Below are positions 1 to 64,000 of a DNA stretch of 64,000 nucleotides, one piece after another (position 1 is the stretch's first letter; the number at the start of each line of letters is the position of its first letter). The stretch covers positions 540,844-604,843 of the forward strand of contig OZ251446.1 in NCBI GenBank assembly GCA_965242495.1. The letters run 5' to 3'. Source of the DNA: Alphaproteobacteria bacterium (lineage in GTDB: Bacteria > Pseudomonadota > Alphaproteobacteria > MPNO01). Made by a program: the position numbers and the translations under genes. The notes under the pieces were generated by a model. It saw only the letters and a program-made list of their open reading frames with translations, was not told where the DNA came from and did not search any database.

Positions 1-1511
1 ACGCCCGCGCGCGCGACCTGCTGGTGGGGCTCGCCCCCGCCATCCTGGAGACGTTCGCGGCTTCGCCCGATCCGGAAGCCGCGCTGTCGCGCTTCGACGG
101 GTTCCTCGCCCGCCTGCCCCACGGCGTGCAGCTGTTCTCGCTGTTCGCCGCCCGCCCCGAACTGTTCCGGCTGGTGGCCGAGATCATGGCGTCCGCGCCG
201 CGGCTCGCGCAGCGGCTGGGCGACCATCCGGCGCTGCTCGACAGCGTGCTCAGCCGCGACTTCGCCGACCTGGAGCTGCCGGACGATCTGGGGCTGGACG
301 ACGAGCTGGCCGATACCGCGCGGCGCGGCCTGGTGCGGCTGTTCTACGCCCGCGAGTTCGGCATCGAGGAAATGCAGGCCGAGCTCGCGTCCCTCGCCGA
401 CGGGGCGCGGGACGTGCAGGACTTCCTCGACGCCGCGCGGCGCTGGGCCAACGACCGGAGCTTTCAGATCGGCGTCCACATGCTGCGGGGCTTCCTCACG
501 CCGGTCGAGGCCGCCCGCCCGCTGTCCGACATCGCCGACGCCTGTCTCCGCGCCCTGCTGCCGGCCATCGCCGACGACCTGGCGGCGGCGCATGGCCGCC
601 CGCCGGGCGGCCGGGCGGCGCTGGCGGCCCTGGGCGAGCTGGGCGGCCGCGAGACGACGCCGGGCGCGGCGCTCGATCTGACGCTGATCTACGACTGCGA
701 CCCCGGCGCCGGCGAGTCCGACGGCGCGAGTCCGCTGACCCCGGAAGCCTGGTACGCGGAACTGTTCCGGCGTCTGGTCGATGCGGTCTCGGCGCAGACC
801 GGCGAGGGCCGGCTGTACGAAGTCCGCGTTCCGCCCGGCCCGGACGACGACGGCGAGCCCGCCGCCCGGTCGCTGGCGGCGTTCGCCGCGCAGGCCGAGG
901 CCGCCGAGGGCTGGGGTCCGGCGCTCAGGGATCTCGCCCGGGCGCGGGTGGTCTATGCCGAAAGCGATCCGGGCGCCGAAAGCGATCTGGGCGAGCGCAT
1001 TGAGGCGATCCGGCAGGCGGCGCTGTCGCGGCCGCGCGCGCGCGCGGCTTTGGCCGGGGAGATCGTCGCGATGCGCGAGGACCTGCAAGACGCGGCGGCG
1101 ACCGACGATCCCTGGTCGGTCGAGCGGATGCCGGGCGGGCTGCTGGACGCCGAGCTGATCGCCCGTTTCGTGCAGCTGGCCGGTGGCGGACGGACGGACG
1201 GCGCTCCGGTCCGCGATCCGGTCGCCGTCTTCGAGGCCGCGCGCGAGCGCGGACGGATGGACGCCGACGCCGCGGACGAGCTGATCGAAGCCGTGACGCT
1301 GTGGCGCAACATGCGCGGCGTCCTGCGTCTGACCGTCGAGGGGACGCCGACCGGGGAGGACGCGACGCCGGCCCTCAAGGCCGTCATGGGGCGATCCTGC
1401 GGCGCGCTGGTCTTCGAGTCGTTCGACGAGACGGTGCGCGACGTGGCGGCGCGCGCCGCGGCGCATTTCGACTCGCTGGTCGGAAAGGAGGCGCGGGGAA
1501 CGCCCCGATGA
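1..1511 (+). CDS. glnE: glutamine synthetase adenylyltransferase/adenylyl-removing enzyme GlnE, C-terminal portion; the 5-prime end lies outside the window
   Basis: The ORF is open to the window edge (track 24..1511). The translation carries GlnE-family signatures (…GVQLFSLFAARPELFRLVAEIMASAPRLAQRLGDHPALLDSVL… and a GlnE-like C-terminal domain). Its TGA at 1509-1511 overlaps the glmU ATG (ATGA). Confidence 0.7.
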   Translation, partial: ARARDLLVGLAPAILETFAASPDPEAALSRFDGFLARLPHGVQLFSLFAARPELFRLVAEIMASAPRLAQRLGDHPALLDSVLSRDFADLELPDDLGLDDELADTARRGLVRLFYAREFGIEEMQAELASLADGARDVQDFLDAARRWANDRSFQIGVHMLRGFLTPVEAARPLSDIADACLRALLPAIADDLAAAHGRPPGGRAALAALGELGGRETTPGAALDLTLIYDCDPGAGESDGASPLTPEAWYAELFRRLVDAVSAQTGEGRLYEVRVPPGPDDDGEPAARSLAAFAAQAEAAEGWGPALRDLARARVVYAESDPGAESDLGERIEAIRQAALSRPRARAALAGEIVAMREDLQDAAATDDPWSVERMPGGLLDAELIARFVQLAGGGRTDGAPVRDPVAVFEAARERGRMDADAADELIEAVTLWRNMRGVLRLTVEGTPTGEDATPALKAVMGRSCGALVFESFDETVRDVAARAAAHFDSLVGKEARGTPR

Positions 1512-2854
1512 TCGCCGCCATCGTGCTCGCCGCGGGCAAGGGCGTCCGCATGAAATCCGCTTTGCCCAAGGTGCTGCATCCGGTCGCGGGGCGGCCGATG
1601 ATCGCCCACGTCATGGACCGGTTGCGCGATCTCGCCCCGGAGCGGATGGCGGTGGTGATCGGGCCCGGGATGGCCGAGGTCGCCCGCGCCGTCCGCCCGG
1701 CGGCGACCGTCGTGCAGGACCGGCCCTTGGGGACCGCCCATGCCGCGGCCTGCGCGCGCGAAGCGATGGCGGGTTTCCGGGGCGACGTGCTGATCGTGTT
1801 CGGCGATACGCCGCTGCTGTCGACGGCGACGCTGGAAACGGCGCTGGCGGCGCGGCGCGGCGGCGAGGCGCCGGCGGTCGCGGCGCTTGGCTTTACGCCC
1901 GCCGATCCGGCCGGGTACGGGCGCATGGTCCTGGGCCGGGACGGGTCGTTGGAAGCGATCGTCGAGGATCGCGACGCATCGCCCGGCCAGCGCGCCATCG
2001 GCCTGTGCAACGCCGGCGTCATGGCGGTCGCGGGCGAGCATCTGTTCGGGCTGCTGGCGGCGGTCGAGGCGACCGGGGCCGCCAACGCCGCGGGCGAATA
2101 CTACCTCACCGACATCGTCGCCGCGGCCAGGGCGCGCGGCCTCGCCTGCGCCGCGGTCGAGGCGGCGGACGGCGACGACGTCCGGGGCGTGAACACCCGC
2201 GCCGAGCTGGCCGCGGCGGAGGCGATCATGCAGGCGCGCCTGCGCCGGGCGGCGATGGCCGGCGGGGCCACGCTGCCGGATCCGGATACGGTCTATTTCA
2301 GCTACGACACCGAGCTCGGGCGCGACGTGACGGTGGGGCCCCAGGTGGTGTTCGGCGGCGGCGTCACCGTGGGCGACGGGGCGGAGATCCGCGCGTTCAG
2401 CCATATCGACGGGGCGGAGATCGAGGCCGGCGCGGTCGTCGGGCCGTTCGCGCGTCTCCGCCCCGGGACCCGGATCGGGCGCGGCGCCCAGGTCGGCAAT
2501 TTCGTCGAGGTCAAGGCGGCCGAGATCGAGGCCGGCGCCAAGGCGAACCATCTGAGCTATATCGGCGACGCCCGGGTCGGGGAGGGGGCGAACGTCGGCG
2601 CCGGGGCGATCACCTGCAACTATGACGGCTTCGCCAAGTCGCGCACCGAGATCGGCGCGGGCGCGTTCATCGGCTCCAACGCCTCCCTCATCGCCCCGCT
2701 GTCGGTCGGCGCGGGCGCCATCGTCGGGGCCGGCAGCGTGATTACCGCCGACGTGCCGGCCGATGCGCTCGCCGTCGAACGGAACGGGCAGCGGGTGAAA
2801 CCCGGCTGGGCGGCGGCCTATCGGTCGCGCAGGCGGGCCGGGCCGGCGGGTTGA
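1508..2854 (+). CDS. glmU: bifunctional UDP-N-acetylglucosamine pyrophosphorylase / glucosamine-1-phosphate N-acetyltransferase
   Basis: An in-frame ATG at 1508 (MIAAIVLAAGKGVRMKSALPKVLHPVAGRPM…) gives the N-terminal nucleotidyltransferase motif LAAGKGTRM. The C-terminal half has left-handed beta-helix hexapeptide repeats. The upstream 69 codons of track ORF 1301..2854 overlap glnE and are not used. Confidence 0.9.
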   Translation: MIAAIVLAAGKGVRMKSALPKVLHPVAGRPMIAHVMDRLRDLAPERMAVVIGPGMAEVARAVRPAATVVQDRPLGTAHAAACAREAMAGFRGDVLIVFGDTPLLSTATLETALAARRGGEAPAVAALGFTPADPAGYGRMVLGRDGSLEAIVEDRDASPGQRAIGLCNAGVMAVAGEHLFGLLAAVEATGAANAAGEYYLTDIVAAARARGLACAAVEAADGDDVRGVNTRAELAAAEAIMQARLRRAAMAGGATLPDPDTVYFSYDTELGRDVTVGPQVVFGGGVTVGDGAEIRAFSHIDGAEIEAGAVVGPFARLRPGTRIGRGAQVGNFVEVKAAEIEAGAKANHLSYIGDARVGEGANVGAGAITCNYDGFAKSRTEIGAGAFIGSNASLIAPLSVGAGAIVGAGSVITADVPADALAVERNGQRVKPGWAAAYRSRRRAGPAG

Positions 2855-2860
2855 CGCCGG

Positions 2861-4681
2861 ATGTGCGGGATCATCGGCGTCGTCGGCGAGCGGGAGGCCG
2901 CCCCGCTGCTGATCGACGGGCTGCGGCGGCTGGAATACCGGGGCTACGATTCCGCCGGCATCGCGACGCTCCGCGACGGGGTCGTCGAGCGCCGCCGCGC
3001 CGAGGGCAAGCTCGCCGGGCTCGAGGCCCTGCTGGCGGCGGAGCCGGCCGCCGGCGCGATCGGCATCGGCCATACCCGTTGGGCCACCCATGGCCCGCCC
3101 AGCCGGACCAACGCCCATCCGCACGCCGACGACCGCGTCGTCCTGGTGCATAACGGCATCGTCGAGAACTTCCAGGCGTTGCGCCGCGAGCTCGAGGCGG
3201 CCGGGCATCGCTTCGAGACCGAGACCGACAGCGAGGCCGTGGTCCATCTCGTCAGCCGCTATCTGCGCCGGGGGCGGACCCCGCAGGAGGCCGTCGCCGC
3301 GGCGCTGGGGCGGCTCGAGGGCGCGTTCGCCCTGGCGATCCTGTTCGCCGGGCGGGGCGATCTGATGATCGGGGCGCGGCGCGGGAGCCCGCTCGCGGTC
3401 GGCTATGGCGAGGGCGAGACGTATCTGGGTTCGGACGCGCTGGCCCTGGCGCCTCTGACCCGGCGAATCTGCTATCTGGAGGACGGCGACTGGGTGGAGG
3501 TCACGACCGCGGGGGCCGTGATCCACGACGGCTCCGGCGCGGTGGTCGAGCGCCCGGTCCGGCGGACCGAGGCGTCGGGGGCGCCGGTCGGCAAGGGGAA
3601 TTATCCCCATTTCATGCTCAAGGAGATCCACGAACAGCCCGCAGTCATCGGCGAGACGCTGCACAGCGTGCTGGATCCGTGGAGCGAAACCGCGACCCTG
3701 CCGGCGGCGCTCGATCCCGAACGGCTGGCCAAGGTCACGATCGTCGCCTGCGGCACCTCCTATCACGCCGGGCAGGTCGCCAAGTACTGGCTGGAGCGGA
3801 TCGCGCGGGCGGCGGTCGAGGCGGACATCGCGTCGGAGTTCCGCTACCGCGACGCGGTGATGCCGCCGGGCGGGACGGCGCTGTTCATCTCGCAGTCGGG
3901 TGAGACCGCGGACACGCTGGCGGCGCTTCGCCATGCGCGGGCGCGCGGCCAGTACGCGATCTCGATCGTCAACGTCGCCGAGAGCTCGATGGCCCGCGAG
4001 TCGGACCTGGCGCTGCGCACCCGGGCCGGACCCGAGATCGGCGTCGCCTCGACCAAGGCGTTCACGACGCAGCTGGCCATGCTCGCCTGCCTGACGATCG
4101 CGGTGGCGGCGCGGCGCGGCGCGATCGACCGCGCGCGCGAGGCCGAGCTGTGCCGGGGGCTCACCGAACTGCCGTCCCGCGTCAACGAGGTGCTCGTCCG
4201 CGACCGGCGGATCGCCGACCTCGCGCGCGAGATCGCCGAGGCGCGCGACGTGCTCTATCTCGGCCGCGGGACCGGCTACCCGATCGCCCTGGAGGGCGCG
4301 CTCAAGCTGAAGGAGATCTCCTACATCCACGCCGAGGGGTACGCCGCGGGCGAGATGAAGCACGGCCCGATCGCGCTGGTCGACGAGACCGTGCCGGTGA
4401 TCGCGATCGCGCCGCCCGACGATCTGTTCGACAAGACCGCCTCGAACCTGCGGGAGGTCGCCGCCCGCGGCGGGCGGGTGATCGTGCTGTCGGACGCGGA
4501 GGGGATCGAGAGACTCGCCGACGTCGCCGCCGCGACGATCGAACTGCCGTCGGCCCATCCGCTGGCGGCGCCGATCCTCTACGCCGTCCCGGCGCAGCTG
4601 CTGGCCTATCACGCCGCCGTCGCCAGGGGCGCCGACGTCGACCAGCCGCGCAACCTCGCCAAGTCGGTGACCGTGGAGTAG
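2861..4681 (+). CDS. glmS: glutamine--fructose-6-phosphate aminotransferase (isomerizing)
   Basis: 606 aa. The N-terminus is MCGIIGVV with a Cys2 amidotransferase nucleophile, followed by two SIS domains. It sits immediately downstream of glmU in the classical glmUS arrangement. Confidence 0.95.
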   Translation: MCGIIGVVGEREAAPLLIDGLRRLEYRGYDSAGIATLRDGVVERRRAEGKLAGLEALLAAEPAAGAIGIGHTRWATHGPPSRTNAHPHADDRVVLVHNGIVENFQALRRELEAAGHRFETETDSEAVVHLVSRYLRRGRTPQEAVAAALGRLEGAFALAILFAGRGDLMIGARRGSPLAVGYGEGETYLGSDALALAPLTRRICYLEDGDWVEVTTAGAVIHDGSGAVVERPVRRTEASGAPVGKGNYPHFMLKEIHEQPAVIGETLHSVLDPWSETATLPAALDPERLAKVTIVACGTSYHAGQVAKYWLERIARAAVEADIASEFRYRDAVMPPGGTALFISQSGETADTLAALRHARARGQYAISIVNVAESSMARESDLALRTRAGPEIGVASTKAFTTQLAMLACLTIAVAARRGAIDRAREAELCRGLTELPSRVNEVLVRDRRIADLAREIAEARDVLYLGRGTGYPIALEGALKLKEISYIHAEGYAAGEMKHGPIALVDETVPVIAIAPPDDLFDKTASNLREVAARGGRVIVLSDAEGIERLADVAAATIELPSAHPLAAPILYAVPAQLLAYHAAVARGADVDQPRNLAKSVTVE

Positions 4682-4754
4682 TAGCGGGGGCGCAGCGGGG
4701 GCGTAACGGCGCCGGGGAAGCGACGGAACGGCGCGGAACGGGGAGGATTCGGTC

Positions 4755-5705
4755 ATGCCGCAAGCCGTGGTCTATCTCGACGGCGCGTTCTTGCCCGAGA
4801 GCGAGGCGCGAATATCGGTGTTCGACCTGGGGTTCACCAGCGGCGATGCGGTCTACGAGGTGACGCGGACCTTCGGCCATCGCCTGTTCCGGCTCGACGC
4901 GCATGTCGACCGGCTGTTCCGGTCGCTGCGCTACGCCCGCATCGACTGCGGGCTCGACCGCGACGCGATGATCGCGGCGTCGCGCGAGACGTCGGCGCGC
5001 AATCTCGGCCGGCTGGGCGACCGGGACGACCATTCCCTGTGGCACGTCGTGAGCCGGGGCTCCCGCGTCGGCGGGCAAGGGGCCACGCTGGCGATCTTCT
5101 GCCTGCCGGTCGAGTTCGACGAGTTCGCCCGCGAATACGTCGAGGGCGTGACGCTGGTGACGCCGGCGACCCGGCGCATCCCGCCGCAGAGCCTGGAGGC
5201 CAAGGCCAAGATCGCCAACAAGATGAACCACAAGATCGCGGTCTTCGAGGCGCGGCAGGCCGATCCCCGGGCCACGCCGCTGATGCTCGACATCGACGGC
5301 AACGTAAGCGAGACCGACCGGGCGAACTTCTTCTTCGTCCGGGACGGCGCGCTGTTCACCTCCACCGCCCGCAACGTGTTGGGCGGCATCACCCGCGAGG
5401 CGGCGATCGAACTCGCGGGCGAACTCGGCATCGAGGTCAACGAGGGCGACTTCACGCCCTACGACGTCTACAACGCCGAGGAGGCCTTCACCACCGGGAC
5501 CAGCGCCACCGTGGCCCCGGTCGGGGCGCTCAACGGGCTGCGGATCGGCGCCGCCTTGCCCGGTCCGGTGACGATGCGGCTGATCCGCGCCTTCAACGAT
5601 CTGTTCGGCTTCGACTACGTGGCCCAGGCGCTCGACCATCTGGGCGACAACGAGCGCGGCGCGCTGCTGTCGGCCTGGCGGGAGCGGCTGGCGGACCGGA
5701 CGTAG
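4755..5705 (+). CDS. class IV aminotransferase (branched-chain amino acid / D-amino acid aminotransferase family)
   Basis: 316 aa: MPQAVVYLDGAFLPESEARISVFDLGFTSGDAVYEV…, a fold-type IV PLP enzyme pattern. GGAGGA lies 6 nt upstream of the ATG. Confidence 0.8.
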   Translation: MPQAVVYLDGAFLPESEARISVFDLGFTSGDAVYEVTRTFGHRLFRLDAHVDRLFRSLRYARIDCGLDRDAMIAASRETSARNLGRLGDRDDHSLWHVVSRGSRVGGQGATLAIFCLPVEFDEFAREYVEGVTLVTPATRRIPPQSLEAKAKIANKMNHKIAVFEARQADPRATPLMLDIDGNVSETDRANFFFVRDGALFTSTARNVLGGITREAAIELAGELGIEVNEGDFTPYDVYNAEEAFTTGTSATVAPVGALNGLRIGAALPGPVTMRLIRAFNDLFGFDYVAQALDHLGDNERGALLSAWRERLADRT

Positions 5706-5722
5706 CGGGCGCGTCCGGCGGC

Positions 5723-7414
5723 TCAGACGTAATACACCACCAGCAGCCCGCCCAGCATCACCGCCACCCACAGCGCCGTCGAGCCGGTCGGCCAGCTCCG
5801 CGCCAGGGCGCCCTGCGGGCCGTGATGGCGGTAGAGGCCCGCGATCAGCCGGTCGAGGCCCAGCCGCAGCTCTTCGAGGACGCCGAGATATCCCGGCCAG
5901 ACGACGCCGGACCACAGGCGCAGCAGCCGCGGCGGCAGCCGGCGATAGGTCCAGTCGAAATCGAGGTTGGTCGAGCGCATCTCCGGCGGGTAGATGCGGT
6001 AGCGCATCAGCACCGAGAAGGCGAGGGCCGAGAACATCAGCAGCTGCAGCTGGCCGATGACGTGGCTCGTCGTATAGGGCCGGTAGTCGACGTCGTAGGG
6101 CAGCAGGCCGTAGAGCCAGGGCGAATGGACGCCGAGCCCGATGCAGAGCGCCGCGGTCAGCCCCATGGCGATGCGCATGTTCCACGGCGCTTCCCGGCAG
6201 CGGCGGCCCGAGTCGTGGGCGAAGAAGGCGAAGAACGGGATCTTTATGCCCGAATGATGAAAGACTCCGGCGGAGGCGAACATCAACACCAGCCAGACGA
6301 TCAGATGGCCGTCATGGGCGGCCGCCGACAAGGTGAGCGACTTGGCGACGAAGCCGCTGAACAGCGGAAAGGCGGAGATCGACGCCGCCCCGACGATGCA
6401 ACAGGCGGCGGTGAACGGCATCGATTTGTACAGCCCGCCGAGATCCGTGCCCCTGATGGTTCCGGTGCGGAACAGCACCGCCCCCATCGACATGAACAGG
6501 AGCGCCTTGTACAGGATATGCGCGAAGGCGTGGCCGGCGGCGCCGTTGAGCGCCATCGGCGTGCCGATGCCGACGCCTACGACCATGAAGCCCAGCTGGT
6601 TGTTGAGGCTGTAGGCCAGCACGCGCCGCAGATCGTTCTCGATCACCGCGTAGAAGATCGGGAAGGCGGTCATGACCGCGCCGACATAGATCAGCAGCTC
6701 GGTACCCGGATAGCCGCGCGCCAGGGCGTAGACGGCCGTCTTGGTGGTGAACGCGCTGAGGAAGACGGTCCCGGTGACGGTGGCCTCGGGATAGGCGTCC
6801 TGCAGCCAGTTGTGCAGCAGCGGAAAGGCGCATTTGATCCCGAAGGCGAGGAAGATCAGCCAGCCGGCGAGGCTCCCGGTCCCGATCTTTCCGAACGCCA
6901 CCGATCCCGACTCCTGGGCCAGCAGCCCCGCCCCGGCCAGCAGCAGGACGCCGGAGCCGACCTGGATGACGAGATAGCGCATCCCGGCGCGGTAGGCCCG
7001 CTCGGTCCCGGTCGCCCAGACGAGGAACACCGACGAGACCGCCATCGCCTCCCAGTAGACGAAGAGGGTGATCAGGTCGCCGGCGAAGACGGCGCCGATG
7101 CCGCTGCCGGCGTAGACCATCGCCGCGGTCTGCTGCGCCGCGTCCTTGACGTGGAGGGCGTAGATCGCGCCCAGGAACGCCGCGACGTGGAAGATGTAGC
7201 CGAAGATCCGGCTCAGCGGGTCGATCCGCACCGGAACGAGGTCGAGGTCCAGGAAGCGGAAGGCGAGGTAGACGCCGGGATCGGTCGCGATCAGGGCCGC
7301 CAGCCCCGCGGCCGGCAAAGCGAGCAGCCAGGCGCCGCGCGCCGCCCCCCGCAGCAGCGGCGTCGCGAGCGCGCCCGCGATCAGCAGCAGTCCCGGCGGC
7401 AGGTCGAAGATCAT
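5723..7414 (-). CDS. Mrp/NuoN-type antiporter-like subunit (third NuoL/M/N-family paralog in the cluster) with an N-terminal extension
   Basis: 563 aa polytopic protein with proton-pumping antiporter family motifs (…LFVYWEAMAVSS…, …FGIKCAFPLLHNWLQDAYPEA…). Its ATG overlaps the stop of the upstream small ORF (ATGA). Confidence 0.8.
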   Translation of the reverse strand: MIFDLPPGLLLIAGALATPLLRGAARGAWLLALPAAGLAALIATDPGVYLAFRFLDLDLVPVRIDPLSRIFGYIFHVAAFLGAIYALHVKDAAQQTAAMVYAGSGIGAVFAGDLITLFVYWEAMAVSSVFLVWATGTERAYRAGMRYLVIQVGSGVLLLAGAGLLAQESGSVAFGKIGTGSLAGWLIFLAFGIKCAFPLLHNWLQDAYPEATVTGTVFLSAFTTKTAVYALARGYPGTELLIYVGAVMTAFPIFYAVIENDLRRVLAYSLNNQLGFMVVGVGIGTPMALNGAAGHAFAHILYKALLFMSMGAVLFRTGTIRGTDLGGLYKSMPFTAACCIVGAASISAFPLFSGFVAKSLTLSAAAHDGHLIVWLVLMFASAGVFHHSGIKIPFFAFFAHDSGRRCREAPWNMRIAMGLTAALCIGLGVHSPWLYGLLPYDVDYRPYTTSHVIGQLQLLMFSALAFSVLMRYRIYPPEMRSTNLDFDWTYRRLPPRLLRLWSGVVWPGYLGVLEELRLGLDRLIAGLYRHHGPQGALARSWPTGSTALWVAVMLGGLLVVYYV

Positions 7415-7737
7415 TCGTCCGCGTCCCGCGGCTCCGCCGCCCGGTCGCCGTCGCGGCGGTCATCGCCATCGCCATCGCCGCCGCCGTCGCCCGGATCGTC
7501 GTAATAGTCTTCGCTGCGCATCACCAGCCGGCGCATCTCCTTGGCCGCGACGACCAGGAAGACGCAGCACACGAAGCCGTAGACGCCGTGCGCGCCGAAC
7601 ATGCGCTCGACCTCGAACTCGCCATGCTTGTGGTAGAACGCATCGGCGGCGAACAGAACGGCGCAGACCGCGACCACCGCCCAATACACCTTGTCGACGC
7701 TGCCGGGCCGGTCGAGCCAGCCTTCCTTCGAGGTCAC
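7411..7737 (-). CDS. small two-helix membrane protein with a poly-acidic Asp/Gly C-terminal tail, embedded in the mrp-like operon
   Basis: Track ORF 7411..7905 in frame. The likely start is GTG at 7735-7737, preceded by GAGGAG. It has two predicted transmembrane helices (VYWAVVAVCAVLFAADAFY, GVYGFVCCVFLVVAAK) and the tail DDPGDGGGDGDGDDRRDGDRAAEPRDADE. Its TGA overlaps the ATG of the next gene. Confidence 0.5.
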   Translation of the reverse strand: MTSKEGWLDRPGSVDKVYWAVVAVCAVLFAADAFYHKHGEFEVERMFGAHGVYGFVCCVFLVVAAKEMRRLVMRSEDYYDDPGDGGGDGDGDDRRDGDRAAEPRDADE

Positions 7738-7747
7738 GCCCGTCTCC

Positions 7748-9253
7748 TCACGGTTGCGCGATAGGAAGAAGAAATTCGTATATTTCGTTGGCGAATATGA
7801 ATAATACGATGCAGGCGAGCGCGGTGAAGCAGAGCGGCGCCACGCATAGGAACGGCGCTTCCCGGATGCCGCCCCGGTCGCCGCGGCCCCGATCGCCGTG
7901 GTCATGGACGCGGTGGGCCTCCGGCTCGGCCGGCGGCGGCAGGAAGAAGCCGCGCGCCGGGATCGGCATGAGATAGGCGACGTTGAGCAGCGAACTCGCC
8001 ATCAGCACGCCGATCAGAACCAGCTGGCCGGCGTCGATCGCGCCCAGGGCGAGATACCATTTGCTCCACGCCCCGCCCAGGGGCGGCAGCCCGGTGACGC
8101 TGAGCGCGCCGATGAGGAAGGCGAGGAAGGTGAACGGCATGCGCCGGCCGAGCCCGGCCATGCCGCCGATCTCCGTCTTGTGCGCCGCCACCATGATCGC
8201 CCCGGCGCAGAAGAACAGGGTGATCTTGCCGAAGGCGTGCATCGCGATGTGCATGGCCCCGCCGACGATGCCGAAGGTCGTGGCCATGGCCCCGCCCATG
8301 ACGACGTAGCTCAGCTGGCTGACGGTCGAATAGGCGAGCCGCGCCTTGAGATTGTCCTTGGAGAGGGCGATCAGCGACGCGACGACGATGCTGGCCCCGG
8401 CGACGTACGTCAGCCATTCGCCGGCGCCGGTTTCGCGCAGATGGTCGGCGCCGAAGACGTAGAGGATCACCTTCAGCGCCGTGAAGACGCCCGCCTTCAC
8501 CACCGCCACCGCGTGCAGCAGCGCGCTGACCGGCGTCGGCGCCACCATCGCCGCGGGCAGCCAGCGGTGCAGCGGCATCAGCGCCGCCTTGCCGATCCCG
8601 TACATGTAGAGGAACAGCAGCACGCCCAGGAGCGGCCCCTCGACCTTGCCGTCGAGGATGCCGCCGGGGCGGAAGTCGAGCGTTCCCGCTGCCTGCCAGG
8701 TCCACAGGATCGCCACCAGCTGCAACCCGATCGAGGTCGACAGCAGGATGCCGAGATAGGTCCGCGCGCCCCGCATCGCCTCCGGCGACTGATGATGCGC
8801 GACCAGCGGGTAGGTCGAGATCGTCAGCACTTCATAGGCGACGAACAGCGTCATCATGTTCCCGGCCATCGCGACCGCGAGCGCGGCGGCGACGGCGACC
8901 GCGAAGCAGACGTAGAAGCGGGTCTGGTTCGCCTCGCGATGCCCGCGCATATAGCCGATCGAATAGAAGGAGGTGACGATCCACAGAAAGGACGCGACCA
9001 GGGCGAACAGCATGCCGAGCGGTTCGAGGACGAAGCGGAAGGCGAGGCCGGGGAGGAACTCGAACAAGACGAGGGCGGGCCGGCCGCCGTCGGCGACGAC
9101 GCCCAGGAGCGGCAGCGTCGCCAGGAAGGTGACCGCGGCGGCGGCGATGGTCGCCGCCTCGCGCAGGTTGGGCCGGCGGCGAAGGGCGGCGATCGCCGCG
9201 GCGCCGACCAAGGGCGCGGCCAGGGCCACCGCCATGAGGATGGGCGGGCTCAT
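7748..9253 (-). CDS. NuoL/MrpA-type antiporter-like subunit; it carries the NuoL-like domain only, without the MrpA C-terminal MrpB-like domains
   Basis: The true start is the ATG at 9251-9253 (MSPPILMAVALAAPLVGAAAIAAL…), overlapping the upstream stop (ATGA). The 140 codons upstream in track ORF 7748..9673 overlap the preceding gene. It carries the MrpA/NuoL-like signature …AMHIAMHAFGKITLFFCAGAI…. Confidence 0.8.
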   Translation of the reverse strand: MSPPILMAVALAAPLVGAAAIAALRRRPNLREAATIAAAAVTFLATLPLLGVVADGGRPALVLFEFLPGLAFRFVLEPLGMLFALVASFLWIVTSFYSIGYMRGHREANQTRFYVCFAVAVAAALAVAMAGNMMTLFVAYEVLTISTYPLVAHHQSPEAMRGARTYLGILLSTSIGLQLVAILWTWQAAGTLDFRPGGILDGKVEGPLLGVLLFLYMYGIGKAALMPLHRWLPAAMVAPTPVSALLHAVAVVKAGVFTALKVILYVFGADHLRETGAGEWLTYVAGASIVVASLIALSKDNLKARLAYSTVSQLSYVVMGGAMATTFGIVGGAMHIAMHAFGKITLFFCAGAIMVAAHKTEIGGMAGLGRRMPFTFLAFLIGALSVTGLPPLGGAWSKWYLALGAIDAGQLVLIGVLMASSLLNVAYLMPIPARGFFLPPPAEPEAHRVHDHGDRGRGDRGGIREAPFLCVAPLCFTALACIVLFIFANEIYEFLLPIAQP

Positions 9254-10731
9254 CCCGCCGATCCCAGCAGCGTCTCCGCGGCGCGCTGCGCCACGCCCAC
9301 GCTCACCGACGTCTCGATGCCGAAATAGACGTTGGCCGCGGTCAATATCCAGGCCGGGACGAGGAGGGCGGCCGGGGCCTCGGCGCGCCCCGCCGCGCCC
9401 GCCGGCGCCGGGCGGAACCAGGCCGCCTCGACGACGCGCCAGACGTAGATCACCGCCAGCAGCGAACTGGCGACGATCAGCGCCGCGACCGGCCACAGGC
9501 CGGAGTCGAGGGCGGCCAGGACGAGATGCCATTTGCTGACGAACCCGGCCGTCAGCGGCACGCCGATCAGGCTCAGCCCGCCGACGACGAACGCCGCCAT
9601 CGTCCACGGCATGCGCCGTCCCAACCCGGCGAAATCGTCCAGCTGGGCCGAGCGCAGCCGGTGAAACACGCATCCGACGGCCAGGAACAGGGCGCCCTTC
9701 ATCAGCGCGTGGTTGAACAAATGCAGCATCCCCGCGGCGAGGCCCGCCGCGGTGACGAAGCTCGCGCCCAGCACCATGTAGCCGATCTGCGCCACGCTCG
9801 AATAGGCGAGCAGGCGCTTCACGTCGTTCTGGAAGATGGCGACGGTCGAGGCGGCGAAGATCGCCGCGGTCGCGAGGGCCATCAGCGGGTATCTGGTCGG
9901 CAGCGTCTCGAACGAGAACTCAACCCCGAACACGGTGAAGAAGAAGCGCAGCAGGACGTAGATCGCGACCTTGGTGGCGGTGGCGGCGAGGAAGGCGCTG
10001 ACCGCCGAGGGCGCGTAGGCGTAGGCGTTGGGCAGCCACAGATGCAGCGGGAACAACGCGAGCTTGAGCGCCGCGCCGACGGTGAGAAACGCGAAGGCGA
10101 CGATCGCCGTCCGGTCGTAGCCGGCGTCGGGAAGCCGGTTCGCGATGTCGTGCATGTTGAGGCTGCCGGTCGCGTGGTAGAGCAGCCCCACCCCGATGAC
10201 GATGAAGGTGGCCCCGATCGTCCCCAGCACGAGGTATTGGTAGGCCGCGGTCAGCGCCCGCCGGTCGCGCCCCAGCCCGATCAGGACGTAGGACGACAGC
10301 GAGGAGATCTCGAGGAAGACGAACAGGTTGAACGCATCGCCGGTGATCGCGACGCCGAGCAGCCCGGCGAGGCACAGGAGGAAGGCGGCGTAGAACAGGT
10401 AGCGGCGTTCGCGGTCGAGTGCGAGCGGCATGTCGGCGCGGGCGTAGACGATGACGACGGCGGCGATGCCGGTGACGACCAGCAGCACGAAGGCGTTGAC
10501 CGCGTCGACGCGGTACTCGATCCCCCAGGGCGCCGCCCAGCCGCCGATCTCGTAGGAGATCACGCCGCGCTCCATGACCTCGCCGACCAGCAGGCAGGCG
10601 ATCGCGAAGGCGATCCAGACGGCGGCGAGGGCGAGGACGAACGCCCGGTCCCCGCCGCGCAGCAGAACGCAGGCCGGGGCCGCCAGCAGCGGCGCCACGA
10701 CCTGCAGGGCCGGAAGATGGGCGCCGATCAC
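9250..10731 (-). CDS. mrpD: Mrp antiporter subunit D (NuoN/M-like)
   Basis: 493 aa polytopic antiporter-like protein (…KRLLAYSSVAQIGYMVLG…HLFNHALMKGALFLAVG…). Its GTG start overlaps the mrpC stop (GTGA). Confidence 0.85.
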   Translation of the reverse strand: MIGAHLPALQVVAPLLAAPACVLLRGGDRAFVLALAAVWIAFAIACLLVGEVMERGVISYEIGGWAAPWGIEYRVDAVNAFVLLVVTGIAAVVIVYARADMPLALDRERRYLFYAAFLLCLAGLLGVAITGDAFNLFVFLEISSLSSYVLIGLGRDRRALTAAYQYLVLGTIGATFIVIGVGLLYHATGSLNMHDIANRLPDAGYDRTAIVAFAFLTVGAALKLALFPLHLWLPNAYAYAPSAVSAFLAATATKVAIYVLLRFFFTVFGVEFSFETLPTRYPLMALATAAIFAASTVAIFQNDVKRLLAYSSVAQIGYMVLGASFVTAAGLAAGMLHLFNHALMKGALFLAVGCVFHRLRSAQLDDFAGLGRRMPWTMAAFVVGGLSLIGVPLTAGFVSKWHLVLAALDSGLWPVAALIVASSLLAVIYVWRVVEAAWFRPAPAGAAGRAEAPAALLVPAWILTAANVYFGIETSVSVGVAQRAAETLLGSAG

Positions 10732-11081
10732 GGCTCCTCGTCCAGCTCGTGGATCTCGTCCTCTTCGATCGTGCCGTAGGCGTGGCGGATGCGCACCACC
10801 AGCGCGAGGCCGAGCGCGGTGGTGGCGACGCCGACGACGATCGCGGTGAGAATCAGGACGTGGGGCAGCGGGTTGGAATAGGTGGAGTAGGCGTCGTCGA
10901 GGATCGGCGCGGTGCCGCCCGCGACCTTGCCCATCGAGATGTAGAGGACGAACACCGAGGCCTGGAACACGTTGAGCCCGATGAGCTTCTTGATCAGGTT
11001 GCCGCGCGCCACGACGACGTAGAAGCCGGCCATCATCAGGAAGATGACGATCCAGTAGTTGTAGTGCCCGACGACGTCCAC
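10728..11081 (-). CDS. mrpC: Mrp antiporter subunit C (NuoK-like)
   Basis: 117 aa with three transmembrane helices: MDVVGHYNYWIVIFLMMAGFYVVVARGNLIKKLIGLNVFQASVFVLYIS…, the canonical MrpC/NuoK pattern. Confidence 0.85.
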   Translation of the reverse strand: MDVVGHYNYWIVIFLMMAGFYVVVARGNLIKKLIGLNVFQASVFVLYISMGKVAGGTAPILDDAYSTYSNPLPHVLILTAIVVGVATTALGLALVVRIRHAYGTIEEDEIHELDEEP

Positions 11082-11085
11082 GCCG

Positions 11086-11502
11086 TCAGCCGTCCTTCCT
11101 GGCGAAGGTGTAGAACAGCGTCATCATCACCGCGCCCACGGTGACGCCGACGCCCAGCTCGACCAGCAGGATGCCCAGATGCTGGCCGCTCCTGGGGTCG
11201 CGGTCGAGCACGAAGTAGTCGAGATAGTTGCCGCCCAGCAGCAGCCCGGCGACGCCGACGCCGGCGAACAGCAGCACCCCTCCGGCGATCCCGGCCCGCA
11301 GCGCGCCGATCGGCACGATGCGCTGCGCGTTGTCGATGCCGAAGACCAGCGCGTAGAGGATGAAGCCGGCGGCGAAGATGACCCCGGCCTGGAAGCCGCC
11401 GCCGGGGCCGTAATCGCCGTGGAACTGGACGTAGAGGGCGAACAGCAGGATGAACGGCGTCAGCAGCTTGGTGACGACGCGGAGCACGATGTATTCCCTC
11501 AT
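11086..11502 (-). CDS. mrpB: Mrp antiporter subunit B (GPGGGF motif type; MbhF-like)
   Basis: 138 aa from the in-frame ATG (MREYIVLRVVTKLLTPFILLFALYVQFHGDYGPGGGFQAGVIF…). The remainder of track ORF 11086..12096 is a low-complexity out-of-frame overlap with the upstream gene. Start and stop overlap as ATGA. Confidence 0.75.
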   Translation of the reverse strand: MREYIVLRVVTKLLTPFILLFALYVQFHGDYGPGGGFQAGVIFAAGFILYALVFGIDNAQRIVPIGALRAGIAGGVLLFAGVGVAGLLLGGNYLDYFVLDRDPRSGQHLGILLVELGVGVTVGAVMMTLFYTFARKDG

Positions 11503-12014
11503 CCCCCGTCCTCCGTCGGCCGGCGTTTGCGTCGCCAGCTCCCCAGCAGCAGGATGACGCCGATCCCGGCGGTGAAGATCACCGTCACCTCGCCCAGCGT
11601 GTCGTAGCCGCGATAGCTCGCCAGCACCGCGGTCACCACGTTGGGGACGCCGGTCTTGCGCTCGGCGTCGGCGAGATAGACCGGCGCCACATGGACGTGC
11701 GGCGGGGCCGAGGCGTCGCCGTAGCTCGCCATGTCGAGGCTGCCGTAGATCAGGGCGGCCCCGGTGACGGCGACGACCGCCAGCGGGATCCAGCGCGAAT
11801 GCGCCGGCGGCTTCTCGGTCCGCGTCGTCAGGGCCAGGGTGGCGAGGAAGAGCGCCGTCGCGATGCCGGCGCCGACCGCGGCCTCGGTGAAGGCCACGTC
11901 GACGGCGTCGAGCACGACGAAGATCGCCGCGGCGAGGAAGCTGTAGATGCCGCCCAGCATGACCACGGCGAACAGGTTGCGGAGCAGCACGATGGCCGCC
12001 GCGGTCAGCGCCAT
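11499..12014 (-). CDS. MrpA C-terminal-domain-like subunit (DUF4040/MbhD-like plus MnhB-like N-terminal region), encoded as a separate protein
   Basis: 171 aa (MALTAAAIVLLRNLFAVVMLGGIYSFLAAAIFVVLDAVDVAFTEAAVGAGI… then …NVVTAVLASYRGYDTLGEVTVIFTAGIGV…). This resembles the MrpA C-terminus / Mbh D+E subunits. Confidence 0.6.
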   Translation of the reverse strand: MALTAAAIVLLRNLFAVVMLGGIYSFLAAAIFVVLDAVDVAFTEAAVGAGIATALFLATLALTTRTEKPPAHSRWIPLAVVAVTGAALIYGSLDMASYGDASAPPHVHVAPVYLADAERKTGVPNVVTAVLASYRGYDTLGEVTVIFTAGIGVILLLGSWRRKRRPTEDGG

Positions 12015-12034
12015 GAAGGTCAGGATGACGATGT

Positions 12035-12367
12035 TCAGGACGTCTTCGATGCTTCGTCCTTTCCGTCCCGCAGCAGGGGGTCGAGGCCGCTCGCATGCGC
12101 GGTGTGGATCAGCGCATGGGTCGCGGTCGGGCTGGTGAAGGCGATGAAGATCAGGATCAGCATCAGCTTGACCGTGACCAGGGTGAAGCCGCCCTGGAGC
12201 ATCAGCCCGATCAGGATCAGCCCGGCGCCCAGCGTGTCGGTCAGGCTGGCCGCGTGGGCGCGGGTATAGACGTCGGGCAGGCGCAGCACGCCGATCCCGC
12301 CGGCGATCGTGAACGCCGAGCCCGCCAGCAGCAGAACCCAGCTCGCTGCGTCAATCGCCGCCGCCAC
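12035..12367 (-). CDS. mrpG: Mrp antiporter subunit G
   Basis: 110 aa with the MrpG signature …AGSAFTIAGGIGVLRLPDVYTRAHAASLTDTLGAG…. Confidence 0.8.
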   Translation of the reverse strand: MAAAIDAASWVLLLAGSAFTIAGGIGVLRLPDVYTRAHAASLTDTLGAGLILIGLMLQGGFTLVTVKLMLILIFIAFTSPTATHALIHTAHASGLDPLLRDGKDEASKTS

Positions 12368-12650
12368 CGCTCCGCCCGTCCCGGCCGCCCGGCCCGATGC
12401 CGAGATCGCCGTATTTGAAGTATTTCAGCATGGCGATCGTGGCGACGAAGTTGATCAGCGCATAGACCAGCGCGATGTCGAGGAAGTCGGGCCGCCCGGC
12501 GAGAAACCCGATCACGCCGATGATCAGCACCGTCTTGGTGCCGAACATGTTGACCGCGAGGATGCGGTCGTACAGCGTCGGCCCGGCGAAGCCGCGGATC
12601 AGGGCGAGCCCCATGGTCAGCAGGATGGCCGCGGCGGCGGCGCTAAACAT
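12351..12650 (-). CDS. mrpF: Mrp antiporter subunit F
   Basis: 99 aa with the MrpF signature …LYDRILAVNMFGTKTVLIIGVIGFLAGRPDFLDIALVYALINFVATIAMLKYF…. It overlaps mrpG by 17 nt. Confidence 0.8.
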   Translation of the reverse strand: MFSAAAAAILLTMGLALIRGFAGPTLYDRILAVNMFGTKTVLIIGVIGFLAGRPDFLDIALVYALINFVATIAMLKYFKYGDLGIGPGGRDGRSGGGGD

Positions 12651-13143
12651 CGCCCGCCTCCTGGACCGGCTCCTCGCCCGCCATGTCGGTGACGCGGCGG
12701 TCCATCTCGCCGGATTGGAGCGCCCGCGCGCCGTCTCGCGTCAGCGCATGGACGAGGATCTCGCCGGGCTCCACATCGACCGAGATCGTCCCCGGCGTCA
12801 GCGTGATCGAGTTGGCGTAGACCGCCAAAGCGAGTTCGGAGCGCTGGCTCGCGCGCAGCCGCACCAGCGTCGGGCTGATCGGCAGGCTCGGCGCGAGAAC
12901 GCGGCGGGCCACGTCGACGTTCGCCTTGGCCACCTCCCAGGCGAGCCAGGGCCAGTAGACGAAGGCGCGGCGCGTCATGTGGATCGGATGGCCCTCGTGA
13001 TCGACCAGCTCCATCCGCAGGGCCACCGCCACCACCGCGGCGGAGGACGCCAGCCCGAAGATCAGCAGCAACGGCGTGTAATGGCCGGAGAGCAGCAGCC
13101 AGACGCCGAACGACACCAGTCCGAGAGAGATCGCGTGAACCAC
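12643..13143 (-). CDS. mrpE: Mrp antiporter subunit E (start uncertain)
   Basis: The C-terminal 165 codons of track ORF 12643..13404 match MrpE (…[41 protein letters not shown]…, …[15 protein letters not shown]…). The upstream 80 codons are Arg/Pro-rich filler. The nearest plausible start is GTG at 13141-13143. Confidence 0.6.
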
Positions 13144-13333
13144 GAGCGCCTTGCCGACGTTGTCTTCTACGGACGCGCTGCATCGGCGGCCGCGACGCCG
13201 GATCCTATTACGGCCCCGGCGCGGTTTCCAGCGAAAACTCGCTCCGGCCCACGCCGCCGGCGACGAAAAAAACTTGGCGAAAATCGCCGCCGGCGATGGT
13301 AGACTGGCGGTAAAAGTAGGGAGGAGTCTCAGC

Positions 13334-13876
13334 GTGAACGAGACCGAGGGTGGGTATGAAGGGGCCGCGTCGACGCCGATCCGCGGCACCGTCAAATGGT
13401 TCAACGCCGTGCGCGGCTACGGGTTCGTCTCGCCCGAGGACGGCTCGGCGGACGTGTTTCTGCATATGACCGTTCTGCGGCAGGCGGGTCACGAGAAACT
13501 GCCGACCGGGGCCACGGTCGAATGCGAGACGGCGCAGGGCGCGCGGGGCCGCCAGGTTTCGTCGATCCTCCGGCTGGACCTGTCGACCGCGGTCGAGGAG
13601 GCCCCGCATCAGGGGCCGCGCTTCGCCCCGCCGCCCGAGCCGCAGCCGACCGGCGAGTTCATCGAGGCGACGGTCAAGTGGTTCAACCCGCATAAGGGGT
13701 ACGGCTTCGTCTGCCCGGTGGAGTCCGAGACCGACATCTTCATCCACATGGTGACGCTGCGGCGGGCGGGCATCGCCGGGCTGATTACCGGTCAGCAGGT
13801 CATGGTCCGCACCGCCGAGAGCCCGAAGGGCCTGCAGGCGACCGACATCCGCACCACGAGCGCCCCGCTGGCGTGA
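13334..13876 (+). CDS. tandem cold-shock-domain protein (two CSDs)
   Basis: GTG at 13334 is preceded by GGGAGGAG. The two CSD cores are [27 protein letters not shown] and [27 protein letters not shown]. Confidence 0.85.
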
Positions 13877-13920
13877 AGGCGGAGGCCGGCGCGGGACCGC
13901 CGGCCTCCGCTCCGGCGCTC

Positions 13921-14871
13921 CTATTCGTCCCGCGCCAGCTCGACCGCATAGCTGTCGAGCGGCGGGATCCAGTCGATCAACCCCTGCGCCTGAAGGAAGG
14001 CGGCGAAGCGCCGGTAACGCGCCCGGTCGAGGGCCGCGGGTCGGAGCGCGAACCGCGGCAGGGTGTCGCGCCAGGCGCGCCGGTTGAGCTCGTTCTCCAG
14101 CTCCTTCCGGCCTTTGACGAACAACTCCCAACTCCCCTGCGGGTGGTTGATCAGATATTGCGTTCCGCGTTCGACCGCGAACACGAAGGCGGCGAGGGCC
14201 GGGTCGGCGAGCTGCGCCCGGTTGGCGATGAGGATCAGCTCGTCGAACGCGGGAACGCCCTCCTCCTCGACGTAGAAGGCGCGGCCCGGGCGATTCTCCA
14301 GGTCGAGCTGGTTGAGTTCGAAATTCCGGTAGGCGCCGATGACGGCATCGACCTTGCCCGAGATCAACGCCGGCGACAGCGAAAAGTTGACGTTCACCAG
14401 GGTGATGTCGGCGAGCGTCAGCCCGTGCCCGGCGAGCATCGCCCGGAGCAGCGCGTCCTCGAACCCGCCGACGGAGAAGCCCACCTTCCGCCCCTTCAGA
14501 TCGGCGATCGAGCGGATCGGGCCGTCTCTGAGCGTCACCAGCGAGTTCAGCGGCGTCGCCACCAACGTCCCGATGCGCGCCAGCGGCAGCCTGGCCGCGG
14601 CCTGAAGGTGCAGCTGCGGCTGATAGGAGATCGCGACGTCGGCCTTGCCGGCGGCGACCAGCTTGGGCGGGTCGTTGGGATCGGCGGGCGCTTTGAGCTC
14701 CACTTCCAGGCCCGCTTCCGAGAAGTAGCCGCGTTCGAGGGCGACGTAGAGCGGCGCATGGTCCGGGTTGACGAACCAGTCGAGCAGGACGGTCATCGTC
14801 CTCGCGGTCGCGTCCGAACTCGCGCCGACCAGGACGCCGAGCAGGATCGCGCCGAAAACACGTCGAAGCAT
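13921..14871 (-). CDS. ABC transporter periplasmic substrate-binding protein, NMT1/THI5 (ThiY-like, pyrimidine-precursor) family
   Basis: 316 aa with an N-terminal signal peptide (MLRRVFGAILLGVLVGASSDA). NMT1-like fold hallmarks: …VLLDWFVNPDHAPLYVALERGYFSEAGLEVEL…. It is the last gene of the riboswitch-controlled operon. Confidence 0.8.
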   Translation of the reverse strand: MLRRVFGAILLGVLVGASSDATARTMTVLLDWFVNPDHAPLYVALERGYFSEAGLEVELKAPADPNDPPKLVAAGKADVAISYQPQLHLQAAARLPLARIGTLVATPLNSLVTLRDGPIRSIADLKGRKVGFSVGGFEDALLRAMLAGHGLTLADITLVNVNFSLSPALISGKVDAVIGAYRNFELNQLDLENRPGRAFYVEEEGVPAFDELILIANRAQLADPALAAFVFAVERGTQYLINHPQGSWELFVKGRKELENELNRRAWRDTLPRFALRPAALDRARYRRFAAFLQAQGLIDWIPPLDSYAVELARDE

Positions 14872-14890
14872 TGGAGCCTCCTCCGTTCGA

Positions 14891-15670
14891 TTACGTTCCG
14901 TTCCGTTCTTCCTGCTCCCCTGCCGGCAGCGTTTCCGCCTGCCAGGGGAGAGCGCGCCGCAACGCCCCGTCGATGGCGAAGTAGAGCGCGACGCCGAACG
15001 CCGCCAACACGAACAGGGCGGCGAACATGAGGTCGATCTGAAGCCGCGCGTTGGCGTGCAGCATGAGATAGCCGAGGCCGGCGCTCGAACCGACCCATTC
15101 GCCGACGACGGCTCCGATCGGCGCTACCGCGGCGGCCACCCGGAGGCCGGACGCGAGCGCCGGCAGGGCCGCCGGGATGCGGATATGGCGCAGCGTCGTC
15201 CAGCGGCTGCCGTTCATCACCCGGGCGAGGTCGAGCCATCCCTGGTCGGTGCGCCGCAACCCGTCGAAGAAGGCGGAAGCGACGGGGAAGTAGATGATGA
15301 GCACCGCCATCGCGATCTTGGAGGCGAGGCCGTAGCCGAACCACAGCACCAGCAGCGGCGCCAGGGCGAACACCGGCATCGCCTGGCTGAACACCAGCGC
15401 CGGCAGCAGCCAGCGCCGCGCCGGCCGGAAATAGCTCATCGTCAGGGCGGTCCCGCAACCGATCAGCGCGCCGATCGCCAGCCCGGCGAGGATCTCGAAG
15501 AAGGTCGTCCCCGCATGGGAGGCGATGAGCCCGGCCCCGTCGGCCAGCGCCGCGGCGACGCGGGCCGGTCCGGGCAGGATGAAATGGGGCGCGCCCGTGA
15601 GCCACACCACCGCCTGCCATGCGGCGACCAGCCCGCAGAAGACGACGGCGAGGCGCCGGGCCGCGCTCAC
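14891..15670 (-). CDS. ABC transporter permease (ThiX/SsuC-like)
   Basis: The GTG start at 15668-15670 overlaps the ATPase stop (GTGA). It has six predicted transmembrane helices and the EAA-like loop …LIIYFPVASAFFDGLRRTDQGWLDLARVMNGSRW…. The rest of track ORF 14891..17116 is read-through. Confidence 0.8.
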   Translation of the reverse strand: MSAARRLAVVFCGLVAAWQAVVWLTGAPHFILPGPARVAAALADGAGLIASHAGTTFFEILAGLAIGALIGCGTALTMSYFRPARRWLLPALVFSQAMPVFALAPLLVLWFGYGLASKIAMAVLIIYFPVASAFFDGLRRTDQGWLDLARVMNGSRWTTLRHIRIPAALPALASGLRVAAAVAPIGAVVGEWVGSSAGLGYLMLHANARLQIDLMFAALFVLAAFGVALYFAIDGALRRALPWQAETLPAGEQEERNGT

Positions 15671-16464
15671 GGCGCGTCCCCGGCCCGGATCAGCCGGCGC
15701 AGCAGCTCCGCCTGGCGGGCGAGCAGGACCGGGTCGGCCGGGTCGCGCGGGGCGGGGCCCGGCGGCTCCAGCGCCCGGTCGAGACGGGCCGGCTTGCCCG
15801 ACATGACGTGGATGCGGTCGGCGAGCCGCAGCGCTTCCTGCGGATCGTGGGTCACCAGCAGCACGGTGCGGCCGACCAGCAGCTCGGCGGCGAGCGCCTG
15901 GAGGCGCGCCCGGGTGATGGCGTCGAGGGCCGAGAAGGGCTCGTCCATCAGCACCACCGGACGGTCCTCCAGCAAAGTCCGCGCCAAGGCCGCGCGCTGG
16001 CGCATGCCGCCCGAGCAGGCCGCCGGCCGGTCGTCCTGCCGGTCGTCCAGTCCGACCCGGGCCAGCAGCGCCCGCGCGCGCCGCCGCAAGGCCGGGTCGC
16101 CGCGCCGCGCGCCGCGCAGCCGGGCGCCCAGCGCCACGTTGTCGAGCAGGCTGAGCCAGGGCAGCAGCAGGTCCTGCTGCGCCATGTAGGCGGCGCGCCC
16201 GGCGAGGGGACGGCCGTCGCTGCACGATATCCGCGTGCCCGCCGACATCGGCGCCAACCCGGCGATCGCGCGCAGCAGGCTGGTCTTGCCGACGCCGCTG
16301 GGACCCAGCAGGCAGGTCCAGCCCCCGCCTTCGAGGGTGAATTCGAGATCGTCGAACAGAATTTCCGCCCCGAAGGAGAGCCGCGCCGCCTCGACGATCA
16401 CCGCCGGCGGCGGCGACGGCGGGTTCGGATCGGGGGCGGCGGGTCGTCGCTGGCTCAACTGCAC
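15667..16464 (-). CDS. ABC transporter ATP-binding protein (ThiZ-like)
   Basis: 265 aa with Walker A (GPSGVGKTS), the signature motif (CSGGMRQRAALAR) and Walker B (VVLMDEPFSALD). Confidence 0.85.
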   Translation of the reverse strand: MQLSQRRPAAPDPNPPSPPPAVIVEAARLSFGAEILFDDLEFTLEGGGWTCLLGPSGVGKTSLLRAIAGLAPMSAGTRISCSDGRPLAGRAAYMAQQDLLLPWLSLLDNVALGARLRGARRGDPALRRRARALLARVGLDDRQDDRPAACSGGMRQRAALARTLLEDRPVVLMDEPFSALDAITRARLQALAAELLVGRTVLLVTHDPQEALRLADRIHVMSGKPARLDRALEPPGPAPRDPADPVLLARQAELLRRLIRAGDAP

Positions 16465-16556
16465 TGGTCCCTACGCCGGTGCGAACCGGATCAGGTTCGA
16501 GGGGTCGTCCGCGTATCGGACCTCTCAGCCGGGCGAACCGGCTCCCCCCAGTGGAG
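16465..16556 (-). ncRNA. TPP (thiamine pyrophosphate) riboswitch, THI-box, in the 5-prime leader of the NMT1-type ABC importer operon
   Basis: The minus-strand sequence reads GGGGGAGCCGGUUCGCCCGGCUGAGAGGUCCGAUACGCGGACGACCCCUCGAACCUGAUCCGGUUCGCACCGGCGUAGGGACCAGUGCAG. It contains the conserved CUGAGA, ACCUGAUC and CGGCGUAGGGA THI-box elements. The aptamer 3-prime end abuts and pairs over the GTG start of the ATPase gene. Confidence 0.85.
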
Positions 16557-16638
16557 GAGCGACTATGCGCCCGCCGCCCAGGCATGGCAAGCCCCGTCCC
16601 GGTCCGAGTTCGCCCGCGGGCGGGCGGAGCGATCCGGT

Positions 16639-16666
16639 TTGACAGGCGGCGGGCTGCGCCTATACT
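16639..16666 (+). promoter_or_regulatory. candidate sigma-70 promoter of rpsD (TTGACA-16nt-TATACT), giving a ~90-nt leader
   Basis: TTGACA at 16639-16644 and TATACT at 16661-16666 with 16-nt spacing. This is near-consensus in an otherwise GC-rich intergenic region. Confidence 0.55.
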
Positions 16667-16759
16667 CCGCCGCCTTCCCGGGGAAGAGGGCCGGGGGCCC
16701 GTCGCCGGCGAGGTCCGGGCGCGAACGATCGGGACAGCGACGAACGAAGGACGCGGCGC

Positions 16760-17374
16760 ATGACCAAGCGGTTGCAGTCGAAATACAAGATCAACCGGCG
16801 CCTCGGCGTCAATCTCTGGGGGCGGCCGAAAAGCCCGATCAACATGCGGGACTACGGCCCCGGCGAGCACGGCCAGCGTCGGCGCAAGCCGTCCGACTTC
16901 GGCATCCAGCTGAAGGCCAAGCAGAAGCTCAAGGGCTATTACGGCAACGTCACCGAACGGCAGTTCCGCCGGACTTACGAAGAGGCCGTGCGGCGGCGCG
17001 GCGACACGATCGAGAACCTGATCGGGCTGCTCGAACAGCGGCTCGACAGCGTGGTCTACCGGCTCAAATTCGTCCCTACCGTGTTCGCGTCGCGCCAGTT
17101 CATCAATCACGGACACGTCAAGGTGAACGGCCGGCGGGTCACGATCCCGTCCTATCGGGTCCGCGAGGGCGACGTGATCGAGATACGCGACCGGTCGCGC
17201 GAGATCCCGGTCCTGCTCGAAGCGATCGAATCCCCGGAGCGCGACGTGCCCGACTATCTCGACGTCGACTACAACAAGATGCAGGGGAGCTTGCTCCGCA
17301 TTCCCAAATTCGCCGACGTCCCCTATCCGGTGCAGATGGAGCCCAACCTGGTGGTCGAGTATTACTCGCGTTAG
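16760..17374 (+). CDS. rpsD: 30S ribosomal protein S4
   Basis: 204 aa: [43 protein letters not shown]…, with the canonical S4 N-terminus and S4 RNA-binding domain. Confidence 0.95.
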
Positions 17375-17377
17375 CTC

Positions 17378-17773
17378 GCATTTCTCATACTGGCAGCGGT
17401 CTGCGCCGCGTTCGGGTGACGCGATCCGCCAGGAAAAGGCCTCGCCCGCACCCGGCTCGCCGCCGCAAGCTGCGCAAGATCGGCATCCGGATCGGGATCG
17501 GCGCGCGCCGGGTCAAGATCGCCATGGCCCCCATCCCTGGAAGGACGAGTTCACCATCGCCCGCCGCCGACTATTCACCGCCGCAGCGTGAAGCGGCTCT
17601 CACGCGCGCTTCTTTCCAACAACACAGAACGGCCCCAGGACGACCCAACCGCCAACCGGCGGGCGCCGACGCGCGCCCCGAAAACGCCGCAGCCACACAA
17701 CACAAACCCAATCGCCGCCGCTCACCCGCGCCAGGACGTCAGACCCTCAGCCCTCGACAGGTATGAGAAATGC
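17378..17773. repeat. 396-bp non-coding segment bounded by 13-bp perfect inverted repeats (GCATTTCTCATAC … GTATGAGAAATGC); a MITE-like element or a structured RNA with a long closing helix
   Basis: The arms at 17378-17390 and 17761-17773 are exact reverse complements. The arms are AT-rich in a ~70% GC background. There is no credible ORF inside; the 74-aa ORF 17588..17812 is Pro/Arg-rich filler. The segment starts 3 nt after the rpsD stop. Confidence 0.5.
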
Positions 17774-17786
17774 AAATTAGGGTTTA

Positions 17787-17805
17787 CCCCCCCCCCCCCC
17801 GGGGG
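17787..17805. repeat. homopolymeric C14 G5 tract, 60 nt upstream of the NHLP-leader gene start
   Basis: cccccccccccccc at 17787-17800 is followed by ggggg at 17801-17805. Tracts of this length are slipped-strand-mispairing prone; it could also be an assembly artifact. Confidence 0.6.
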
Positions 17806-17864
17806 CGTATGACGGTCAGGTCCGCCCGCGGGCGGAGTGATCCAAGGAACGGAAGGCGAGAGAG

Positions 17865-18488
17865 ATGACGGACGAGAAGACCGACGGCGGCCGCTGGACG
17901 GAGATGGAGGAGAGCTGGCGCAGGGACCCCGGGTTCCGCTCGCGGATGGAGGCGGACCCGAGGGCGGCGCTGGCCGAGCACGGAATCGAGATTCCGAGCG
18001 GCGTCGACGTGCGCCTCGCGGTGGACAGCGAGGACACGATCCACGTGGTGGCCCCGCCCGACCCCAACCGCGCGATGTCGGACGACGATCTCGGCGTCGT
18101 CGTCGGCGGGACCGGCAGGATGACGTACGAGGAGTGGTCCGCCAGACTGGACAACCTCATACAGCGCTCCCGGAGCGGCGACTGCTTCCTGACCACGGCG
18201 GTGGCGGGGCGCCGGGGCGAGGCGGACGACGGGCCGACGCTGTCGGCGCTGCGGGGCTTCCGCGACGGCTACATGTCGGAGACGGAGGAGCGCCGGGAGA
18301 TGGTCGCGGCCTACTACGAGACGGCGCCCGCGATCGTCGCGGCGATCCCGGCCGGTCACGCCGACTGGGACTGGATCGGCGAGCGGATCGACGCCGCCGT
18401 CGCGGCGATCAGCGACGGCGACGGCGACGCGGCCTTCGACGTCTACGCCGGCATGGTCAGGCGCCTGACCAGCCGCTGGCTCGGATAG
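17865..18488 (+). CDS. nitrile-hydratase-leader-peptide (NHLP) family RiPP-type precursor; an 82-aa leader ending in Gly-Gly fused to a 125-aa C-terminal domain of unknown function
   Basis: The N-terminus EESWRRDPGFRSRMEADPRAALAEHGIEIPSGVDVRLAVDSEDTIHVVAPPDPNRAMSDDDLGVVVGG matches the NHLP leader consensus (…W.DP.FR..L.ADPKAALAEHGIEIPEGVEVRVVENTADTLHLVLPPKP….LSDEELE.VAGG) almost position for position, including the terminal double-Gly cleavage motif. The downstream region (TGRMTYEEWSARLDNLIQRSRSGDCFLTTAVAG…) has a single Cys and looks like a folded domain rather than a Cys/Ser/Thr-rich core peptide. Confidence 0.7.
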   Translation: MTDEKTDGGRWTEMEESWRRDPGFRSRMEADPRAALAEHGIEIPSGVDVRLAVDSEDTIHVVAPPDPNRAMSDDDLGVVVGGTGRMTYEEWSARLDNLIQRSRSGDCFLTTAVAGRRGEADDGPTLSALRGFRDGYMSETEERREMVAAYYETAPAIVAAIPAGHADWDWIGERIDAAVAAISDGDGDAAFDVYAGMVRRLTSRWLG

Positions 18489-18725
18489 CCGCGGCGGACC
18501 GACGATAGCCGCGCCCGCGGCGCTGCTGCTGCGGGCCGGCGGGCGCAGGGCGGCGCGACGCCCCTTGAACCGAGGTCGAACAGGGGCGCGGTCCCGACTT
18601 CCTACGCCTCGCCAGCGCCCTCTTCGCCTTCCACCCGCGTGGCGGCGTGGAACAGCGGCCGCCGGACGTCATGCTGCTCGCGGCGCTCCGATGAGCCCGG
18701 ATACCGCTTGCCGCAGAGGAAGAAC

Positions 18726-18960
18726 ATGACGGAGGCCGAACCTCTATCTCGCTTCACCGAGCGGCCCGAGGTCTTCGGCGGCAAGCCGATCATTCGCGAC
18801 ATGCGGATCGCGGTGGAGCATGTCTTGCGGGATGTTGGCGGCGGACGACGGCGCGGAGGCCATTCTCGACGAGCGCCCGGAGCTGGGCCCCGGCGGATGT
18901 TCGGGCGCGCCTGCCGTTCGCCCATCGCGCGGGCGTCGCGGCTCCGACCCGGCGGGGTAG
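18726..18960 (+). pseudogene. frameshifted DUF433-family (antitoxin-like) gene remnant
   Basis: A strong RBS (AGAGGAAG) and ATG at 18726 give [37 protein letters not shown], a good DUF433 N-half (…dPev.gGkPvIrGtRipV..iL..l…). Recovering the C-half (…[19 protein letters not shown] / [14 protein letters not shown]…) requires two frame changes. No DUF5615/PIN partner is adjacent. Confidence 0.35.
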
Positions 18961-19427
18961 GGCAGCGGCAGGGAGGTCCGGTATTTCACCTGGTTGAGGG
19001 CGAAGCTCGACTTGATGCTGGCGACGCCGGGCGCGCGGGTCAGATGGTCCTTCAGGAAGGCTTCGTAAGCCTCGACGTCGGCGACTACGACCCGTAACAG
19101 ATAGTCGGCGTCGCCGGTCATCAGATAGCACTCCATCACCTCGGGTCGTTGCAGGATCGCCCGCTCGAACGTCTCCAGAGCGCGCTCCACCTGGCGTTCC
19201 AGCGTGACCTGGACGAATACGCTGACCGGCAGCCCGACCGCGGCGGGGTCCAGCAGCGATACGTGACTCTTGATCACGCCGGCGCGTTCGAGTTCGCGCA
19301 CGCGCCGCAGACAGGGAGACGGCGACAGGCCGACATGGCGCGCAAGATCGGCGTTGGAGACGCGCGCGTTCTCCTGGAGCAGGTCGAGAATCCGACAATC
19401 GATTCCATCAAGCGGCGTTTTCGGCAT
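18744..19427 (-). CDS. Lrp/AsnC-family transcriptional regulator (with a ~70-aa low-complexity C-terminal extension, or a lost stop)
   Basis: The N-terminal 155 aa are a canonical Lrp helix-turn-helix plus RAM domain ([56 protein letters not shown]…[15 protein letters not shown]). The ORF continues Pro/Ser/Arg-rich to 18744, overlapping the DUF433 remnant on the other strand. Confidence 0.8.
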
Positions 19428-19521
19428 GTTTCTCTTCTTTGGAACGTATTTCAGGCATGATATAGCGTATTTGGATCAATCGGCAAGCAGTTTCGCAAGA
19501 TACGTTTCGTCGCGATCCGCT

Positions 19522-21906
19522 ATGCTCGCGGTCGTTTCGTCGGCGAGAGGGTCGTTCGCGATGCCGCAAGCCTCGATGGCGATGCTGCGCGCCCTGGAGC
19601 GCAAGATCCTCTGGCTGTCGAGCTGGACGATACATCACGCCAACCACGTCCGCCCCAGCCGCGACGGGCTGAAGGTCGGCGGGCATCAGGCGTCGAGCGC
19701 TTCGCTGGTCCAGATCATGACCGCGCTCTATTTCGACGCTTTGCGGCCCGAAGACCGGGTGGCGGTCAAGCCTCACGCCGCGCCGGTATTCCACGCCATC
19801 CAGTATCTGCTCGGCCGGCAGACGCGCGACAAGCTGGAGCGCTTCCGCGCTTTCGACGGGGCGCAGTCCTATCCGTCGCGGACGAAGGATACCGACGACG
19901 TCGATTTCTCCACCGGCTCGGTCGGGTTGGGCGCCGCCCATACCATCTTCTCGGCCCTGGTCCGGGACTACGTCCGACTGCGGGGGTTGGGGCCCGGCGA
20001 GGCGGCGCCCGGCCGCATGATCGCCCTGGTGGGCGATGCCGAACTGGACGAGGGCAACATGTTCGAGGCGTTGCTGGAAGGGTGGAAGAAGGAGGTGCGC
20101 GACGTCTGGTGGGTGATCGATTACAACCGCCAGAGCCTCGATTCGGTGATCGCCGACCGCCTGTTCGGACGCATCGACGAGCTGTTCCGCTCGGTCGGCT
20201 GGCGCGTCGAGACGATGAAGTACGGCAAACGGTTGCAGGCGGCCTTCGAACGCCCCGGCGGCGGCGCGCTTCGCCGCTGGATCGACGACTGCCCCAATTC
20301 GCTCTACGCCGCCTTGACCTATAAGGGCGGAGCCGCTTGGCGCGAGCATCTGGCCCGCGATCTGGGCGCCGCCGCGGGCATCGGGGCGCTGCTCGACGAG
20401 CATGACGACGACGGTCTGCACGCGCTGATGACGAACCTCGCCGGCAACGACCTCGACTCCGCGGTCGAAGCCTTCCGGGGCATGGACGACGACACGCCGA
20501 CCTGCTTCATCGCCTACACGATCAAGGGCTACGGGCTGCCGTTCGCAGGCCACAAGGACAACCACGCCGGGCTGATGAACCCGGAGCAGATGCGCGCCTT
20601 CCGGGCGGAGATGAAGATCGCGGAGGGCGAAGAGTGGGCGCCGTTCGCCGGGTTGGACGCGCCCGCCGACGAGCTCCGTCGGTTCCTGGACGGGATCCCG
20701 TTCGCGGCGCGCGACCCGCGTCGGGCCGAGGCGCCGCGCGTCGCCGTGCCCGCCCGGCTGGAGACCGGGCCGCGCCAGACCCGCCAATCGACCCAGGAAG
20801 GTTTCGGACGCATTCTCAACGAGATCGCGCGCGCCGGCGGCGAGCTGGCGGAGCGGATCGTCACCACCTCGCCCGACGTGACCGTCTCGACCAATCTGGG
20901 TCCCTGGGTCAACCGGCGAGGTCTGTTCCATCGCACGGAATCGGCCGACATATTCGCCTCCGAGCAAGTCGCCTCGGCGCAGAAATGGGCGATGTCGCCG
21001 GCCGGCCAACATATCGAGCTCGGCATCGCCGAACACAACCTGTTCCTGATGCTCTCGGCGCTCGGCCTCTCGGGATCGCTGTTCGGCGCCCGGCTGCTGC
21101 CGGTCGGGACGCTCTACGACCCTTTCATCCGGCGCGGGCTGGATGCGTTACACCATGCCTGCTACCAGGACGCCCGCTTCATGCTGGTGGCGACGCCTTC
21201 GGGCGTGACGCTGGCGCCCGAAGGCGGCGCGCACCAATCCCAGGAGACGCCGCTGATCACCCTCGCCCAGCCCGGCCTCGCCGCCTTCGAGCCGGCCTAC
21301 GTGGACGAGCTCGCCGTGGTGATGCGATGGGGCTTCGTCCATATGCAGACCGACGACGGCGGCTCGGTCTGCCTGCGACTCTCGACCCGCGCGATCGACC
21401 AGCCGGCGCGCGCGCTGGAGGCGGCGGAAGCCGACGACGTGATCGCCGGCGGCTATTGGCTGGCGCCGCCGGAACCGGGGACGGGGCTCGCCATCGGCTA
21501 TGCGGGCGCGGTGGCGCCCGAGGCGATCGCCGCGCATGCGCAGCTGCTCGAAGACATCCCGGGGGCGGGGTTGCTTGCGATTACCTCGCCCGACCGGCTG
21601 CACGCCGAATGGATGACCGCGCGCCGGACGCGCATGTCCGGCGCGGCGGGCGGAAGCGCCCATATCGAACGGCTGCTGGCGCCGCTCGCCCGGACCGCGG
21701 CGCTGGTGACCGTCATCGACGGCCATCCGGGCGCGCTGTCCTGGCTCGGCTCGGTCGCAGGTCATCGTATCTATCCGCTGGGCGTCGACCGATTCGGTCA
21801 ATCGGGCGACATTCCCGATCTCTATCGCGCCTACGGCATCGACTGCGCGGCGATCCTGGACGGGGCCGCGCGCGCTTGTCTGCGCCAAGCCGGGCGCGTC
21901 GGGTGA
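19522..21906 (+). CDS. homodimeric (AceE-type) 2-oxoacid/pyruvate dehydrogenase E1 component; no E2 or E3 adjacent
   Basis: ~795-878 aa depending on the start; the ATG at 19522 is chosen to avoid overlapping the divergent lrp. AceE-like N-terminal signature …LERKILWLSSWTIHHANHVRPSRDGLKVGGHQASSASLVQ…, with a TPP-binding GDAELDEGN region and transketolase-like C-terminal domains. Confidence 0.7.
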   Translation: MLAVVSSARGSFAMPQASMAMLRALERKILWLSSWTIHHANHVRPSRDGLKVGGHQASSASLVQIMTALYFDALRPEDRVAVKPHAAPVFHAIQYLLGRQTRDKLERFRAFDGAQSYPSRTKDTDDVDFSTGSVGLGAAHTIFSALVRDYVRLRGLGPGEAAPGRMIALVGDAELDEGNMFEALLEGWKKEVRDVWWVIDYNRQSLDSVIADRLFGRIDELFRSVGWRVETMKYGKRLQAAFERPGGGALRRWIDDCPNSLYAALTYKGGAAWREHLARDLGAAAGIGALLDEHDDDGLHALMTNLAGNDLDSAVEAFRGMDDDTPTCFIAYTIKGYGLPFAGHKDNHAGLMNPEQMRAFRAEMKIAEGEEWAPFAGLDAPADELRRFLDGIPFAARDPRRAEAPRVAVPARLETGPRQTRQSTQEGFGRILNEIARAGGELAERIVTTSPDVTVSTNLGPWVNRRGLFHRTESADIFASEQVASAQKWAMSPAGQHIELGIAEHNLFLMLSALGLSGSLFGARLLPVGTLYDPFIRRGLDALHHACYQDARFMLVATPSGVTLAPEGGAHQSQETPLITLAQPGLAAFEPAYVDELAVVMRWGFVHMQTDDGGSVCLRLSTRAIDQPARALEAAEADDVIAGGYWLAPPEPGTGLAIGYAGAVAPEAIAAHAQLLEDIPGAGLLAITSPDRLHAEWMTARRTRMSGAAGGSAHIERLLAPLARTAALVTVIDGHPGALSWLGSVAGHRIYPLGVDRFGQSGDIPDLYRAYGIDCAAILDGAARACLRQAGRVG

Positions 21907-22000
21907 AGCGTTTGCCGCCCGCCGCCGCATTATATAGTTGCCACGGGAGCGGCTCTGCTATAGATGGCCGCGGCGCGCGGTCGGCGCCCCCGAGCGACGC

Positions 22001-22084
22001 GCGGGCGTGGTGGAATGGGAGACACGCCAGATTTAGGATCTGGTGGCGCAAGCCGTGGGGGTTCAAGTCCCTCCGCCCGCACCA
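22001..22084 (+). tRNA. tRNA-Leu (anticodon UAG)
   Basis: A 7-bp acceptor stem (GCGGGCG/CGCCCGC) and anticodon stem CCAGA/UCUGG with loop UUUAGGA, anticodon UAG. There is a long variable arm, a T-arm GGGGGUUCAAGUCCCUC, and an encoded CCA at 22082-22084. Confidence 0.85.
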
Positions 22085-22117
22085 CACCGCACGGCGCACC
22101 ACGAGTCCGGGATTTCG

Positions 22118-23464
22118 ATGCAAGTAACCGAGACCAGTTCAGAAGGCCTCAAGCGCGAGTTCACGATCGTCGTGCCGGCGGCCGACCTCGAAACCGAGAT
22201 GCAGGGGCGGCTTGCCGAACTCGCCAGATCGGCGCGCATCCCGGGGTTTCGGCCGGGCAAGGCGCCCGTGGACCTGCTGCGCAAGCGCTACGGCGATTCG
22301 GTGCGGGGCGAGGTCCTGGAAAAAACCATCCAGGAGACGACCGCCAACGCCATCAGCGAGAACGGCATCCGGCCGGCGATGCAGCCCCGCATCGAGATCG
22401 TCGGCTTCGCCGAGGGCGCCGACCTGGAATACAAGCTCGCCCTCGAACTGGCGCCCGACATCGAGCCTGTCGATTTTTCCCGGCTCGAACTGGAGCGTCA
22501 GGTCGTCGAAGTCGACGCCGGGGAGGTCGAGGCTGCGCTCGGCCGGTTCGCCGAAGCGCGTAAGTCCTACGAGCCGCCGGCCGAAGTCCGGCCCGCGCAG
22601 TCGGGCGACCGGGCCACGATCCGCTTCGTCGGCCGCATCGACGACGAGGAATTCGAAGGCGGTTCGGCGGACGACTTCGTCCTCGACCTGGGATCGGACC
22701 GGTTCGTTCCGGGCTTCGAGGAAAAGCTGATCGGCGTAAAACCCGGCGATTCGGTCGAGTTCGAGATCGATTTTCCCGACGACTACCCGCAGGAGACGCT
22801 GAAGGGCAGGACTGCCGTCTTCGCCGTCGATCTCAAGGAGCTGCGGGAGCCGCGGCCCGCGGTCGTCGGCGACGAGTTGGCCAAGTCGATGGGTTTCGAC
22901 GACGAGAGCGCGCTGCGCGGCGCGTTCCGCGAGCAGGTCGAAGGCGAATATGCCGAGCTTTCCCGTTCCCGACTCAAGCGAACGCTGCTGGACCGGCTCT
23001 CGGACGCGCACGACTTCCCGGTGCCGGAGGGGTTGGTCGCGCAGGAATTCGAGGCGATCTGGGAGCGGCTCAAGGAGGCGAAAGAGGGGGACCGGCTCGA
23101 TGAGGACGACAAGGGTCGGAGCGACGAGGAGCTCGAAGCGCGCTACCGCAAGATCGCCGAGCGGCGGGTGCGGCTCGGGCTGCTGATCGCCGAGGTCGGA
23201 CGGGTGAACGACATCTCCGTCAGCGGCGACGACACCGACCGGGCCCTCGCCGACCGGGCGCGCTGGTTTCCGGGGCAGGAAGGGCGGATCGCCGACTATT
23301 TCAACAAGAATCCCGAAGCGCTGCGCGAGCTGCAGGCCCCGATCTTCGAGGACAAGGTCGTCGATTTCATCCTCGCCATGGCGCAGGTGACCGATCGTAT
23401 CGTCCCGGCCCACGAGCTGCGCGACTCCGAGGCCGCCGAGGCCGGACCCGCGGGAGAAGGCTGA
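22118..23464 (+). CDS. tig: trigger factor
   Basis: [50 protein letters not shown]…; the ATG lies 75 nt into track ORF 22043..23464. Confidence 0.95.
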
Positions 23465-23510
23465 CCGCCGCCGGGCGGCGCGGCGACGCAACAACGAGGT
23501 TCCCGAACCG

Positions 23511-24158
23511 ATGACGGACCCGATCGACAACTACATGAATCTCGTGCCGATGGTCGTCGAGCAGACCAACCGCGGCGAGCGCGCCTATGACATCTATTCG
23601 CGAATGCTCAAGGAGCGGATCGTCTTCCTGACCGGGCCGGTCAACGACGTGGTCTCCAGCCTGGTCTGTGCGCAGCTGCTCTATCTCGAATCGGAGAACC
23701 CGACCAAGGACATCGCTCTTTACATCAACTCTCCCGGCGGGCTGGTGAACGCGGGGCTCGCGATCTACGACACCATGCAATACATCCGCTCCGACATTTC
23801 GCCGGTATGCATCGGTCAAGCCGCGTCGATGGGCTCGCTTCTGCTGGCCGCGGGCGCCAAAGGCAAACGTTTCTCTCTGCCGCATTCGCGGATCATGCTG
23901 CATCAGCCCTCGGGCGGGTTCCAGGGCCAAGCGACCGATATCGAGATTCATGCGCGCGAGATTCTCGACCTGCGCGCTCGTCTCAACCGGATCTACGTCG
24001 CCCATACCGGCCAGGATATCCAGGTCATCGAGGACGCCCTGGATCGCGACAAGTTCATGTCGCCGGAGGAGGCGCGCGAGTTCGGGCTGATCGACGACGT
24101 GGTGACGCAGCGGCCGGCGCCGGACGAGGCCGGCGGCAAGCGGGGCAAAGGGGGCTGA
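23511..24158 (+). CDS. clpP: ATP-dependent Clp protease proteolytic subunit
   Basis: 215 aa: …[43 protein letters not shown]…[28 protein letters not shown]…, containing the Ser-His-Asp catalytic triad context. Confidence 0.95.
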
Positions 24159-24239
24159 TCGAAGGATGCGCCGCGGCGGCCGGCGCCGTTACCTGCTTGC
24201 CGCCCGCCGATCGACGACGAAGAGGACAGGGGACATCGG

Positions 24240-25049
24240 ATGGATCTGCAACTGACCGGCAAGATCGCTCTCGTGACCGGCGGCAGCAAGGGAATCGGCA
24301 AGGCGATCGCCCGTGTCCTGGCGCAGGAAGGCTGCGACGTCGCGATCTGCGCGCGCGGGCTGGACGACCTCGAAAGCGCCGCCGCCGACATATCGCGCGA
24401 AACCGGGCGCAAGGTATCGCCGATCGCCGCCGATCTGACCCGACCCGACGACGCAGCGGCCTTCGTCGCCGAGGCGGCGGAGCGGTTCGGCCGCATCGAC
24501 GTCCTGGTGAACAATGCCGGCGCTGCGCCCGGCGGCGTGCTCGAATATCTGAGCGAGGACGACTGGGCCGCGGCCTTGCAGCTCAAATTCATGGGTTACG
24601 TGCGCTGCATCAAGGCGGTCCTGCCGCATATGCAGCGCCAAGGCGGCGGGCGCGTCGTCAACCTGATCGGCAATGACGGGGTCAAACACTCCTATTGGGA
24701 GGTGGCTCCCGGCGCGGCCAACGCCGCCGGCCAGAATCTCACCATGGCCCTCGCCAGCGGGTACGGTCGCCAGAACATCACCTTCGTCGCCGTCAACCCC
24801 GGCCCGGTGCGCACCGAACGTTGGGACGGGTTGGTCCGAGCGATGTCGCGCGACATGAAAATCCCCTACGAAGAAGCGGACCAGCTGGCGCCGCGCAGCA
24901 TCCCGCTGGGGAGGATCGCGGAGTCGGAAGAGGTCGCCAATCTGGTAGCCTATCTCGCATCGCCCCTGGCCCATTTCGTCAACGGCGCCATGATCGAAAT
25001 CGACGGCGGCCAACAAAAACCGCTGATGGACGCGGCCCGCGACGGATAG
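24240..25049 (+). CDS. short-chain dehydrogenase/reductase (SDR) family oxidoreductase
   Basis: A TGGSKGIGKAIA Rossmann motif, NNAG, and the Y-x3-K catalytic motif. Confidence 0.85.
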   Translation: MDLQLTGKIALVTGGSKGIGKAIARVLAQEGCDVAICARGLDDLESAAADISRETGRKVSPIAADLTRPDDAAAFVAEAAERFGRIDVLVNNAGAAPGGVLEYLSEDDWAAALQLKFMGYVRCIKAVLPHMQRQGGGRVVNLIGNDGVKHSYWEVAPGAANAAGQNLTMALASGYGRQNITFVAVNPGPVRTERWDGLVRAMSRDMKIPYEEADQLAPRSIPLGRIAESEEVANLVAYLASPLAHFVNGAMIEIDGGQQKPLMDAARDG

Positions 25050-25060
25050 CCGGCGCCCGC

Positions 25061-25115
25061 TTGACACCGGCGGCGGAAGCCCTATCTTGTAAACAGCACT
25101 GGATTGGTACTGTTT
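25061..25115 (+). promoter_or_regulatory. candidate sigma-70 promoter (TTGACA-16nt-TATCTT) with an overlapping 25-bp imperfect palindrome (AAACAGCAC-N7-GTACTGTTT), a likely Rrf2 operator for the suf operon
   Basis: -35 at 25061-25066 and -10 at 25083-25088. The palindrome at 25091-25115 sits at or downstream of the start site. It is followed by GGAG and the GTG of the Rrf2 gene. Confidence 0.5.
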
Positions 25116-25132
25116 TCGGCGCGGAGATCGGC

Positions 25133-25549
25133 GTGATCAAGCTCAGCCGGATGGCGGATTACGGCGTCGTATTGATGGCCGAGCTCGCTCGCGAGCCGCG
25201 CGGGGTTCGCACTGCCCCGGAACTGGCGGAGGCGAGCGGCCTGCCGGCGCCGACGGTCAGCAAGCTGCTCAAGCGGCTGGCGCGGGAGGCGCTCCTCGAC
25301 TCGCAGCGAGGCATCAACGGCGGTTACCGGCTGGCTCGCTCGGCCGGCAACATTTCGATGGCCGAGATCATCGGCGCGCTGGACGGCCCGATCGCCCTCA
25401 CCGACTGCGTGGCGGCGAACGGCGCCATCTGCGAGATCGAGGCGCTGTGCCCGACCAGCACCAACTGGCGGCGCATCAACGAAGCTCTGATCCGCGCGCT
25501 CTCGGACGTTTCGCTGGCCGAAATGACGGCGCCGGCGAACGCGGAGTAG
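25133..25549 (+). CDS. Rrf2-family (IscR/SufR-like) Fe-S cluster-binding transcriptional regulator
   Basis: GTG start: [19 protein letters not shown]… with a winged helix-turn-helix, and a three-Cys cluster-ligand region …[19 protein letters not shown]…. Confidence 0.8.
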
Positions 25550-25565
25550 AGGAGGGGGGCGGGCG

Positions 25566-27014
25566 ATGGCGGTCGACAGCAGCGACATCGAGACCCTCGC
25601 CGGGGGAGACTACAAATACGGCTTCGTGACCGACATCGAGTCCGAGTTTGCGCCCAAGGGGCTGGACGAGGACATCGTCCGGTTCATCTCGGCCAAGAAG
25701 GACGAACCCGGGTGGCTTCTCGAATGGCGCCTCCGGGCCTACCGGCATTGGCTGACGATGGACGAGCCCAAGTGGGCGTTCGTCGACTATCCGCCGATCG
25801 ACTTCCAGGATGCCTATTACTACGCCGCGCCCAAGAATCCGGCCGATGCGCCGAAGAGCCTCGACGAGGTCGACCCCAAGCTGCTGGAAACTTACGAGAA
25901 GCTCGGCATTCCGCTCGCCGAGCGCGCGGCCCTCGCTGGAGTGGCGGTGGACGCAGTGTTCGACAGCGTCTCGGTCGCGACCACCTTCAAGGAGAAACTC
26001 GAAGAGGCGGGCGTGATCTTCTGTCCCGTCTCGGAGGCCGTCCGCGATCATCCCGATCTGGTCCGGCGCTATCTCGGGACCGTAGTGCCCTACGCCGACA
26101 ATTTCTACGCGACGCTGAACTCCGCCGTGTTCAGCGACGGAACCTTCGTCTATGTGCCGAAGCACACCCGCTGCCCGATGGAGTTGAGCACCTATTTCCG
26201 CATCAACGCCGCCAAGACGGGCCAGTTCGAGCGCACGCTGATCGTCGCCGACGAGGGCAGCTACGTCAGCTATCTCGAGGGATGCACCGCGCCGATGCGC
26301 GACGAGAACCAGCTCCACGCCGCGGTCGTCGAGCTGGTGGCCCTCGACGACGCCGAAATCAAATACTCGACAGTCCAGAACTGGTATCCGGGCGACGAGG
26401 ACGGCAAGGGCGGGATCTACAACTTCGTCACCAAGCGGGGCGCCTGCCGCGGACGCAACGCCAAAATATCCTGGACCCAGGTCGAGACGGGCTCGGCGAT
26501 TACCTGGAAATACCCGAGCTGCATCCTCGAAGGGGACAATTCGGTAGGCGAGTTCTACTCCGTTGCGGTGACCAACAACCGCCAGCAGGCGGATACCGGA
26601 ACCAAGATGACCCACATCGGCCGCGACACCCGCAGCACGATCGTCTCCAAAGGGATTTCCGTCGGACACGGCCAGAACACCTATCGCGGGCTGGTGAAGG
26701 TGCTGGGCGGAGCCGACCGTGCGCGCAACTTCACCCAATGCGACTCGCTGCTGGTCGGCGATGAGTGCGGCGCCCATACCGTGCCCTACATCGAGGTCGG
26801 AAATCCCGGCGCGCAGGTCGAGCACGAGGCGACGACGTCGCGGATCGACGAGGATCAACTGTTCTATTGCCGTCAGCGCGGCCTGGATGCGGAAGAGGCC
26901 GTATCTCTGATCGTCAACGGTTTCTGCAAGGAAGTGCTGCGCGAACTGCCGATGGAGTTCGCGGTCGAGGCGCAAAAACTGTTGAGCGTGAGCCTCGAAG
27001 GCAGCGTGGGCTGA
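25566..27014 (+). CDS. sufB: Fe-S cluster assembly protein SufB
   Basis: 482 aa: …[43 protein letters not shown]…. Confidence 0.95.
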
Positions 27015-27043
27015 CGGCCGCGGCCGGCGAGAGAGTAACGGGA

Positions 27044-27802
27044 ATGCTGCAGGTCAGAGGATTGCGGGTCGCCGTCGGAGACAAGGAGATTCTTCGCGGC
27101 GTCGATATCGAGGTCGGCGCCGGCGAGGTGCATGCGGTGATGGGTCCCAACGGCTCGGGCAAGAGCACGCTCGCCCACGTGCTCGCCGGCCGCGACGGTT
27201 ACGAGGTTCTCGCCGGCGAAATCCTGTTCGGCGACAAAGACCTGCTGGCGATGACGCCCGACGAGCGCGCCGCCGCGGGCGTCTTTCTGGCGTTCCAGTA
27301 TCCGGTTGAGATTCCCGGCATATCGAACGTGACGTTTCTCAAGACCGCGGTGAACGCGGTGCGCAAGGCGCGCGGGGAGCCGGAGCTCGACGCCCTCGAA
27401 TTCCTCAAGGTCGCCCGCGGCAAGGGCAGGCTGCTGCAGATGGACGACGCGTTGCTGCAACGCCAAGTCAATGTCGGCTTCTCCGGCGGCGAGAAGAAGC
27501 GGAACGAGATATTCCAGATGGCCATGCTCGATCCGAGGCTCGCCGTGCTCGACGAGACCGACTCGGGTCTCGACATCGACGCGCTCAAGGTGGTGGCGGG
27601 CGGCGTCGACAAGCTGCGCAGCCCGGATCGCGCGATGGTGGTTATCACCCACTACCAGCGCCTGCTGGACCACATCGTCCCGGATCGGGTCCATGTCCTT
27701 GCCCAGGGGCGTATCGTTGCCGCGGGCGGGAAGGAGCTTGCGCTGCAGCTGGAGCGCGAAGGCTACGCCATGTATGGCGACGATGCGCCGGCCGCGGCGT
27801 GA
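27044..27802 (+). CDS. sufC: Fe-S cluster assembly ATPase SufC
   Basis: MLQVRGLRVAVGDKEILRGVDIEVGAGEVHAVMGPNGSGKSTLAHVLAG… with Walker A and an ABC signature FSGGEKKRNEI. Confidence 0.95.
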   Translation: MLQVRGLRVAVGDKEILRGVDIEVGAGEVHAVMGPNGSGKSTLAHVLAGRDGYEVLAGEILFGDKDLLAMTPDERAAAGVFLAFQYPVEIPGISNVTFLKTAVNAVRKARGEPELDALEFLKVARGKGRLLQMDDALLQRQVNVGFSGGEKKRNEIFQMAMLDPRLAVLDETDSGLDIDALKVVAGGVDKLRSPDRAMVVITHYQRLLDHIVPDRVHVLAQGRIVAAGGKELALQLEREGYAMYGDDAPAAA

Positions 27803-29154
27803 CCGGGGCGCGCGCAATGGGCCGGGAGTTCGACGCCGCGGCACCCTATCTGGCGCAATATGCGGCAGTGAAGCCGGGATTGCCCGGATGCGGCGTTCCC
27901 TGGCTGGCGCAGCTCCGCGACGAGGCCATCACGCGGTTCGCCGATCTCGGTTTTCCGACGTCCAGGGTCGAAGCGTGGAAATACACCGACCTGACCCGGC
28001 TTGCGCGGACGCCGTTCGGCGAAGCCGGGCGGGCCGGCGGCGCTGCGGCCGGGTTGCCGCCGGGATTGCTCGACCACGACGAAACCCACCGGCTGGTGTT
28101 GATCGACGGGCGCTTCGCGCCCCATCTCTCGGATCTCGGGGCGATGCCCGAGGGCGCGCGGCTGACCTCCCTGGCTGCGCTCGCCGACTCCGATCCGGCC
28201 GACCTCGAGGCGGCGTTCGGGCGTGTAGACGACGCCGACGAGGCCGGATTGGCGGCGCTCAATACGGCGCTCATGCGCGACGGCGCCGTCCTGCTGCTGG
28301 ACCGGGGGACAACCGTCGACAAGCCGGTTCACCTGGTCAATTTCGTCACCTCGGAGAAGGGCGCGATCGCCGTCCATCCGCGCCATTCGATCGTCGCCGG
28401 CGAAGGAAGCCAGGCTACCGTGATCGAGACCTATGCCGGCGGCGGGCGGGGACGCTATTGGACCAACGCCGTCACCAGGATCGCCGCCGGGGCGGGCTCG
28501 ACGCTGCGCTACGTCAAACTGCAGGACGAGTCGGCGGCCGCCTACCATACCGGGCTACTGCGGATCGAGCAGGATCGCAACAGCAGCGTCACCGGCTTCG
28601 TCGCATCCGTCGGGGCGGCGACGGCGCGGAGCGAGATCCGGACGGCGATCGTCGGCGAGGGGGCCAGCTGTCGGCTCGACGGCGGCGTCCTCGCGCGCGG
28701 GCGCCAGCATGGCGACATCACGACCGAGATCGATCATCGCGTACCGCACGGGGCCAGCCGCCAGACATTCAAGAACGTCCTCGACGACCGCGGCAGGTCG
28801 GTCTTCCAGGGCCGCATCGTCGTTCGCGCCGGCGCCTGCAAGGCCGACGCCCGGCAGTCGAATCGTAACCTGCTGCTGTCGCCGCGCGCCCGGGCGGAAG
28901 CCAAGCCGGAGCTCCGCATCCTGGCCGACGACGTGAAGTGCGGCCATGGCGCTACGGTCGGGGAGCTGGACCGGGATGCGCTGTTCTATCTCGAGAGCCG
29001 CGGCATCGAGGCGGCTGAAGCGCGGGCGCTGCTGATCGAGGCGTTCCTGGGCGAGCTGATCGAGGCCGCTCCGGAAGGCGTGGCGCGGCGTCGCCTGCGC
29101 GCGCGCATAGCCGCGTGGGTCGGGACCGAGCACATGCTGGAGATGGCCGCATGA
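27799..29154 (+). CDS. sufD: Fe-S cluster assembly protein SufD
   Basis: 451 aa SufBD-family protein. It overlaps the sufC stop and the sufS start (ATGA). Confidence 0.9.
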   Translation: MTGARAMGREFDAAAPYLAQYAAVKPGLPGCGVPWLAQLRDEAITRFADLGFPTSRVEAWKYTDLTRLARTPFGEAGRAGGAAAGLPPGLLDHDETHRLVLIDGRFAPHLSDLGAMPEGARLTSLAALADSDPADLEAAFGRVDDADEAGLAALNTALMRDGAVLLLDRGTTVDKPVHLVNFVTSEKGAIAVHPRHSIVAGEGSQATVIETYAGGGRGRYWTNAVTRIAAGAGSTLRYVKLQDESAAAYHTGLLRIEQDRNSSVTGFVASVGAATARSEIRTAIVGEGASCRLDGGVLARGRQHGDITTEIDHRVPHGASRQTFKNVLDDRGRSVFQGRIVVRAGACKADARQSNRNLLLSPRARAEAKPELRILADDVKCGHGATVGELDRDALFYLESRGIEAAEARALLIEAFLGELIEAAPEGVARRRLRARIAAWVGTEHMLEMAA

Positions 29155-30389
29155 GCACTGCCAACGGCGGCTACGACATCGACCGGATTCGCGAGGACTT
29201 TCCGATCCTCGCGGAGCGGGTGTACGGCCGTCCGCTGGTCTATCTCGATTCGGGCGCGAGCGCGCAGAAGCCGCGCGCGGTGATCGACGCGATGCGCACG
29301 GTCTACGAGACCGAATACGCCAACGTGCATCGCGGCGTCCACTATATGAGCCAGAAGGCGACGGAGGCGATGGAGGCGGCGCGCGAGAAAGTCCGCGCTT
29401 TCCTCAACGCCCGCAGCGCGCAGGAGATCGTGTTCGTCAGAAGCGCGACCGAGGGCATCAATCTCGTCGCCGCGAGTTGGGGCCTGCCCGCGCTCGGCGA
29501 AGGTGACGAGATCGTGCTTTCCCACATGGAGCACCACTCGAACATCGTGCCCTGGCAGATGCTGCGCGACCGCACGGGGGTTGCGATCCGGGTGGCGCCG
29601 ATCGACGAGGCGGGCGCGTTGCCGGTGGACGAATTCGCGGCCCTGCTGAGCTCGCGGACGAAGCTGGTCGCGATAACTCATGTCTCGAACGCCCTGGGCA
29701 GCGTCGTGCCGGTCGCCGAGGTGATTCGACTCGCCCATGATTGCGGCGCCAAGGTGCTGGTCGATGGCTGCCAGGCGGCGCCGCACATGCCGGTGGACGT
29801 GCAGGCCCTGGATGCGGATTTCTACGTCTTCTCCGGCCACAAGCTCTACGGCCCGAGCGGGATCGGGATACTCTACGGCAAGGAGGCGCTGCTGGAGGCG
29901 ATGCCGCCCTATCAGGGGGGCGGAGAGATGATCGACCGCGTGACCTTCGAGGAGACCACGTTCGCCGGACTGCCCTTCAAGTTCGAAGCCGGGACGCCGC
30001 ATATCGCCGGCGCGATCGGACTCGGCGCCGCGATCGATTACGTCGATGGATTGGGTCTGGCCGCGATCGGGGCGCATGAACGGGAGCTGCTCGCCTACGC
30101 TACCGAGCGGTTGCAGGCGGTGAACAGCGTCCGGCTCATCGGCACCGCACGCGATAAGGCCGCGATCGTCTCGTTCAACCTGGAGGGCATCCATCCGCAC
30201 GACGTAGGGACGATCGTCGACCGCGAAGGAGTCGCCGTCCGCACCGGGCATCACTGCGCCCAGCCGGTCATGGACCGCTACGGCGTCGCGGCGACGGTGC
30301 GCGCCTCGTTCGGCTTGTACAATCGCCGGGAAGAAGCGGATGCGCTGGTGGATGCGCTCCAACGGGCGCAGGAGATATTCGGCTCGTGA
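29151..30389 (+). CDS. sufS: cysteine desulfurase SufS
   Basis: MSTANGGYDIDRIREDFPILAERVYGRPLVYLDSGASAQKPRAVIDAM…; the PLP-lysine context is SGHKLYGPSGIG and the active-site Cys context is RTGHHCAQP. Confidence 0.95.
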   Translation: MSTANGGYDIDRIREDFPILAERVYGRPLVYLDSGASAQKPRAVIDAMRTVYETEYANVHRGVHYMSQKATEAMEAAREKVRAFLNARSAQEIVFVRSATEGINLVAASWGLPALGEGDEIVLSHMEHHSNIVPWQMLRDRTGVAIRVAPIDEAGALPVDEFAALLSSRTKLVAITHVSNALGSVVPVAEVIRLAHDCGAKVLVDGCQAAPHMPVDVQALDADFYVFSGHKLYGPSGIGILYGKEALLEAMPPYQGGGEMIDRVTFEETTFAGLPFKFEAGTPHIAGAIGLGAAIDYVDGLGLAAIGAHERELLAYATERLQAVNSVRLIGTARDKAAIVSFNLEGIHPHDVGTIVDREGVAVRTGHHCAQPVMDRYGVAATVRASFGLYNRREEADALVDALQRAQEIFGS

Positions 30390-30841
30390 CCAGCTTGCGC
30401 GACCTGTATCAGGACGTGATCCTCGATCACAGCAGACGACCGCGCAATTCCGGTCGGCTCGATCCGTGCAGTCACGAGGCGCGGGGCGACAATCCGCTAT
30501 GCGGCGACCGGATCGTCGTATATCTCTCCGTCGCCGGGGACGTGGTGAAGGATGTCCGCTTTGAAGCGAAAGGTTGCGCGATCTCGGTCGCCGCGGCATC
30601 GATGATGTCCGAACTCGTCAAGGGCGGGACCGTCGAAGCCGCGCGCGAGACTTTCGCGAATTTCCATGACGCCGTGACGCGGAAGGACGCGCCGGACGGG
30701 GAGGAATTGGAACGGCTCGACAAGCTCGCGGCGCTGATCGGCGTCCGCGACTTCCCGATGCGCGTCAAATGCGCGACGTTGCCTTGGCACACGATGGCCG
30801 CGGCCCTGGCCGGGACCGACGGCGACGTGACGACGGAGTAG
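30386..30841 (+). CDS. sufU: SufU/IscU-like Fe-S scaffold / sulfur acceptor protein
   Basis: …LYQDVILDHSRRPRNSGRL…NPLCGDRIVVYL…GCAISVAAASMMSEL…KCATLPWH…, three conserved Cys in a SufU-type arrangement. The GTG overlaps the sufS stop. Confidence 0.75.
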   Translation: MTSLRDLYQDVILDHSRRPRNSGRLDPCSHEARGDNPLCGDRIVVYLSVAGDVVKDVRFEAKGCAISVAAASMMSELVKGGTVEAARETFANFHDAVTRKDAPDGEELERLDKLAALIGVRDFPMRVKCATLPWHTMAAALAGTDGDVTTE

Positions 30842-30881
30842 CCGGACCGGCGACTGGAGCCGGCTCGGCGCGGAGACCGAT

Positions 30882-31244
30882 ATGAGCGACGATATGGCGA
30901 TGCAGCAGCTACCGGGGACGACGGCGGCCCGATCGGACGACGGGGAGCTCAAGCACCGCGTCATCGGCGCCGTCTCCGAGGTCTACGACCCGGAAATCCC
31001 GGTGAACATTTACGAGCTGGGGCTGGTCTACGACATCGCGGTGACCCCGGAGTCGAACGTCCAGATCCTCATGACGCTAACGTCGCCGATGTGCCCGGTC
31101 GCCGAAACGCTGCCCGGCGAGGTCGAAATGCAGGTGCGCGGCGTTGATGGCGTCAACGACGTCGACGTCGAGATCACCTGGGACCCGCCCTGGACCCCGG
31201 AATTGATGAGCGAAGCCGCCAAGCTCGAGCTGGGCTTCATGTAG
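30882..31244 (+). CDS. sufT: SUF system Fe-S assembly protein, DUF59/MIP18 family (SufT-like)
   Basis: …VIGAVSEVYDPEIPVNIYELGLVYDIAVTPESNVQILMTLTSPMCPVAETLPGEV…, with a single conserved Cys in the DUF59 core. Confidence 0.75.
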   Translation: MSDDMAMQQLPGTTAARSDDGELKHRVIGAVSEVYDPEIPVNIYELGLVYDIAVTPESNVQILMTLTSPMCPVAETLPGEVEMQVRGVDGVNDVDVEITWDPPWTPELMSEAAKLELGFM

Positions 31245-31284
31245 CCGTCGGCGGCCCGGCAACTCTGAATGTGAGAGCACGACC

Positions 31285-31623
31285 ATGACGATCAAACAGG
31301 CGATGAGCCTTACCGACGCTGCGGCGGATCGGGTGCGTCATCTCGTATCGACCCGCGAGGACCCGGTTCTCGGGCTCAGGATCGGCGTCCGCAAGGGCGG
31401 TTGCTCCGGGATGGCCTATACGATGGAGTTCGCCGCCGAGAAGGAGCCGTTCGACGAGGTGGTGGACGACAAGGGAGCGACGGTGCTGATCGACGCCAAG
31501 GCGTTGATGTTCCTGATCGGCGCCGAGATGGATTACGTCGAGAGCAAGCTCCAGTCGGGCTTCGTCTTCAACAATCCGAACGAGAAGGGCCGTTGCGGCT
31601 GCGGCGAGTCGTTTACCGTCTGA
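31285..31623 (+). CDS. sufA: A-type Fe-S cluster carrier (SufA/IscA/ErpA, HesB family)
   Basis: 112 aa ending …GFVFNNPNEKGRCGCGESFTV, with the C-x-C-G-C C-terminal motif plus RKGGCSGMAY. Confidence 0.85.
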   Translation: MTIKQAMSLTDAAADRVRHLVSTREDPVLGLRIGVRKGGCSGMAYTMEFAAEKEPFDEVVDDKGATVLIDAKALMFLIGAEMDYVESKLQSGFVFNNPNEKGRCGCGESFTV

Positions 31624-31647
31624 GCCGCGTGTCTCGCGGCTGCGAAT

Positions 31648-32958
31648 TCATTTGCCGGTGCGCGGCCGGCGCAGAAACGCCGGTACGTGATCGCCCATGC
31701 CGACGACCGGCTCGCCGGCCGATTTGCGCGGCGGCGCGTTGTCCCGGCGCTGGCGGGCCGGCGCCTTGGCCGCGGGCCGGGCGGAATGGGCGGGCCGAGA
31801 GCGGCGAGTGCGCGTCGTCCGCCCGGGATCGGGTTTCCCCATACCGTCGATGGCGTGGTGCGGGATGTCTTCGTCAATCAGCTTGACGATCGCCTCGACA
31901 TAGGGCGCGTCGGCAGGCGTGGCGAGGGTGAACGACCGTCCGGTCTTGCCGGCGCGGCCGGTTCGCCCGATGCGGTGGACGTAGTCCTCGGAATGGATCG
32001 GCACGTCGAAGTTGAATACGTGCGACAGATCGGCGATGTCCAGCCCGCGCGCGGCGACGTCGCTCGCGACCAGCAGGGTAACCTTGCCGTCCTTGAAGGC
32101 GCCGAGCGTCTCGGTCCGGCTTGCCTGGTCCATGTCGCCATGGAGTGCGGCGACGTTGAGCCCGTGCCGTTTGAGCGAACGGAACAGGAGATCGACGTCC
32201 CGCTTGCGGTTGCAGAACACCAGCGCGTTGCGGACGTCCTCGGAGCGAACGATACGCCGCAATGCTTCACGCTTGTCGCTCGCATGAACGATGCAGAGGC
32301 GTTGCTCCACCGTGGCCGCGGGGGTGGCCGGCGGATCGACCGAAACTTCCTTCGGGTTGATGAGGAAGGCGTCGGCGAGCTTACGGATCTCGGGCGGCAA
32401 GGTCGCCGAGAAGAACAGCGTCTGCCGGATTCTGGGTAGCAGCCGCACGATGCGCTCGACGTCCGGGATGAAGCCCATGTCGAGCATCCGGTCGGCTTCG
32501 TCGATCACGAGGATCTTGATGTCGTTGAGCAGGATACGGCCGTTCTCCATGTGGTCGAGGAACCGGCCGGGGGTCGCGATCAGGATGTCGACGCCGCGTT
32601 CCAGCAGGCGGCTCTGGTCGTTGCCGCGCACGCCGCCGATCAACAGCGCCGTGTCCAGATTCTGCTCCTTGCCGAACAGGTCGAAATGCTCGGCGATCTG
32701 GCCGGCCAGCTCGCGGGTCGGCGTCAGGATGAGCGATCGCGGCATCCGCGCGCGAGCGCGGCCGACCGCGAGATGCTCAATCATCGGCAGGATGAAGGCG
32801 GCGGTCTTGCCGGTGCCCGTCTGTGCGCGCCCGAGCACGTCGCGCCCAGTGAGCACATGGGGGATAGCCTGCTGCTGTATCGGCGTAGGTTCCGCGTAGC
32901 CGGCGCTCTCGACCGCGCGCAGAACACCCTCGCTCAAACCAAGATCTGCAAAACTCAT
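31648..32958 (-). CDS. DEAD-box ATP-dependent RNA helicase (RhlE-like)
   Basis: Q-motif/AQTGTGKT, DEAD (VIDEADRM), SAT, and HRIGRTGRAG motifs, with a basic Arg-rich C-terminal tail. Confidence 0.9.
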   Translation of the reverse strand: MSFADLGLSEGVLRAVESAGYAEPTPIQQQAIPHVLTGRDVLGRAQTGTGKTAAFILPMIEHLAVGRARARMPRSLILTPTRELAGQIAEHFDLFGKEQNLDTALLIGGVRGNDQSRLLERGVDILIATPGRFLDHMENGRILLNDIKILVIDEADRMLDMGFIPDVERIVRLLPRIRQTLFFSATLPPEIRKLADAFLINPKEVSVDPPATPAATVEQRLCIVHASDKREALRRIVRSEDVRNALVFCNRKRDVDLLFRSLKRHGLNVAALHGDMDQASRTETLGAFKDGKVTLLVASDVAARGLDIADLSHVFNFDVPIHSEDYVHRIGRTGRAGKTGRSFTLATPADAPYVEAIVKLIDEDIPHHAIDGMGKPDPGRTTRTRRSRPAHSARPAAKAPARQRRDNAPPRKSAGEPVVGMGDHVPAFLRRPRTGK

Positions 32959-33045
32959 ATGCTACGCTGGACTGTATTTCGACCGCACCGTTGCGCCGAT
33001 GCCTCAATGTAAGGCATCGCCCGCAGAAGTCAACGAATATCGGAA

Positions 33046-35037
33046 TCAGACGTCGAGCGCTTCGATACGCTCCGCGTTCTCCTGGATGAATCTCAGGCGC
33101 AGCTCCGGTTTCCGGCCCATGAGTCGTTCGACCAGATCGGCGACGGGCGACGGCGGCGCTCCGTCCGCCCCGCCGCCGGAGCTTACGCCGTTTTCGCTCA
33201 CGGTCACGCGCAGCAAGCTGCGCTTGGCCGGGTCCATCGTGGTCTCCTTCAGCTGGGCCGCGGGCATTTCGCCCAGCCCCTTGAATCGGCTGACCTCGAT
33301 GCGGCTGCGGCCGTTGAAACGGCTCGCCGCCAGCGAGTCCTTGTCCGCTTCGCTCATTGCGTAGGCGGTGACGCCCCCCTGGCTCAGCCGGAACAACGGC
33401 GGCAGCGCCAGGTAGAGATGTCCGTTCTCGATCAGCTCCGGCATCTCACGGAAGAAAAACGTCATCAGCAGCGCCGCGATATGCGCGCCGTCGACGTCGG
33501 CGTCGGTCATGATGATGACTCGCTGGTAGCGGAGTTTCCTCTCGTCGTAAAGGCCGCCGCTGCCGCTGCCGAGCGCTTGGACGAGGTCCGCGAGCTCCTG
33601 ATTGCCTCGCAGCTTTTCATTGGTGGCGCTGGCGACGTTGAGGATCTTGCCGCGCAAGGGCAGCACCGCCTGGGTTTCGCGGTCGCGGGCCTGCTTGGCC
33701 GAGCCGCCCGCCGAATCGCCCTCGACGAGGAACAACTCCGTGCCGTCGGGCGCACCGCGCGTGCAGTCGGCGAGCTTGCCCGGCAGGCGAAGCTTGCGGG
33801 TCGGCGCCTTGCGCGAGAATTCCCGCGCCTCACGGCGTTTGAGCCGTTCGTCGGCGCGCTGGAGCACCAGATCGAGCAGCGCGTTCGCGTTCTCCGGGTC
33901 GCCAGTCAGATAGTGGTCGAAGTGATCCTTCAGCGAATTCTCGACCAGTTTGGCGACGGAAGGCGTGGCCAGGCGGTCCTTGGTCTGGCCCTGGAACTCC
34001 GGGTTGCGGATGAAGATCGACAGCAGCCCGCAGGCGCTCGCCAGGACGTCGTCTGCAGTGACGATGCCGGCGCGCCGGTTGCCGACGAGCTCGCCATAGG
34101 CCTTCAACCCGCGCAGCAGGGCGGCGCGCAGGCCAGCTTCGTGAGTGCCTCCCTGCGGCGTCGGGACGGTGTTGCAGTAGGACGAGAGGAATCCGTCTCC
34201 TGTCTCCGGCCAAGTCATTGCCCACTCAATGCGTCCAGCGTCGCCGTTGAGCCCGGCTTCGCCGGCGAACGGCCGTGACGTCACCGTCGGACGGGCTTCG
34301 AGACTCGCGGCGAGGAAATCACTCAACCCGCCCGGGAAACGCAGTTCGGCGGCAGCGGGAGTATCGTCGCTGCGGTCGATCCGATCGGGTGCGCAGCTCC
34401 AGCGGATCTGTACGCCCCGGAACAGATAGGCCTTTGAGCGGGCCATACGATAGAGGCGGGACGGCCGAAACGCCGCATTGCCGAAAATATCGGGGTCGGG
34501 GTGGAAGGAGATCGACGTGCCGCGGCGGTTCCGCACCGCGCCCCGGTTTTCCAGCGGCGTCAGAGGCTGGCCCCGCGTGTAGGTCTGGGCCCAGAGCGCC
34601 TGGTCGCGCGCGACCTCGACGGTGAGCCGGTCGGCGAGCGCGTTCACGACCGACAGCCCGACGCCGTGAAGCCCGCCCGACGTCCGGTACGCGCCCTCGC
34701 GGAACTTGCCGCCGGCGTGAAGCGTCGTCAGGACAACTTCGAGGGCCGACTTGCCGGCGATCTTGGGATGCGGTCCGACCGGTATCCCGCGGCCGTTGTC
34801 GCGAACGGCGAGCGTCCCGTCGGCCGACAGCTCGACCTCGATCGTCGTCGCCTGGCCGGCAACCGCCTCGTCCATGGCGTTGTCGATCGCTTCCGCCGCC
34901 AAGTGATGCAAGGCGTTCTCGTCGGCGCCTCCGATATACATGCCCGGCCGGCGGCGCACGGGTTCGAGCCCCTCAAGGACCTCGATATCCTCGGCTTCGT
35001 ATCGCGCTTGCCCGCGGTTTCGGGACGGTTTCGGCAT
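33046..35037 (-). CDS. parE: DNA topoisomerase IV subunit B
   Basis: GHKL ATPase and TOPRIM domains: …LEGLEPVRRRPGMYIGG…, …EGDSAGGSAKQARDRETQAVLPLRGKILNV…. The start is taken at the ATG 35035-35037 rather than 35112 to leave room for the divergent yciA promoter. Confidence 0.8.
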   Translation of the reverse strand: MPKPSRNRGQARYEAEDIEVLEGLEPVRRRPGMYIGGADENALHHLAAEAIDNAMDEAVAGQATTIEVELSADGTLAVRDNGRGIPVGPHPKIAGKSALEVVLTTLHAGGKFREGAYRTSGGLHGVGLSVVNALADRLTVEVARDQALWAQTYTRGQPLTPLENRGAVRNRRGTSISFHPDPDIFGNAAFRPSRLYRMARSKAYLFRGVQIRWSCAPDRIDRSDDTPAAAELRFPGGLSDFLAASLEARPTVTSRPFAGEAGLNGDAGRIEWAMTWPETGDGFLSSYCNTVPTPQGGTHEAGLRAALLRGLKAYGELVGNRRAGIVTADDVLASACGLLSIFIRNPEFQGQTKDRLATPSVAKLVENSLKDHFDHYLTGDPENANALLDLVLQRADERLKRREAREFSRKAPTRKLRLPGKLADCTRGAPDGTELFLVEGDSAGGSAKQARDRETQAVLPLRGKILNVASATNEKLRGNQELADLVQALGSGSGGLYDERKLRYQRVIIMTDADVDGAHIAALLMTFFFREMPELIENGHLYLALPPLFRLSQGGVTAYAMSEADKDSLAASRFNGRSRIEVSRFKGLGEMPAAQLKETTMDPAKRSLLRVTVSENGVSSGGGADGAPPSPVADLVERLMGRKPELRLRFIQENAERIEALDV

Positions 35038-35121
35038 CGGACGGTCTTGGATCGGAATCTCGCAACGCTTTTCGTAGCCCACAGTATGCAGTATATGACC
35101 AAGATCGGACAACGAGATAAT

Positions 35122-35526
35122 GTGGGGGCAGCGTTGATAGGCTTATCGGGGGATCCGTCCGGGCGCGACCCGGCGATCCGCATGATTGCTATGCCGGCCG
35201 ACGCCAACCCGAGCGGCGATATCTTCGGCGGCTACATCATGTCGCTGATGGACATGGCCGGGGCCAGCGTCGCCTTTCTGCGGGCCGGCGGGCGGATCGT
35301 GACCGTTGCGGTGAAGGAGATCGCCTTCCTGGCGCCGGTGCAGGTCGGAGACGAGGTAAGCTGCTACGCCGAGGTGTGCGGGATCGGGCGCACGTCGGTC
35401 GGCGCCTTCGTCGAGGTGTGGACCCGACGGCGGGCGGGCGGGCACCCGATAAAGGTCACCGAAGGCGAGTTCACCTATGTCCGAGTCGACGGAAACGGCC
35501 GTCCGACGCCGGTGGAAGGACGGTGA
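35122..35526 (+). CDS. acyl-CoA thioesterase (YciA-like hot-dog fold)
   Basis: …RMIAMPADANPSGDIFGGYIMSLMDMAGASVAF…; in-frame GTG at 35122. Confidence 0.7.
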   Translation: MGAALIGLSGDPSGRDPAIRMIAMPADANPSGDIFGGYIMSLMDMAGASVAFLRAGGRIVTVAVKEIAFLAPVQVGDEVSCYAEVCGIGRTSVGAFVEVWTRRRAGGHPIKVTEGEFTYVRVDGNGRPTPVEGR

Positions 35527-35542
35527 CGGGCGCTTGTTTCGA

Positions 35543-36820
35543 TCAGCCTTTCGCCGCCGCCGCGCGTTGTCCGATGTCCCGGCGGTAAAATCCGCCCGGC
35601 CAGCTTATCGCATCGACTGCGAGATAGGCGCGCGCCCTCGCATCGGCGATGGTTCCGCCACGCGCCGTAACGCTCAGCACACGGCCGCCGTCGGCGAGAA
35701 CGCGGCCGTCGTCTTGCCGGGTGGCGGCATGGAAGACATGCACGCCTTCGATCGCCCGCGCGACGTCGAGGCCCGTAATTTCGCCGCCGGTTTCATGAGG
35801 GCCGGGATAGCCGTCGGACGCCATCACCACGGCCAGCGCGGCTTCGTCGCGCCAGCGCAGATCGAACATGTCGAGCACGCCGTCCCGGGTCGCCAGCAGA
35901 GCCGGCAGCAGATCGGATTTCAGACGCGCGAGCAGGACCTGGCATTCAGGGTCGCCGAAGCGGACATTGTATTCCAGCAGGCGGGGCTCGCCGTCCGCGA
36001 TCATCAGCCCGGCGTAGAGCACGCCCCGATAACTGCGCCCCTGGTCGCGCATCGCCGCGACGGTCGGCAGGACGATCCGATCCATGACCCGCCCCGCCGT
36101 TTCTTCGGTGACCACGGGCGCCGGCGAATAGGCGCCCATCCCCCCGGTGTTCGGGCCGACGTCTCCGTCGCCGGCGCGCTTGTGATCCTGCGCCGCCGCC
36201 AGCGGCAACGCGGTCGAGCCATCCACCAGCGCGAAGAAGCTTGCTTCTTCGCCAGCCAGAAAGTCTTCGACCACGATCTCGGCCCCGGCGGATCCGAAGA
36301 CTCCGCGCATCAGAATGTCGTCCACCGCGGCATCGGCGGCGGCGTGTGTTTCGGCGACGACGACTCCTTTGCCGGCGGCGAGACCGTCGGCTTTGACGAC
36401 GATCGGCATCGGCCGACTGCGGATGTGGCTCTTGGCCGCGGCCGGGTCGCGGAAACGCGCATAGGCGGCGATAGGAATGCCCTGCCGGGCGCAGAGATCC
36501 TTGGTGAACCCCTTCGAGCCTTCGAGCGCCGCGGCCGCGGCGCTCGGTCCGAAGACCCTGACGCCCGCCGCCTCCAGCTCGTCCGCCAGCCCCGCGACCA
36601 GCGGACCTTCGGGGCCCACGACCGCGAAGTCGACCGCGAGGTCCTTCGCGGTCTCGACCAACCCAGCCGCGTCGTCGACCGACACCGGCAGGCATTGCGC
36701 GTGCTCGGCGATACCGGCGTTGCCGGGGGCGCAGTAGAGCCTGTCCGCCAAAGGCGACGCGGCGATCGCCCAACACAGCGCATGTTCGCGGCCGCCGGAG
36801 CCGATCACCAGGACGTTCAT
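35543..36820 (-). CDS. purD: phosphoribosylamine--glycine ligase
   Basis: [38 protein letters not shown]…, a full-length ATP-grasp protein. Confidence 0.95.
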
Positions 36821-36858
36821 GCGCGCCGCCTTCCCACCGAATCCGCGTCCAACGTAGT

Positions 36859-38352
36859 ATGCGAGTCGCGATGACGGACAGGCCGGCCGATCCGCCTCCC
36901 GCGAGCAACCTCGCCGAATATACGGTCGGCGAGGTCGCGCAAGCCGTCAAGCGGACGCTGGAAGGCGCTTTCGGCCATGTGCGGGTCCGCGGCGAAGTCG
37001 GCCGCCCCAACTATCACTCGTCGGGTCACCTTTACTTCACGCTCAAGGACGAAAGCGCGGCCCTCGACGCGGTGTGCTGGCGTTCGACCGCCAGCCGGCT
37101 GACGCTGCGGCTGGAGGAGGGGATGGAGGTCGTCTGCACCGGCCGCGTCTCCTCCTATCCGCGCAGCTCGCGCTACCAGATCGTCGTCGATGCAGTGGAG
37201 CCGGCAGGCGAGGGCGCGCTGCTCAAGCTCCTGCAGGAACGCCGCCGCCGTCTCGAGGCGGAGGGTCTGTTCGACTCGGCGCGCAAGAAACGGCTACCCT
37301 TCCTGCCCGAGGTGATCGGCATCGTCACCTCTCCCACCGGCGCGGTGATTCGCGACATCCTGCATCGCCTCGACGATCGTTTCCCGCGTCGCGTCCTGTT
37401 GTGGCCGGTCCCGGTCCAGGGCGACCGCGCGGCGGAAAGCGTGGCCGCGGCGATCGAGGGGTTCGACCGGCTTGCGCCCGGGGGTGCGCCGCCCCGGCCC
37501 GACGTCGTGATCGTGGCCCGAGGCGGCGGGAGCCTGGAAGACCTCTGGGCCTTCAACGACGAGATCGTGGCGCGCGCGGCGGCGGCCTCGCGGATTCCGA
37601 TCGTCTCGGCGATCGGGCACGAAACCGATACGACCCTCATCGATCATGCCGCGGACATGCGGGCGCCGACGCCGACTGCGGCGGCGGAGCTGGCGGTGCC
37701 GGTCCGGGCCGAGCTGCTCGCCCGCGTGCTCGACGGCGAGCGCCGGATGATGGCCGGCGCGGGTCGGCTGCTGGCCGAGCGGGCGACGCGGCTCGACGGC
37801 CTCGGGCGCGGCCTGCCGGAGCCGCGCCGGCTGCTCGAACAGGCGGATCAGAGCCTCGACTCCGAGGTCGATCGACTGCGCGTCGCAGTGCGGAGCTTTT
37901 TTCAGTCGCGTTCGGGGCTGATCGAACGGCGCGGGGCGGGGCTGCGCCATCCGCGCGAACTGCTGGCGCTCGCACAGACAGGCATCGAGCAGCTCCGTAT
38001 TCGGCTGATACAGGCGCTCGGCGCCTCGATCCGCGCACGCCGCGGTCAGCTCGATGCGCTCGATGCGGTAGGGCGTCTGCGATCCGGGATGGCCCGCGCC
38101 GTCCGCGATACGGAGAACCGCTTGCGAGGGGCTGAGAAACTGCTCGATAGCCTGTCCTACGAGCGGGTGCTGGAACGCGGCTATGCAGTCGTCCGCGATC
38201 GCGCGGGCGCGCCGATGACCCGCGCGGCGGCGGCTCCGCCGGGCGCCGGGGTGACGATTCAGTTCAGCGACGGCGCGCGCGGCGCGAAGCTGGATGCGGG
38301 CGGCGATGCGAAGCGCGCGCCGGCAGGCGATCCGCAGGAGCGGCTGCTGTGA
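36859..38352 (+). CDS. xseA: exodeoxyribonuclease VII large subunit
   Basis: An OB-fold N-terminus (…[44 protein letters not shown]…) followed by the catalytic domain. Confidence 0.9.
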
Positions 38353-39167
38353 GAGCACTCGTCGTCGCGGCGCTGGCCGTCCTGCTCTCGGGATTTGCGG
38401 ACGCCGGAACCGCCTGCCTGCGCCTTGACGGCCCGATGGTCCAGGGCGGGTTGATACAAGGTTTGGCGCCGCCTGGCGCGCGGGTGGCGCTCGACGGCCG
38501 CCCGCTGCGGGTCGCCGCGGACGGCCTGTTCCTGTTCGGCTTCGGCCATGACGCGCCGCCGCGCGCTCTGCTGACCGCGACCTGCCCCGATGGGCGCGAG
38601 GTTGCGACGAGTCTCCAGGTCGGCCGGCGCGCCTACGACGTCCAGCGCATCGACGGCCTGCCCGCGCGGCAGGTCACGCCGTCGGCCGAAGACATGCGGC
38701 GCATCCGGCGGGAATCGCGGCTGATCCATGTCGCGCGCGCCCGCGACAGCGACGCAGCGTGGTTTCGCGAGGGTTTCGTCTGGCCGGTCGAGGGTATCGT
38801 CTCCGGCGTTTACGGCAGCCGGCGAATCCTCAACGGCCAGCCGCGCCGACCCCATCTCGGCATCGACATCGCCGCGCCGCGCGGAACGTCGGTCGTGGCG
38901 GCCTCCCGCGGCGTGGTCGCCCTCGCACGGCGCGACATGTTTTTCACCGGCGGGACGGTGATCGTCGATCACGGGTCGGGGATCAATTCGATCTACTCGC
39001 ATCTGAGCGAGATCGACGTCGAGCCGGGAGATCGGGTAGCCGGCGGCGAACGGATCGGCGCAGTGGGCTCGACCGGGCGGTCGACGGGCCCGCATCTCGA
39101 TTGGCGGGTCAACCTGTTCCAGACCCGCCTGGATCCGATGCTGTTGGTCGGGCCGACGCCGCGCTGA
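38349..39167 (+). CDS. M23-family metallopeptidase (signal peptide)
   Basis: …HLGIDIAAPRGTSVVAASRGVV…GGTVIVDHGSGINSIYSHLS…GAVGSTGRSTGPHLDW…, carrying the HxxxD and HxH motifs. Confidence 0.8.
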   Translation: MRALVVAALAVLLSGFADAGTACLRLDGPMVQGGLIQGLAPPGARVALDGRPLRVAADGLFLFGFGHDAPPRALLTATCPDGREVATSLQVGRRAYDVQRIDGLPARQVTPSAEDMRRIRRESRLIHVARARDSDAAWFREGFVWPVEGIVSGVYGSRRILNGQPRRPHLGIDIAAPRGTSVVAASRGVVALARRDMFFTGGTVIVDHGSGINSIYSHLSEIDVEPGDRVAGGERIGAVGSTGRSTGPHLDWRVNLFQTRLDPMLLVGPTPR

Positions 39168-39230
39168 CCTGCGCCCGCTCTTCCACTTCGCTATATTCCG
39201 GCTATGTCCGGGCGGGAGCGGTGATACGGC

Positions 39231-40349
39231 ATGGCGGTGATTCATCCGTTCGGCACCGTTCACTTCGATTTCGGCGCCATCTCCCATCTCGGTGCGGCCT
39301 GCGAGGAACTCGGCATCCGCCGGCCGCTGCTCGCGACCGATCCGAACATCGTCGCCGCCGGGATCCTCGACAGGGCAAGGGCGGCGCTGCCGGCTACGGT
39401 CGCCGCCGCCGAGTTCACCGAACTTCCCGAACACCCCACCGTCGCCGGCGTGGACGCCAGCCTGGCGGCGTTCCGCGCCCATGATTGCGACGGCTTCGTG
39501 GCGATCGGCGGCGGCTCGGTCATCGACAACTGCAAGGCGGCAGCGATCCTGACCGGCAATCCCGGCCCTCTGGAGCAATATGCGGGCAACTCCGGCAAGG
39601 CGACGGGCGAGACGGCCCCCATCGTCGCGGCGCCCACCACCGCGGGCACCGGCTCGGAGGTCACCCGCGGCGCCGGCATCCATCCCGCGCACGGCGCACG
39701 GGAGTTCGGCGTCGGCGGGCCGAAGGTGTTGCCGAAGATCGCCATCTGCGACCCCGAATTGACGATCGGGCTACCGCGGCGGCTGACCGCGGGGACAGGC
39801 ATGGACGCGCTCGGCCATTGCGTCGAAGGGTTCCTGTCGCCCTCGATCAACCCGCCGGTCGATGCGATCGCCCTCGACGGCATTCGCCGCGCCGCCGCCT
39901 TCATCGAACGGGCGGTCGAGGACGGGACCGACCGCGAGGCGCGGTGGCATATGATGATGGCCGCCCTGGAGGGCGGCATGGCGATTTCCAAGGGTCTCGG
40001 CATCGCCCACGCGCTGTCGATGACGTTCAGCGATTCGGACCTCCATCACGGCGCGCTGGTGACCTTGTCGTTGCCTGCGGTCATCCGCTTCGTCGCCGGT
40101 TCGGTGGGCGACAAGATGGACCGCCTCGCCGAAGCGCTGGACGTGAACGGCGGCGGCGCCGTCGCAGACGCGATCGCCCGGCTCAACCGGCGCGTCGGGC
40201 TGCCTGCGAGCGTCCGCGCGATGGGGTACGGCAACAACGACCTGGAGTCGATGGCGGCGTTCGCGGTCGAATCCCGGTTCAACGACACGAGCCCGCGAAA
40301 ACCGGATCCTGGGGAGTATCGCGACATCCTCCTCGAGGTCCTGGGTTAG
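39231..40349 (+). CDS. iron-containing (group III) alcohol dehydrogenase family protein
   Basis: …GFVAIGGGSVIDNCKAAA…, with a GGGS dinucleotide motif and His-rich metal-site region (…GMDALGHCVEG…). Confidence 0.85.
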   Translation: MAVIHPFGTVHFDFGAISHLGAACEELGIRRPLLATDPNIVAAGILDRARAALPATVAAAEFTELPEHPTVAGVDASLAAFRAHDCDGFVAIGGGSVIDNCKAAAILTGNPGPLEQYAGNSGKATGETAPIVAAPTTAGTGSEVTRGAGIHPAHGAREFGVGGPKVLPKIAICDPELTIGLPRRLTAGTGMDALGHCVEGFLSPSINPPVDAIALDGIRRAAAFIERAVEDGTDREARWHMMMAALEGGMAISKGLGIAHALSMTFSDSDLHHGALVTLSLPAVIRFVAGSVGDKMDRLAEALDVNGGGAVADAIARLNRRVGLPASVRAMGYGNNDLESMAAFAVESRFNDTSPRKPDPGEYRDILLEVLG

Positions 40350-40368
40350 GCGGGGCAGGGGGAGACTC

Positions 40369-42066
40369 ATGACTGACAAACCTCGTATCGCCCATCTCGC
40401 GGGACCCAACGCCACGATCGGCAACAGCCCGCCTCTGGTGACCAGCAACAAGGCGCGACGCCAATACGGCTTGGCGCCGATGATCGGCCCGGACGGGAGC
40501 GAGCCCCGCTTCGACGTGCTCCGGCCGCAGCGATTGGCGGCGCCGGCGACGGTCTATGTCGAGCAGTTCAGCGCCCATCCGCTGGAGCGCGACGCCGCCG
40601 CTCTCTACGCGCCGCCCGACGGCTACGTCGATTCCGAAGGGGCGTTCCACGACGCCCGGCGGAACGACGACGATACGCCCGTCTACCGGGTCGAGCTTCG
40701 CCCTGAGGACGGCTTGCTGCCGCTTCCCTATATGGCGCGCCAAGCCGACGGCAGCCCCTGGGAGGACGACTGCGCGTTCCCCGGCGCGCCGGCCGAGCGT
40801 TCACGGCAAGCTTACTATCCGGACGGCGCGCGCATGTTCGAGGAGATCGACCGGTTCGGCATCGACGATCACGGTCACGGCAGCCTGATCTCATCGCGCG
40901 CCGACATCGACTTCTATCGAATCATCCCACCCGGCGGTTACACCAAGGGCTTGCCAGCGAACGAGCGGACCGATATCGGGGAGGGCGACATCCCACCCGA
41001 GACGATGGGCCGCGACTTCTTCGCCTACCGTCCGCTCCACCTCGCCGCTTCGCCGGCGCGGGAGGCCCTGGCCCGGATCGTCAACCGGGTCCAGCGGGTG
41101 CTGGACGACGGGCGCTATCTCGGCGCCATCTGGACCCAGGGAAGCCCGCGCATCGAGGAGACGATGTATCTCCTCGGCCTGTTCCTGGACACGACTCTCC
41201 CGGTCTGCGGCAACGCGGCGCAGCGGACGTTGGGCGAGATCAGCAACGACGGACCCAAGAACATCGTCGACTCCGTGGAATATATCGCATCGCGCGTCTG
41301 GGCCGACGAGCACGGGCGCAACAAGGCCGGCCTCGTCCTGATCCAGGAACAGCAGATCTTCGCCGCCCGCGACGTGCAGAAGGGCGACGCGCGCCCGGGC
41401 GGCTACGTCACGACCGGCGGCCACGGCGGATTGCTGGGCGCGGTCCGCCACAATCAGCCGCCGATCCTCACATATCTGCCGGGTTGCCGGCATACCTACC
41501 TGTCCGACGTGAACCGCTCGCGCCTCCCGGCGACGGTCCAAGGCCTCCTGCGCAGGGACGGCCGGATGGTCCCGGTCGACGTGGCGATCAAGAACGAGTC
41601 GGGCGACTTGACGGAGGACGGCGTCCCCAAGGTCGGTATCGTCAAGGACGGGAACTACACCGCGGATTCGCAGGACAGCGGGCCGGGGCGCGAAGTCGAT
41701 ATCGTTGCGCTCATCGAAGACAATCTGCAGCATGCGCCGCTTGCTGGTTTCGTCGTCGAGGGGCAATCCCCCTACGGCACGATGACCAATTCGGCGCGCA
41801 ACAGGCTCATGACCCGCGCCGTCTACAGCGGCATGCCCGTCGTCCGCGTCGGGCGCGGCAACAATGACGGCTTCACGCCCGGCGGCGCCGGCTATATCGG
41901 CGGCGGCAACCTCACGGCGACCAAGGCGCGGCTCCTGTTGATCGCCTGCCTGATGAAATTCGGCGCCCTGCCGGCGGCGGCCGATCCCGACCGGCCGACC
42001 GCGGCGGAAACCGAAGCCGTCATGGCCAAGGTCGCGATCTATCAGGAAGTGTTCGATACCCATTGA
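40369..42066 (+). CDS. L-asparaginase/glutaminase-family protein with a large (~230 aa) insertion between the N-terminal nucleophile strand and the rest of the fold
   Basis: The C-terminus …SGMPVVRVGRGNNDGF…GNLTATKARLLLIACLM… and the middle …TQGSPRIEETMYLLGLFLDTTLPVCGNAAQRTLGEISNDGPKNIVDSV… align to the asparaginase motifs (THGTDTMEETAYFL, …PVVMVGAMRP…ADGPFNLYNAV, …GIPVVRSSR…KARVLLQLAL). N-terminus: PRIAHLAGPNATIGNS. At 565 aa it is far larger than the usual ~330 aa. Confidence 0.6.
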   Translation: MTDKPRIAHLAGPNATIGNSPPLVTSNKARRQYGLAPMIGPDGSEPRFDVLRPQRLAAPATVYVEQFSAHPLERDAAALYAPPDGYVDSEGAFHDARRNDDDTPVYRVELRPEDGLLPLPYMARQADGSPWEDDCAFPGAPAERSRQAYYPDGARMFEEIDRFGIDDHGHGSLISSRADIDFYRIIPPGGYTKGLPANERTDIGEGDIPPETMGRDFFAYRPLHLAASPAREALARIVNRVQRVLDDGRYLGAIWTQGSPRIEETMYLLGLFLDTTLPVCGNAAQRTLGEISNDGPKNIVDSVEYIASRVWADEHGRNKAGLVLIQEQQIFAARDVQKGDARPGGYVTTGGHGGLLGAVRHNQPPILTYLPGCRHTYLSDVNRSRLPATVQGLLRRDGRMVPVDVAIKNESGDLTEDGVPKVGIVKDGNYTADSQDSGPGREVDIVALIEDNLQHAPLAGFVVEGQSPYGTMTNSARNRLMTRAVYSGMPVVRVGRGNNDGFTPGGAGYIGGGNLTATKARLLLIACLMKFGALPAAADPDRPTAAETEAVMAKVAIYQEVFDTH

Positions 42067-43049
42067 CGGGGCGCCGGTTCGCCCGCGGCCGCGGCGGCGA
42101 GCAACGCTTCGATCGCCTCCGGATCTTCCCATTCGACCGCGACGCGCAGGATTTCGACCATCGCGCGCGCCCCAGGCGGCAGGCGCACCGCATCCTTGGC
42201 CGTGGTCACCGGCCTAGCCTCCTGCGCGGCGGCGCGCTCGACCAACCTCATTACCTGTTGCTCGGTATAGACGTGATGGTCCGGAAAGGCGTGCGCCGCG
42301 ACGACATCGCAGCGCAGCTCGTCGAGGGTGCGGAAGAATTTGGCCGGCCGCGCGATCCCGGCGAAGGCGAGGACGCGCCGGCCGGCTAGGCCGCAGGATT
42401 GCGGGCCCGGTCGTAGCCGGGCGCGCAGGACTGGCAGCCGCGATGCAAGTTCGTCCCCGTAGCCGAGCCGATCCGGCTCCAGCAGGACGACGGCATCCGC
42501 ACGGCCGAGCGCATCGTCCAGGGATTCCCGCAACGGGCCGGCCGGCAACAGACGGCCGTTGCCCACCCCGTAGCCGCCGTCGAGAACCAGCAGCGACGAC
42601 TGCTTGACGAGGCCGGGGTTCTGGAGCCCATCGTCCATAACGACGATCCGCGCGCCCGCCGCGGCCGCCGCGCGGGCCCCGGCCACTCGGTCGCGCGCCA
42701 CCCAGCTGGGCGCCACGTCGGCGAGCAGGAGCGCCTCGTCGCCCACATCGCCGACGCAGTGGCGGTGAGGATCGACCCGCACGGGGCCGCGTAGCCGGCC
42801 TCGGTAGCCGCGGGTGAGAAAGTGCGGCCGGTCGCCGGCGCGGGCGAGCGCGCCGCCGATCGACAAGGCGACCGGCGTCTTGCCTGCGCCGCCGGCGACG
42901 ACGTTGCCGACGCAGACGACGGGCGTCGGCGCGAACCGGCCGCCGATCAGACGTCGGCGGGCTCGGCCGACGGCCCCGTAGGCGACGCCGAGGGGCGCGA
43001 GGAGGCGCGAAGACAGGCCGTCCCGGTCCCAGAAGTCAGGCGTGCGCAT
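42042..43049 (-). CDS. lpxK: tetraacyldisaccharide 4-prime-kinase
   Basis: A P-loop (…VCVGNVVAGGAGKTP…) and LpxK-family length and arrangement, positioned upstream of waaA. Confidence 0.85.
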   Translation of the reverse strand: MRTPDFWDRDGLSSRLLAPLGVAYGAVGRARRRLIGGRFAPTPVVCVGNVVAGGAGKTPVALSIGGALARAGDRPHFLTRGYRGRLRGPVRVDPHRHCVGDVGDEALLLADVAPSWVARDRVAGARAAAAAGARIVVMDDGLQNPGLVKQSSLLVLDGGYGVGNGRLLPAGPLRESLDDALGRADAVVLLEPDRLGYGDELASRLPVLRARLRPGPQSCGLAGRRVLAFAGIARPAKFFRTLDELRCDVVAAHAFPDHHVYTEQQVMRLVERAAAQEARPVTTAKDAVRLPPGARAMVEILRVAVEWEDPEAIEALLAAAAAGEPAPRQWVSNTS

Positions 43050-44340
43050 ACCGCTTCGCGATGCCGGCGGCGCCGACCGCGGCGTCGAGATAGGGCGCCA
43101 GCTCGCGGACGACGGCGTCGAGAACGCCGGCCTTGGCCGCGGCCACGCGCCGCCCGGCTGCGATGCGCCGGCGGCGCTCGTCCCGATCTTCGATCAGCTT
43201 CTCGACCTCGGCCGCGATCTCGCCGGCGGTCGTCCGCTCGGCCGTAGCCCCAGCGGCGGCCATCTCCGCCGCGATGGCCTGGAAATTCGTCATATACGGG
43301 CCGTGAACGACGGGACAGCCGAGCCGGGCCGGTTCGAGGATGTTCTGCCCGCCATGGGGCACCAGAGAGCCGCCGACGAACGCCGCGCGGGCCAGGCGAT
43401 AATAGACGCCGAGCTCGCCGATGCCGTCGGCGACGTAGACCTGGATTTCCGGCGTCACCCGTTCCGCCGCGGATTTCAGCCCCGTTGCGACGCCATTGGC
43501 GCGCAGCCGCGCGGCGATCCCGACGCCGCGCGAGGGGTGTCGAGGAACGATGACGGTGAGCACGTTCGGCCGCCGCGACCGGAGGATGCCGTGGGCGGCG
43601 GCGATCACCGCCTCTTCTCCTTCATGCGTGCTGGCGGCGAGCCAGGTGGGGCGGCCGTCGATCGCGCGAGTCTCGGCAGCCAGCGCTTCGGCGGCCGCGG
43701 GCAGGGGGGCGGCGGCGAACTTCAAATTCCCCGGCGCGCGAACCGGACCGGCGCCGAGCGCCCGAATCCTGGCCGCGTCCTCCTCGGTCTGGGCGAGGCA
43801 GAGATCGAAATTCGCCAACAGCTTCTCGACCAGGCCCGGCAGACGGCGCCAGCCTTTGTAGGATCGGGGCGATAACCGGGCATTGACGAGGATCGCCGGG
43901 ATCCCGCGATCGCCGATCTCGTGCAGAAGGTTGGGCCAGAACTCGGACTCCGCCCACAGCACGACGTCCGGCCGCCAATAATCCAAAAAACGGCGCACCC
44001 AGCGGAGACAGTCGAGAGGAGCGTATTGATGCAGTACGCGCGGCGGCAGACGGGTCGCCAGGAGTCGAGCAGAGGTCACGGTGCCTGTGGTCAGGACGAA
44101 TCCGAGCGCGGGGCGCTCGACGTCGAGCCGCTCGACCAGGGACAGCAGCGAGAGCGATTCGCCGACGCTCGCGGCGTGAATCCACATCACCGGTCCGGCC
44201 GGGCGAACGGCCGAGGGCGCGCCGAAACGCTCTGAGATGCGCGCCGGGTCTTCTTTCCCGTTGCGCGCCCGATGGCCCAGATAGCCGCGCAGGAAGGGCG
44301 CGGCTATCCCGCTTGCGGCGCGATAGAGGGCGAGCGTCAT
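43036..44340 (-). CDS. waaA: 3-deoxy-D-manno-octulosonic acid (Kdo) transferase
   Basis: The true start is the ATG at 44338-44340 (MTLALYRAASGIAAPFLRGYL…). The 246 codons upstream in track ORF 43036..45078 are antisense filler. Start and stop overlap as ATGA. Confidence 0.85.
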   Translation of the reverse strand: MTLALYRAASGIAAPFLRGYLGHRARNGKEDPARISERFGAPSAVRPAGPVMWIHAASVGESLSLLSLVERLDVERPALGFVLTTGTVTSARLLATRLPPRVLHQYAPLDCLRWVRRFLDYWRPDVVLWAESEFWPNLLHEIGDRGIPAILVNARLSPRSYKGWRRLPGLVEKLLANFDLCLAQTEEDAARIRALGAGPVRAPGNLKFAAAPLPAAAEALAAETRAIDGRPTWLAASTHEGEEAVIAAAHGILRSRRPNVLTVIVPRHPSRGVGIAARLRANGVATGLKSAAERVTPEIQVYVADGIGELGVYYRLARAAFVGGSLVPHGGQNILEPARLGCPVVHGPYMTNFQAIAAEMAAAGATAERTTAGEIAAEVEKLIEDRDERRRRIAAGRRVAAAKAGVLDAVVRELAPYLDAAVGAAGIAKRYAHA

Positions 44341-45047
44341 CGGGATTCGCGGGATACCTCGGGCGCAGCCGGTATCGGCGTGAAGCCGAAACGCAGGTCG
44401 AGGTCGCGGGTGAGCGCGTTCAACCGGTCCTCCAGCTCCCGCCGGGTCGCCTCCACGGCGCCCGCGCAAGACGGCGGCGCGATCGGCTCGCCGACCGCGA
44501 TCACACCCCGGGCGGCGGGCATCGGCAGAACGAACCGATCCCAGCTCGACATGACGCGGCGCCGCGATGCGGCGTAGCTGAGCGGAACGATCGGCGCCTG
44601 GGCCAGACGCGCAGCATGCACGGCCCCCGTGCCGGCGCGCATACGCGGTCCGCGCGGCCCGTCCGGCGTCATCCCGACATACTGCCCCGATTTCAGCGCT
44701 TTGACGATGCCGCGCAACGCGCCGCCGCCGCCTCGGGACGACGAACCGGCGATCATTCCCATGCCCAGATGCCGCACCGTCTGCGCGACGAACTGGCCGT
44801 CGGGATGGAGAGAGGCCACGACGCTCATGCGCGCTTCGTAGCGCCAGACGATCGGCATCATCAACAGCCGACCGTGCCAGAAACAGGCGATGAAGGTCTC
44901 GCGGCGTTCGACGAGCCGCTCCAGACGCTCGGCGTGCTCCACCGTCCAGCGCCCCGACGCGCGGACCAACTGGATATAGCGCGCTGCGCTCCGGTATCCG
45001 ATCTCGCGGACCGCCCGCATGCGCGCCAGCCGGCGGAGGATGGCCAA
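44337..45047 (-). CDS. DUF374-family lysophospholipid acyltransferase-like protein (commonly linked to waaA/msbA)
   Basis: 236 aa: …FIACFWHGRLLMMPIVW…GMTPDGPRGP…, an LPLAT-like H-x4-D-type arrangement. Confidence 0.65.
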   Translation of the reverse strand: MAILRRLARMRAVREIGYRSAARYIQLVRASGRWTVEHAERLERLVERRETFIACFWHGRLLMMPIVWRYEARMSVVASLHPDGQFVAQTVRHLGMGMIAGSSSRGGGGALRGIVKALKSGQYVGMTPDGPRGPRMRAGTGAVHAARLAQAPIVPLSYAASRRRVMSSWDRFVLPMPAARGVIAVGEPIAPPSCAGAVEATRRELEDRLNALTRDLDLRFGFTPIPAAPEVSRESR

Positions 45048-45050
45048 TGC

Positions 45051-46862
45051 TCAGGCCCTGGCCGCCACGGCGTCCCACCGGTCGCCGGCGTCGGCGAATT
45101 GCAACGCATGGAGCCGGGCGTAGGCGCCTCTGCGGGCGAGGAGTTCGCCATGCGATCCGGTCTCGACGATGCGCCCCTGTTGCAGGACGTAGATCAGATC
45201 GGCGTCGTGGATCGTGGACAGGCGATGCGCGATGACCAGCGTCGTTCGCCCCTGCTTGAGGCGCAGGAGAGCGGCTTGCACGCGGTGTTCCGACTCGGCG
45301 TCCAGCGACGAGGTCGCCTCGTCGAGCAGCAGGATCGGCGCATCCTTGAGCATCGCCCTCGCGATCGCGAGACGCTGGCGCTGGCCGCCCGAAAGCTTGA
45401 CCCCGCGCCCACCCACGCGCGTGTCGTAACCGCGAGGCAGGGCGGCGATGAAGTCATGGGCGCCCGCATCGCGCGCAGCGGCGATGAGTTCTTCTTCGCC
45501 GGCGTCGGGCCTGCCATAGGCGATGTTGGCCCGGACGGTATCGTCGAACAGGGTGATTTCCTGGCTCACCAGCGCGATGCTGGCGCGCAGGCTGGTGAGC
45601 GTCACGTCCCGGACGTCGGCCCCGTCGATAAGGACGGCGCCCTCGTCGACGTCGTAGAATCGCGGAATCAGGTTGAAAACGGTCGACTTGCCGGCCCCCG
45701 AAGGGCCGACCAATGCGACCGTCCGGCCGGCGGGGACGTCGAGGTCGACGCCGTCGAGGGCGCGCCGTTCGCCGTTATAGGCAAAGTTCACCCGGTCGAA
45801 GGCGATCCGGCCGGCGGTTACCGCGAGTCGCCTCGCGCCCGCCCGGTCGACGACGTCGGGTTCTATGTCCAGCAGCGCGAAGACGCGCTGCGCCGCCGCG
45901 AGCCCTTCCTGGAGGGTTGTGTTCATGTTGGCGACGCTCTTGAGCGGTTGATAGGCGAGCAGCATCGCCGTCAGAAAGGAAAAGAACGTCCCTGGCGTCG
46001 TTGCGCCGGCGATCACCTGGCTGCCGCCGTAGAAGATCACCGCTGCGGCCGCGACCCCGCCCAGGGTCTCCATCAGCGGGCGACTCGCCGAGCGGACCCG
46101 CGCGGCCTTCCAGAACAGCCGGAAGATGGCCTCCAGCAAGGACCGCGCGCGCCCGGTTTCGTAGCGTTCCATGCCGTAGGCCTTGACCACGCGGACGCCC
46201 TGGAAGGTCTCGTCGAGCAGGGTGGTGAACTGGGCGATCCGCGCTTGCGTATCCGCCGACACGCGGCGGACGCGCCGGCCGATGAGCAGGATCGGGTAGA
46301 TGGATCCCGGGAAGACGATGAACGCGATCATGGCGAGCAGCGCATCCTGATGGAACATCAGCGCCACCAGGAAGGCGAGGGTCAGCGCGTCCTTGGCGAT
46401 CCCGGTGAGCGATCTCACCACCGAATAACGCAGCATGTTGGCGTCGTTGATAAAGCGTGAGATTAGTTTTCCGCTCGAAGTATCAGCGAAAAAAGCGAGA
46501 TCGGCGCGCATAAGGCGCGCATACATGCCGGCTTGCAGGGTCGAGACGATCCGCTGACCGGCGAACTCCATCTGCACCGCCTCGAGATAGCCGGCTGTCC
46601 CCTTGACGACGGCGAGCACGAAGACCGCCAGCGGCACCAAGTAGAGCAGCCGCATATCCCGGTCGATGAACACGTCGTCGAGGACGGGCTCCATCAACCA
46701 CGCGTTTCCCGCGGTCGCGCCCGCGCCGACCATCATGCAGAGGATCGCGAGCGACAGGCGCACGGCGTGCGTGCGCAGATAGTCCCGCAGCAGCCGGCGC
46801 ACCAACTCCGCCGTCGGCAGGTGACGAGCCGGATCGGGAGATATGGCGGAGACCTCGCCCAC
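45051..46862 (-). CDS. msbA: lipid A export ABC transporter (permease/ATPase fusion)
   Basis: Six N-terminal transmembrane helices plus a nucleotide-binding domain with Walker [10 protein letters not shown], signature [14 protein letters not shown], Walker [13 protein letters not shown] and the H-loop. Confidence 0.9.
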
Positions 46863-46966
46863 CGATTGGCACCTATGTCGCGCCGGATCATCCTAGTCCG
46901 CATTTCCCGCCCTGGCCATGGCCTGGGGGAGGGGCGAGGAACGCGGCGTTTCCCGCGCGGAGCGAG

Positions 46967-48346
46967 CTACCGTCCGGCGACCGTCATCCCGTCCACGCGG
47001 ACCGTTGGCGCATCGACGCCGTAGCGGAACTCGAGGTCCTCGGCCGGCGTCAGATTGGCGAACATGTCCTTGAGGTTGCCGGCTACCGTGAGTTCGCTCA
47101 CCGGATAGGCGATTTCGCCGTTCTCGATCCAGAAACCGGTCGCGCCGCGGCTGTAATCGCCGGTGACGACACTGACGCCCATGCCGATCAGCTCGACGAC
47201 GTAGAACCCGCTGCGGATGTCGCCGATGAGGTCTTCGCGGGTGATACCGCCCGCCTGCATGAAGAGGTTGGTCGTCGCCGGCGACGGCGGCGAGGCGGTT
47301 CCCCGCGCCGCGTTTCCAGTGGTCTCGAGGCCGAGCTGGCGGGCCGAGCCGAGATCCAGCACCCAGCTCGCGAGCCGGCCGTTCTCGACTAGGGCGCGGC
47401 GCGCGTTGGCGATCCCCTCGGCGTCGAACGGCTTGGAGCGCAAGCCGCGCCGACGATGAGGGTCGTCCACGATCGCGACCGCCTCGCCGAAGACCCGCTC
47501 GCCCATCGATTCCTTGAGAAAGGAAGTGCCGCGCGAGATCGGGACGCCGTTGACGGCTCTGGCGAAATGGCCGACCAGTCCGCCCGAGACGCGCCGGTCG
47601 TAGACCACCGGGACCTGTGCGGTCTTGATCTTGCGCGCGCCCAACCGCCTGGCCGCTCGCTCCCCGGCGCGCCGCCCGATCTCCTCCGGCGGCGGCAGGT
47701 CGGCGCCATGGACCGCGGTGGCGTAGTCGTAGTCCCGCTCCATGTCCGCGCCGTCGCCGGCGAGCACCGACACGGCGAGGCTATGGGAGGACGAGTCGTA
47801 GCTCCGCGCGAAGCCGTTGGTCGCGGCGAGGGCCGCCACCGACCGGCTCCAGCCCGCCTCGGCGCCTTCGGAATTGGTGATCTTGGGAACCGCCCGCGCG
47901 GCGTCCTCGGCGCGGGCGGCTTTGTCGATCAGCGAATCGGCCGAGGGCTCCTGCGGGTCGCAGATGTCAAGCGCCGGCGCGACGCCGGCCAGCTGTCCCG
48001 GATCGGCTAGCCCGGCATAGGGATCGTCCGGAGCAGCGCGCGCCATGGCGACGCAACGTTCGGCGAGGGCGGCGAAGGTGTCCGCCGCGAGATCCGTCGA
48101 CGACACGATCGCCTGCTTCCTGCCGACGAAGGCCCGCAGGCCGAGATCGCGGCTCTCCGCCCGCTCGAGCTTCTCGGATCTGCCGAGCCGCTGCGCCACT
48201 TCGATCGACGCCGACTCGAAGAACACGGCGTCGGCCGAGTCCGCTCCCGCCCGCTTGGCGCAGGCGAGAAGCCGGTCGAGGAGATCAAGAGGAGCGGGGG
48301 CGCGGGTCATGTCCGTCCCGGAACGCTGGATGCCGGGTCGGGTCAT
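46967..48346 (-). CDS. pmbA: PmbA/TldE-family metalloprotease
   Basis: A TldD/PmbA-family protein (…GRSEKLERAESRDLGLRAFVGRKQAIVSSTDL…). The alternative ATG at 48310 is equally possible. Confidence 0.8.
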   Translation of the reverse strand: MTRPGIQRSGTDMTRAPAPLDLLDRLLACAKRAGADSADAVFFESASIEVAQRLGRSEKLERAESRDLGLRAFVGRKQAIVSSTDLAADTFAALAERCVAMARAAPDDPYAGLADPGQLAGVAPALDICDPQEPSADSLIDKAARAEDAARAVPKITNSEGAEAGWSRSVAALAATNGFARSYDSSSHSLAVSVLAGDGADMERDYDYATAVHGADLPPPEEIGRRAGERAARRLGARKIKTAQVPVVYDRRVSGGLVGHFARAVNGVPISRGTSFLKESMGERVFGEAVAIVDDPHRRRGLRSKPFDAEGIANARRALVENGRLASWVLDLGSARQLGLETTGNAARGTASPPSPATTNLFMQAGGITREDLIGDIRSGFYVVELIGMGVSVVTGDYSRGATGFWIENGEIAYPVSELTVAGNLKDMFANLTPAEDLEFRYGVDAPTVRVDGMTVAGR

Positions 48347-48359
48347 CCGGGGCCGCGGA

Positions 48360-49859
48360 TCACGGCGACCGCCAGATCGGCTTGCCCGAGCCGGGAAGGC
48401 CCAGATCCGACCACATCGACGATACCCTCCGCACGACCGAATCGGTCATCCGGATTTTGCGTCCCCATTCGCGCGCGGTCTCCGGCGGCGACTTGGCCGT
48501 GGCGTCGATCCCGAGCTTGGCGCCGAGGCCGGGCTGCGGCGACGCGAAATCCAGATAGTCGATCGGCGTGTTCTCGATGACGGTCAGGTCGCGCGCAGGG
48601 TCCACGTTGGTCGAGATCGCCCACATCACGTCGGTCCAGTCGCGCGCCGAGAAGTCGTCGTCCACGACGATGATGATCTTGGTGTATACGAATTGGCGCA
48701 GGAACGACCATATGCCCATCATGACCCGCTTGGCGTGACCCGGATAGGCCTTGCGGATGCTGACCACGCCGATGCGGTAGGAGCAGGCTTCGGGCGGCAG
48801 CCAGAAGTCCACGATCTCGGGGAATTGCTGCGTCAGCAGGGGAACGAACACCTCGTTCAACGTCTCGGCCAGGATCGAGGGTTCGTCCGGCGGCCGGCCG
48901 GTGAAGGTGGTCAAATAGATCGGCCGCCGCCGCATCGTGATCGCGCTCACAGAGAATATGGGGAAAGGCTCGACGGCGTTGTAATAGCCGGTGTGGTCGC
49001 CATAGGGCCCCTCGTCCGCGCAGTCGTGCGCGGACACATGGCCTTCGATTACAATCTCGGCCTCGGCCGGCACTTTGAGCGGGACCGTCTTGCAGTCGAC
49101 CAACCGGCCGCGTCGGCCGCGCAACAGCCCGGCGAAGCGGTATTCGGACATGCCTTCGGGCGCCGGCGTCACGGCCGCTATGATCGTCGCCGGATCGGCG
49201 CCGACGACCGCGGCTGCCGGCAGCCCCTCGCCGCGGGCGGCGCGGGCGGCGTGGTGCCGCGCGCCGCCGCGATGGCGCAGCCAGCGCATCAGCGTGCTGT
49301 TCCGCCCCGTGACCTGCATGCGGTAGATGCCGAGATTGGCCCGCCCGTCGTCGCCCTCGGTCACCACCAGCGGCCAGGTAATCAGGGGCGCCGGCTCGTC
49401 CGGCCAGCAGGTCTGGACCGGCAGCCGGCCCAGATCGACCTCGTCTCCGGTCAGCACGACCTCCTGGCAGGGCGCGCGGGTCACGGTCTTCGGCGTCATC
49501 GCCAGGGCCGTCTTGAGCAACGGAAGCATCTCGACGGCGTCGCGCCAGCCGCCGGGCGGTTCGGGTTGGCGCAGGAAGGCGAGCTGTTCGCCAAGCGCGC
49601 GCAGGTCGGAGATCTCCCGCCCCATTCCCCATGCGACGCGCTCGCCGGTGCCGAACAGATTGGCGAGCACCGGGATCGGCGACGGCCGTCCGTCCGCATA
49701 TGTCGGCGCCTCGAACAGGACCGCCGGACCGCCTTCCGCCAGCAGCCGGGTCTGAATCTCGGTGATTTCGAGCGCCACCGATACCGGAGTCGTCACCCGG
49801 ACGAGCCGTCCCTCGGCCTCGAGCCGATGCACGAAATCGCGGAGGGAGGCATAAACCAT
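48360..49859 (-). CDS. ubiD: UbiD-family decarboxylase (4-hydroxy-3-polyprenylbenzoate decarboxylase-like)
   Basis: Starts MVYASLRDFVHRLEAEGRLVRVTTPVS…; the ATG lies 111 nt inside track ORF 48360..49970. Confidence 0.85.
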   Translation of the reverse strand: MVYASLRDFVHRLEAEGRLVRVTTPVSVALEITEIQTRLLAEGGPAVLFEAPTYADGRPSPIPVLANLFGTGERVAWGMGREISDLRALGEQLAFLRQPEPPGGWRDAVEMLPLLKTALAMTPKTVTRAPCQEVVLTGDEVDLGRLPVQTCWPDEPAPLITWPLVVTEGDDGRANLGIYRMQVTGRNSTLMRWLRHRGGARHHAARAARGEGLPAAAVVGADPATIIAAVTPAPEGMSEYRFAGLLRGRRGRLVDCKTVPLKVPAEAEIVIEGHVSAHDCADEGPYGDHTGYYNAVEPFPIFSVSAITMRRRPIYLTTFTGRPPDEPSILAETLNEVFVPLLTQQFPEIVDFWLPPEACSYRIGVVSIRKAYPGHAKRVMMGIWSFLRQFVYTKIIIVVDDDFSARDWTDVMWAISTNVDPARDLTVIENTPIDYLDFASPQPGLGAKLGIDATAKSPPETAREWGRKIRMTDSVVRRVSSMWSDLGLPGSGKPIWRSP

Positions 49860-50844
49860 GGCCGAACGCCAATCAGGCAACAACGATGAGGGCAGGTCAA
49901 GCGACCGGCGGAACAATCGCAGAGTCGAGCCGATTCCGGAAAGTCGGAACGTCGGGCGAGCCGCCGACAACGGTTGGAGTCGATCGATTGCAACCGAAGG
50001 AATATCGGATACAAACGAACCGCCCCGGACGACCGCGGTCGAGGACCGTCCGCGCGCCCCTGACGCAACCGGATCGCGAGAGTCCGAAACCGTCTTTCCC
50101 GTCTACGAAAGGACGACCGTTCGGCCCGTCGTGGAAGACCGCATTCGTCACGCCAAGTCGTATCCGTTCGCCATTCCGGACCGCGCCTATGTCTATCGGA
50201 ATGGCGCGGTCGAGCCCTACAGGCCGGCGGAAGTCGAACGCGAGGGCCGCATACCCGTCCTCGCCGCCGGCTCCAACCAGTCGCCCGAGCAGATCGCGCG
50301 CAAATACGCCCGCCTCGAAGGCGAGATCGTGATCCCCGCGCAGCGCGGCTACCTGTGGAATTTCGACTCCGTCTACGCCGCCCACATCACCGGCTACGGC
50401 TCGGTTCCTGCGACCTTCCGGCGCGCGCCCGGAACGGCCGTTTCCGTCTTCGTCCTGTGGCTGAACGATGCGCAGCTGGCGCGCATGCACGAGACCGAGG
50501 GCAGCTATACGTTCGACCGCCTGGACAGCATCCGCCTCGCCTTGGACGGAACGGCGGAGACCTTGACCTCGGCCTTCGCCTATTCGTCGCGGGTCGGATG
50601 CCTGAACGTCGGCGGCGCATGCGTCGCTCTCGCCGCCATCGCGGCGCGCGGCCGGCGGTTTCCCGCCCGCGCCCAGCCCGAAATTCTCGGCGTCCTGCGC
50701 GACAGGCAGGCGCCCGGCCAGAAGCTGGACGACTTCATCCGCGACTGTCTGGACGACGACGGCCTGCGCCGGGCGCGTTCGCACGCGCTGGGCCGCGACG
50801 CCTTGCCGCTGGCCTATCGCCGGCAAATTGTGGCGTCGCCCTGA
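49858..50844 (+). CDS. gamma-glutamylcyclotransferase (GGCT/AIG2-like) fold protein with a low-complexity N-terminal region (start uncertain; GTG at 50131 is an alternative)
   Basis: The C-terminal ~200 aa match GGCT-like hallmarks (…IPVLAAGSNQSPEQI… then …GTAVSVFVLWLNDAQLARMHETEGSYTFDRLDSIRL…). The first ~90 codons are Arg/Asn/Glu-rich and overlap the ubiD start on the other strand. Confidence 0.45.
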   Translation: MAERQSGNNDEGRSSDRRNNRRVEPIPESRNVGRAADNGWSRSIATEGISDTNEPPRTTAVEDRPRAPDATGSRESETVFPVYERTTVRPVVEDRIRHAKSYPFAIPDRAYVYRNGAVEPYRPAEVEREGRIPVLAAGSNQSPEQIARKYARLEGEIVIPAQRGYLWNFDSVYAAHITGYGSVPATFRRAPGTAVSVFVLWLNDAQLARMHETEGSYTFDRLDSIRLALDGTAETLTSAFAYSSRVGCLNVGGACVALAAIAARGRRFPARAQPEILGVLRDRQAPGQKLDDFIRDCLDDDGLRRARSHALGRDALPLAYRRQIVASP

Positions 50845-50848
50845 CGCG

Positions 50849-53635
50849 CTATTCGGCCACCGCCGCCTCGCGGGCCGGCGTGATGCGGGCGGCGCAGAAC
50901 TTGAATTCCGGGATCTTGCCGACCGGATCCAAGGCCGGATTGGTAAGGAAGTTGGCCGCAGCCTCGGCGTAGCAGAAGGGGATGAAGACGACGCCTTCGG
51001 GGACGTCCGGATCGGCGCGCGATCCGAGTTCGATCATGCCGCGTCGGGTCTCGACGCGGATTGCCGCCCCGGGCACGAGCTGCAACGCGCGCAGGTCGCG
51101 GGGGTTCATGGCCGCGATCGCCTCCGGCTCGATCCGGTCCAGCACCTGCGCCCTGCGGGTCATTGCGCCAGTATGCCAATGCTCCAGCAGCCGGCCGGTG
51201 GTCAGGATCATCGGAAACCGCTCGTCCGGAAGTTCGTCGGGCGGCAGGACTGCCGCCGGGACGAATCGTCCGCGCCCGTTCCCGGTCGGGAAGCCGCCGC
51301 CGAAAATCACCTCGGCGCCCGGCTCGTCCTCGGCCTCCACCGGGTAGGTAACCGAATCCTCGCGGGCCAGCCGCGACCAGGACAGCCCCTTGATCGAGGG
51401 CATGCAGGCGCGCATTTCGGCAAAGACGTCGGCCGGGCCGGCATAGCGCCAGTCGAGCCCAAGCCGGCGGGCGATCTCCTGGACGATCCACCAGTCCTGG
51501 CGCGCTTCGCCGGGCAGCGGCAGGGCCGCGCGGCCCATCTGCACCTGGCGGTTGGTGTTGGTATAGGTCCCGTCCTTCTCCGGAAACGCCGACGCCGGCA
51601 GGACGACGTCGGCGAAATAAGCCGTCTCGGTGAGGAACAATTCCTGGACCACGAGATGTTCGAGCTTGGCCAGCCCCTCGCGCGCATGCGCCGCGTCCGG
51701 ATCCGACATCGCCGGATTCTCGCCCATGATGTACATGCCGCGGATTTCGCCAGTATGGACTGCATCCATGATTTCGACGACGGTCAAGCCCGGGTCGGGA
51801 TCGAGCGGCGCGCCCCAGAACGATTCCAGGTCGCTCCTGGCGCCGGCGTCGCCCACCCGCCGGTAGTCGGGATAGAACATCGGGATCAGCCCCGCGTCGG
51901 AAGCGCCCTGGACGTTGTTTTGGCCCCGGAGCGGGTGGAGCCCGGTCCCCGGCCGCCCGACATTGCCGGTCATCAGGGCCAGCGAGATCAGACAGCGGGC
52001 ATTGTCGGTCCCGTGGATATGCTGTGAGATTCCCATCCCCCAAAAGACGATCGCCGCTTCGGCTTCGGCATAGATGCGGGCGATGGCGCGAATCGTCCCG
52101 GCGTCGATTCCACAGACCGGCGCCATGGCCTCGGGCGGGAAGTCCGCGAGATGCGCTCGCAACTCCTCGAATCCCTCGGTGAATTTCTCGATGTAACTCT
52201 CGTCGTAAAGGCCTTCCTCGAGGATGGCGTGCATCAAGGCGTTCAGCAGCGCCACGTCGGTTCCCGGCTTGAACGCGAGCATATGCGTCGCATGGCGCGA
52301 AAGCGCTTGGCCGCGCGGGTCCATGACGATCAGCGTGGCTCTGCGCCGGACGGCGTTCTTGAAGAAGGTCGCGGCCACCGGGTGGTTCACCGCCGGGTTG
52401 GCGCCGATCACGACGATCACGTCCGAATTCCGGCAGTCGTAGAACGGCGCGGTGACCGCGCCGGAGTTGATCGTCTCCATGAGCGCGGCGACGGAAGAGG
52501 CGTGGCATAACCGCGTGCAGTGATCGACGTTGTTGCTGCCGAACCCGGCGCGCACCAGCTTCTGGAACAGATAGGCTTCCTCGTTGGAGCCCTTGGCCGA
52601 GCCGAAACCCGCAAGCGCTTTGCCGCCATGCCGGTCGCGAATGCGCCGGAGTCCGGCGGCGGCGACGTCCAGCGCCTCGTCCCAGCTCGCCTCGCGGAAA
52701 TGCGTCGACGGGTCGGCAGGGTCGAAGTCGAGATCGGTATCCTTGGCGACGTCTCGCCGACGGATCAGCGGCGTCGACAGCCGGTCTTCATGGGCCACGT
52801 AGTCGAAGCCGAACCTGCCCTTGACGCATAACCGGCCGCGATTGGCCGGGCCGTCGCGCCCCTCGACCCGGACGATCCGGTCGTCCTTGACGCGATAGGT
52901 GAGCTGGCAGCCAACGCCGCAATAGGGGCAAACGCTGTCGACCTGCCGGTCCGCCTCGACCTTTCCTTGGCCGTCGGCCTGGAACACGGTCGCGGGCAGC
53001 AGCGCGCCCGTCGGGCAGGCCTGGACGCATTCGCCGCAGGCGACGCAGCTGCTGGCGCCCATCGGATCGTCGAAATCGAACACGATGCTTGCTTGCGCTC
53101 CGCGCGCCGCCATACCGATCACGTCGTTGACCTGGACCTCGCGACAGGCGCGCACGCACAGCGTGCAGTTGATGCAGGAATCCAGATTCACCGCCATCGC
53201 CGGGTGGCTGAAATCGGCGGCAGGCGCGGGGCGCGGAGCGAAACGGCTGTCCCCGATTCCGATCCGGTCGGCCCAACCCCAGAAACGGGACGCCGGATCG
53301 TGCGCCGCCGCCCGGCGCGGCTGGTCGGCAATCAGCAGTTCGAACACCATGCGCCGCGACCGCCGGGCGCGTTCCGACGCCGTCGCGACCGACATCCCCG
53401 CGCTGGGTTCCCGGACGCAGGATGCGGCCAGAACCCGTTCGCCCTCAATCTCGACCATGCAGGCGCGGCAGTTGCCGTCCGGGCGGTAATCCGGCGCCGA
53501 CATGTGGCAGAGATGCGGGATCTCTGTCCCCCGCCGATGGGCGACCTGCCAGATCGTCTCGCCGGGCGCGGCGGTGACCTCCTCGCCGTCGAGGGTAAAC
53601 GTCAACCCCGCCGACGTTTCGGCGTTCGTCTGCAT
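50849..53635 (-). CDS. fdsA: NAD-dependent formate dehydrogenase alpha subunit (molybdopterin; NuoG-like N-terminus)
   Basis: From MQTNAETSAGLTFTLDGEEV: a 2Fe-2S ferredoxin-like domain, 4Fe-4S motifs (CINCTLCVRACREVQ, CVACGECVQACP), and the Mo-bisPGD domain with …CVKGRFGFDY… and …CTRLCHASSV…. There is no in-frame TGA, so Cys rather than Sec is used. Confidence 0.9.
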   Translation of the reverse strand: MQTNAETSAGLTFTLDGEEVTAAPGETIWQVAHRRGTEIPHLCHMSAPDYRPDGNCRACMVEIEGERVLAASCVREPSAGMSVATASERARRSRRMVFELLIADQPRRAAAHDPASRFWGWADRIGIGDSRFAPRPAPAADFSHPAMAVNLDSCINCTLCVRACREVQVNDVIGMAARGAQASIVFDFDDPMGASSCVACGECVQACPTGALLPATVFQADGQGKVEADRQVDSVCPYCGVGCQLTYRVKDDRIVRVEGRDGPANRGRLCVKGRFGFDYVAHEDRLSTPLIRRRDVAKDTDLDFDPADPSTHFREASWDEALDVAAAGLRRIRDRHGGKALAGFGSAKGSNEEAYLFQKLVRAGFGSNNVDHCTRLCHASSVAALMETINSGAVTAPFYDCRNSDVIVVIGANPAVNHPVAATFFKNAVRRRATLIVMDPRGQALSRHATHMLAFKPGTDVALLNALMHAILEEGLYDESYIEKFTEGFEELRAHLADFPPEAMAPVCGIDAGTIRAIARIYAEAEAAIVFWGMGISQHIHGTDNARCLISLALMTGNVGRPGTGLHPLRGQNNVQGASDAGLIPMFYPDYRRVGDAGARSDLESFWGAPLDPDPGLTVVEIMDAVHTGEIRGMYIMGENPAMSDPDAAHAREGLAKLEHLVVQELFLTETAYFADVVLPASAFPEKDGTYTNTNRQVQMGRAALPLPGEARQDWWIVQEIARRLGLDWRYAGPADVFAEMRACMPSIKGLSWSRLAREDSVTYPVEAEDEPGAEVIFGGGFPTGNGRGRFVPAAVLPPDELPDERFPMILTTGRLLEHWHTGAMTRRAQVLDRIEPEAIAAMNPRDLRALQLVPGAAIRVETRRGMIELGSRADPDVPEGVVFIPFCYAEAAANFLTNPALDPVGKIPEFKFCAARITPAREAAVAE

Positions 53636-53666
53636 GGCGGTCCGAGCTCCGGGCGTCGCCGTCATT

Positions 53667-55388
53667 CTACGCCGGACCGCGCGCGGGCGCGTCCTCCGGA
53701 AAATATCGCAGAGCGCATAGCAGCCCGTTGGGCGCCGCCTGGCCCAGACCGCAAATCGAAGCATCCATCATGACCGCGCTCAACTCCTCGATCAAAGGCC
53801 GGTCCCATCCCGGGCGCTCCATCAGCGCCGCGGCCTTCTCGCAACCGGCGCGGCAGGGCGTGCATTGGCCGCAACTTTCGTCGGCGAAGAAGCGCATCAG
53901 GTTGAGCGCGGCGTCGGCGGCGCTGTCCCGGTCCGAGAGCACGACGACCGCGGCCGAGCCGATCAGGCAGCCATGCTCCTCCAGCGCGCCGAAATCCAAC
54001 GGCAGGTCCGCGAGACGGGCGGGTAGGATGCCGCCGGACGCGCCGCCCGGCAGGTAGCCCTTGAAGCGGTGGCCGGCCTGCACGCCGCCGCAATGCTCGT
54101 CGATCAGCTGTCGCGCCGAAATGCCGGCGTCGGCGATCTTCACCCCGGGATCGTTCACCCGGCCCGAGACCGAAAACGACCGCAGCCCCTTGCGTCCGTT
54201 ACGGCCGCGCCCGGCGAACCACGCTGGGCCATGATCGAGGATGTCGCGCACCCAGAACAGCGTCTCGACGTTGTTGATCAGCGTCGGCCGTCCGAACAGT
54301 CCGACCTGGGCGGGGAAGGGGGGTTTGTGGCGAGGCAGCCCGCGCTTGCCCTCGATGCTTTCGAGCATCGCCGACTCCTCGCCGCAGATATAGGCTCCGG
54401 CGCCCCGCCGCAAATGAAGCGCGCCGGGGCGGTACAGCCCTTCGCGCTCGAGGCGGGCGACCGCCGCCGACAGCAGAAGCCGCGCCGCCGGGTATTCGTC
54501 GCGCAGATACACATAGGTTTCCTGCGCCGATACCGCCCACTGCCCGATCAACATCCCTTCGAGGAAGCGGTGCGGATCGGTTTCGAGGAAGTGACGATCC
54601 TTGAAGGTGCCGGGTTCGCCCTCGTCGGCGTTCACGACCATATAGCGCGGCGCGGGCTCGGCGCGCACCAGCCGCCATTTTCGTCCGGTCGGGAAACCGG
54701 CTCCGCCGAGGCCGCGCAGCGCCGAATCCTCCAGCGCCGCGATGACGTCTTCGGGCGTCCGCCCGCCGCCGAGGCAATCGCGCAGCAAACGATAACCGCC
54801 GCCAGCGACGTAGTCGTCATAGCCCACATGGTCGGGAAGGACAGGGCGCGTCTCCCGCCCTTCGACGGCGCGCCGGACGGCGGCGGCGGTAGCGCGCGGG
54901 ATCTGGTTATGACCCACCTCGGCCACCGGCGCCCGGTCGCACCCCCCCATGCAGGGCGCCCGCAGGATGCGCGCGCGGCCGTCGAGCTCCGCCGCCGCGA
55001 GCTCGTCCAGCAGCGACTTGGACCCCATCATCTCGCAGGTCAGGCTGTCGCAGACCCGGACGGTGATCTCGGGGGGCGGCGCGCGCTCTTCACGCAGCAC
55101 GTCGAAATGGGCGTAGAAGGTCGCGGTCTCGTACACCTCCGCGAGGGATAGCCGCATCTCGTGCGCAAGTGCCGTCAGATGCCCCGGCGACAGGCAGCGA
55201 TACGCATCCTGGATCAGATGCAAATGTTCGATCAGGAGATCGCGCCGGCGCGGCCGGTCGCCGAGCAGGGCGCGTATCTCTTCATGGGCGTCCGCGTCGA
55301 GTTGCCGGCCCTTGGGAAAGGGCGCCGCCCGATGCCGCCCGGAACCCGGATGGGAGAATTTGCGGAGCCTTGCTTCGTCTGCGGGCAT
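53667..55388 (-). CDS. fdsB: formate dehydrogenase gamma-beta fusion (NuoE-like 2Fe-2S thioredoxin-fold domain plus NuoF-like FMN/NAD/4Fe-4S domain)
   Basis: The N-terminus …LIEHLHLIQDAYRCLSPGHLTALAHEMRLSLAEVYETATFYAHF…CDSLTCEMMG… is FdsG/NuoE-like. The C-terminus …GLGGAGFPTGRKW…YICGEESAMLESIEGKRG… with ESCGQCTPCR is FdsB/NuoF-like. Confidence 0.85.
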   Translation of the reverse strand: MPADEARLRKFSHPGSGRHRAAPFPKGRQLDADAHEEIRALLGDRPRRRDLLIEHLHLIQDAYRCLSPGHLTALAHEMRLSLAEVYETATFYAHFDVLREERAPPPEITVRVCDSLTCEMMGSKSLLDELAAAELDGRARILRAPCMGGCDRAPVAEVGHNQIPRATAAAVRRAVEGRETRPVLPDHVGYDDYVAGGGYRLLRDCLGGGRTPEDVIAALEDSALRGLGGAGFPTGRKWRLVRAEPAPRYMVVNADEGEPGTFKDRHFLETDPHRFLEGMLIGQWAVSAQETYVYLRDEYPAARLLLSAAVARLEREGLYRPGALHLRRGAGAYICGEESAMLESIEGKRGLPRHKPPFPAQVGLFGRPTLINNVETLFWVRDILDHGPAWFAGRGRNGRKGLRSFSVSGRVNDPGVKIADAGISARQLIDEHCGGVQAGHRFKGYLPGGASGGILPARLADLPLDFGALEEHGCLIGSAAVVVLSDRDSAADAALNLMRFFADESCGQCTPCRAGCEKAAALMERPGWDRPLIEELSAVMMDASICGLGQAAPNGLLCALRYFPEDAPARGPA

Positions 55389-55451
55389 CGGTCTGGCGTC
55401 GGCGCGGAGGTCGCCCGCGACTCTACAGCCTCCGTCGCCGTCTGTCGCCGG

Positions 55452-55634
55452 TCACCCGTCTTCCTCTTCGCGGACGACGGCGAGGCTCACCACGTCGCCG
55501 TTCACGAGGCGTTTCCCGGCATGTTCGAAATTGACGGTCACGCGGCCGTCGATCGTCGATTGCACTTGGCCGATCCCCCAGTCGGGCCGGGCCGGGTGGC
55601 GGACGAGCGCGCCGGGTATAATTTCTTCCAGCAT
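55452..55634 (-). CDS. DUF3553-family small protein
   Basis: 60 aa: MLEEIIPGALVRHPARPDWGIGQVQSTIDGRVTVNFEHAGKRLVNGDVVSLAVVREEEDG. Only the C-terminal 60 codons of track ORF 55452..55910 are used. Confidence 0.6.
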   Translation of the reverse strand: MLEEIIPGALVRHPARPDWGIGQVQSTIDGRVTVNFEHAGKRLVNGDVVSLAVVREEEDG

Positions 55635-55651
55635 GATCTTGCCTTTCTGTT

Positions 55652-56455
55652 CTAGATATCTGAAAAATCTGGTTTTTTCTTGGAAATGAAGCTGTTGATA
55701 CCGTGCCGGAACGCCTCCCCGAAGCGGATTTTCTCGAACGCCTGCCCTTCCATCCGGAGCCCGCTGCCGAGGGGAGCTTCGTAAGCTTGGTCGAGCACTT
55801 TTTTCAGCGTCGCCAGTGGGATTGACGGGCGCGCCGCCATGTCCCCGACCCAGCGGGCGACGGCGGCGTCGAGCTCGCCGTCGGGGACGACTTCGGTAAC
55901 GAGGCCCCAATCGAAGGCTTCTTCGGCCGACAGCCGCCGACCGCGCATGATCATCTCCTTGGCGCGGCCCAGCCCGGCGATCCGGGCGATCCGTTGGGTG
56001 CCGCCCGATCCCGGAATGGTGCCGAGATTGATCTCGGGCAATGCGAGCGCCGTGGACCGGGTGGCGAGCCGGAAGTCGCAGGCGAGCGCGAGCTCGAAGC
56101 CGACCCCCATGGCGAATCGCTCCATCGCCGCAATCACCGGTTTGGAGCAGCGTTCGGGCGCGGCCACGTTCCAGGCCAAATCCGACATACCGTCCGGCGG
56201 CACGTCCAGGAATCCGGTGATGTCGCCGCCCGCGGTGAACACGCCGTTTGCTCCCTTCAGGACGATCACGCGAATCTCGGGATCGCGGTCCATCTCCTCG
56301 AACAGAGCGGCGATCCGGGCGCGAGCGGCGAAGCTCACCACGTTCATCGGCGGCCGATCGAGGATGACGTATCCCGCGCCCGTCGCAATCTCCTTTATCC
56401 AGCGGAGGCCGTCCGCTTCGGCCGGTTCGCCGGTTCGGTTCTTCGTATTGGTCAT
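55652..56455 (-). CDS. enoyl-CoA hydratase/isomerase (crotonase) family protein
   Basis: …ILDRPPMNVVSFAARARIAALFEEMDRDPEIRVIVLKGANGVFTAGGDITGF…, a crotonase fold with the oxyanion-hole region. Confidence 0.85.
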   Translation of the reverse strand: MTNTKNRTGEPAEADGLRWIKEIATGAGYVILDRPPMNVVSFAARARIAALFEEMDRDPEIRVIVLKGANGVFTAGGDITGFLDVPPDGMSDLAWNVAAPERCSKPVIAAMERFAMGVGFELALACDFRLATRSTALALPEINLGTIPGSGGTQRIARIAGLGRAKEMIMRGRRLSAEEAFDWGLVTEVVPDGELDAAVARWVGDMAARPSIPLATLKKVLDQAYEAPLGSGLRMEGQAFEKIRFGEAFRHGINSFISKKKPDFSDI

Positions 56456-56541
56456 GCCGTCATCCGGTTCGCGCCCCGGCCGGTTGCCGGGCGCGCCTGT
56501 GAATCCGATAATCCGGCCCGGCCGCCGGCACGGAGCGACGC

Positions 56542-57522
56542 ATGCCCCGCCTTACTTTGACGATCGCGCTCGAACGTTACGACCGCCATATGCCATTTTT
56601 TCTGGGCACGGTCACGCCCCCGGCCGGAGTCGAACTCGAACCGCTCGAGGTCGGCATGACGCCGTCGACACGCCATGGCGCGGATCGCCACGGGCGGATG
56701 CTGCGCGACCGGGAGTTCGACATCGCCGAGGTCTCGCTCGCTTCCTACGTCATGGCCAAGGCCCGGGGCGCGGCGTTCACCGCGGTGCCCGTATTTCCAC
56801 GCCGTCTGTTTTGCCAGAACCACATCTTCGTCAACGCGGCCGCCGGCATCGAACGGCCGCAGGACCTGGCCGGTCGGCGGGTAGCGATCTGGGCTTGGCA
56901 AGTGACGATGTCGGTGCTGGCCAAGGGCGACCTCAAGTCGATCTACGGCGTCCCGTGGGAACGGATCGACTGGTTCGTCGTCAATCGCGAGGAGATTCCC
57001 TGGGAGGTGCCGGAGGGCCTGTCGATCCGACCGATTCCGGCCGGCGCGGATCCCGGCGAGATGCTGATCGCCGGCGAGCTCGACGCCTTGATCAGCCCGC
57101 ACCCGCCGCACTCGGTGCTGGCGGCGACGGACCGGGCGCGGCGGCTGTTTCCCGACGCCTCGGCCGAATGCGCGCAGTATCACGAGCGCGTCGGGTTCTA
57201 CCCGATCATGCATCTGATGGCGTTGGGGGAAGACCTCGCCGCGCGGGAGCCGTGGCTGCCGCGCGCGATCGTGGACATGTGGGAGCAGGCCAAGGCCCAG
57301 ACCGCCGGCTACTACGCCGACCCGGGATTCTCGATGCTGGCCTTCGCCCGCAACGAGTTCGAGCGCCAGCGCGACGGTCTCGGCGACGACCTGTGGCCGT
57401 CGGGATTGGTCGCCAACCGCGCCAATCTCGAACGGTTCATCGGTTATTGCCACGACCAGCATCTGATCGACCGGCCGCTCGACCCTGCGCTGCTGTTCCA
57501 CGAGTCGGTGCTGGACGGCTGA
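56542..57522 (+). CDS. cytoplasmic NMT1/THI5-like fold protein, 4,5-dihydroxyphthalate decarboxylase-like family
   Basis: 326 aa with no signal peptide: MPRLTLTIALERYDRHMPFFLGTVTPPAGVELEPLEV…. The annotation is by family-level resemblance only. Confidence 0.5.
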   Translation: MPRLTLTIALERYDRHMPFFLGTVTPPAGVELEPLEVGMTPSTRHGADRHGRMLRDREFDIAEVSLASYVMAKARGAAFTAVPVFPRRLFCQNHIFVNAAAGIERPQDLAGRRVAIWAWQVTMSVLAKGDLKSIYGVPWERIDWFVVNREEIPWEVPEGLSIRPIPAGADPGEMLIAGELDALISPHPPHSVLAATDRARRLFPDASAECAQYHERVGFYPIMHLMALGEDLAAREPWLPRAIVDMWEQAKAQTAGYYADPGFSMLAFARNEFERQRDGLGDDLWPSGLVANRANLERFIGYCHDQHLIDRPLDPALLFHESVLDG

Positions 57523-57564
57523 CGCGCCGCTTGGCGCCGGCCGCCGGCGGAGCGCGCCGCAGCC

Positions 57565-58497
57565 ATGTCGGACGGTTCTCGGCGAGGCGGCGCCCCGGGT
57601 CTTGCCGAACGCCGCCTTCCGCTATGGCTCGCCATGTCGTTGTTGATCGTCGCCTCGGCGTCATGGGCGGGGAGCGGGGTCGCCGCGCGCGCCGCCGCGG
57701 GCAACGTGCCGCCGGTCACGCTGGCCTTCCTCCGCTGGTCCATCGCCCTTCTCCTGTTTCTCCCGTTCGGGGGCCTTCCGCTATGGCGTGAGCGCAGGGC
57801 GTTCCTGCAACACTGGAAGACGGTCGTCGCCTTCGGCTTTTTCGGCATCGTCGGTTTCACCACCCCGTATTACGTCGGGCTTCACTTCACCACGGTGGTG
57901 AACAGCACGATCCTCAACGCCACCGGCCCGATCATGGTGGTGTTTCTGTCCTTCGCGATGTTGGGGGTCGTCATCGCGCGGCGGCAGCTGGCCGGCATCG
58001 GGCTCGCGCTGATCGGCGCGCTCGTCATCGTAGCGCGCGGCGATCTCGACCGTCTCGCGGTCTTCGCCTTCAATCTCGGCGACGGGTTGGTGTTGGCGGC
58101 TTACCTGTCCTGGTCGATGTACACGGTCATGCTGCGCTGGCGCCCACAGGGGCTCGGTCAGTACAGCTTCCTGGTGGCGATGATCGGCGTGTCCTGCCTG
58201 ATGTTGGCGCCGGGCTTCGCGTGGGAGCTCGCGCGCGGCATGACGTTCGAGCCGACCGGCGGCAACCTGCTCATCGTCGGCTATTCGGCGGTGGTGGCCT
58301 CCGTTCTTGCCTATCTGTTCTGGAACATGGCGGTTCCGGTGCTGGGAGCCAATCGCGCCGCGGTCAGCCTCTACCTCCAACCCGCGTTCGGCGTGATCTT
58401 CGGGATCGTCATCCTCGGCGAAGCGGTCGAACCCTTCCATTTCGTCGGCGTGGTCGCGATCTTCGCCGGCGTCTACCTGTCGACCGCCCGTCGGTGA
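57565..58497 (+). CDS. DMT-superfamily (EamA-like) transporter
   Basis: Ten predicted transmembrane helices forming two EamA repeats. Confidence 0.85.
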   Translation: MSDGSRRGGAPGLAERRLPLWLAMSLLIVASASWAGSGVAARAAAGNVPPVTLAFLRWSIALLLFLPFGGLPLWRERRAFLQHWKTVVAFGFFGIVGFTTPYYVGLHFTTVVNSTILNATGPIMVVFLSFAMLGVVIARRQLAGIGLALIGALVIVARGDLDRLAVFAFNLGDGLVLAAYLSWSMYTVMLRWRPQGLGQYSFLVAMIGVSCLMLAPGFAWELARGMTFEPTGGNLLIVGYSAVVASVLAYLFWNMAVPVLGANRAAVSLYLQPAFGVIFGIVILGEAVEPFHFVGVVAIFAGVYLSTARR

Positions 58498-58516
58498 ACG
58501 GGCGCGCTGCGGCAGG

Positions 58517-60145
58517 TCAGCCGCGCCCCGCCTCGTTCCCCAGGATCGAATCGGCGAGCCGTTCCCCCGTCGCGACCAGCTGCGGAATCACGAGGTCAGC
58601 CCCCGCGTTGCGCAGCTCTTCGGCGTGGTCGTCGTCATGGGCGCGCGCCAGCACGCGCAGCCCCGGAAAGACGTAGCGCAACATGCCCGCCAGCTGCGTA
58701 GCCGCCCGCGGGTTGTCGAGCGCGATCACCATCGCCCGCGCGCTTTCGATGCGGAGCGCCTCCAGTACTTCCGGCCGGGTCGCATCGCCATAGAACACGG
58801 TCTCGCCCCGCGCCCGCGCCTGCGCGACGCGGTCGGGGTCGAGATCGACCGCGATATAGGGTATCCCGCCGGCCTTCAGCTCGGCGCCGATGGTCCTGCC
58901 GACCCGCCCGTACCCGCCGACGACGACATGATCGCCAAGCATCGGCGCGCCGTCGGCGACGGCGTCGCCGCGTGCGGCGACGAAACGCCCGAAACGGCGG
59001 TTGAAGGTGAGAGCGGCGTGGGCGAGCACCGGCGTCAACAGCAGCGTGACCGCGATGGCGACGATCAACAGATTCGCCAGCTCCGGGGCCAGGACGCCTT
59101 GCATCACCCCGACGCCGAGCAGGATGAAACCGAACTCGCCGCCCTGCGACAGCATCAGCCCGAGTGAAACCGAGACCGCCGCCGACAGCCGGAACGCCAG
59201 GGCGAGCCCTGCCAGGATGAGGCCCTTGCACACGATGATCGCGACCGCCAGGGCCGCGACCGCGCCGAGGGCCGGCGGCGTCAGATCCAGGTCGGCCGAC
59301 ATGCCTACCGTCATGAAGAACAGACCCAGGAGCAGGCCGCGAAACGGCTGGATCTCGGCGGCGACCTGATGCCGGTACTGCGTCTCGGCGAGCATCATGC
59401 CGGCGAGGAAGCCGCCGAGCGCCATCGACAGACCGGCGGTGCGGGTCAGGAGCGCGGTCGCCAACACCAACAACAGCGTCGTCGCGACGAAGACTTCGGT
59501 GTTGCGGGCGATCGCGGCGAAGCGAAACAGATGTCGGAGGCCGTAGCGGCCGACGAGCAGAAACGCTGCGAGCGCGAGGACCGCCTTTCCAACCGCGAGA
59601 CCCAGCGCCCGGCCCAACGACTCCGACTCCGCGCCAAGAGCCAGAATGACCACGAGAATCGGCCCGACCACGATGTCCTGGGTCAGCAAGACGGCAAGGG
59701 CGGTCCTTCCGAACCGGGTGGCGAGCCGCCCCCGGTCGATCAGGAACTGGACCACGAAGACCGTCGACGACAGCGCGAGGCCCAAACCGATGACGACGGC
59801 GGCTTCGACCGGCAAGCCAAATCCGACCGCTACCGCGGCGGCAAAGGCGCCGGTCGCCAGGACCTGGACGAGCCCAAGTGCGAACGTCGTCAGCGGTAGT
59901 ACGCGAAGGCGTTCAAGCGGAAGTTCGAGACCGATCGTGAACAACAGGAACAGAACGCCGAACTCGGCGATCGGCCGCACGGTCTCCACGTCGGTGATGA
60001 AACCGATTCCGAACGGCCCGATCGCCGCCCCGGCGATGAGGTATCCAAGCGCCACCGCCAGCTTGAGGCGGCGGAACAGCGACGCCGACACGACCGCCGC
60101 GGTCAGGATCACGATGACGTCGATCAGATAGGGATCGTGTTCCAT
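58517..60145 (-). CDS. CPA2-family monovalent cation:proton antiporter with a C-terminal TrkA-N/KTN domain (KefB/KefC-like)
   Basis: From MEHDPYLIDVIVILTAAV…: a Na_H exchanger membrane domain, then …HVVVGGYGRVGRTIGAEL…, a Rossmann KTN domain. The first 50 codons of track ORF 58517..60295 are Cys/Arg-rich filler. Confidence 0.85.
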   Translation of the reverse strand: MEHDPYLIDVIVILTAAVVSASLFRRLKLAVALGYLIAGAAIGPFGIGFITDVETVRPIAEFGVLFLLFTIGLELPLERLRVLPLTTFALGLVQVLATGAFAAAVAVGFGLPVEAAVVIGLGLALSSTVFVVQFLIDRGRLATRFGRTALAVLLTQDIVVGPILVVILALGAESESLGRALGLAVGKAVLALAAFLLVGRYGLRHLFRFAAIARNTEVFVATTLLLVLATALLTRTAGLSMALGGFLAGMMLAETQYRHQVAAEIQPFRGLLLGLFFMTVGMSADLDLTPPALGAVAALAVAIIVCKGLILAGLALAFRLSAAVSVSLGLMLSQGGEFGFILLGVGVMQGVLAPELANLLIVAIAVTLLLTPVLAHAALTFNRRFGRFVAARGDAVADGAPMLGDHVVVGGYGRVGRTIGAELKAGGIPYIAVDLDPDRVAQARARGETVFYGDATRPEVLEALRIESARAMVIALDNPRAATQLAGMLRYVFPGLRVLARAHDDDHAEELRNAGADLVIPQLVATGERLADSILGNEAGRG

Positions 60146-60149
60146 GGCG

Positions 60150-61412
60150 TCACGATCCGTCCCGACGGGACTGCTCAACCTCGAGCGCCGCGGCCATGAC
60201 GCGCTTGCGCCGCTCCGCCCACAGCCATGCCCCGAGGCAAAGGACCGCGCCGCCCAACACCGGCCATCGCAGCCCGACATAGCCGGACAATCCACCCATC
60301 ATCAGCGCGCCGATCGCCGGCGCGCCGCGCCCGATCATGCCGTAGAGCCCCAGCACCCGCCCGCGCATGGCGGGATCGACCGCGCTCTGGATCAACGTCT
60401 GCTCTCCGACGCCGAGCACGATCATCGCGAAGCCGGCGCAGGCGAGGCAGGGCAGAGCCAGCCAGAATTGATCCGTCGCGGCGAAACCGATCAGCGCCGC
60501 CGACAGGAGCAGGGCGCTGCGGATGGAGACGGTCGTGAGGCCCACGACCGTGCCCCGTCGGGCTAGCCACAGGCCGCCCAGCATGGCGCCGAGACCCACC
60601 ATCGATGTGAGCCAGGCCAATCCCTCGGCGCCGCGGCCGAACACCTGGTCGGCGAAGCCCGGCAGCAGTTCGACATAGGGCCGTCCGAACACGGAGACGA
60701 AAGTCAGGATCAGCATCACCGGTCCGATGCCGGCATGTCGCGCCGCATAGGCGTACCCTTCGCCGATCTCGGCCGCGATGTTGCGCACCGGCCCCCACCC
60801 GCCCGCGGGCGCCGTGTCCAGCCGCAACAGACTCAGCGCGCCGATGAACAGGGCGTAGGTGCCGGCGTTCAACGCGAAGGCCCAGCCGACGCCGTACTGC
60901 ACGATCAGCAGCCCGGATATCATCGGACCGACGAAGCGGGCGCCGTTGAACGACAGAGAATTGACCCCGATCGCAGCCGACAGGTCACGACGCGGCACCA
61001 GGCTGGGGACGATGGCGAGCCTCGCGGGTTGCTGGAAAGCAAGCACTGCGCCGCCCGCGGCGACCAGGCACAGCAGCAGTTCGATCGTCATCGCGCCGCT
61101 GAGCGTGAAGATCCCAAGCGCGAGCGACTGCCCGAAGCTCGCGCCCTGGGTGATCTTCAACAGGCGGAGGCGGTCCATCCGATCGGCGACCGCCCCCGTG
61201 AGCGGGGCGAGTACGACGGTCGGGAACAGGTCGGCGAAGGCGATGACGCCGAGCCACGCGCCCGACTCCGTGAGCTCCCATGTCAGCCAGCCGACCGCAA
61301 CGCGCTGGACCCAGGTGCCGATGTGGGAAACGACGTTGCCCGCGGTGTAGATCCCGTAGTTGCGATGCGACAGCGCGCGCGCGATGGCGCCGAACCCGGC
61401 GTTCAGATTCAT
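60150..61412 (-). CDS. MFS transporter (EntS/YbdA-like family)
   Basis: 12 transmembrane helices; starts MNLNAGFGAIARALSHRNYGIYTAGNVVSHIGTWVQRVAVGWL…. Confidence 0.8.
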   Translation of the reverse strand: MNLNAGFGAIARALSHRNYGIYTAGNVVSHIGTWVQRVAVGWLTWELTESGAWLGVIAFADLFPTVVLAPLTGAVADRMDRLRLLKITQGASFGQSLALGIFTLSGAMTIELLLCLVAAGGAVLAFQQPARLAIVPSLVPRRDLSAAIGVNSLSFNGARFVGPMISGLLIVQYGVGWAFALNAGTYALFIGALSLLRLDTAPAGGWGPVRNIAAEIGEGYAYAARHAGIGPVMLILTFVSVFGRPYVELLPGFADQVFGRGAEGLAWLTSMVGLGAMLGGLWLARRGTVVGLTTVSIRSALLLSAALIGFAATDQFWLALPCLACAGFAMIVLGVGEQTLIQSAVDPAMRGRVLGLYGMIGRGAPAIGALMMGGLSGYVGLRWPVLGGAVLCLGAWLWAERRKRVMAAALEVEQSRRDGS

Positions 61413-61600
61413 TCCCGATGCTGTCGGTCCGCCAACCAAGCGTTGACGCGAACGACAGCATAGTCCGTATCTCTCGCCCTGGCCATGACCTCACGCCGCC
61501 CGAAGATCGCCTCGGGCGCGCGGCGTGTGCGGGAATATCGCCTTGCCGGCCTCGGGGCGGCGTTATAGCTTCGCCCGGCGAACGATCCAGGAAACGCCCC

Positions 61601-62926
61601 ATGCCCGACGATGCCCGGACCGCGGTCAACACGCTCGAACCCTACTGGATGCCGTTCACCGCCAACCGGCAGTTCAAGTCGGCGCCTCGAATCGTCGCCG
61701 CCGCCAAGGACATGCACTACGTCGCAGACAACGGACGCCGACTGCTCGACGGTTCGGCCGGCATGTGGTGCGTGAACGCCGGCCATTGCCGCGACAAGAT
61801 CGTCCGGGCGGTGCAGAAACAGGCCGCGAAGATGGACTACGCGCCGGCCTTCCAATGCGGCCATCCTGGCGCGTTCGAACTGTCGGCGCGGCTGTCGGCG
61901 CTGTTGCCGGGAGATCTCGATCATGTGTTCTACGGCAATTCGGGTTCGGAGGCGGTCGATACCGCCCTCAAGATCGCGCTCGCCTATCACCGGCAGGCCG
62001 GCGAGGCGACGCGCACGAGATTCATCGGTCGCGAGCGCGGTTATCACGGCGTCGGGTTCGGCGGAACCGCAGTCGGCGGCATCTCGGCCAACCGCCGGCA
62101 GTTCGGCAACCTGCTCGCCGGCGTGGATCATTTGCCGCACACGTACAACCTGAAGGAAACCGCCTTCAGCCGCGGCCAGCCCGCCTGGGGCGCCCATCTG
62201 GCGGACGACCTCGAACGTATCGTCGCTCTGCACGACGCCTCGACGATCGCCGCCGTCATCGTCGAGCCGGTGGCCGGCTCGACCGGAGTCCTACCGCCGC
62301 CGCAGGGATATCTCGAACGGTTGCGCAAGCTCTGCGACCGGCACGGGATACTGCTCATCCTGGACGAAGTCATCACCGGTTTCGGCCGGACCGGCGAGGC
62401 GTTCGGCGCCGAACGCTTCGGCGTCCTGCCCGACATGCTGACGATGGCGAAGGGGCTGACCAACGCTACCGTACCGATGTCCGCGGTGGCGGTCCGCAAG
62501 GAGATTTACGACAGTTTCATGGCTGGGCCGGCCGGGGTCGAGCTGTTCCACGGCTATACATATTCGGCGCACCCCCTGGCCTGCGCCGCCGGGCTCGCGA
62601 CGCTCGAAGTCTATGCGGAGGAGGGGTTGTTCGCCCGCGCCGGGGCGCTGTCGCCGGTGTGGGAGGATGCGATCCACGCGCTCCGGGGCCTGCCCCATGT
62701 CATCGACATCCGCAATATCGGGCTGATGGGCGCGGTCGAGCTCGAGCCGCGCGACGGCGCGCCGGGGACGCGGGCCTTCGACGTCTATCTCAGATGCTTC
62801 GAGTTGGGGCTGCTGCTGCGCCAGACCGGCGACGTCCTGGCGTTGTCGCCGCCGCTGATCGTCGGCGAATCGGAGATCGAACGGATGTTCTCGATCCTGG
62901 CCGAGGCGATCCGCACCGCGGCGTGA
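61601..62926 (+). CDS. class III (omega) aminotransferase, beta-alanine/taurine--pyruvate transaminase-like
   Basis: MPDDARTAVNTLEPYWMPFTANRQFKSAPRIVAAAKDMHYVADNGRRLLDGSAGMWCVNAGHC…, with the PLP-lysine context LLILDEVITGFGRTG…MAKGLT. Confidence 0.9.
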   Translation: MPDDARTAVNTLEPYWMPFTANRQFKSAPRIVAAAKDMHYVADNGRRLLDGSAGMWCVNAGHCRDKIVRAVQKQAAKMDYAPAFQCGHPGAFELSARLSALLPGDLDHVFYGNSGSEAVDTALKIALAYHRQAGEATRTRFIGRERGYHGVGFGGTAVGGISANRRQFGNLLAGVDHLPHTYNLKETAFSRGQPAWGAHLADDLERIVALHDASTIAAVIVEPVAGSTGVLPPPQGYLERLRKLCDRHGILLILDEVITGFGRTGEAFGAERFGVLPDMLTMAKGLTNATVPMSAVAVRKEIYDSFMAGPAGVELFHGYTYSAHPLACAAGLATLEVYAEEGLFARAGALSPVWEDAIHALRGLPHVIDIRNIGLMGAVELEPRDGAPGTRAFDVYLRCFELGLLLRQTGDVLALSPPLIVGESEIERMFSILAEAIRTAA

Positions 62927-62957
62927 ACCGGAACGACCCGGAGAAAGGGAGGAGCGA

Positions 62958-63491
62958 ATGAGCGTCGCACGACATCCGCGCCCCAGGGAACTCGAGGGCG
63001 TCGGCATCGACGAGATCGCCGACAGATACGTCCGCCGCTACCGCGACATCGCATCCGATTGGGAGGCCTTCGAGGACGCCAGGATCGAAGGCTACAAGCG
63101 GGCGCAGCATCGGTTCATCGGTGCCGGCGGGTCGGGCAAGCACCACGATCCAGATGTCGTGCCGCCGGGCAACTTCACCCTCAGCATCATGTATGTGGAG
63201 CCGGGGCAGGGCAACGCCGCCCACACCCACGAAGTCGAGGAGGTGTTCTTCGTTCTCAAGGGTCTGTTGACCGTCTTCTTCGAGGAGGAGGGCGGCGGGC
63301 GCCGCGTCACGCGCCGGCTGGGTCCGTGGGAATGCGTGGCCTGCCCGCCGGGCGTCATTCATGGCTACGTCAACGACAGCCTCGAGCCGGTATACTTCCA
63401 GGTCATGCTCGGTCGCGGCGCGCCGGAGACCATGGGCTATGCCGAGGACGCGCTGTTCGAGCGCCGGGACGCTCATCTGGCGGCCGAATAG
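62958..63491 (+). CDS. cupin-domain protein
   Basis: …GNAAHTHEVEEVFFVLKGLLTV… and …PPGVIHGYVN…, the two-motif cupin signature. Confidence 0.7.
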   Translation: MSVARHPRPRELEGVGIDEIADRYVRRYRDIASDWEAFEDARIEGYKRAQHRFIGAGGSGKHHDPDVVPPGNFTLSIMYVEPGQGNAAHTHEVEEVFFVLKGLLTVFFEEEGGGRRVTRRLGPWECVACPPGVIHGYVNDSLEPVYFQVMLGRGAPETMGYAEDALFERRDAHLAAE

Positions 63492-63561
63492 CAGGGGACT
63501 TCAGCTTCGCTGCTGACGTTTCGTGTCCGGCCCCGCGCCGACAAACAAGGAGAACGACGAT

Positions 63562-64000
63562 ATGGATGCGGTGGAAGCGCTCACGACCCGCGCCTCTGCG
63601 ATGAAGCTGACTACCCCGGCCCCGTCGGACAAGGCTCTGGATGCGATCATGGCCTCGGCGATGCGCGCCGCCGACCACGGGCTGATGAAACCCTGGCGCT
63701 TTCTGGTCGTCGAAGGAGAAGCCCGGAACCGGCTGGGCGCGCTCATGGCGGACGCCCTCAAGAAGCGCGCGCCGGACGCCGGCGACGAGGATCTCGAACG
63801 CGAACGGGCGAAACCGCTGCGCGCGCCGTTGGTGGTTGTCGTCGTCGCGGCGATTCGCGAGAATCCGAAAGTGCCGGACATCGAGCAGATCATCTGCGTC
63901 GGCGCCGCGGCTCAGAACATGATGGTGGCGGCCCATGCGATGGGCTATGGCGGCTTCTGGCGCACCGGCGCGCCGGCCTATGACCCGGCGGTCAAGGAAG
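63562..64000 (+). CDS. nitroreductase-family protein (3-prime end outside window)
   Basis: AAGGAG RBS and ATG at 63562: MDAVEALTTRASAMKLTTPAPSDKALDAIMASAMRAADHGLMKPWRFLVVEG…; the ORF is open to the window end. Confidence 0.7.
   Translation, partial: MDAVEALTTRASAMKLTTPAPSDKALDAIMASAMRAADHGLMKPWRFLVVEGEARNRLGALMADALKKRAPDAGDEDLERERAKPLRAPLVVVVVAAIRENPKVPDIEQIICVGAAAQNMMVAAHAMGYGGFWRTGAPAYDPAVKE

Follow-up and report, generated by a model that had tools for sequence, protein, structure and literature searches.

A ten-gene cluster probably encoding a Group 3 Mrp antiporter with three antiporter-like subunits

What complex is encoded by the compact run of ten genes found on the minus strand, from position 5723 to 13143, of the window (the whole 64 kb of DNA analyzed here)? 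A sequence-only reading of this DNA recognized Mrp subunits and left two possibilities, a distinct Mrp subtype or the membrane half of a respiratory complex. All ten ORFs were recovered in the order that it had given, mrpE-F-G-A'-mrpB-mrpC-D1-D2-x-D3, where x is a 108-aa ORF placed between D2 and D3. From upstream to downstream, the features are the following:

13144..13327, no strand assigned: putative promoter and leader of the operon, placed from gene positions in the divergent intergenic region between mrpE and a double cold-shock-domain gene
12643..13143, minus strand: mrpE, 166 aa, GTG start (Pfam MNHE, E = 4e-32)
12351..12650, minus strand: mrpF, 99 aa (Pfam MrpF_PhaF, E = 3e-19), with an 8-nt overlap with the end of mrpE
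12035..12367, minus strand: mrpG, 110 aa (Pfam PhaG_MnhG_YufB, E = 1e-24; TIGR01300, 79 bits for a cut-off of 63)
11499..12014, minus strand: A', split-off MrpA C-terminal domain, DUF4040, 171 aa (Pfam MbhD + MbhE)
11086..11502, minus strand: mrpB, 138 aa (Pfam MnhB, E = 1.5e-29; NCBIfam NF009162, 182 bits for a cut-off of 120)
10728..11081, minus strand: mrpC, NuoK-like, 117 aa (Pfam Oxidored_q2, E = 4.5e-23)
9250..10731, minus strand: D1, MrpD/MbhH/MbsH-type, 493 aa (by solved relatives and NJ tree)
7748..9253, minus strand: D2, NuoL/MrpA-core-like, without lateral helix, 501 aa (by solved relatives and residues)
7411..7737, minus strand: x, small membrane protein, 108 aa, two predicted TM helices, GTG start after GAGGAG
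5723..7414, minus strand: D3, 563 aa, with a C-terminal lateral helix and a terminal anchor helix (by NCBIfam NF009310, AlphaFold2 and Foldseek)

The ten genes form an uninterrupted run on a single strand, no overlap or gap between neighbours exceeding 20 nt. Tight packing had been reported and is indeed seen, but the 4-nt ATGA or GTGA overlaps, said to occur at nearly all junctions, are present at only 4 of the 9 (A'-B, C-D1, D1-D2 and x-D3). Besides the E-F overlap, F and G overlap by 17 nt, and the remaining three junctions are gaps of 20, 4 and 10 nt. The flanks are also as described, with a class IV aminotransferase gene (convergent, after D3) on one side and the cold-shock gene, which has two such domains, on the other. 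Searches with Pfam and with NCBIfam, which has models for several of the subunits, recovered every Mrp domain, none of them degenerate, and left x as the sole ORF without a family. No further paralogue was found across the 64 kb window.

The gene order had been likened to that of archaeal Mbh, Mbs and stand-alone Mrp modules, as opposed to the A-to-G order, and this was confirmed. So was the splitting of MrpA, whose MbhD and MbhE domains form the separate gene A'. Its product scores 184 bits against NF009159 (cut-off 141) and is equivalent to MrpA TM17-21, matching approximately residues 613-811 of MrpA in solved Mrp structures. By phmmer, it aligns with MrpA residues 613-765 (7d3u_A), 650-795 (7qru_A) and 661-811 (6z16_A), and also matches MbhD, MbhE, MbsD and MbsE. 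MrpC scores 135 bits against NF005624 (cut-off 95). In NCBIfam, MrpE fits best to the long subunit E model NF009295 (368 positions), of which it matches the C-terminal half, and no alternative start codon was found from 13389 to 13143.

Homologues or domains of all seven Mrp subunits are therefore present in one operon, as in Mrp/CPA3 systems. Group 3 of these systems (Ito 2017; Haja 2021) is defined by the absence of a full-length mrpA and the presence of one or more mrpD (PMC8415708). Here, MbhD/MbhE or MnhB domains are in no ORF fused to an antiporter core, the antiporter subunits are three Proton_antipo_M proteins, and the order is not A-to-G. Group 1 (mrpABCDEFG) has one MrpA of about 800 aa, in which the antiporter core is followed by a C-terminal MnhB-like domain, together with a separate mrpB and the A-to-G order; here the largest protein is 563 aa, without MbhD/MbhE or MnhB, and the order begins with E. 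Group 2 (mrpA'CDEFG) has six genes and an MrpA fused to MrpB; here A' and B are separate genes, joined by an ATGA overlap, and the genes number ten. Taken together, these comparisons indicate that the probable product of the cluster is a ten-subunit, stand-alone monovalent-cation/H+ antiporter of the Group 3 Mrp (CPA3) kind, and we suggest that the locus be annotated simply as a Group 3 Mrp antiporter. The proposal of a distinct Mrp subtype is upheld as to distinctness but not as to novelty: the subtype is already named (PMC5703873, PMC8415708), and 'Ca. Nitrospira alkalitolerans' is reported to have a matching Group 3 Mrp in which mrpD is followed by two additional NuoM/NuoL-like genes (PMC7784846). 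That locus was compared by its published description, which mentions neither the small ORF x nor a lateral-helix analysis; a Nitrospira genome included in our survey has the full ten-gene order.

Group 1/2 Mrp (Anoxybacillus 6z16, Bacillus pseudofirmus 7qru, Dietzia 7d3u) has all domains and channel residues in common with the window, as well as a lateral helix clamping the antiporter-like row. It differs by a single MrpA of 800-960 aa, the A-to-G order, the absence of x, and two antiporter-like subunits instead of three. Cyanobacterial Group 3 Mrp (the Synechocystis 'mnh operon', Aphanothece mrpCD1D2EFGAB) combines a short MrpA, a duplicated mrpD and an irregular gene order, and its Na+/H+ antiport was demonstrated in E. 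coli (PMC5703873, PMC3401165). Compared by published description alone, its order resembles a circular permutation of the window's, with two mrpD versus three.

We next consider these three antiporter-like subunits. As claimed by the sequence-only reading, D1, D2 and D3 are three Proton_antipo_M proteins (Pfam). Channel residues were read from an alignment to E. coli NuoL, NuoM and NuoN: the conservation of charged Lys and Glu residues, which that reading had proposed to check, is complete, with TM5 Glu, TM7 Lys, TM11 His/His/Lys and TM12 Lys all present in the three proteins, at the positions aligned to E. coli NuoL E144, K229, H334, H338, K342 and K399, and with a His or Lys in TM8 besides. 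Judged from sequence, they are old paralogues and not recent duplicates, because their mutual identity is 26-30% and each has a separate haloarchaeal orthologue; a recent tandem duplication of mrpD does not account for the extra copy.

D1 is MrpD-like, as had been proposed: among solved proteins it is closest to MbsH (6u8y_H, 228 bits), MrpD (7qru_D, 201) and MbhH (6cfw_H, 196), the NJ tree places it beside MrpD and NuoN, and its TM8 residue is Lys. D2 has the TM8 His of the NuoL/MrpA type along with all remaining channel residues, contains the HAFGKITLFF motif, and is closest among solved proteins to NdhF (127 bits), Nqo12 (116), then NuoL. Its description as MrpA/NuoL-like is correct in that respect, but this role is not confined to D2: a single hydrophobic helix follows its core, without a clamp helix, and the clamp helix and anchor, by which this role is defined, are on D3. 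D2 has orthologues in the haloarchaeal cluster (its D2, 47% identical) and in a rhizobial nuo cluster, where the counterpart is the first MrpD-like gene.

D3 scores 735 bits against NF009310 (cut-off 564), and by sequence the solved protein nearest to it is MbsH' (6u8y_X). An N-terminal extension had been attributed to it; its Pfam core in fact begins earlier (residue 111, versus 130-132 in D1 and D2), and the extension is C-terminal. The AlphaFold2 model predicts a 45-residue helix (487-531), a region of moderate confidence (pLDDT 50-72), followed by a transmembrane helix (543-562). Foldseek ranked MrpA chains, NdhF and NuoL best, with more than 600 aligned columns. D3 is the predicted functional equivalent of MrpA TM1-16, NuoL and MbsH'. 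The lateral helix grows by roughly 26 aa per additional subunit clamped (PMC9040806). The TM15-TM16 spacer is ~71 aa in D3, ~75 in E. coli NuoL and ~45 in the MrpA of a Vibrio Group 2 cluster (855-aa fused A), and the D3 value matches this rule, MrpA clamping one subunit and NuoL two. The same ruler fits the D3 of rhizobial complex I poorly (~83 aa, versus ~100 expected).

Could the cluster instead be the membrane arm of an MBH/MBS/Ehr/complex-I-type redox complex whose soluble or anchor genes lie at another place in the genome? The gene-order logic is that of P. furiosus MBS (6u8y), D1 and D3 having MbsH and MbsH' as nearest solved relatives and A' matching MbsD/MbsE, and the D2-x-D3 trio occurs within a rhizobial nuo operon. 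However, MBS has its MbsM/J/K/L/N redox module and two antiporter-like subunits, versus three and no such module in the window. The NuoH/MbhM-type anchor and NuoB/NuoD-type families were unmatched (Pfam) by all ten proteins and by the scanned flanking ORFs, and no Nuo gene (NuoB/D/C/I-like included), hydrogenase gene or other redox-module gene was found in the 64 kb window, in line with the earlier observation of no adjacent hydrogenase, Nuo or formate-lyase peripheral subunits. In the 64 complete relatives described below, from many phyla, no such neighbour is conserved within 7 kb, and a recurrent soluble module was not found; the commonest neighbour family is an ABC ATPase (14 loci). In addition, E, F, G and B make up the complete Na+-module set of stand-alone Mrp, and D3 provides the MrpA TM1-16 part, that is the energy-input part missing from the stand-alone P. 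furiosus Mrp (PMC8415708). A redox arm is, in our view, extremely improbable, and a stand-alone Group 3 antiporter is the reading retained below.

How widespread is this form? One genome per species was scanned for D3 relatives, and the best 80 loci were compared. Relatives of D3 were found in at least 597 species-representative genomes, many of them Alphaproteobacteria. The complete set of ten, colinear with the window and on a single strand, is found at 64 of the best 80 loci, and a 65th differs by an inversion of x-D3. The best loci span Alpha-, Beta- and Gammaproteobacteria, Gemmatimonadota, Planctomycetota, Myxococcota, Nitrospira and Latescibacterota, the ten-gene order being kept across at least 8 bacterial phyla or classes with a median identity of 45-71% per subunit. 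Marine, saline or soda habitats are the source of many of the host genomes. Since dozens of genomes from many phyla share this exact order, the cluster is ordinary, apart from its unnamed subunit x, and the architecture is not unusual for an alphaproteobacterial chromosome as had been thought.

Archaeal relatives were also compared. On the Halomontanus rarus plasmid NZ_CP119800.1, nine genes have the identical order E-F-G-DUF4040-MnhB-C-D-D-D, with one-to-one orthologues of D1 (45% identity), D2 (47%) and D3 (38%). The window MrpE best fits the long-form E model, and the Halomontanus protein is itself 386 aa long. This cluster has no separate x, and a search with the x profile gave no match there; its D2 has a C-terminal extension of its own with an extra helix, and in its D3 an Asn replaces the TM7 Lys. 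The stand-alone Mrp of P. furiosus (mrpEFGBB'CD; PMC8415708) shares with the window the order E-F-G, split MrpA C-terminal part, B, C, D, and likewise lacks a full-length mrpA and a redox module, MbhD/MbhE being on a separate gene. It has one antiporter-like subunit and none with a lateral helix, whereas the window has three, D3 with a helix of NuoL length, plus x.

The trio D2-x-D3 is found, in the same order, in a different setting. Green complex I of rhizobia is a second nuo operon on Sinorhizobium/Rhizobium megaplasmids, according to the passage of PMC9040806 that cites Degli Esposti and Martinez-Romero 2016. In this full NADH dehydrogenase operon, a homologous trio (D3 47-48% identical, D2 of the same clade) lies between nuoK and nuoM, replacing nuoL; in the window it follows mrpC-D1, and nuo genes are absent. 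The rhizobial D3 has a lateral-helix region ~12 aa longer by spacer (18 inserted residues in the D3 alignment) and an Asn at the TM7 Lys position, and the rhizobial copies fall outside the sampled Mrp clade.

As for x itself, it had no match in Pfam or NCBIfam. Its C-terminal R-x-EDYYD motif is invariant, and the protein of the source organism also has an acidic tail; AlphaFold2 gives a helical hairpin (pLDDT 64, a weak model). At 78 loci it separates D2 from D3, and it is also present in the rhizobial nuo cluster (E = 1e-13 and 1e-11). Its 76 close homologues have no functional annotation (unnamed or hypothetical protein), one JGI entry being mislabelled melibiose symporter. The family comprises 2137 representative clusters at 50% identity (E <= 1e-3); x belongs to a widespread, conserved family of two predicted helices without a name or described function.

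How might such a complex work? On the model of solved Mrp, MBH and MBS structures, MrpE, F, G, B, C and A' would make up the end of the complex that translocates cations. Read from gene order and helix length, D1 would adjoin MrpC, and D2 and D3 would lengthen the row, so that the complex would have three proton channels, versus two in Group 1/2 Mrp. D3 would occupy the distal position, where its lateral helix, of NuoL length, and its terminal anchor would clamp D2 and D1, and x may be an accessory membrane subunit linked to the D2/D3 pair. H+ entry down the proton-motive force through the three channels would power the export of Na+ (or K+); this would probably raise the number of H+ moved per cation, an advantage where salt or pH is high or the proton-motive force is low.

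Three channels suppose that D2 and D3 conduct protons. One of the two might be a mere structural scaffold, leaving a functionally two-pump Mrp: the Asn found at the TM7 Lys position in the D3 orthologues of the haloarchaeal cluster and of rhizobial green complex I indicates that this position can be lost in this lineage. Since in the window all three subunits keep the channel residues listed above, and D3 K194, K225, K303 and K358 are invariant among 41 homologues, a scaffold role is very unlikely here.

The same architecture could also serve another job, such as K+/H+ or Ca2+/H+ exchange, or Na+-driven H+ export for acid-side pH homeostasis. Sequence fixes neither ion nor direction: Sinorhizobium Pha1 is a K+/H+ system, the Thermomicrobium Mrp is a Ca2+/H+ antiporter (PMC5703873), and the Group 3 Mrp of P. 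furiosus takes in Na+ and expels H+ at low pH, appearing to run toward proton export (PMC8415708). The literature searched holds no biochemical test of a member of the ten-gene form. Against another job, both Group 3 systems assayed, those of Aphanothece (PMC5703873) and P. furiosus (PMC8415708), use Na+, and the distribution is weighted to marine, saline and soda-lake genomes, including the haloalkalitolerant Nitrospira (PMC7784846). We regard it as unlikely, and Na+ export as the function to be favoured.

The wider value of the cluster is modest. As a very common form with three intact antiporter-like subunits, it would offer a natural test of whether an added channel changes H+/Na+ stoichiometry, a question that two-channel Mrp structures leave unanswered, and it brings attention to x, with its ~2,100 conserved but nameless representative clusters (50% identity). 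More speculatively, it may be a mechanistically distinct three-channel Mrp with a higher H+ per Na+, in which D2-x-D3 would be a portable pump-extension cassette that evolution inserted both in Mrp and, as a substitute for NuoL, in complex I (that of rhizobia, green complex I, and its relatives), with x as docking adaptor for the extra antiporter-like subunit; we put this forward as a tentative possibility. Since rhizobial green complex I has this trio instead of NuoL, the structure of the simpler antiporter would also show how a fourth pump is held there.

Finally, the putative promoter and leader region was scanned. The sole motif in 13144..13327 is a terminator-like hairpin followed by a T run (13291-13276, minus strand), one such site versus 3.2 expected by chance in the scan, i.e. 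fewer than expected. The same divergent cold-shock gene is found at 10 of the 64 related loci.

The mrp operon consists of ten minus-strand ORFs in head-to-tail order (5723-13143), in a region of about 69% G+C, with 83-92% G+C at the third position of the ten frames.

Genes of the mrp operon (D1, D2 and D3, antiporter-like subunits)
12643-13143, minus: mrpE
12351-12650, minus: mrpF
12035-12367, minus: mrpG
11499-12014, minus: A', 171 aa, Pfam MbhD + MbhE
11086-11502, minus: mrpB
10728-11081, minus: mrpC, NuoK-like
9250-10731, minus: D1, Proton_antipo_M
7748-9253, minus: D2, Proton_antipo_M
7411-7737, minus: x, 108 aa, between D2 and D3
5723-7414, minus: D3, Proton_antipo_M

The genes are tightly coupled, as the sequence-only reading had stated, but the ATGA or GTGA overlaps that it placed at nearly every junction occur at only four of the nine. 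The other five are overlaps of 8 and 17 nt (two junctions) and gaps of 4-20 nt (three). The A' product was aligned to MrpA residues ~613-811 in the three Mrp complexes of solved structure, as well as to MbhD, MbhE, MbsD and MbsE of the archaeal redox-driven relatives MBH and MBS; the C-terminal part of MrpA is therefore split off as a gene of its own, as had been proposed. Curated NCBIfam cut-offs were passed by A', B, C, G and D3.

Thousands of relatives of D3 are found in databases, the best 120 being 66-100% identical to it and almost all 563 aa long; its nearest relatives are in alphaproteobacterial, Rhodospirillaceae and Defluviicoccus metagenome-assembled genomes (72-74% identity). A GTDB scan with one genome per species yielded at least 597 confirmed D3 relatives, and the ten window proteins were mapped onto the best 80 of these loci. 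The full ten-gene set was present in 65 of the 80, 64 of them having the window order on one strand, and the loci without the full set were clipped by contig ends. At one locus of an alphaproteobacterial metagenome-assembled genome (L045, 9775-17169), x and D3 are inverted together and are convergent with E-F-G-A'-B-C-D1-D2. The inversion is either real or an assembly artefact, and x remains with D3 either way.

Many hosts are Alphaproteobacteria (Rhodospirillales, Rhodobacterales, Hyphomicrobiales), and others belong to the Betaproteobacteria (Accumulibacter, Burkholderiales), the Gammaproteobacteria (Shewanella, Colwellia, Marinicella, Arenicellales), or to Gemmatimonadota, Planctomycetota, Myxococcota, Nitrospira and Latescibacterota. 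An order so widely repeated, across many phyla, is not the unusual architecture that had been claimed. The D2 and D3 trees are discordant with host taxonomy, so the operon is horizontally mobile. A similar cluster is carried by a haloarchaeal plasmid (Halomontanus rarus, L086), in the order E-F-G-DUF4040-MnhB-C-D-D-D, with one-to-one orthologues of D1 (45% identity), D2 (47%) and D3 (38%). Since these orthologues are one-to-one, the three paralogues are older than the bacterial-haloarchaeal split of the cluster. A recent tandem duplication of mrpD is ruled out by the identity of just 26-30% between D1, D2 and D3, and by the separate haloarchaeal orthologue of each. Except for the junctions and the D3 extension discussed below, the sequence-only observation is correct, and its interpretation is right in part: the locus is a distinct Mrp subtype, with archaeal gene order and old paralogues.

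Such clusters have a place among known Mrp systems. Group 3 contains mrp clusters of irregular order (Ito et al. 2017, PMC5703873), which are without mrpA and have mrpD only, at times in several copies (Haja et al. 2021, PMC8415708). The stand-alone operon of P. furiosus is mrpEFGBB'CD (PMC8415708), and one haloalkalitolerant Nitrospira is described as having a Group 3 Mrp with two more NuoM/NuoL-like genes past mrpD (Daebeler et al. 2020, PMC7784846); a Nitrospira genome of our survey (L082) shares the ten-gene order of the window. Given these definitions and the NCBIfam cut-offs passed, the locus is a new member of the Group 3 Mrp, a kind already known and annotated. No functional or structural study of the ten-gene form was found in the literature searched. 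Wider interest attaches only to subunit x, which has no name, and to the cassette that the locus shares with green complex I, the rhizobial second nuo operon.

We also looked for the respiratory partner that the sequence-only reading had suggested might be encoded elsewhere. Every ORF up to 7 kb from any of the 64 complete clusters was assigned to a family: no hydrogenase, Nuo or formate-lyase family recurred within this distance, and the top family was a generic ABC ATPase (14 of 64 loci). No Nuo or hydrogenase gene was present among the flanking ORFs scanned to ~23 kb, nor any further antiporter-like subunit elsewhere in the 64-kb window. Moreover, the mrp cluster is without a NuoH/MbhM-type anchor, a subunit of every redox-coupled relative. 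With neither an anchor gene nor a recurring redox neighbour, a hidden partner is unsupported. The equivalent of MrpA TM1-16, which is regarded as the absent energy-input part of the P. furiosus stand-alone Mrp (PMC8415708), is present in the cluster as D3. A DAB-type CO2 hydration complex was rejected for want of a DabA-like gene.

Among solved structures, D1 scored best with MbsH (228 bits), followed by MrpD (201) and MbhH (196), and a neighbour-joining tree placed it in a group with MrpD and NuoN. The top scores of D2 were with NdhF, Nqo12 and NuoL; it has a TM8 His at the position of E. coli NuoL H254, as in NuoL and MrpA, and one further hydrophobic helix only beyond the 14-helix core. D3 reached 735 bits against the NCBIfam equivalog NF009310 (cut-off 564), and MbsH' is its closest relative by sequence among solved structures. 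The extension once assigned to its N-terminus lies at the C-terminus instead: in the AlphaFold2 model (mean pLDDT 70.5), an unbroken helix spans residues 487-531 and a terminal transmembrane helix residues 543-562. MrpA chains, NdhF, NuoL and MbsH' were ranked at the top by Foldseek, in alignments exceeding 600 columns, and an FDWxY motif at the start of the lateral helix is common to D3 and NuoL.

The reference for the channel residues was the E. coli set of NuoL, NuoM and NuoN, with the key positions verified in the K-12 sequence. The expected charged residues, namely TM5 Glu, TM7 Lys, TM8 His/Lys, TM11 His/His/Lys and TM12 Lys, are indeed kept in D1, D2 and D3, and judging from them none of the three looks like a dead copy. 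The TM7 Lys (column of E. coli NuoL K229) is Asn in two D3 orthologues, one on a rhizobial megaplasmid (L001, 8869-10629) and one on the haloarchaeal plasmid (L086, 10151-11947). In a Rhodospirillaceae metagenome-assembled genome (L039, 9311-10537), the match to D2 is split and lacks residues ~198-306, which may reflect either a disrupted gene or masking of this part in the sequence as stored.

Subunit x had no match in Pfam or NCBIfam. This membrane protein is a hairpin of two helices, and its C-terminal R-x-EDYYD motif is invariant. A Foldseek comparison of its model with the PDB gave no meaningful match (best E = 8), as so simple a hairpin is uninformative about fold. The x family is large and unnamed: clustering at 50% identity in a library of 1.8 billion proteins gives it 2,137 representatives. 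The best 150 of these are all short stand-alone proteins, and wherever a source names x the label is hypothetical, with a single exception that is an evident mislabel. The gene always lies between D2 and D3 (in L045 the x-D3 pair is inverted), and in the window it overlaps D3 by ATGA.

The best plasmid matches of D3 are on megaplasmids of Sinorhizobium and Rhizobium, in a second nuo operon that runs nuoJ, nuoK, an MrpD-family gene, a hypothetical gene of 84 aa, a gene annotated as "Na+/H+ antiporter subunit D", nuoM and nuoN.

Rhizobial D2-x-D3 trios
L001, 7162-10629: between nuoK and nuoM, in nuoL's place
L002, 7171-10653: between nuoK and nuoM, in nuoL's place

Green complex I is described as having NuoL replaced by two MrpD-like subunits (PMC9040806); Chadwick 2018 and Degli Esposti 2016 are cited through PMC9040806 and PMC7419157. 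The two large rhizobial genes are orthologues of D2 and D3, in clades with 90-100% bootstrap. Because a tblastn search of plasmids with x gave no hit at E <= 0.01, homology of the small rhizobial ORF was shown by profile: among 13,413 ORFs, a profile of 46 x sequences detected the rhizobial small gene at E = 1e-13 and 1e-11, and it also detected x in 78 genome loci, with no other matches. Since D2 and D3 are orthologous and the small gene is homologous to x, the rhizobial trio and the window D2-x-D3 are, by homology, the same cassette. In 100 of 100 bootstraps, the copies from rhizobia fall outside the Mrp clade sampled, so that an origin of the rhizobial cassette within this clade is unsupported.

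Homology with solved structures (Mrp, MBH and MBS) suggests that the cation end is formed by E, F, G, B, C and A', and that D1 adjoins MrpC. The spacer between TM15 and TM16 served as a rough ruler for the remaining subunits: it measures ~45 aa in a Vibrio MrpA, which clamps one antiporter-like subunit, and ~75 aa in the two-subunit clamp of E. coli NuoL, and enlarged complex I has ~26 aa more per added subunit (PMC9040806). From the ~71 aa of D3, consistent with ~26 aa per subunit, we infer that the subunits line up as MrpC-D1-D2-D3, the helix of the distal D3 passing over D2 and D1. An arrangement with D3 beside D1 and D2 distal is less likely, as 71 aa compares poorly with the 45 aa of a one-subunit clamp. 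In the row MrpC-D1-D2-D3, inward H+ flow through three intact proton channels would drive export of Na+ (or K+) at a higher H+ per cation ratio, which would be consistent with the many marine, saline and alkaline hosts. For this Mrp, the ion, its direction, the stoichiometry, the subunit order and any role of x are all inferences. The ruler fits poorly for the rhizobial D3 (L001, 8869-10629), whose spacer is ~83 aa against the ~100 aa expected if it clamped D2, NuoM and NuoN; the subunit order of green complex I may differ from its gene order.

Flanks of the mrp operon
One flank: glmS and class IV aminotransferase gene
~13328-13876, plus, other flank: double cold-shock-domain gene, divergent from mrpE
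13921-16470, minus: ABC ATPase, permease and NMT1/THI5-like binding protein genes, downstream of the TPP riboswitch
16450-16558, minus: TPP riboswitch RF00059, 75.5 bits

The ABC genes, controlled by the riboswitch, are probably a thiamine-precursor uptake operon. The mrp operon has NMT1 and ABC genes as neighbours in some 8-10 of the 64 related loci, and a divergent double cold-shock gene lies beside mrpE in 10 of the 64, all closer relatives. Within the divergent intergenic region, the mrp 5' leader contains a terminator-like element, a GC hairpin with seven T after it (13276-13291, minus). It may act as an attenuator or have arisen by chance, given a scan expectation of 3.2 such sites in the region. 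Farther out, an ORF at 17841-18488 (plus) has a partial match to nitrile hydratase alpha chain (E = 8e-7), over residues 25-86 only.

Follow-up and report, generated by a model that had tools for sequence, protein, structure and literature searches.

The window analysed here is a 64-kb stretch (64,000 nucleotides) of DNA from an alphaproteobacterium. In it, the gene for ribosomal protein S4 (rpsD) is separated from a gene for an NHLP-like product by a 396-bp segment bounded by inverted repeats; the features of this region are collected in Table 1. The left arm, GCATTTCTCATAC (17378-17390), is the exact reverse complement of 17761-17773, and pairing of the two arms continues imperfectly to a length of 26 nt (77%). 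Inspection of the sequence bore out what a preliminary description had reported about these arms: they are perfect reverse complements, the left one starts 3 nt past the rpsD stop codon (TAG, 17372-17374), and both are conspicuously AT-rich for this genome (38% G+C, compared with 69% for the window). The 64-kb window contains eight different inverted repeats, this one included, that are perfect over 13 bp or more and lie within 600 nt; all the others have a G+C content of 69-100%. Counted as overlapping positions, inverted repeats were seen 12 times, for 6.1 expected in Markov shuffles; the GC-rich ones are as chance gives, because of the composition of the window. Restricting the arms to 40% G+C or less gives an analytic expectation of 0.0012 inverted repeats per window, and 200 shuffles yielded no such case.

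Table 1. Features of the rpsD-lrp/asnC region (positions in the window; a dot stands for no strand)
Feature	Position	Strand	Basis
rpsD (ribosomal protein S4)	16760..17374	+	204-aa ORF; Pfam Ribosomal_S4 and S4 on identical product
Left flank TTAG (YTAR type), candidate target or copy of a target-site duplication	17371..17374	.	family flanks
Internally deleted, non-autonomous IS1380-family element, 402 bp (very probable assignment)	17375..17776	+ (strand of transposase remnant)	ends, flanks, remnant, stop-to-end distance
Left sub-terminal region	17377..17441	+	78-85% identity over 60-65 nt to MITE-like ends
Left 13-bp arm GCATTTCTCATAC, IRR type (..CATACTGG)	17378..17390	+	as in family MITEs
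Block of 1551 bp: IS remnant, NHLP-like cassette and DUF433 pseudogene	17379..18929	.	absent in L122 and L123 (BLASTN)
Transposase pseudogene remnant, last ~51 codons and TGA stop (17589-17591)	17438..17591	+	DNA-profile and BLASTN matches
Terminator-like hairpin (17586-17605) and T-rich tail	17586..17615	+	overlaps transposase stop; consensus match only
IS 3' non-coding tail, C-/A-rich, G-poor	17592..17760	+	GC skew -0.30 to -0.39
Right 13-bp arm (IRR)	17761..17773	-	terminal 25 nt identical to L074 6257-6281
NHLP-like cassette	17774..18523 (~17774-18500/18523)	+	85-93% nucleotide identity to L125, L126 and L127
Right flank TTAG	17777..17780	.	also within the neighbouring cassette motif GCGAAATTAGGGTT
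DUF433 pseudogene, two frameshifts, right end of block	18726..18929	+	reconstructed 69-aa product, PF04255 1.2e-15
Lrp/AsnC regulator gene, natural 3' end displaced by block	18744..19427	-	Pfam domain end, junction sequences

A collection of genomes, with one genome per species, was scanned with GCATTTCTCATACYKG. Among the matches listed, most were chance matches in unrelated phyla, and a coherent set came from high-GC Alphaproteobacteria (Inquilinaceae, Kiloniellales and genomes named 'Alphaproteobacteria bacterium'). All members of the coherent set read YTAG-CCC-GCATTTCTCATAC-(T/C)GG..., with a conserved sub-terminal sequence after the 13-mer. Single genomes contributed at least two to three loci each among the matches listed (L027, L073 and L078 in one genome, L047 and L074 in another). 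Pairing of the arms delimited MITE-like elements of 180-283 bp (L073, L010, L085 and L011; also L145 and L159), and a full-length copy of 1651 bp with the same termini was present in L095 (4803-6453), where a 459-aa ORF encodes an IS1380 transposase (PF13701, 2.3e-153; NCBIfam NF033539, 4.2e-120).

The IS1380 family is defined by a DDE transposase (NCBIfam NF033539 / Pfam PF13701), by short terminal inverted repeats that begin with CC and by a direct target duplication of 4-5 bp; its autonomous members measure ~1.55-2.0 kb. A scan of the JGI metagenomes with CCCGCATTTCTCATACTGG gave 34 loci. Flanks of the YTAR type (CTAG, TTAG, CTAA, TTAA or ATAG) were found in 33 of them, and 25 of the 34 contained transposase sequence, 67-96% identical to that of L095 over the aligned stretches. 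Complete copies (n=15) were 1648-1688 bp long and ended in YTAR/CCCGCATTTCTCA...GGG/YTAR (slashes mark the ends of elements here and below); the left end (IRL) of the full-length ISs is CCCGCATTTCTCACCG and the right end (IRR) is CCCGCATTTCTCATACTGG. The two flanking tetranucleotides were unequal in about 10 of about 25 complete elements, in seven cases only at the outer Y or R; the target duplication of this clade may be of 2 bp (TA) rather than strictly of 4 bp (YTAR). An IS5-type element, suggested by the YTAR flanks, was considered and dropped; the associated transposase is of the IS1380 type. Relatives annotated as 'IS1380 family transposase' are carried by Rhizobium, Bradyrhizobium and Acetobacter plasmids, at ~71-73% nucleotide identity. 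One of these, on plasmid p3 of Rhizobium leguminosarum GLR17 (NZ_CP071629.1, ~270886-272531; transposase WP_168289381.1), reads TTAG/CCCGAATCTCTCA...TGAGAAATGCGGG/TTAG at its ends, with a clean TTAG duplication. In conclusion, sequence comparison indicates that the 13-mer forms the inverted terminal repeats of a clade of IS1380-family elements in high-GC Alphaproteobacteria; this clade, together with its MITEs, may be uncatalogued so far. Occurrence of the 13-mer at this locus alone, which the preliminary description would have counted towards a refutation, was not observed: the same end recurs at dozens of alphaproteobacterial genome and metagenome loci, some with and others without a transposase gene.

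In the window, the 13-mer of both arms is the IRR of the 15 complete copies (CCCGCATTTCTCATAC), and an IRR profile matched the left arm on the minus strand (17395-17377, nhmmer, E=0.007). The MITE-like ends that resemble the left sub-terminal region are those of L011, L049, L010, L073, L085, L145 and L159. An nhmmer profile made from the last 340 nt of 10 distinct full-length ISs was searched against the whole 64-kb window and matched only inside the segment; the main match (17462-17595, plus strand, E=8.1e-11) covers the end of the transposase gene through its TGA codon. Comparison with the Rhizobium copy by blastn carries the homology back to 17438. The reading frame of the gene remnant shifts twice, near 17474 and again near 17531, where 4 nt are deleted. 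Its three successive frames (GLARTRLAAASCA / RKLRKIGIRIGIGARRVKIAMA / PHPWKDEFTIARRRLFTAAA, the last followed by the stop) are collinear with RRLGLAHTRLADATCGTIRLKLLKIGAQVRVSVRRIKVAMASACPYAEEFALAHARICAAAR and stop, the C-terminus of the annotated R. leguminosarum IS1380-family transposase. A pairwise tblastn of remnant and transposase gave E=0.005; taken alone at the protein level, the remnant matched weakly (hmmsearch, E=0.05 and 0.13). There is no intact transposase-related ORF within the 402-bp element. The earlier statement that nothing credibly coding lies between the arms was therefore right with respect to intact ORFs, but it missed the frameshifted transposase remnant.

The distance from the transposase stop codon to the right end is 174-180 nt in 13 of the 15 complete copies, and 185 nt in the window, where the element ends at 17776. 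The tail of the Rhizobium copy is, like that of the window element, rich in C and A; no homologue of the tail at 17592-17760 was found. The excess of C over G at 17550-17800 belongs to this IS 3' tail. The terminator-like site listed in Table 1 is the sole one in 16550-19000.

We conclude with high confidence that the 396-bp segment derives from an IS1380-family insertion sequence and is a copy now dead or non-autonomous, forming part of a 402-bp element (17375-17776). Ends, flanks, gene remnant and geometry all point to membership of the family by descent. As it lacks the transposase gene and is 402 bp long, below the 1648-1688 bp of complete copies, the segment is a non-functional member. 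From left to right, the element is made up of one IS end, a deletion of ~1.25 kb in the transposase gene, what is left of the 3' part of this gene, the 3' tail and the second IS end; it would have entered by transposition at TTAG and presumably no longer moves on its own. Of the two readings offered by the preliminary description, this agrees with the mobile-element one, in that the arms are IS1380 terminal repeats and the segment is a deletion derivative.

Close relatives lack this region. In two ENA metagenome contigs (L122 and L123), whose S4 proteins are 99% and 98% identical to that of the window and whose flanks are ~96% identical at the nucleotide level, the whole 1551-bp block is absent. 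L123 matches the window up to 17378 (...GCGTTAGCTCG) and again from 18930 (CGGGCGTCGCGG...), L122 behaves alike, and only 4 nt lie between the two flank matches (ATTC in L123, or GTTC). The stop codons of rpsD and of the convergent lrp/asnC gene overlap in one YTAG in both contigs. The element marks the left edge of a 1.55-kb block placed between the otherwise overlapping convergent ends of rpsD and lrp/asnC. This comparison of rpsD downstream regions also upheld the earlier remark that the segment lies beside an accessory NHLP gene. In the 227-residue protein of the window, the last residue of the AsnC_trans_reg domain is 146; in the 156-residue protein of L122 it is 133. The ORF runs on past the ligand-binding domain for ~80 aa in the window, compared with 23 aa in L122; the ~80-aa tail is there because the block removed the natural stop. 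At the other end of the block, the reconstructed DUF433 product covers positions 4-56 of the 56 positions of the PF04255 profile, and ~240 nt separate the NHLP-like gene from this pseudogene. A third relative, the Logan contig L001, encodes an identical S4 protein and is 98% identical to the window over 4.9 kb. It includes the left end and breaks off after 52 nt of the element, which is suggestive of a repeat-induced assembly break.

The uninterrupted sequences bear on the junctions of the element. The family consensus is YTAR/CCC-arm...arm-GGG/YTAR, compared with TTAG/CTC-arm...arm-AAA/TTAG in the window. The two TTAGs (17371-17374 and 17777-17780) each lie 3 nt outside an arm, at the position of YTAR in the family. 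They were overlooked in the preliminary description, which found no target-site duplication evident and counted this in favour of an RNA; that argument rested on the oversight. It was observed that the stop codon of rpsD falls within the left TTAG. The uninterrupted left flank, read in L123 after rpsD, is TTAGCTCG, which includes TTAG; on the right, IS-free copies of the cassette read GCGAAATTAG and, with the paralogues, give the motif GCGAAATTAGGGTT. Both window triplets and both TTAGs thus also occur in uninterrupted flanks, and because the triplets equal these flanks the junctions are not those of a textbook insertion with target-site duplication. Either the termini might have mutated after insertion at TTAG, or the outermost CCC/GGG might have been lost, with junctions made via G/GC microhomology. 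The start of the element 3 nt past the rpsD stop would be explained by the rarity of YTAR sites at 69% G+C, since TAG stop codons supply them.

To the right of the element, the cassette consists of an upstream motif (AAATTAGGGTT, 17774-17784), a poly-C14 tract (17787-17800) and the NHLP-like gene (17865-18488), the product of which matches Pfam NHase_alpha (7.5e-7). The cassette occurs in three other, unrelated gene neighbourhoods. In L125 it is flanked by genes for a TRAP transporter and an AAA_22 protein, in L126 by genes for a DsrE-like protein and a 2-hydroxyacid dehydrogenase; the third neighbourhood is that of L127. Its upstream region is made of the motif GCGAAATTAGGGTT followed by poly-C11-14 or by a 9-nt tandem array. 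In L126, a 148-bp element of the same family (3765-3912) stands right after the TAG stop of the upstream gene. The junction of this element with the cassette (...GAGAAATG/AAATTAGGGTTTACC) is at the same point as that of the window (...GAGAAATGC/AAATTAGGGTTTACC). Its sub-terminal sequence is 86-88% identical to those of L047 and L103. Compared with each other, the window and L126 are only ~65-70% alike in the IS sub-terminal sequences and 93% alike in the cassettes, which argues against simple co-inheritance. L162, from the same genome as L126, has a family end 1.5 kb upstream of a paralogue. A hairpin motif present upstream of both rpsD and the NHLP gene (TCGCCCGCGGGCGG) was not enriched in the window (14 matches, 14.3 expected).

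Several other origins of the segment were weighed. The preliminary description had slightly favoured a structured RNA of ~400 nt, or another cis-regulatory RNA, closed by a helix of its two ends. Indeed the predicted minimum-free-energy structure pairs the two ends, and the plus strand is C-rich and G-poor over 17550-17800. However, a search of 16400-18000 against Rfam at E<=10 yielded nothing beyond two noise matches and a TPP riboswitch, which lies outside the segment; the segment itself had no match. When both strands were folded and compared with dinucleotide shuffles, the folding energies were unexceptional (z -1.28 and -1.07; 10 and 16 of 100 shuffles folded as well), and the only robust helix in the segment is the transposon's own terminal repeat. 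Moreover, the ends are transposon termini common to protein-coding ISs, the interior is a transposase gene fragment, and the absence of the segment from close relatives speaks against a conserved role in the regulation of rpsD. The searches run returned no homologue of the segment as a whole. We therefore regard an RNA as very unlikely. A palindrome arisen by chance in the intergenic spacer is more improbable still, to the point of being negligible: 13-bp inverted repeats are common by chance in the window when GC-rich, but only 0.0012 per window are expected when AT-rich, and dozens of IS and MITE copies elsewhere end in this very sequence. A further alternative to a one-off decayed copy is that the 402-bp element belongs to an amplified MITE family still mobilised in trans in its source genome. 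In favour of this, the arms have lost nothing (13/13) and, like the 180-283-bp MITEs, the element has an IRR-type sequence at each end; the short-read contig L001 ends 52 nt inside it, a kind of break that repeats tend to cause; and at least two to three family loci were seen in single other genomes. Against this, the terminal triplets depart from the consensus, and a gene fragment with frameshifts, such as occupies the interior, is what a deletion derivative undergoing decay typically shows. Copies of the interior and right sub-terminal sequence were not found in the window, the fetched loci, plasmids or JGI metagenomes. In particular, there is no second copy of the 402-bp element in the 64-kb window or the fetched loci; BLASTN of the element against 72,556 plasmids gave one irrelevant 38-nt match only; and the right-end 24-mer GCATTTCTCATACCTGTCGAGGGC is absent from the JGI metagenomes. 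The searches run also yielded no full-length parent matching both sub-terminal regions, and a homology search with the reconstructed 46-aa transposase C-terminus gave no candidate for the parent IS. Membership of an amplified family is, in our view, unlikely.

A separate question is whether the IS, when intact, brought the cassette with it. An IS1380-family element might have captured an adjacent NHLP-like cassette, carried it to this site as a module of the ISPme1/ISEcp1 type, and then decayed; on this route, the left end of the IS would act together with a surrogate right end further downstream. In favour of capture, the transposase remnant is oriented towards the NHLP-like gene, with the right end of the IS immediately against the cassette, and block and IS share their left boundary. 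Three other neighbourhoods contain the cassette at 85-93% identity. In one of them (L126) a same-family element abuts it at the same junction, also after a TAG stop, and in the same genome (L162) a family end lies 1.5 kb upstream of the paralogue. However, the right edge of the block (18929/18930) has neither an inverted-repeat-like sequence nor a TTAG repeat, the DUF433 pseudogene lies inside the block but outside the conserved cassette, the cassettes of L125 and L127 have no IS end, and in genomes rich in this IS family the adjacency could be coincidental. The simplest version, in which the 1551-bp block is one clean transposition unit, was rejected, since the right junction shows no inverted repeat and no duplication; features of the right end of the block may have been deleted later. 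Capture at this locus is thus conceivable, and we propose it only tentatively. The broader scenario, in which an IS1380 element captured an NHLP-type (RiPP-precursor-like) cassette with a hypermutable upstream region and moved it between genomes as ISPme1/ISEcp1 modules do, landing at TAG stops as YTAR targets, is more speculative, and we consider it doubtful.

The assignment to the IS1380 family has practical consequences. Genome annotations should list the segment as a remnant of the IS1380 family rather than as a putative RNA gene. The element would account for an accessory NHLP-like gene standing directly behind a ribosomal protein gene, for the abnormal ~80-aa tail of lrp/asnC and, probably, for the break in the short-read assembly of a sister strain at this place. 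The data also define a clade of IS1380 elements and MITEs in high-GC Alphaproteobacteria; because these are YTAR-flanked, they tend to land on TAG stop codons, and there is a hint that they travel next to NHLP-like genes with upstream simple-sequence repeats. Should the capture scenario be true, it would be a candidate case of an IS spreading a phase-variable peptide-precursor gene among environmental Alphaproteobacteria. IS remnants of this kind are commonplace, and the current understanding of transposons is unchanged.

Known systems of the IS1380 family include IS1380 of Acetobacter pasteurianus, ISEcp1 and ISPme1. In ISPme1 modules and ISEcp1 units, transposases of the IS1380 family mobilise the DNA on the 3' side of the IS by means of a surrogate right end (PMC9330008), and truncated ISEcp1 remnants have been documented upstream of passenger or resistance genes (PMC9330008). 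The arrangement in the window resembles these systems in that the right end of the IS is directly upstream of, and co-oriented with, an accessory gene found in varied contexts, and in that the IS is reduced to a few hundred base pairs. It differs from them in having no visible surrogate right end and no duplication flanking the whole unit. Instead of resistance, the passenger gene encodes an NHLP-like product, and a conserved motif of the cassette itself lies upstream of it; a simple promoter scan detected no sigma-70-like outward promoter in the IS remnant.

With the Rhizobium IS1380 copy, the window element shares ends that begin with CC(C), then G(C/A)AT(T/C)TCTCA, and 4-nt YTAR flanks (TTAG on both sides in that copy). 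Full-length copies of the family have a single DDE transposase ORF, and the distance of ~175-185 nt from its stop codon to the right end is common to them and the window element. In contrast to these copies, the window element has lost ~1.25 kb of the transposase gene and is frameshifted twice in the remainder, its terminal triplets are CTC/AAA and its left end is of the IRR type; the nucleotide identity of the remnant to any full-length copy found is only ~70-77%. Like bacterial MITEs, the window element is small, has terminal inverted repeats (13/13), has no functional transposase and belongs to a parent family that encodes one. It differs from them in that no further copies were found and in that it keeps a recognisable gene fragment, and 'deletion derivative' is a better name for it than member of an amplified MITE family.

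The NHLP-like product consists of an N-terminal NHase_alpha-like leader ending in ...VVGG, followed by a C-terminal domain of about 120 aa that also stands alone in other proteins (P0141-P0156). The gene neighbourhood differs from genome to genome, and the paralogues adjoin IS481-family and DUF4096 (IS5-type) transposase genes. NHLP-like genes behave as a mobile, accessory gene family. Coordinates are listed in the table below.

A DUF433 pseudogene, interrupted by two frameshifts, closes the accessory block on the right; its reconstructed product matches PF04255 (1.2e-15). The Lrp/AsnC ORF of the window continues for about 80 aa beyond the ligand-binding domain, this extension being coded antisense to the pseudogene. 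In two metagenome contigs of close relatives that lack the block (L122 and L123), the Lrp/AsnC gene stops 23 aa past the ligand-binding domain and its stop codon overlaps that of rpsD. The natural stop of the Lrp/AsnC gene is displaced by the accessory block.

A GC-rich hairpin with AG(C/T)GATCC after it occurs upstream of the NHLP-like gene and again directly 5' of the -35 box (TTGACA, at 16639) of the rpsD promoter, which matches the consensus at 11 of 12 positions (TTGACA-16-TATACT). This combination is kept in cassette copies from other genomes; its core 14-mer is not enriched within the window. A perfect 15-bp inverted repeat, CGAGTTCGCCCGCGA, is GC-rich and within chance expectation for the window; it has GTTCGCCCGCG in common with the hairpin upstream of rpsD. 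Upstream of the NMT1/ABC-transporter operon, which is divergent from rpsD, lies a TPP riboswitch, an ordinary member of a known family.

A highly repeated REP-like palindromic element (core CCCCCTGCCAGGGGGAGGG) was found in several loci: L126, which carries a cassette; L162, from the same genome; and L047, L074 and L103, which carry IS1380-family ends. In L126 it occupies the inner part of the short, IS-derived element that abuts the cassette and recurs just 3' of the NHLP-like gene, so that 52-nt direct repeats (96%) flank the cassette there on both sides. In L103, two inverted family ends enclose 2 kb with two genes of ordinary appearance. Instead of YTAR, GTCG and TCAG flank these ends; the arrangement may represent a pair of solo ends, or else a structure of composite or module-like type. 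In Hyphomicrobiales, Rhizomicrobium and Sphingomonadales, the scan 16-mer was also encountered within a conserved protein-coding gene (context ...GCAATGCACCATGCAGTTGGCGCATTTCTCATACTTGCCGAC...); these matches do not belong to the IS1380 family and are an unrelated coincidence.

Features and their positions
Feature	Position	Strand	Remarks
NHLP-like gene	window 17865-18488		relatives in L125, L126, L127, L162-L164
DUF433 pseudogene	18726-18929	+	
Lrp/AsnC ORF	18744-19427	-	227 aa
GC-rich hairpin, AG(C/T)GATCC	16608-16637; 17818-17846		two occurrences
Inverted repeat CGAGTTCGCCCGCGA	5120-5134; 5413-5427		arms 278 nt apart
TPP riboswitch	16450-16558	-	RF00059, 75.5 bits, E=1.1e-14
REP-like element	L126 3782-3833, 4732-4783		further copies
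Paired family ends	L103 3411-5426		
16-mer in coding gene	L007, L060, L067, L080, L100, L108, L117, L119		
Motif and repeat, NHLP-like	window 17774-17813; L126 3910-3950; L125 3919-3955; L127 149-190		
Motif and repeat, paralogues	L162 2420-2455; L163 2276-2480; L164 2285-2480		
Poly-C14	17787-17800		

Upstream of all NHLP-like copies examined (window, L125, L126, L127) lies the motif (GCG)A(A/G)ATTAGGGTT, with a simple-sequence repeat after it, and the same holds for all paralogues examined (L162, L163, L164; 50-56% aa identity); the motif was absent from the rest of the window and elsewhere in about 160 fetched loci. The window repeat is a run of 14 C, compared with 7 for the next longest homopolymer in the window; the run is flanked by TTTACC and TATGAC with a 19-nt spacer. 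Four other upstream regions carry C12, C11, C11 and C13, and in L163 and L164 the 9-mer CCAAGGTGC forms a long tandem array. The region upstream of NHLP-like genes looks like a contingency locus of the phase-variable type.

Follow-up and report, generated by a model that had tools for sequence, protein, structure and literature searches.

Why does a gene whose product begins with a nitrile-hydratase-leader-peptide (NHLP) leader lie amongst housekeeping genes, and what is such a leader doing in front of a folded domain? The gene occupies positions 17865-18488 (+ strand) of the window, that is, the whole 64-kb stretch of DNA that was analysed. It encodes a protein of 207 aa, with the translation quoted in an earlier, sequence-only reading. 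The ORF is real, as that reading had taken it to be: its GC3 is 0.97, the joint-highest among the ORFs called in the window, and there are 20 full-length homologs of the protein at 50-100% identity. Three modules make up the protein: a leader of the NHLP type, then a hypervariable linker, then a five-helix CFI-box-CTERM domain. We suggest, with a probability of roughly 55%, that the gene is functional and horizontally mobile, and that it encodes a satellite precursor of a distant NHLP/TOMM system by which the CFI-box domain is delivered.

The first module, residues 1-82 (17865-18110, + strand), is recognised by its family scores, by the invariant Gly81-Gly82 (codons 18105-18110) and by the leader tree. 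The match to TIGR03793 (leader_NHLP) scores 39.4 bits for the whole protein and 42.4 for the leader alone (E = 4e-10 to 4.5e-11). It covers profile positions 14/15-77 of 77 and ends at G82, but does not reach the cutoff of 50.9 bits. Genuine in-cluster precursors of the same lineage likewise fall below it (36.8, 45.4 and 50.1 bits), and P0018, an in-cluster homolog, exceeds the cutoffs of TIGR03793 (54.7 bits) and of the domain model NF041770 (44.3 bits). Residues 17-78 also match Pfam NHase_alpha (PF02979; 29.2 bits against a gathering score of 27.2). The CxxCSC motif is absent, since the whole protein has a single Cys, C107. Over 69 residues the leader is 57% identical to that of precursor-1 in a genuine cluster (L026), both ending at the same Gly-Gly. 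Its identity to the leaders of ordinary precursors is 55-64%, as opposed to just 41-48% for the leaders of the other CFI-NHLP subfamily. On these comparisons, and although the score is below the TIGR03793 cutoff, the earlier assignment to the NHLP type holds, and residues 1-82 can be classed as a divergent NHLP leader, closely paralogous to those of genuine cluster precursors.

In the structure model the leader contains helices at residues 10-37 (pLDDT about 80 over residues 11-40) and a beta-hairpin at 50-62. Gly81 and Gly82 are invariant in 20/20 family members and follow an acidic/hydrophobic pattern, L-S-D-D-D-L-G-V-V-V-G-G. The sequence-only reading had asked whether the C-terminal domain is commonly leaderless and whether the Gly-Gly is structural rather than a leader-end site. 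The former is the case, as the NHLP leader is absent from nearly all CFI-box proteins inspected. The latter is not, because the Gly-Gly stands at the leader end exactly as in real precursors.

The linker (residues 83-106; 18111-18182, + strand) occupies the position of a RiPP core peptide. Across the family it ranges from 24 to 45 residues and varies in sequence as well as length, and it is predicted to be disordered (pLDDT <50 over residues 63-106). Its dN/dS is about 1 or higher between subfamilies; between L002 and L004, for example, there are 8.5 non-synonymous and 0.5 synonymous differences. From the Gly-Gly to the C-terminus there are 125 aa, with C107 the only Cys, just as had been described from the sequence. 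The linker is not Cys/Ser/Thr-rich, whereas the genuine cores in these clusters are all Ser/Thr/Cys/Gly-rich. Thus, the region after the Gly-Gly may not be a cyclodehydratase substrate.

This composition would also suit an uncleaved intracellular accessory protein, whose NHLP-like module docks on the maturase complex and which is neither secreted nor a product precursor. Its CFI-box might then act as a decoy or regulator of precursor flux, as a scaffold or chaperone, or as an immunity factor. We regard such a role as possible, if unlikely. It would agree with a C-terminal part that is modelled as a stable folded domain, and with the description of NHLP leaders as rigid, protein-like modules that engage enzymes by protein-protein contacts (PMC12537861). 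It does not account for the invariant Gly-Gly followed by freely varying residues, which is a retained cleavage-site signature that docking alone would not need.

The third module, residues 107-207 (18183-18488 with the stop codon, + strand), starts with CFLTTAV. It is identified by its fold and by NCBIfam NF041770 (CFI_box_CTERM; cutoff 40 bits), which gives 44.4 bits with the full-length protein and 45.9 bits with the C-terminal part alone; the match spans residues 107-161 and profile positions 1-51 of 69. Proteins of other architectures pass the same model (P0209, 46.3 bits; P0145, 53.7 bits). The predicted five-helix fold has a pLDDT of 93.4 and a pTM of 0.84. The folded-looking domain of the sequence-only reading is not an anonymous one, since it belongs to a curated family. 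A profile search with the domain returned 8,180 cluster representatives, and in these otherwise unrelated proteins it lies nearly always at the extreme C-terminus. The distance from the Cys to the C-terminus has a median of 109 residues among 261 homologs, and the domain here has 101. Pfam and PHROGs gave nothing for the C-terminal domain, and neither a BFVD search nor a profile search of PDB sequences gave a significant match to it. A protein scan of metagenome contigs returned relatives of this domain only, and a full-text literature search found no mention of CFI-box-CTERM.

The closest relatives of the domain, 78-81% identical to it, are proteins of type IVb pilus operons, where it sits behind Sec signal peptides. 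The pilus operons with CFI-box-ended secreted proteins are of type IVb and are carried on integrative elements. In long relatives generally, a Sec signal peptide and a passenger region precede the domain, and a crude filter flags signal-peptide-like N-termini in at least 76 of 133 long CFI-box proteins. As the same domain is placed behind a Sec signal peptide in these proteins, the NHLP leader may be an alternative route out of the cytoplasm. These relatives speak against the purely intracellular accessory role outlined above. Conversely, some CFI-box proteins appear cytoplasmic, which favours it: there are small Clostridial CFI-box proteins without a signal peptide, so a strictly extracytoplasmic role of the domain is disfavoured. 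The genomic context of the Clostridial protein (LeuRS, response regulator) gave no functional clue. That an NHLP leader might tag a folded domain for secretion or processing, as suggested earlier, is plausible. For a satellite precursor that exports its domain, candidate roles outside the cytoplasm are binding to a component of the envelope or pilus, or a reaction at the invariant first Cys.

That Cys raises a further alternative, in which the CFI-box itself is the core and the leader recruits a cyclodehydratase, dehydrogenase or dehydratase to Cys107-Phe-Leu-Thr110-Thr111 of a folded protein. Cys107, Thr110 and Thr111 are invariant in the NHLP-fused family and are residue types used by YcaO/SagB and LanM-type enzymes. 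The junction of flexible and folded parts begins right at the Cys, and the linker of 24-45 residues puts the motif at a core-like distance from the Gly-Gly. Nevertheless, we consider this idea doubtful. The motif C-[FY]-[LI]-T-[TS]-A recurs in thousands of CFI-box proteins lacking an NHLP leader, so it is the domain, rather than the pathway, that accounts for its conservation. No RiPP enzymes were found near leaderless CFI-box genes at the pilus operons or the Clostridial locus examined. A self-cleaving Gly-Cys junction of the Hedgehog or intein type was also considered, and was rejected since the fold consists of helices only and, within the NHLP-fused family, the position preceding the Cys is unconserved.

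Leader and CFI-box domain have different evolutionary histories, to judge from their divergence. Between the two CFI-NHLP subfamilies the C-terminal domains are 73-75% identical, the leaders only 41-48%. DNA similarity to the second subfamily starts exactly at, or within four bases of, the Cys107 codon. A third and more distant NHLP-like fusion is represented by P0111. By these comparisons the fusion has arisen or re-assorted at least twice. The domain is under purifying selection (dN/dS 0.27-0.64), many of its residues being invariant across the family. Its synonymous divergence is unusually low, which, together with its closeness to the pilus-operon genes, suggests recent recombination.

The gene is part of a self-contained cassette of 764 bp (17760-18523, + strand), comprising promoter region, 5' UTR, coding sequence and 3' tail. 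Over 770 aligned bp the cassette matches L007 at 93% identity, and over 17774-18499 it matches L006 at 90%. The homology borders are sharp: similarity to both loci ends at the cassette borders, and the flanking genes differ in all three genomes. By contrast, the syntenic NMT1-ABC operon of the same genome pair is merely 69-76% identical.

Such behaviour as a mobile unit at non-syntenic sites might indicate a selfish or neutral chimeric cassette, a recombinant of a precursor gene and a pilus-operon CFI-box gene that spreads without a role in a RiPP pathway. A decayed DUF433 gene adjoining the cassette, an IS481 transposase adjoining the CFI-NHLP gene in L001, and the low synonymous divergence of the domain, closest to pilus-operon genes, would all fit. 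We nonetheless hold this to be very improbable. At least 20 protein clusters, with identities as low as 50%, keep intact reading frames, the invariant Gly-Gly and the many invariant residues of a domain under purifying selection. The promoter motif common to the cluster operons (see below) is retained as well. At least two assemblies of this architecture, from different leader lineages, speak for selection acting on the combination. Lastly, no transposase, integrase or terminal repeats were found in the cassette itself.

Two GC-rich palindromes flank the coding sequence. The first, CCGCCCGCGGGCGG (17822-17835, + strand), lies in the 5' UTR, is conserved in L006 and L007, and is followed by a purine-rich ribosome-binding region at about 17845-17857 (+ strand); the folding of the 5' UTR hairpin is unexceptional (z = -0.47). 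The second, GCCGCGCCCGCGGC, is in the 3' tail (18489-18523, + strand), a stretch conserved relative to L007. It has no T-run and was not called by the terminator scan, and may be a transcript-end hairpin. An Rfam search of the gene flanks returned nothing significant.

Further upstream, the sequence AAATTAGGGTT (17774-17784, + strand) has its sole match in the 64-kb window. Other loci read GAAATTAGGGTT, the window carrying a C at 17773. Each locus of ~20 kb has this 12-mer just once, on the coding strand, and it is found 60-100 bp upstream of every CFI-NHLP gene. It is also present upstream of the first cluster precursor (L026, L027) and of an NHLP-precursor/rSAM pair (L027). From this distribution we infer that the motif is a promoter or operator element of an NHLP regulon. 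A tract of 14 C (17787-17800, + strand) separates it from a -10-like TATGAC (17808-17813), and a poly-C tract of about 11-14 C, variable in length, is in the same place in 6/9 aligned promoters. The proposed promoter was not called by a sigma-70 consensus scan, and metagenome contigs, scanned for exact copies of the motif with poly-C, gave no match. With a conserved promoter motif of its own, shared with cluster operons, and a domain under purifying selection, the copy is not a decaying one, in which sense the 'stranded' precursor of the sequence-only reading might be taken.

Where, then, is the machinery? None is near the gene, as had been noted before: 30 of the larger ORFs of the window were scanned, and all of the matches are to housekeeping families. 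YcaO, SagB and LanM are absent from the 64 kb, so the gene is not adjacent to a cyclodehydratase, and the only ABC exporter in the window is MsbA, without a peptidase domain. TldD/PmbA act in the maturation of microcin B17, and a PmbA gene is found at 46970-48346. It was rejected as a leader protease, because a housekeeping gene this common, located 29 kb away, does not count as evidence.

Two TOMM cyclodehydratases, P0405 and P0406 (787 and 791 aa), do appear to lie on the same chromosome. They are encoded on a contig of 3,944,238 bp, and the contig of the identical protein P0001 is also 3,944,238 bp. Neither is truncated; they share 98% identity with each other and 84% with the cluster YcaO. 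The term 'orphan' is thus correct for the immediate surroundings and misleading for the genome, since leader-recognising enzymes are apparently encoded elsewhere on the same chromosome. Sister genomes point the same way, having 91%-identical orphan copies and, 1-2 Mb away, a full YcaO/SagB/LanM-like cluster with ordinary NHLP precursors. Amongst the possibilities raised earlier, a processing system located elsewhere in the genome therefore fits best, given the two cyclodehydratases and the clusters of the sister genomes. Precursors of the NHLP and N11P families that are dispersed at a distance from their maturases are an established pattern (PMC2887384).

Close relatives of the gene are either in-cluster or scattered around the chromosome. 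In L002, L003 and L004 the CFI-NHLP gene comes first and is followed by 3-5 ordinary NHLP precursors, YcaO, SagB and a LanM-like protein, and the homologs P0018 and P0020 are encoded beside a cyclodehydratase. Its place at the head of the operon, ahead of the real precursors (L002, L004), would suit a regulatory or accessory protein. The dispersed copies, several per genome (e.g., P0003 and P0010 on one chromosome), resemble an expansion of paralogous precursors more than a single-copy regulator. The existence of a dedicated NHLP secretion protein in the lineage also weighs against the accessory role. This protein, an HlyD of family TIGR03794, scored 191.8 bits (cutoff 156.2) at the edge of L027, in a sister genome that also has a PoyD-like rSAM (epimerase) adjoining another NHLP precursor. 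No C39-peptidase ABC transporter (TIGR03796/03797) was found in any relative locus examined, and the 233-aa protein of the cluster has no family match. The parent system appears to be of the thiazole/oxazole type, with a fused leader-binding/YcaO cyclodehydratase, a SagB dehydrogenase and a LanM-like dehydratase, to which the relatives appear to add a PoyD-like epimerase and an NHLP HlyD/ABC exporter.

If the gene is a satellite of this system, it would be co-transcribed with the cluster by way of the shared promoter/operator. The structured leader would dock on the leader-binding maturase and/or on a Gly-Gly-specific peptidase-exporter. Removal of the leader after Gly82 would release a product of ~13.7 kDa, with a flexible tail of 24 residues ahead of the CFI-box domain, that would probably be exported. 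Counting against this explanation, a folded helical domain of 100 residues is an unusual cargo for this exporter class, and the composition after the Gly-Gly is unlike that of genuine cores. The sub-threshold TIGR03793 score, the uncalled promoter and the lack of a C39 transporter in the loci examined also tell against it.

A broader and speculative version, which we think improbable, treats the CFI-box as a widespread, autonomous C-terminal module with a site of modification or covalent attachment at its invariant first Cys (and Thr-Thr), captured repeatedly by NHLP leaders. The RiPP machinery would then process and deliver a folded domain, one that these fusions would exchange with the proteins of conjugative type IVb pilus operons. 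Such a product might be secreted and bind to, or disrupt, the pilus or envelope machinery of mobile elements.

The usual picture of a RiPP leader is that of a guide bringing enzymes and exporters to a short, unstructured core. Here, a protein-like NHLP leader is joined to a conserved, folded domain of 100 residues in a combination that arose or re-assorted at least twice, is under selection, and has a promoter motif in common with a TOMM cluster. Should the leader prove to be cleaved, and the domain to be exported or modified, RiPP machinery would be seen to act on folded protein cargo as well, and there would be a first experimental handle on CFI-box-CTERM, a family of thousands without an assigned function. 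For genome mining, a shared upstream DNA motif can tie satellite precursors among housekeeping genes to distant clusters.

Among known systems, the double-glycine-leader class II bacteriocins (logo comparison, PMC2887384) share the Gly-Gly end after an acidic/hydrophobic pattern, and by analogy export-coupled cleavage might be expected. They differ in that the putative cargo here is a folded helical domain, with no C39 transporter found in the examined DNA. Cyanobacterial N11P/prochlorosin-type systems (PMC2887384, PMC10783134) likewise combine scattered precursor genes having conserved leaders and hypervariable cores with one promiscuous modification system. Their cores are short peptides, and neither a shared poly-C promoter motif nor a folded C-terminal domain is described for them in the literature consulted.

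With CFI-box-CTERM proteins (NF041770) the window protein shares the Cys-Phe-Leu/Ile start, the extreme C-terminal position and the signature C-F-L-T-T-A ... G-x-x-D-D ... L-R-x-F-R-D ... Y-Y-x-x-A-P. Where a RiPP leader is found here, a typical member begins with a Sec signal peptide or some other N-terminal domain, to which a Gly-rich linker is added, and the match here covers profile positions 1-51 of 69 only. The likeness to NHLP/proteusin precursors (TIGR03793; Haft, Basu & Mitchell 2010, PMC2887384) comprises a long leader related to nitrile hydratase alpha without the metal-binding Cys motif, and homology that stops at the Gly-Gly before a hypervariable region. It also includes several paralogs per genome, some far from TOMM/LanM enzymes, and an NHLP HlyD/ABC export system in the lineage, of which the HlyD was found in a sister genome. 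The differences are a leader under the curated cutoff, as in the genuine precursors of this lineage, and, in place of a short Cys/Ser/Thr-rich core, 125 aa after the Gly-Gly that end in a folded 100-residue domain.

The open reading frame at 17865-18488 (+) was confirmed, and its translation is the 207-aa protein quoted in the sequence-only reading. It is clearly coding, as supported by its GC3 of 0.97 (joint highest among the ORFs called in the window) and by its homologs: a database search returned one identical protein (P0001, on a contig of 3,944,238 bp) and 19 further full-length homologs with 50-91% identity. An NHLP leader had been proposed for the first 82 residues. Residues 17-78 pass the Pfam model NHase_alpha (29.2 bits, gathering score 27.2), and TIGR03793 (leader_NHLP) aligns with residues 19/20-82, through its final profile position at the Gly-Gly end, with E = 4e-10, but the score of 39-42 bits falls under the curated cutoff of 50.9. 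This sub-cutoff score is a property of the lineage, because genuine in-cluster precursors from related genomes also fall short (36.8, 45.4 and 50.1 bits); P0018, an in-cluster homolog, reaches 54.7. The Gly-Gly terminus itself was borne out by alignment: none of the 20 family members departs from Gly81-Gly82, and the residues that follow differ in sequence and length.

The 125 residues after Gly-Gly had been described as a folded-looking domain, which applies only to their C-terminal part. AlphaFold, applied to the full-length protein, models the leader with moderate confidence, residues 63-106 as disordered (pLDDT < 50) and the C-terminal part as helical; residues 101-207 modelled separately, from a more diverse alignment, form with very high confidence five helices that begin exactly at Cys107 (pLDDT 93.4, pTM 0.84). 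Residues 107-161 pass NF041770, the curated NCBIfam model for CFI-box-CTERM (44.4 and 45.9 bits, cutoff 40). The protein is thus built of three modules: leader, linker and CFI-box domain. Family scans found no Pfam or PHROGs model for the last of these, and generic helical bundles were all that comparisons of fold and sequence with solved and viral structures brought up. CFI-box-CTERM is a known but uncharacterised domain, with no function attached to the curated family and no mention found in a full-text literature search.

A profile search with this domain matched 8,180 cluster representatives at E <= 1e-3 (3,668 at E <= 1e-10). In the best 150 of the 8,180 matches it lies almost always at the extreme C-terminus, in proteins of 90-1,178 aa. 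Among 261 homologs the median distance between the first Cys and the end is 109 residues; a Gly-rich linker usually precedes this Cys, and Gly is the preceding residue in 60%. Whether such homologs carry the same leader had been raised in the sequence-only reading. NHLP fusions do recur, including P0111, in which a more distant NHLP-like leader is joined to a CFI-box domain, and other partners are small Cys-rich proteins of Clostridia and one protein of 1,178 aa whose PHROG matches are only faint. The largest group near the window sequence comprises CFI-box proteins of ~530-560 aa that have Sec-type signal peptides and no Pfam domain. Their genes (8001-9587 in locus L008, 8001-9680 in L009) have a fixed place in type IVb pilus operons: the T2SSE ATPase gene lies two genes downstream of them, and they are followed by genes for the prepilin PilS and a shufflon-type PilV. 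The proteins seem to represent an undescribed part of these pilus systems. Together with an adjoining S24 repressor and HTH_17 gene, the operons have the look of an integrative element. Because the nearest relatives of the domain sit behind Sec signal peptides, the NHLP leader may be an alternative export and processing tag for the CFI-box module.

Homology between the window and its two 91%-identical orthologs is limited to 17760-18523, i.e. ~105 bp of upstream sequence, the CDS and a ~35-bp tail; outside this cassette the flanks are unrelated and the neighbours different. The cassette is 93% identical to the copy in a sister genome of 3.67 Mb, whereas the syntenic NMT1-type ABC operons of the same two genomes, putative orthologs, are only 69-76% identical. 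In L001 the homolog is immediately preceded by an IS481-family transposase. Judged by these comparisons, the gene is mobile and modular.

DNA similarity to a second subfamily of leader/CFI-box fusions begins at most 4 bases from, or exactly at, the Cys107 codon (18179-18183). The window leader is a paralog of real precursors: its DNA matches the first precursor of RiPP clusters at 71-74%, and its protein sequence is 55-64% identical to ordinary precursors, compared with only 41-48% to the leaders of other fusions. By contrast, the two subfamilies share 73-75% identity in their C-domains, and the window C-domain is closer still, at 78-81%, to the pilus-operon proteins, which nest inside the leader-fused clade. 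Synonymous divergence in the same gene pairs is 2-3 times lower for the C-domain than for the leader. Leader and C-domain thus have different histories, and their combination was assembled or re-assorted at least twice (three times counting P0111). Such repeated assembly argues for selection on the combination; that the gene is a neutral chimeric cassette is very improbable. Together with dN/dS, this shows modular evolution under selection. The dN/dS values, rough owing to few sites and extreme GC3, are 0.27-0.64 in the C-domain and 0.33-1.5 in the leader, while in comparisons between subfamilies the linker reaches ~1 or more.

Around the cassette, the absence of a nearby maturase or exporter and the housekeeping character of the neighbours (rpsD, Lrp, E1/AceE), both noted earlier, held in a scan of the 64-kb window. 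Among 30 of the larger ORFs every match is to a housekeeping family (GlnE, GlmU, GlmS, Mrp antiporter, Lrp, SufBD/SufS, DEAD helicase, GyrB/ParE-type topoisomerase subunit, PurD, XseA, LpxK, PmbA, UbiD, formate dehydrogenase); rpsD, AceE, Tig and ClpP were identified from translations. The scan found no peptidase-type exporter, the sole ABC exporter being MsbA, in which a peptidase domain is lacking. In E. coli the microcin B17 leader is processed by TldD/PmbA; the PmbA metalloprotease gene at 46970-48346 (-), with 336 bits against a cutoff of 438, was discounted as a system member, being a common housekeeping gene 29 kb away.

Perfect 13-nt inverted repeats at 17378-17390 (GCATTTCTCATAC) and 17761-17773 (GTATGAGAAATGC) lie on either side of the spacer that separates the rpsD stop codon from the promoter motif of the cassette. 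The full arms (26 nt, 77% complementary, 344 nt apart; the right one partly common to L007, an ortholog locus) could mark a small inserted element or the cassette border. Directly downstream of the cassette is a DUF433 (antitoxin-like) gene with two frameshifts (~18726-18935, +; 69 aa when reconstructed, 56.3 bits on PF04255). On the opposite strand, the Lrp/AsnC ORF (18744-19427, -) has Pfam domains only up to about residue 146 of 227, and the DUF433 gene overlaps the C-terminal extension of ~70 residues beyond them.

In relatives, the genes for P0018 and P0020 each head a cluster that contains 3-5 ordinary NHLP precursors having Ser/Thr/Cys/Gly/Ala-rich cores. Its other products are a fused leader-binding/YcaO cyclodehydratase (TIGR03882 and TIGR03604, both passing), a SagB dehydrogenase (model passed), a LanM-like protein matching only positions 90-701 of the 932-position LanM model, and a protein of 233 aa that matches no family. 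P0002 and P0003, the 91%-identical orthologs, are solitary among unrelated genes, as are P0010 and P0014. A search with the cluster YcaO found 84%-identical orthologs on the very contigs of sister genomes that bear orphan copies: the cluster lies at ~0.63 Mb and the orphans at ~1.68 and ~2.47 Mb of the 3.67-Mb chromosome, and at ~3.78 and ~5.14 Mb, respectively, of a 6.1-Mb chromosome. Both clusters contain ordinary precursors only. Two full-length members of the 90%-identity cluster of that YcaO, P0405 and P0406 (84% identical to the cluster enzyme, 98% to each other), are on a contig of 3,944,238 bp, as is P0001, from which we infer that they share its genome. The earlier description as an orphan precursor is therefore valid for the 64-kb window, but apparently not for the genome. 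In the 6.1-Mb genome the cluster region has at its edge a match to TIGR03794 ('NHLP bacteriocin system secretion protein'), the HlyD component named in the earlier suggestion (191.8 bits, cutoff 156.2; the match runs off the locus end). Maturase genes and a component of an NHLP secretion system are thus present in the lineage.

The same locus (L027, 17307-19331, -) encodes an additional NHLP precursor of 126 aa, which forms a pair with a PoyD-like radical-SAM epimerase (315.7 bits, under the cutoff of 325); because this pair adjoins the YcaO cluster, epimerisation of the proteusin type and azole formation may occur together in the lineage. The 786-aa cyclodehydratase is present in two near-identical copies in each such genome, including the presumed genome of the window (98% identity). 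In L004 they flank the precursor array in opposite orientation (7415-9775, -; 12557-14917, +), an arrangement suggestive of a cluster that is duplicated or can invert. In the 3.67-Mb genome the cluster adjoins the NMT1-type ABC operon and a double cold-shock-domain gene (L026, 375-4595), which in the window (13400-16464) lie just upstream of rpsD and the cassette; by gene order, the two genomes are rearranged around this neighbourhood. The cores of ordinary precursors (L002, 10767-12806; L026, 7518-9271) weakly resemble a thiocillin-family RiPP model (~20 bits, cutoff 25), which hints at thiopeptide-like Ser/Thr/Cys chemistry for the real products of the cluster.

The 150 bp upstream of nine genes (five orphan and two in-cluster fusions, and the first precursor of two clusters) were aligned. 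They share an invariant GAAATTAGGGTT, with C replacing the first G in the window. Each ~20-kb locus has a single copy of this 12-mer, in every case ahead of fusion or cluster genes and on their coding strand, with one further site ahead of the precursor/radical-SAM pair of L027; in the window the 11-mer is found only at 17774-17784. A generic sigma-70 scan does not call the region. In six of the nine promoters (window 17787-17800; L001, L005, L006, L007, L027) a poly-C tract separates the motif from a -10-like TAxxxT hexamer, itself discernible in most. The tract varies from ~11 to 14 C among orthologous promoters and, by analogy with other such promoter tracts, could serve as a phase-variation switch; alternatively, the differences could be homopolymer length errors of long-read MAG assemblies. 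The motif is a candidate common promoter or operator and as such ties the satellite copies to the cluster. The earlier suggestion of a stranded precursor with its processing system elsewhere is consistent with the distant clusters and with P0405/P0406, but the shared motif and the dN/dS of the C-domain argue against stranding.

The reading we prefer, with a probability of about 0.55, is that the gene and the distant cluster are co-expressed and that the structured leader of its product would engage the leader-binding maturase and/or a Gly-Gly-specific peptidase-exporter. According to PMC12537861, docking by NHLP leaders relies on their rigid, protein-like structure. Cleavage after Gly82 would then release, and probably export, a ~13.7-kDa product consisting of a flexible tail and the CFI-box domain. 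An uncleaved intracellular role, as accessory or decoy, is conceivable but rather unlikely. Less probable still is a reading that overlaps with the preferred one, in which the CFI-box motif itself is the modified core: Cys-Phe-Leu-Thr-Thr is conserved across the domain generally and is not specific to this pathway. The linker (residues 83-106) is not core-like either.

That one modification system can act in trans on scattered NHLP and Nif11 precursors is well documented (PMC2887384, PMC10783134), so the orphan position of the window gene is ordinary. What is new in comparison is the recurrent fusion of an NHLP leader to a folded CFI-box domain, the shared motif linking the fusion gene to a YcaO/SagB/LanM-like cluster, and the evidence of domain exchange with proteins of type IVb pilus operons.
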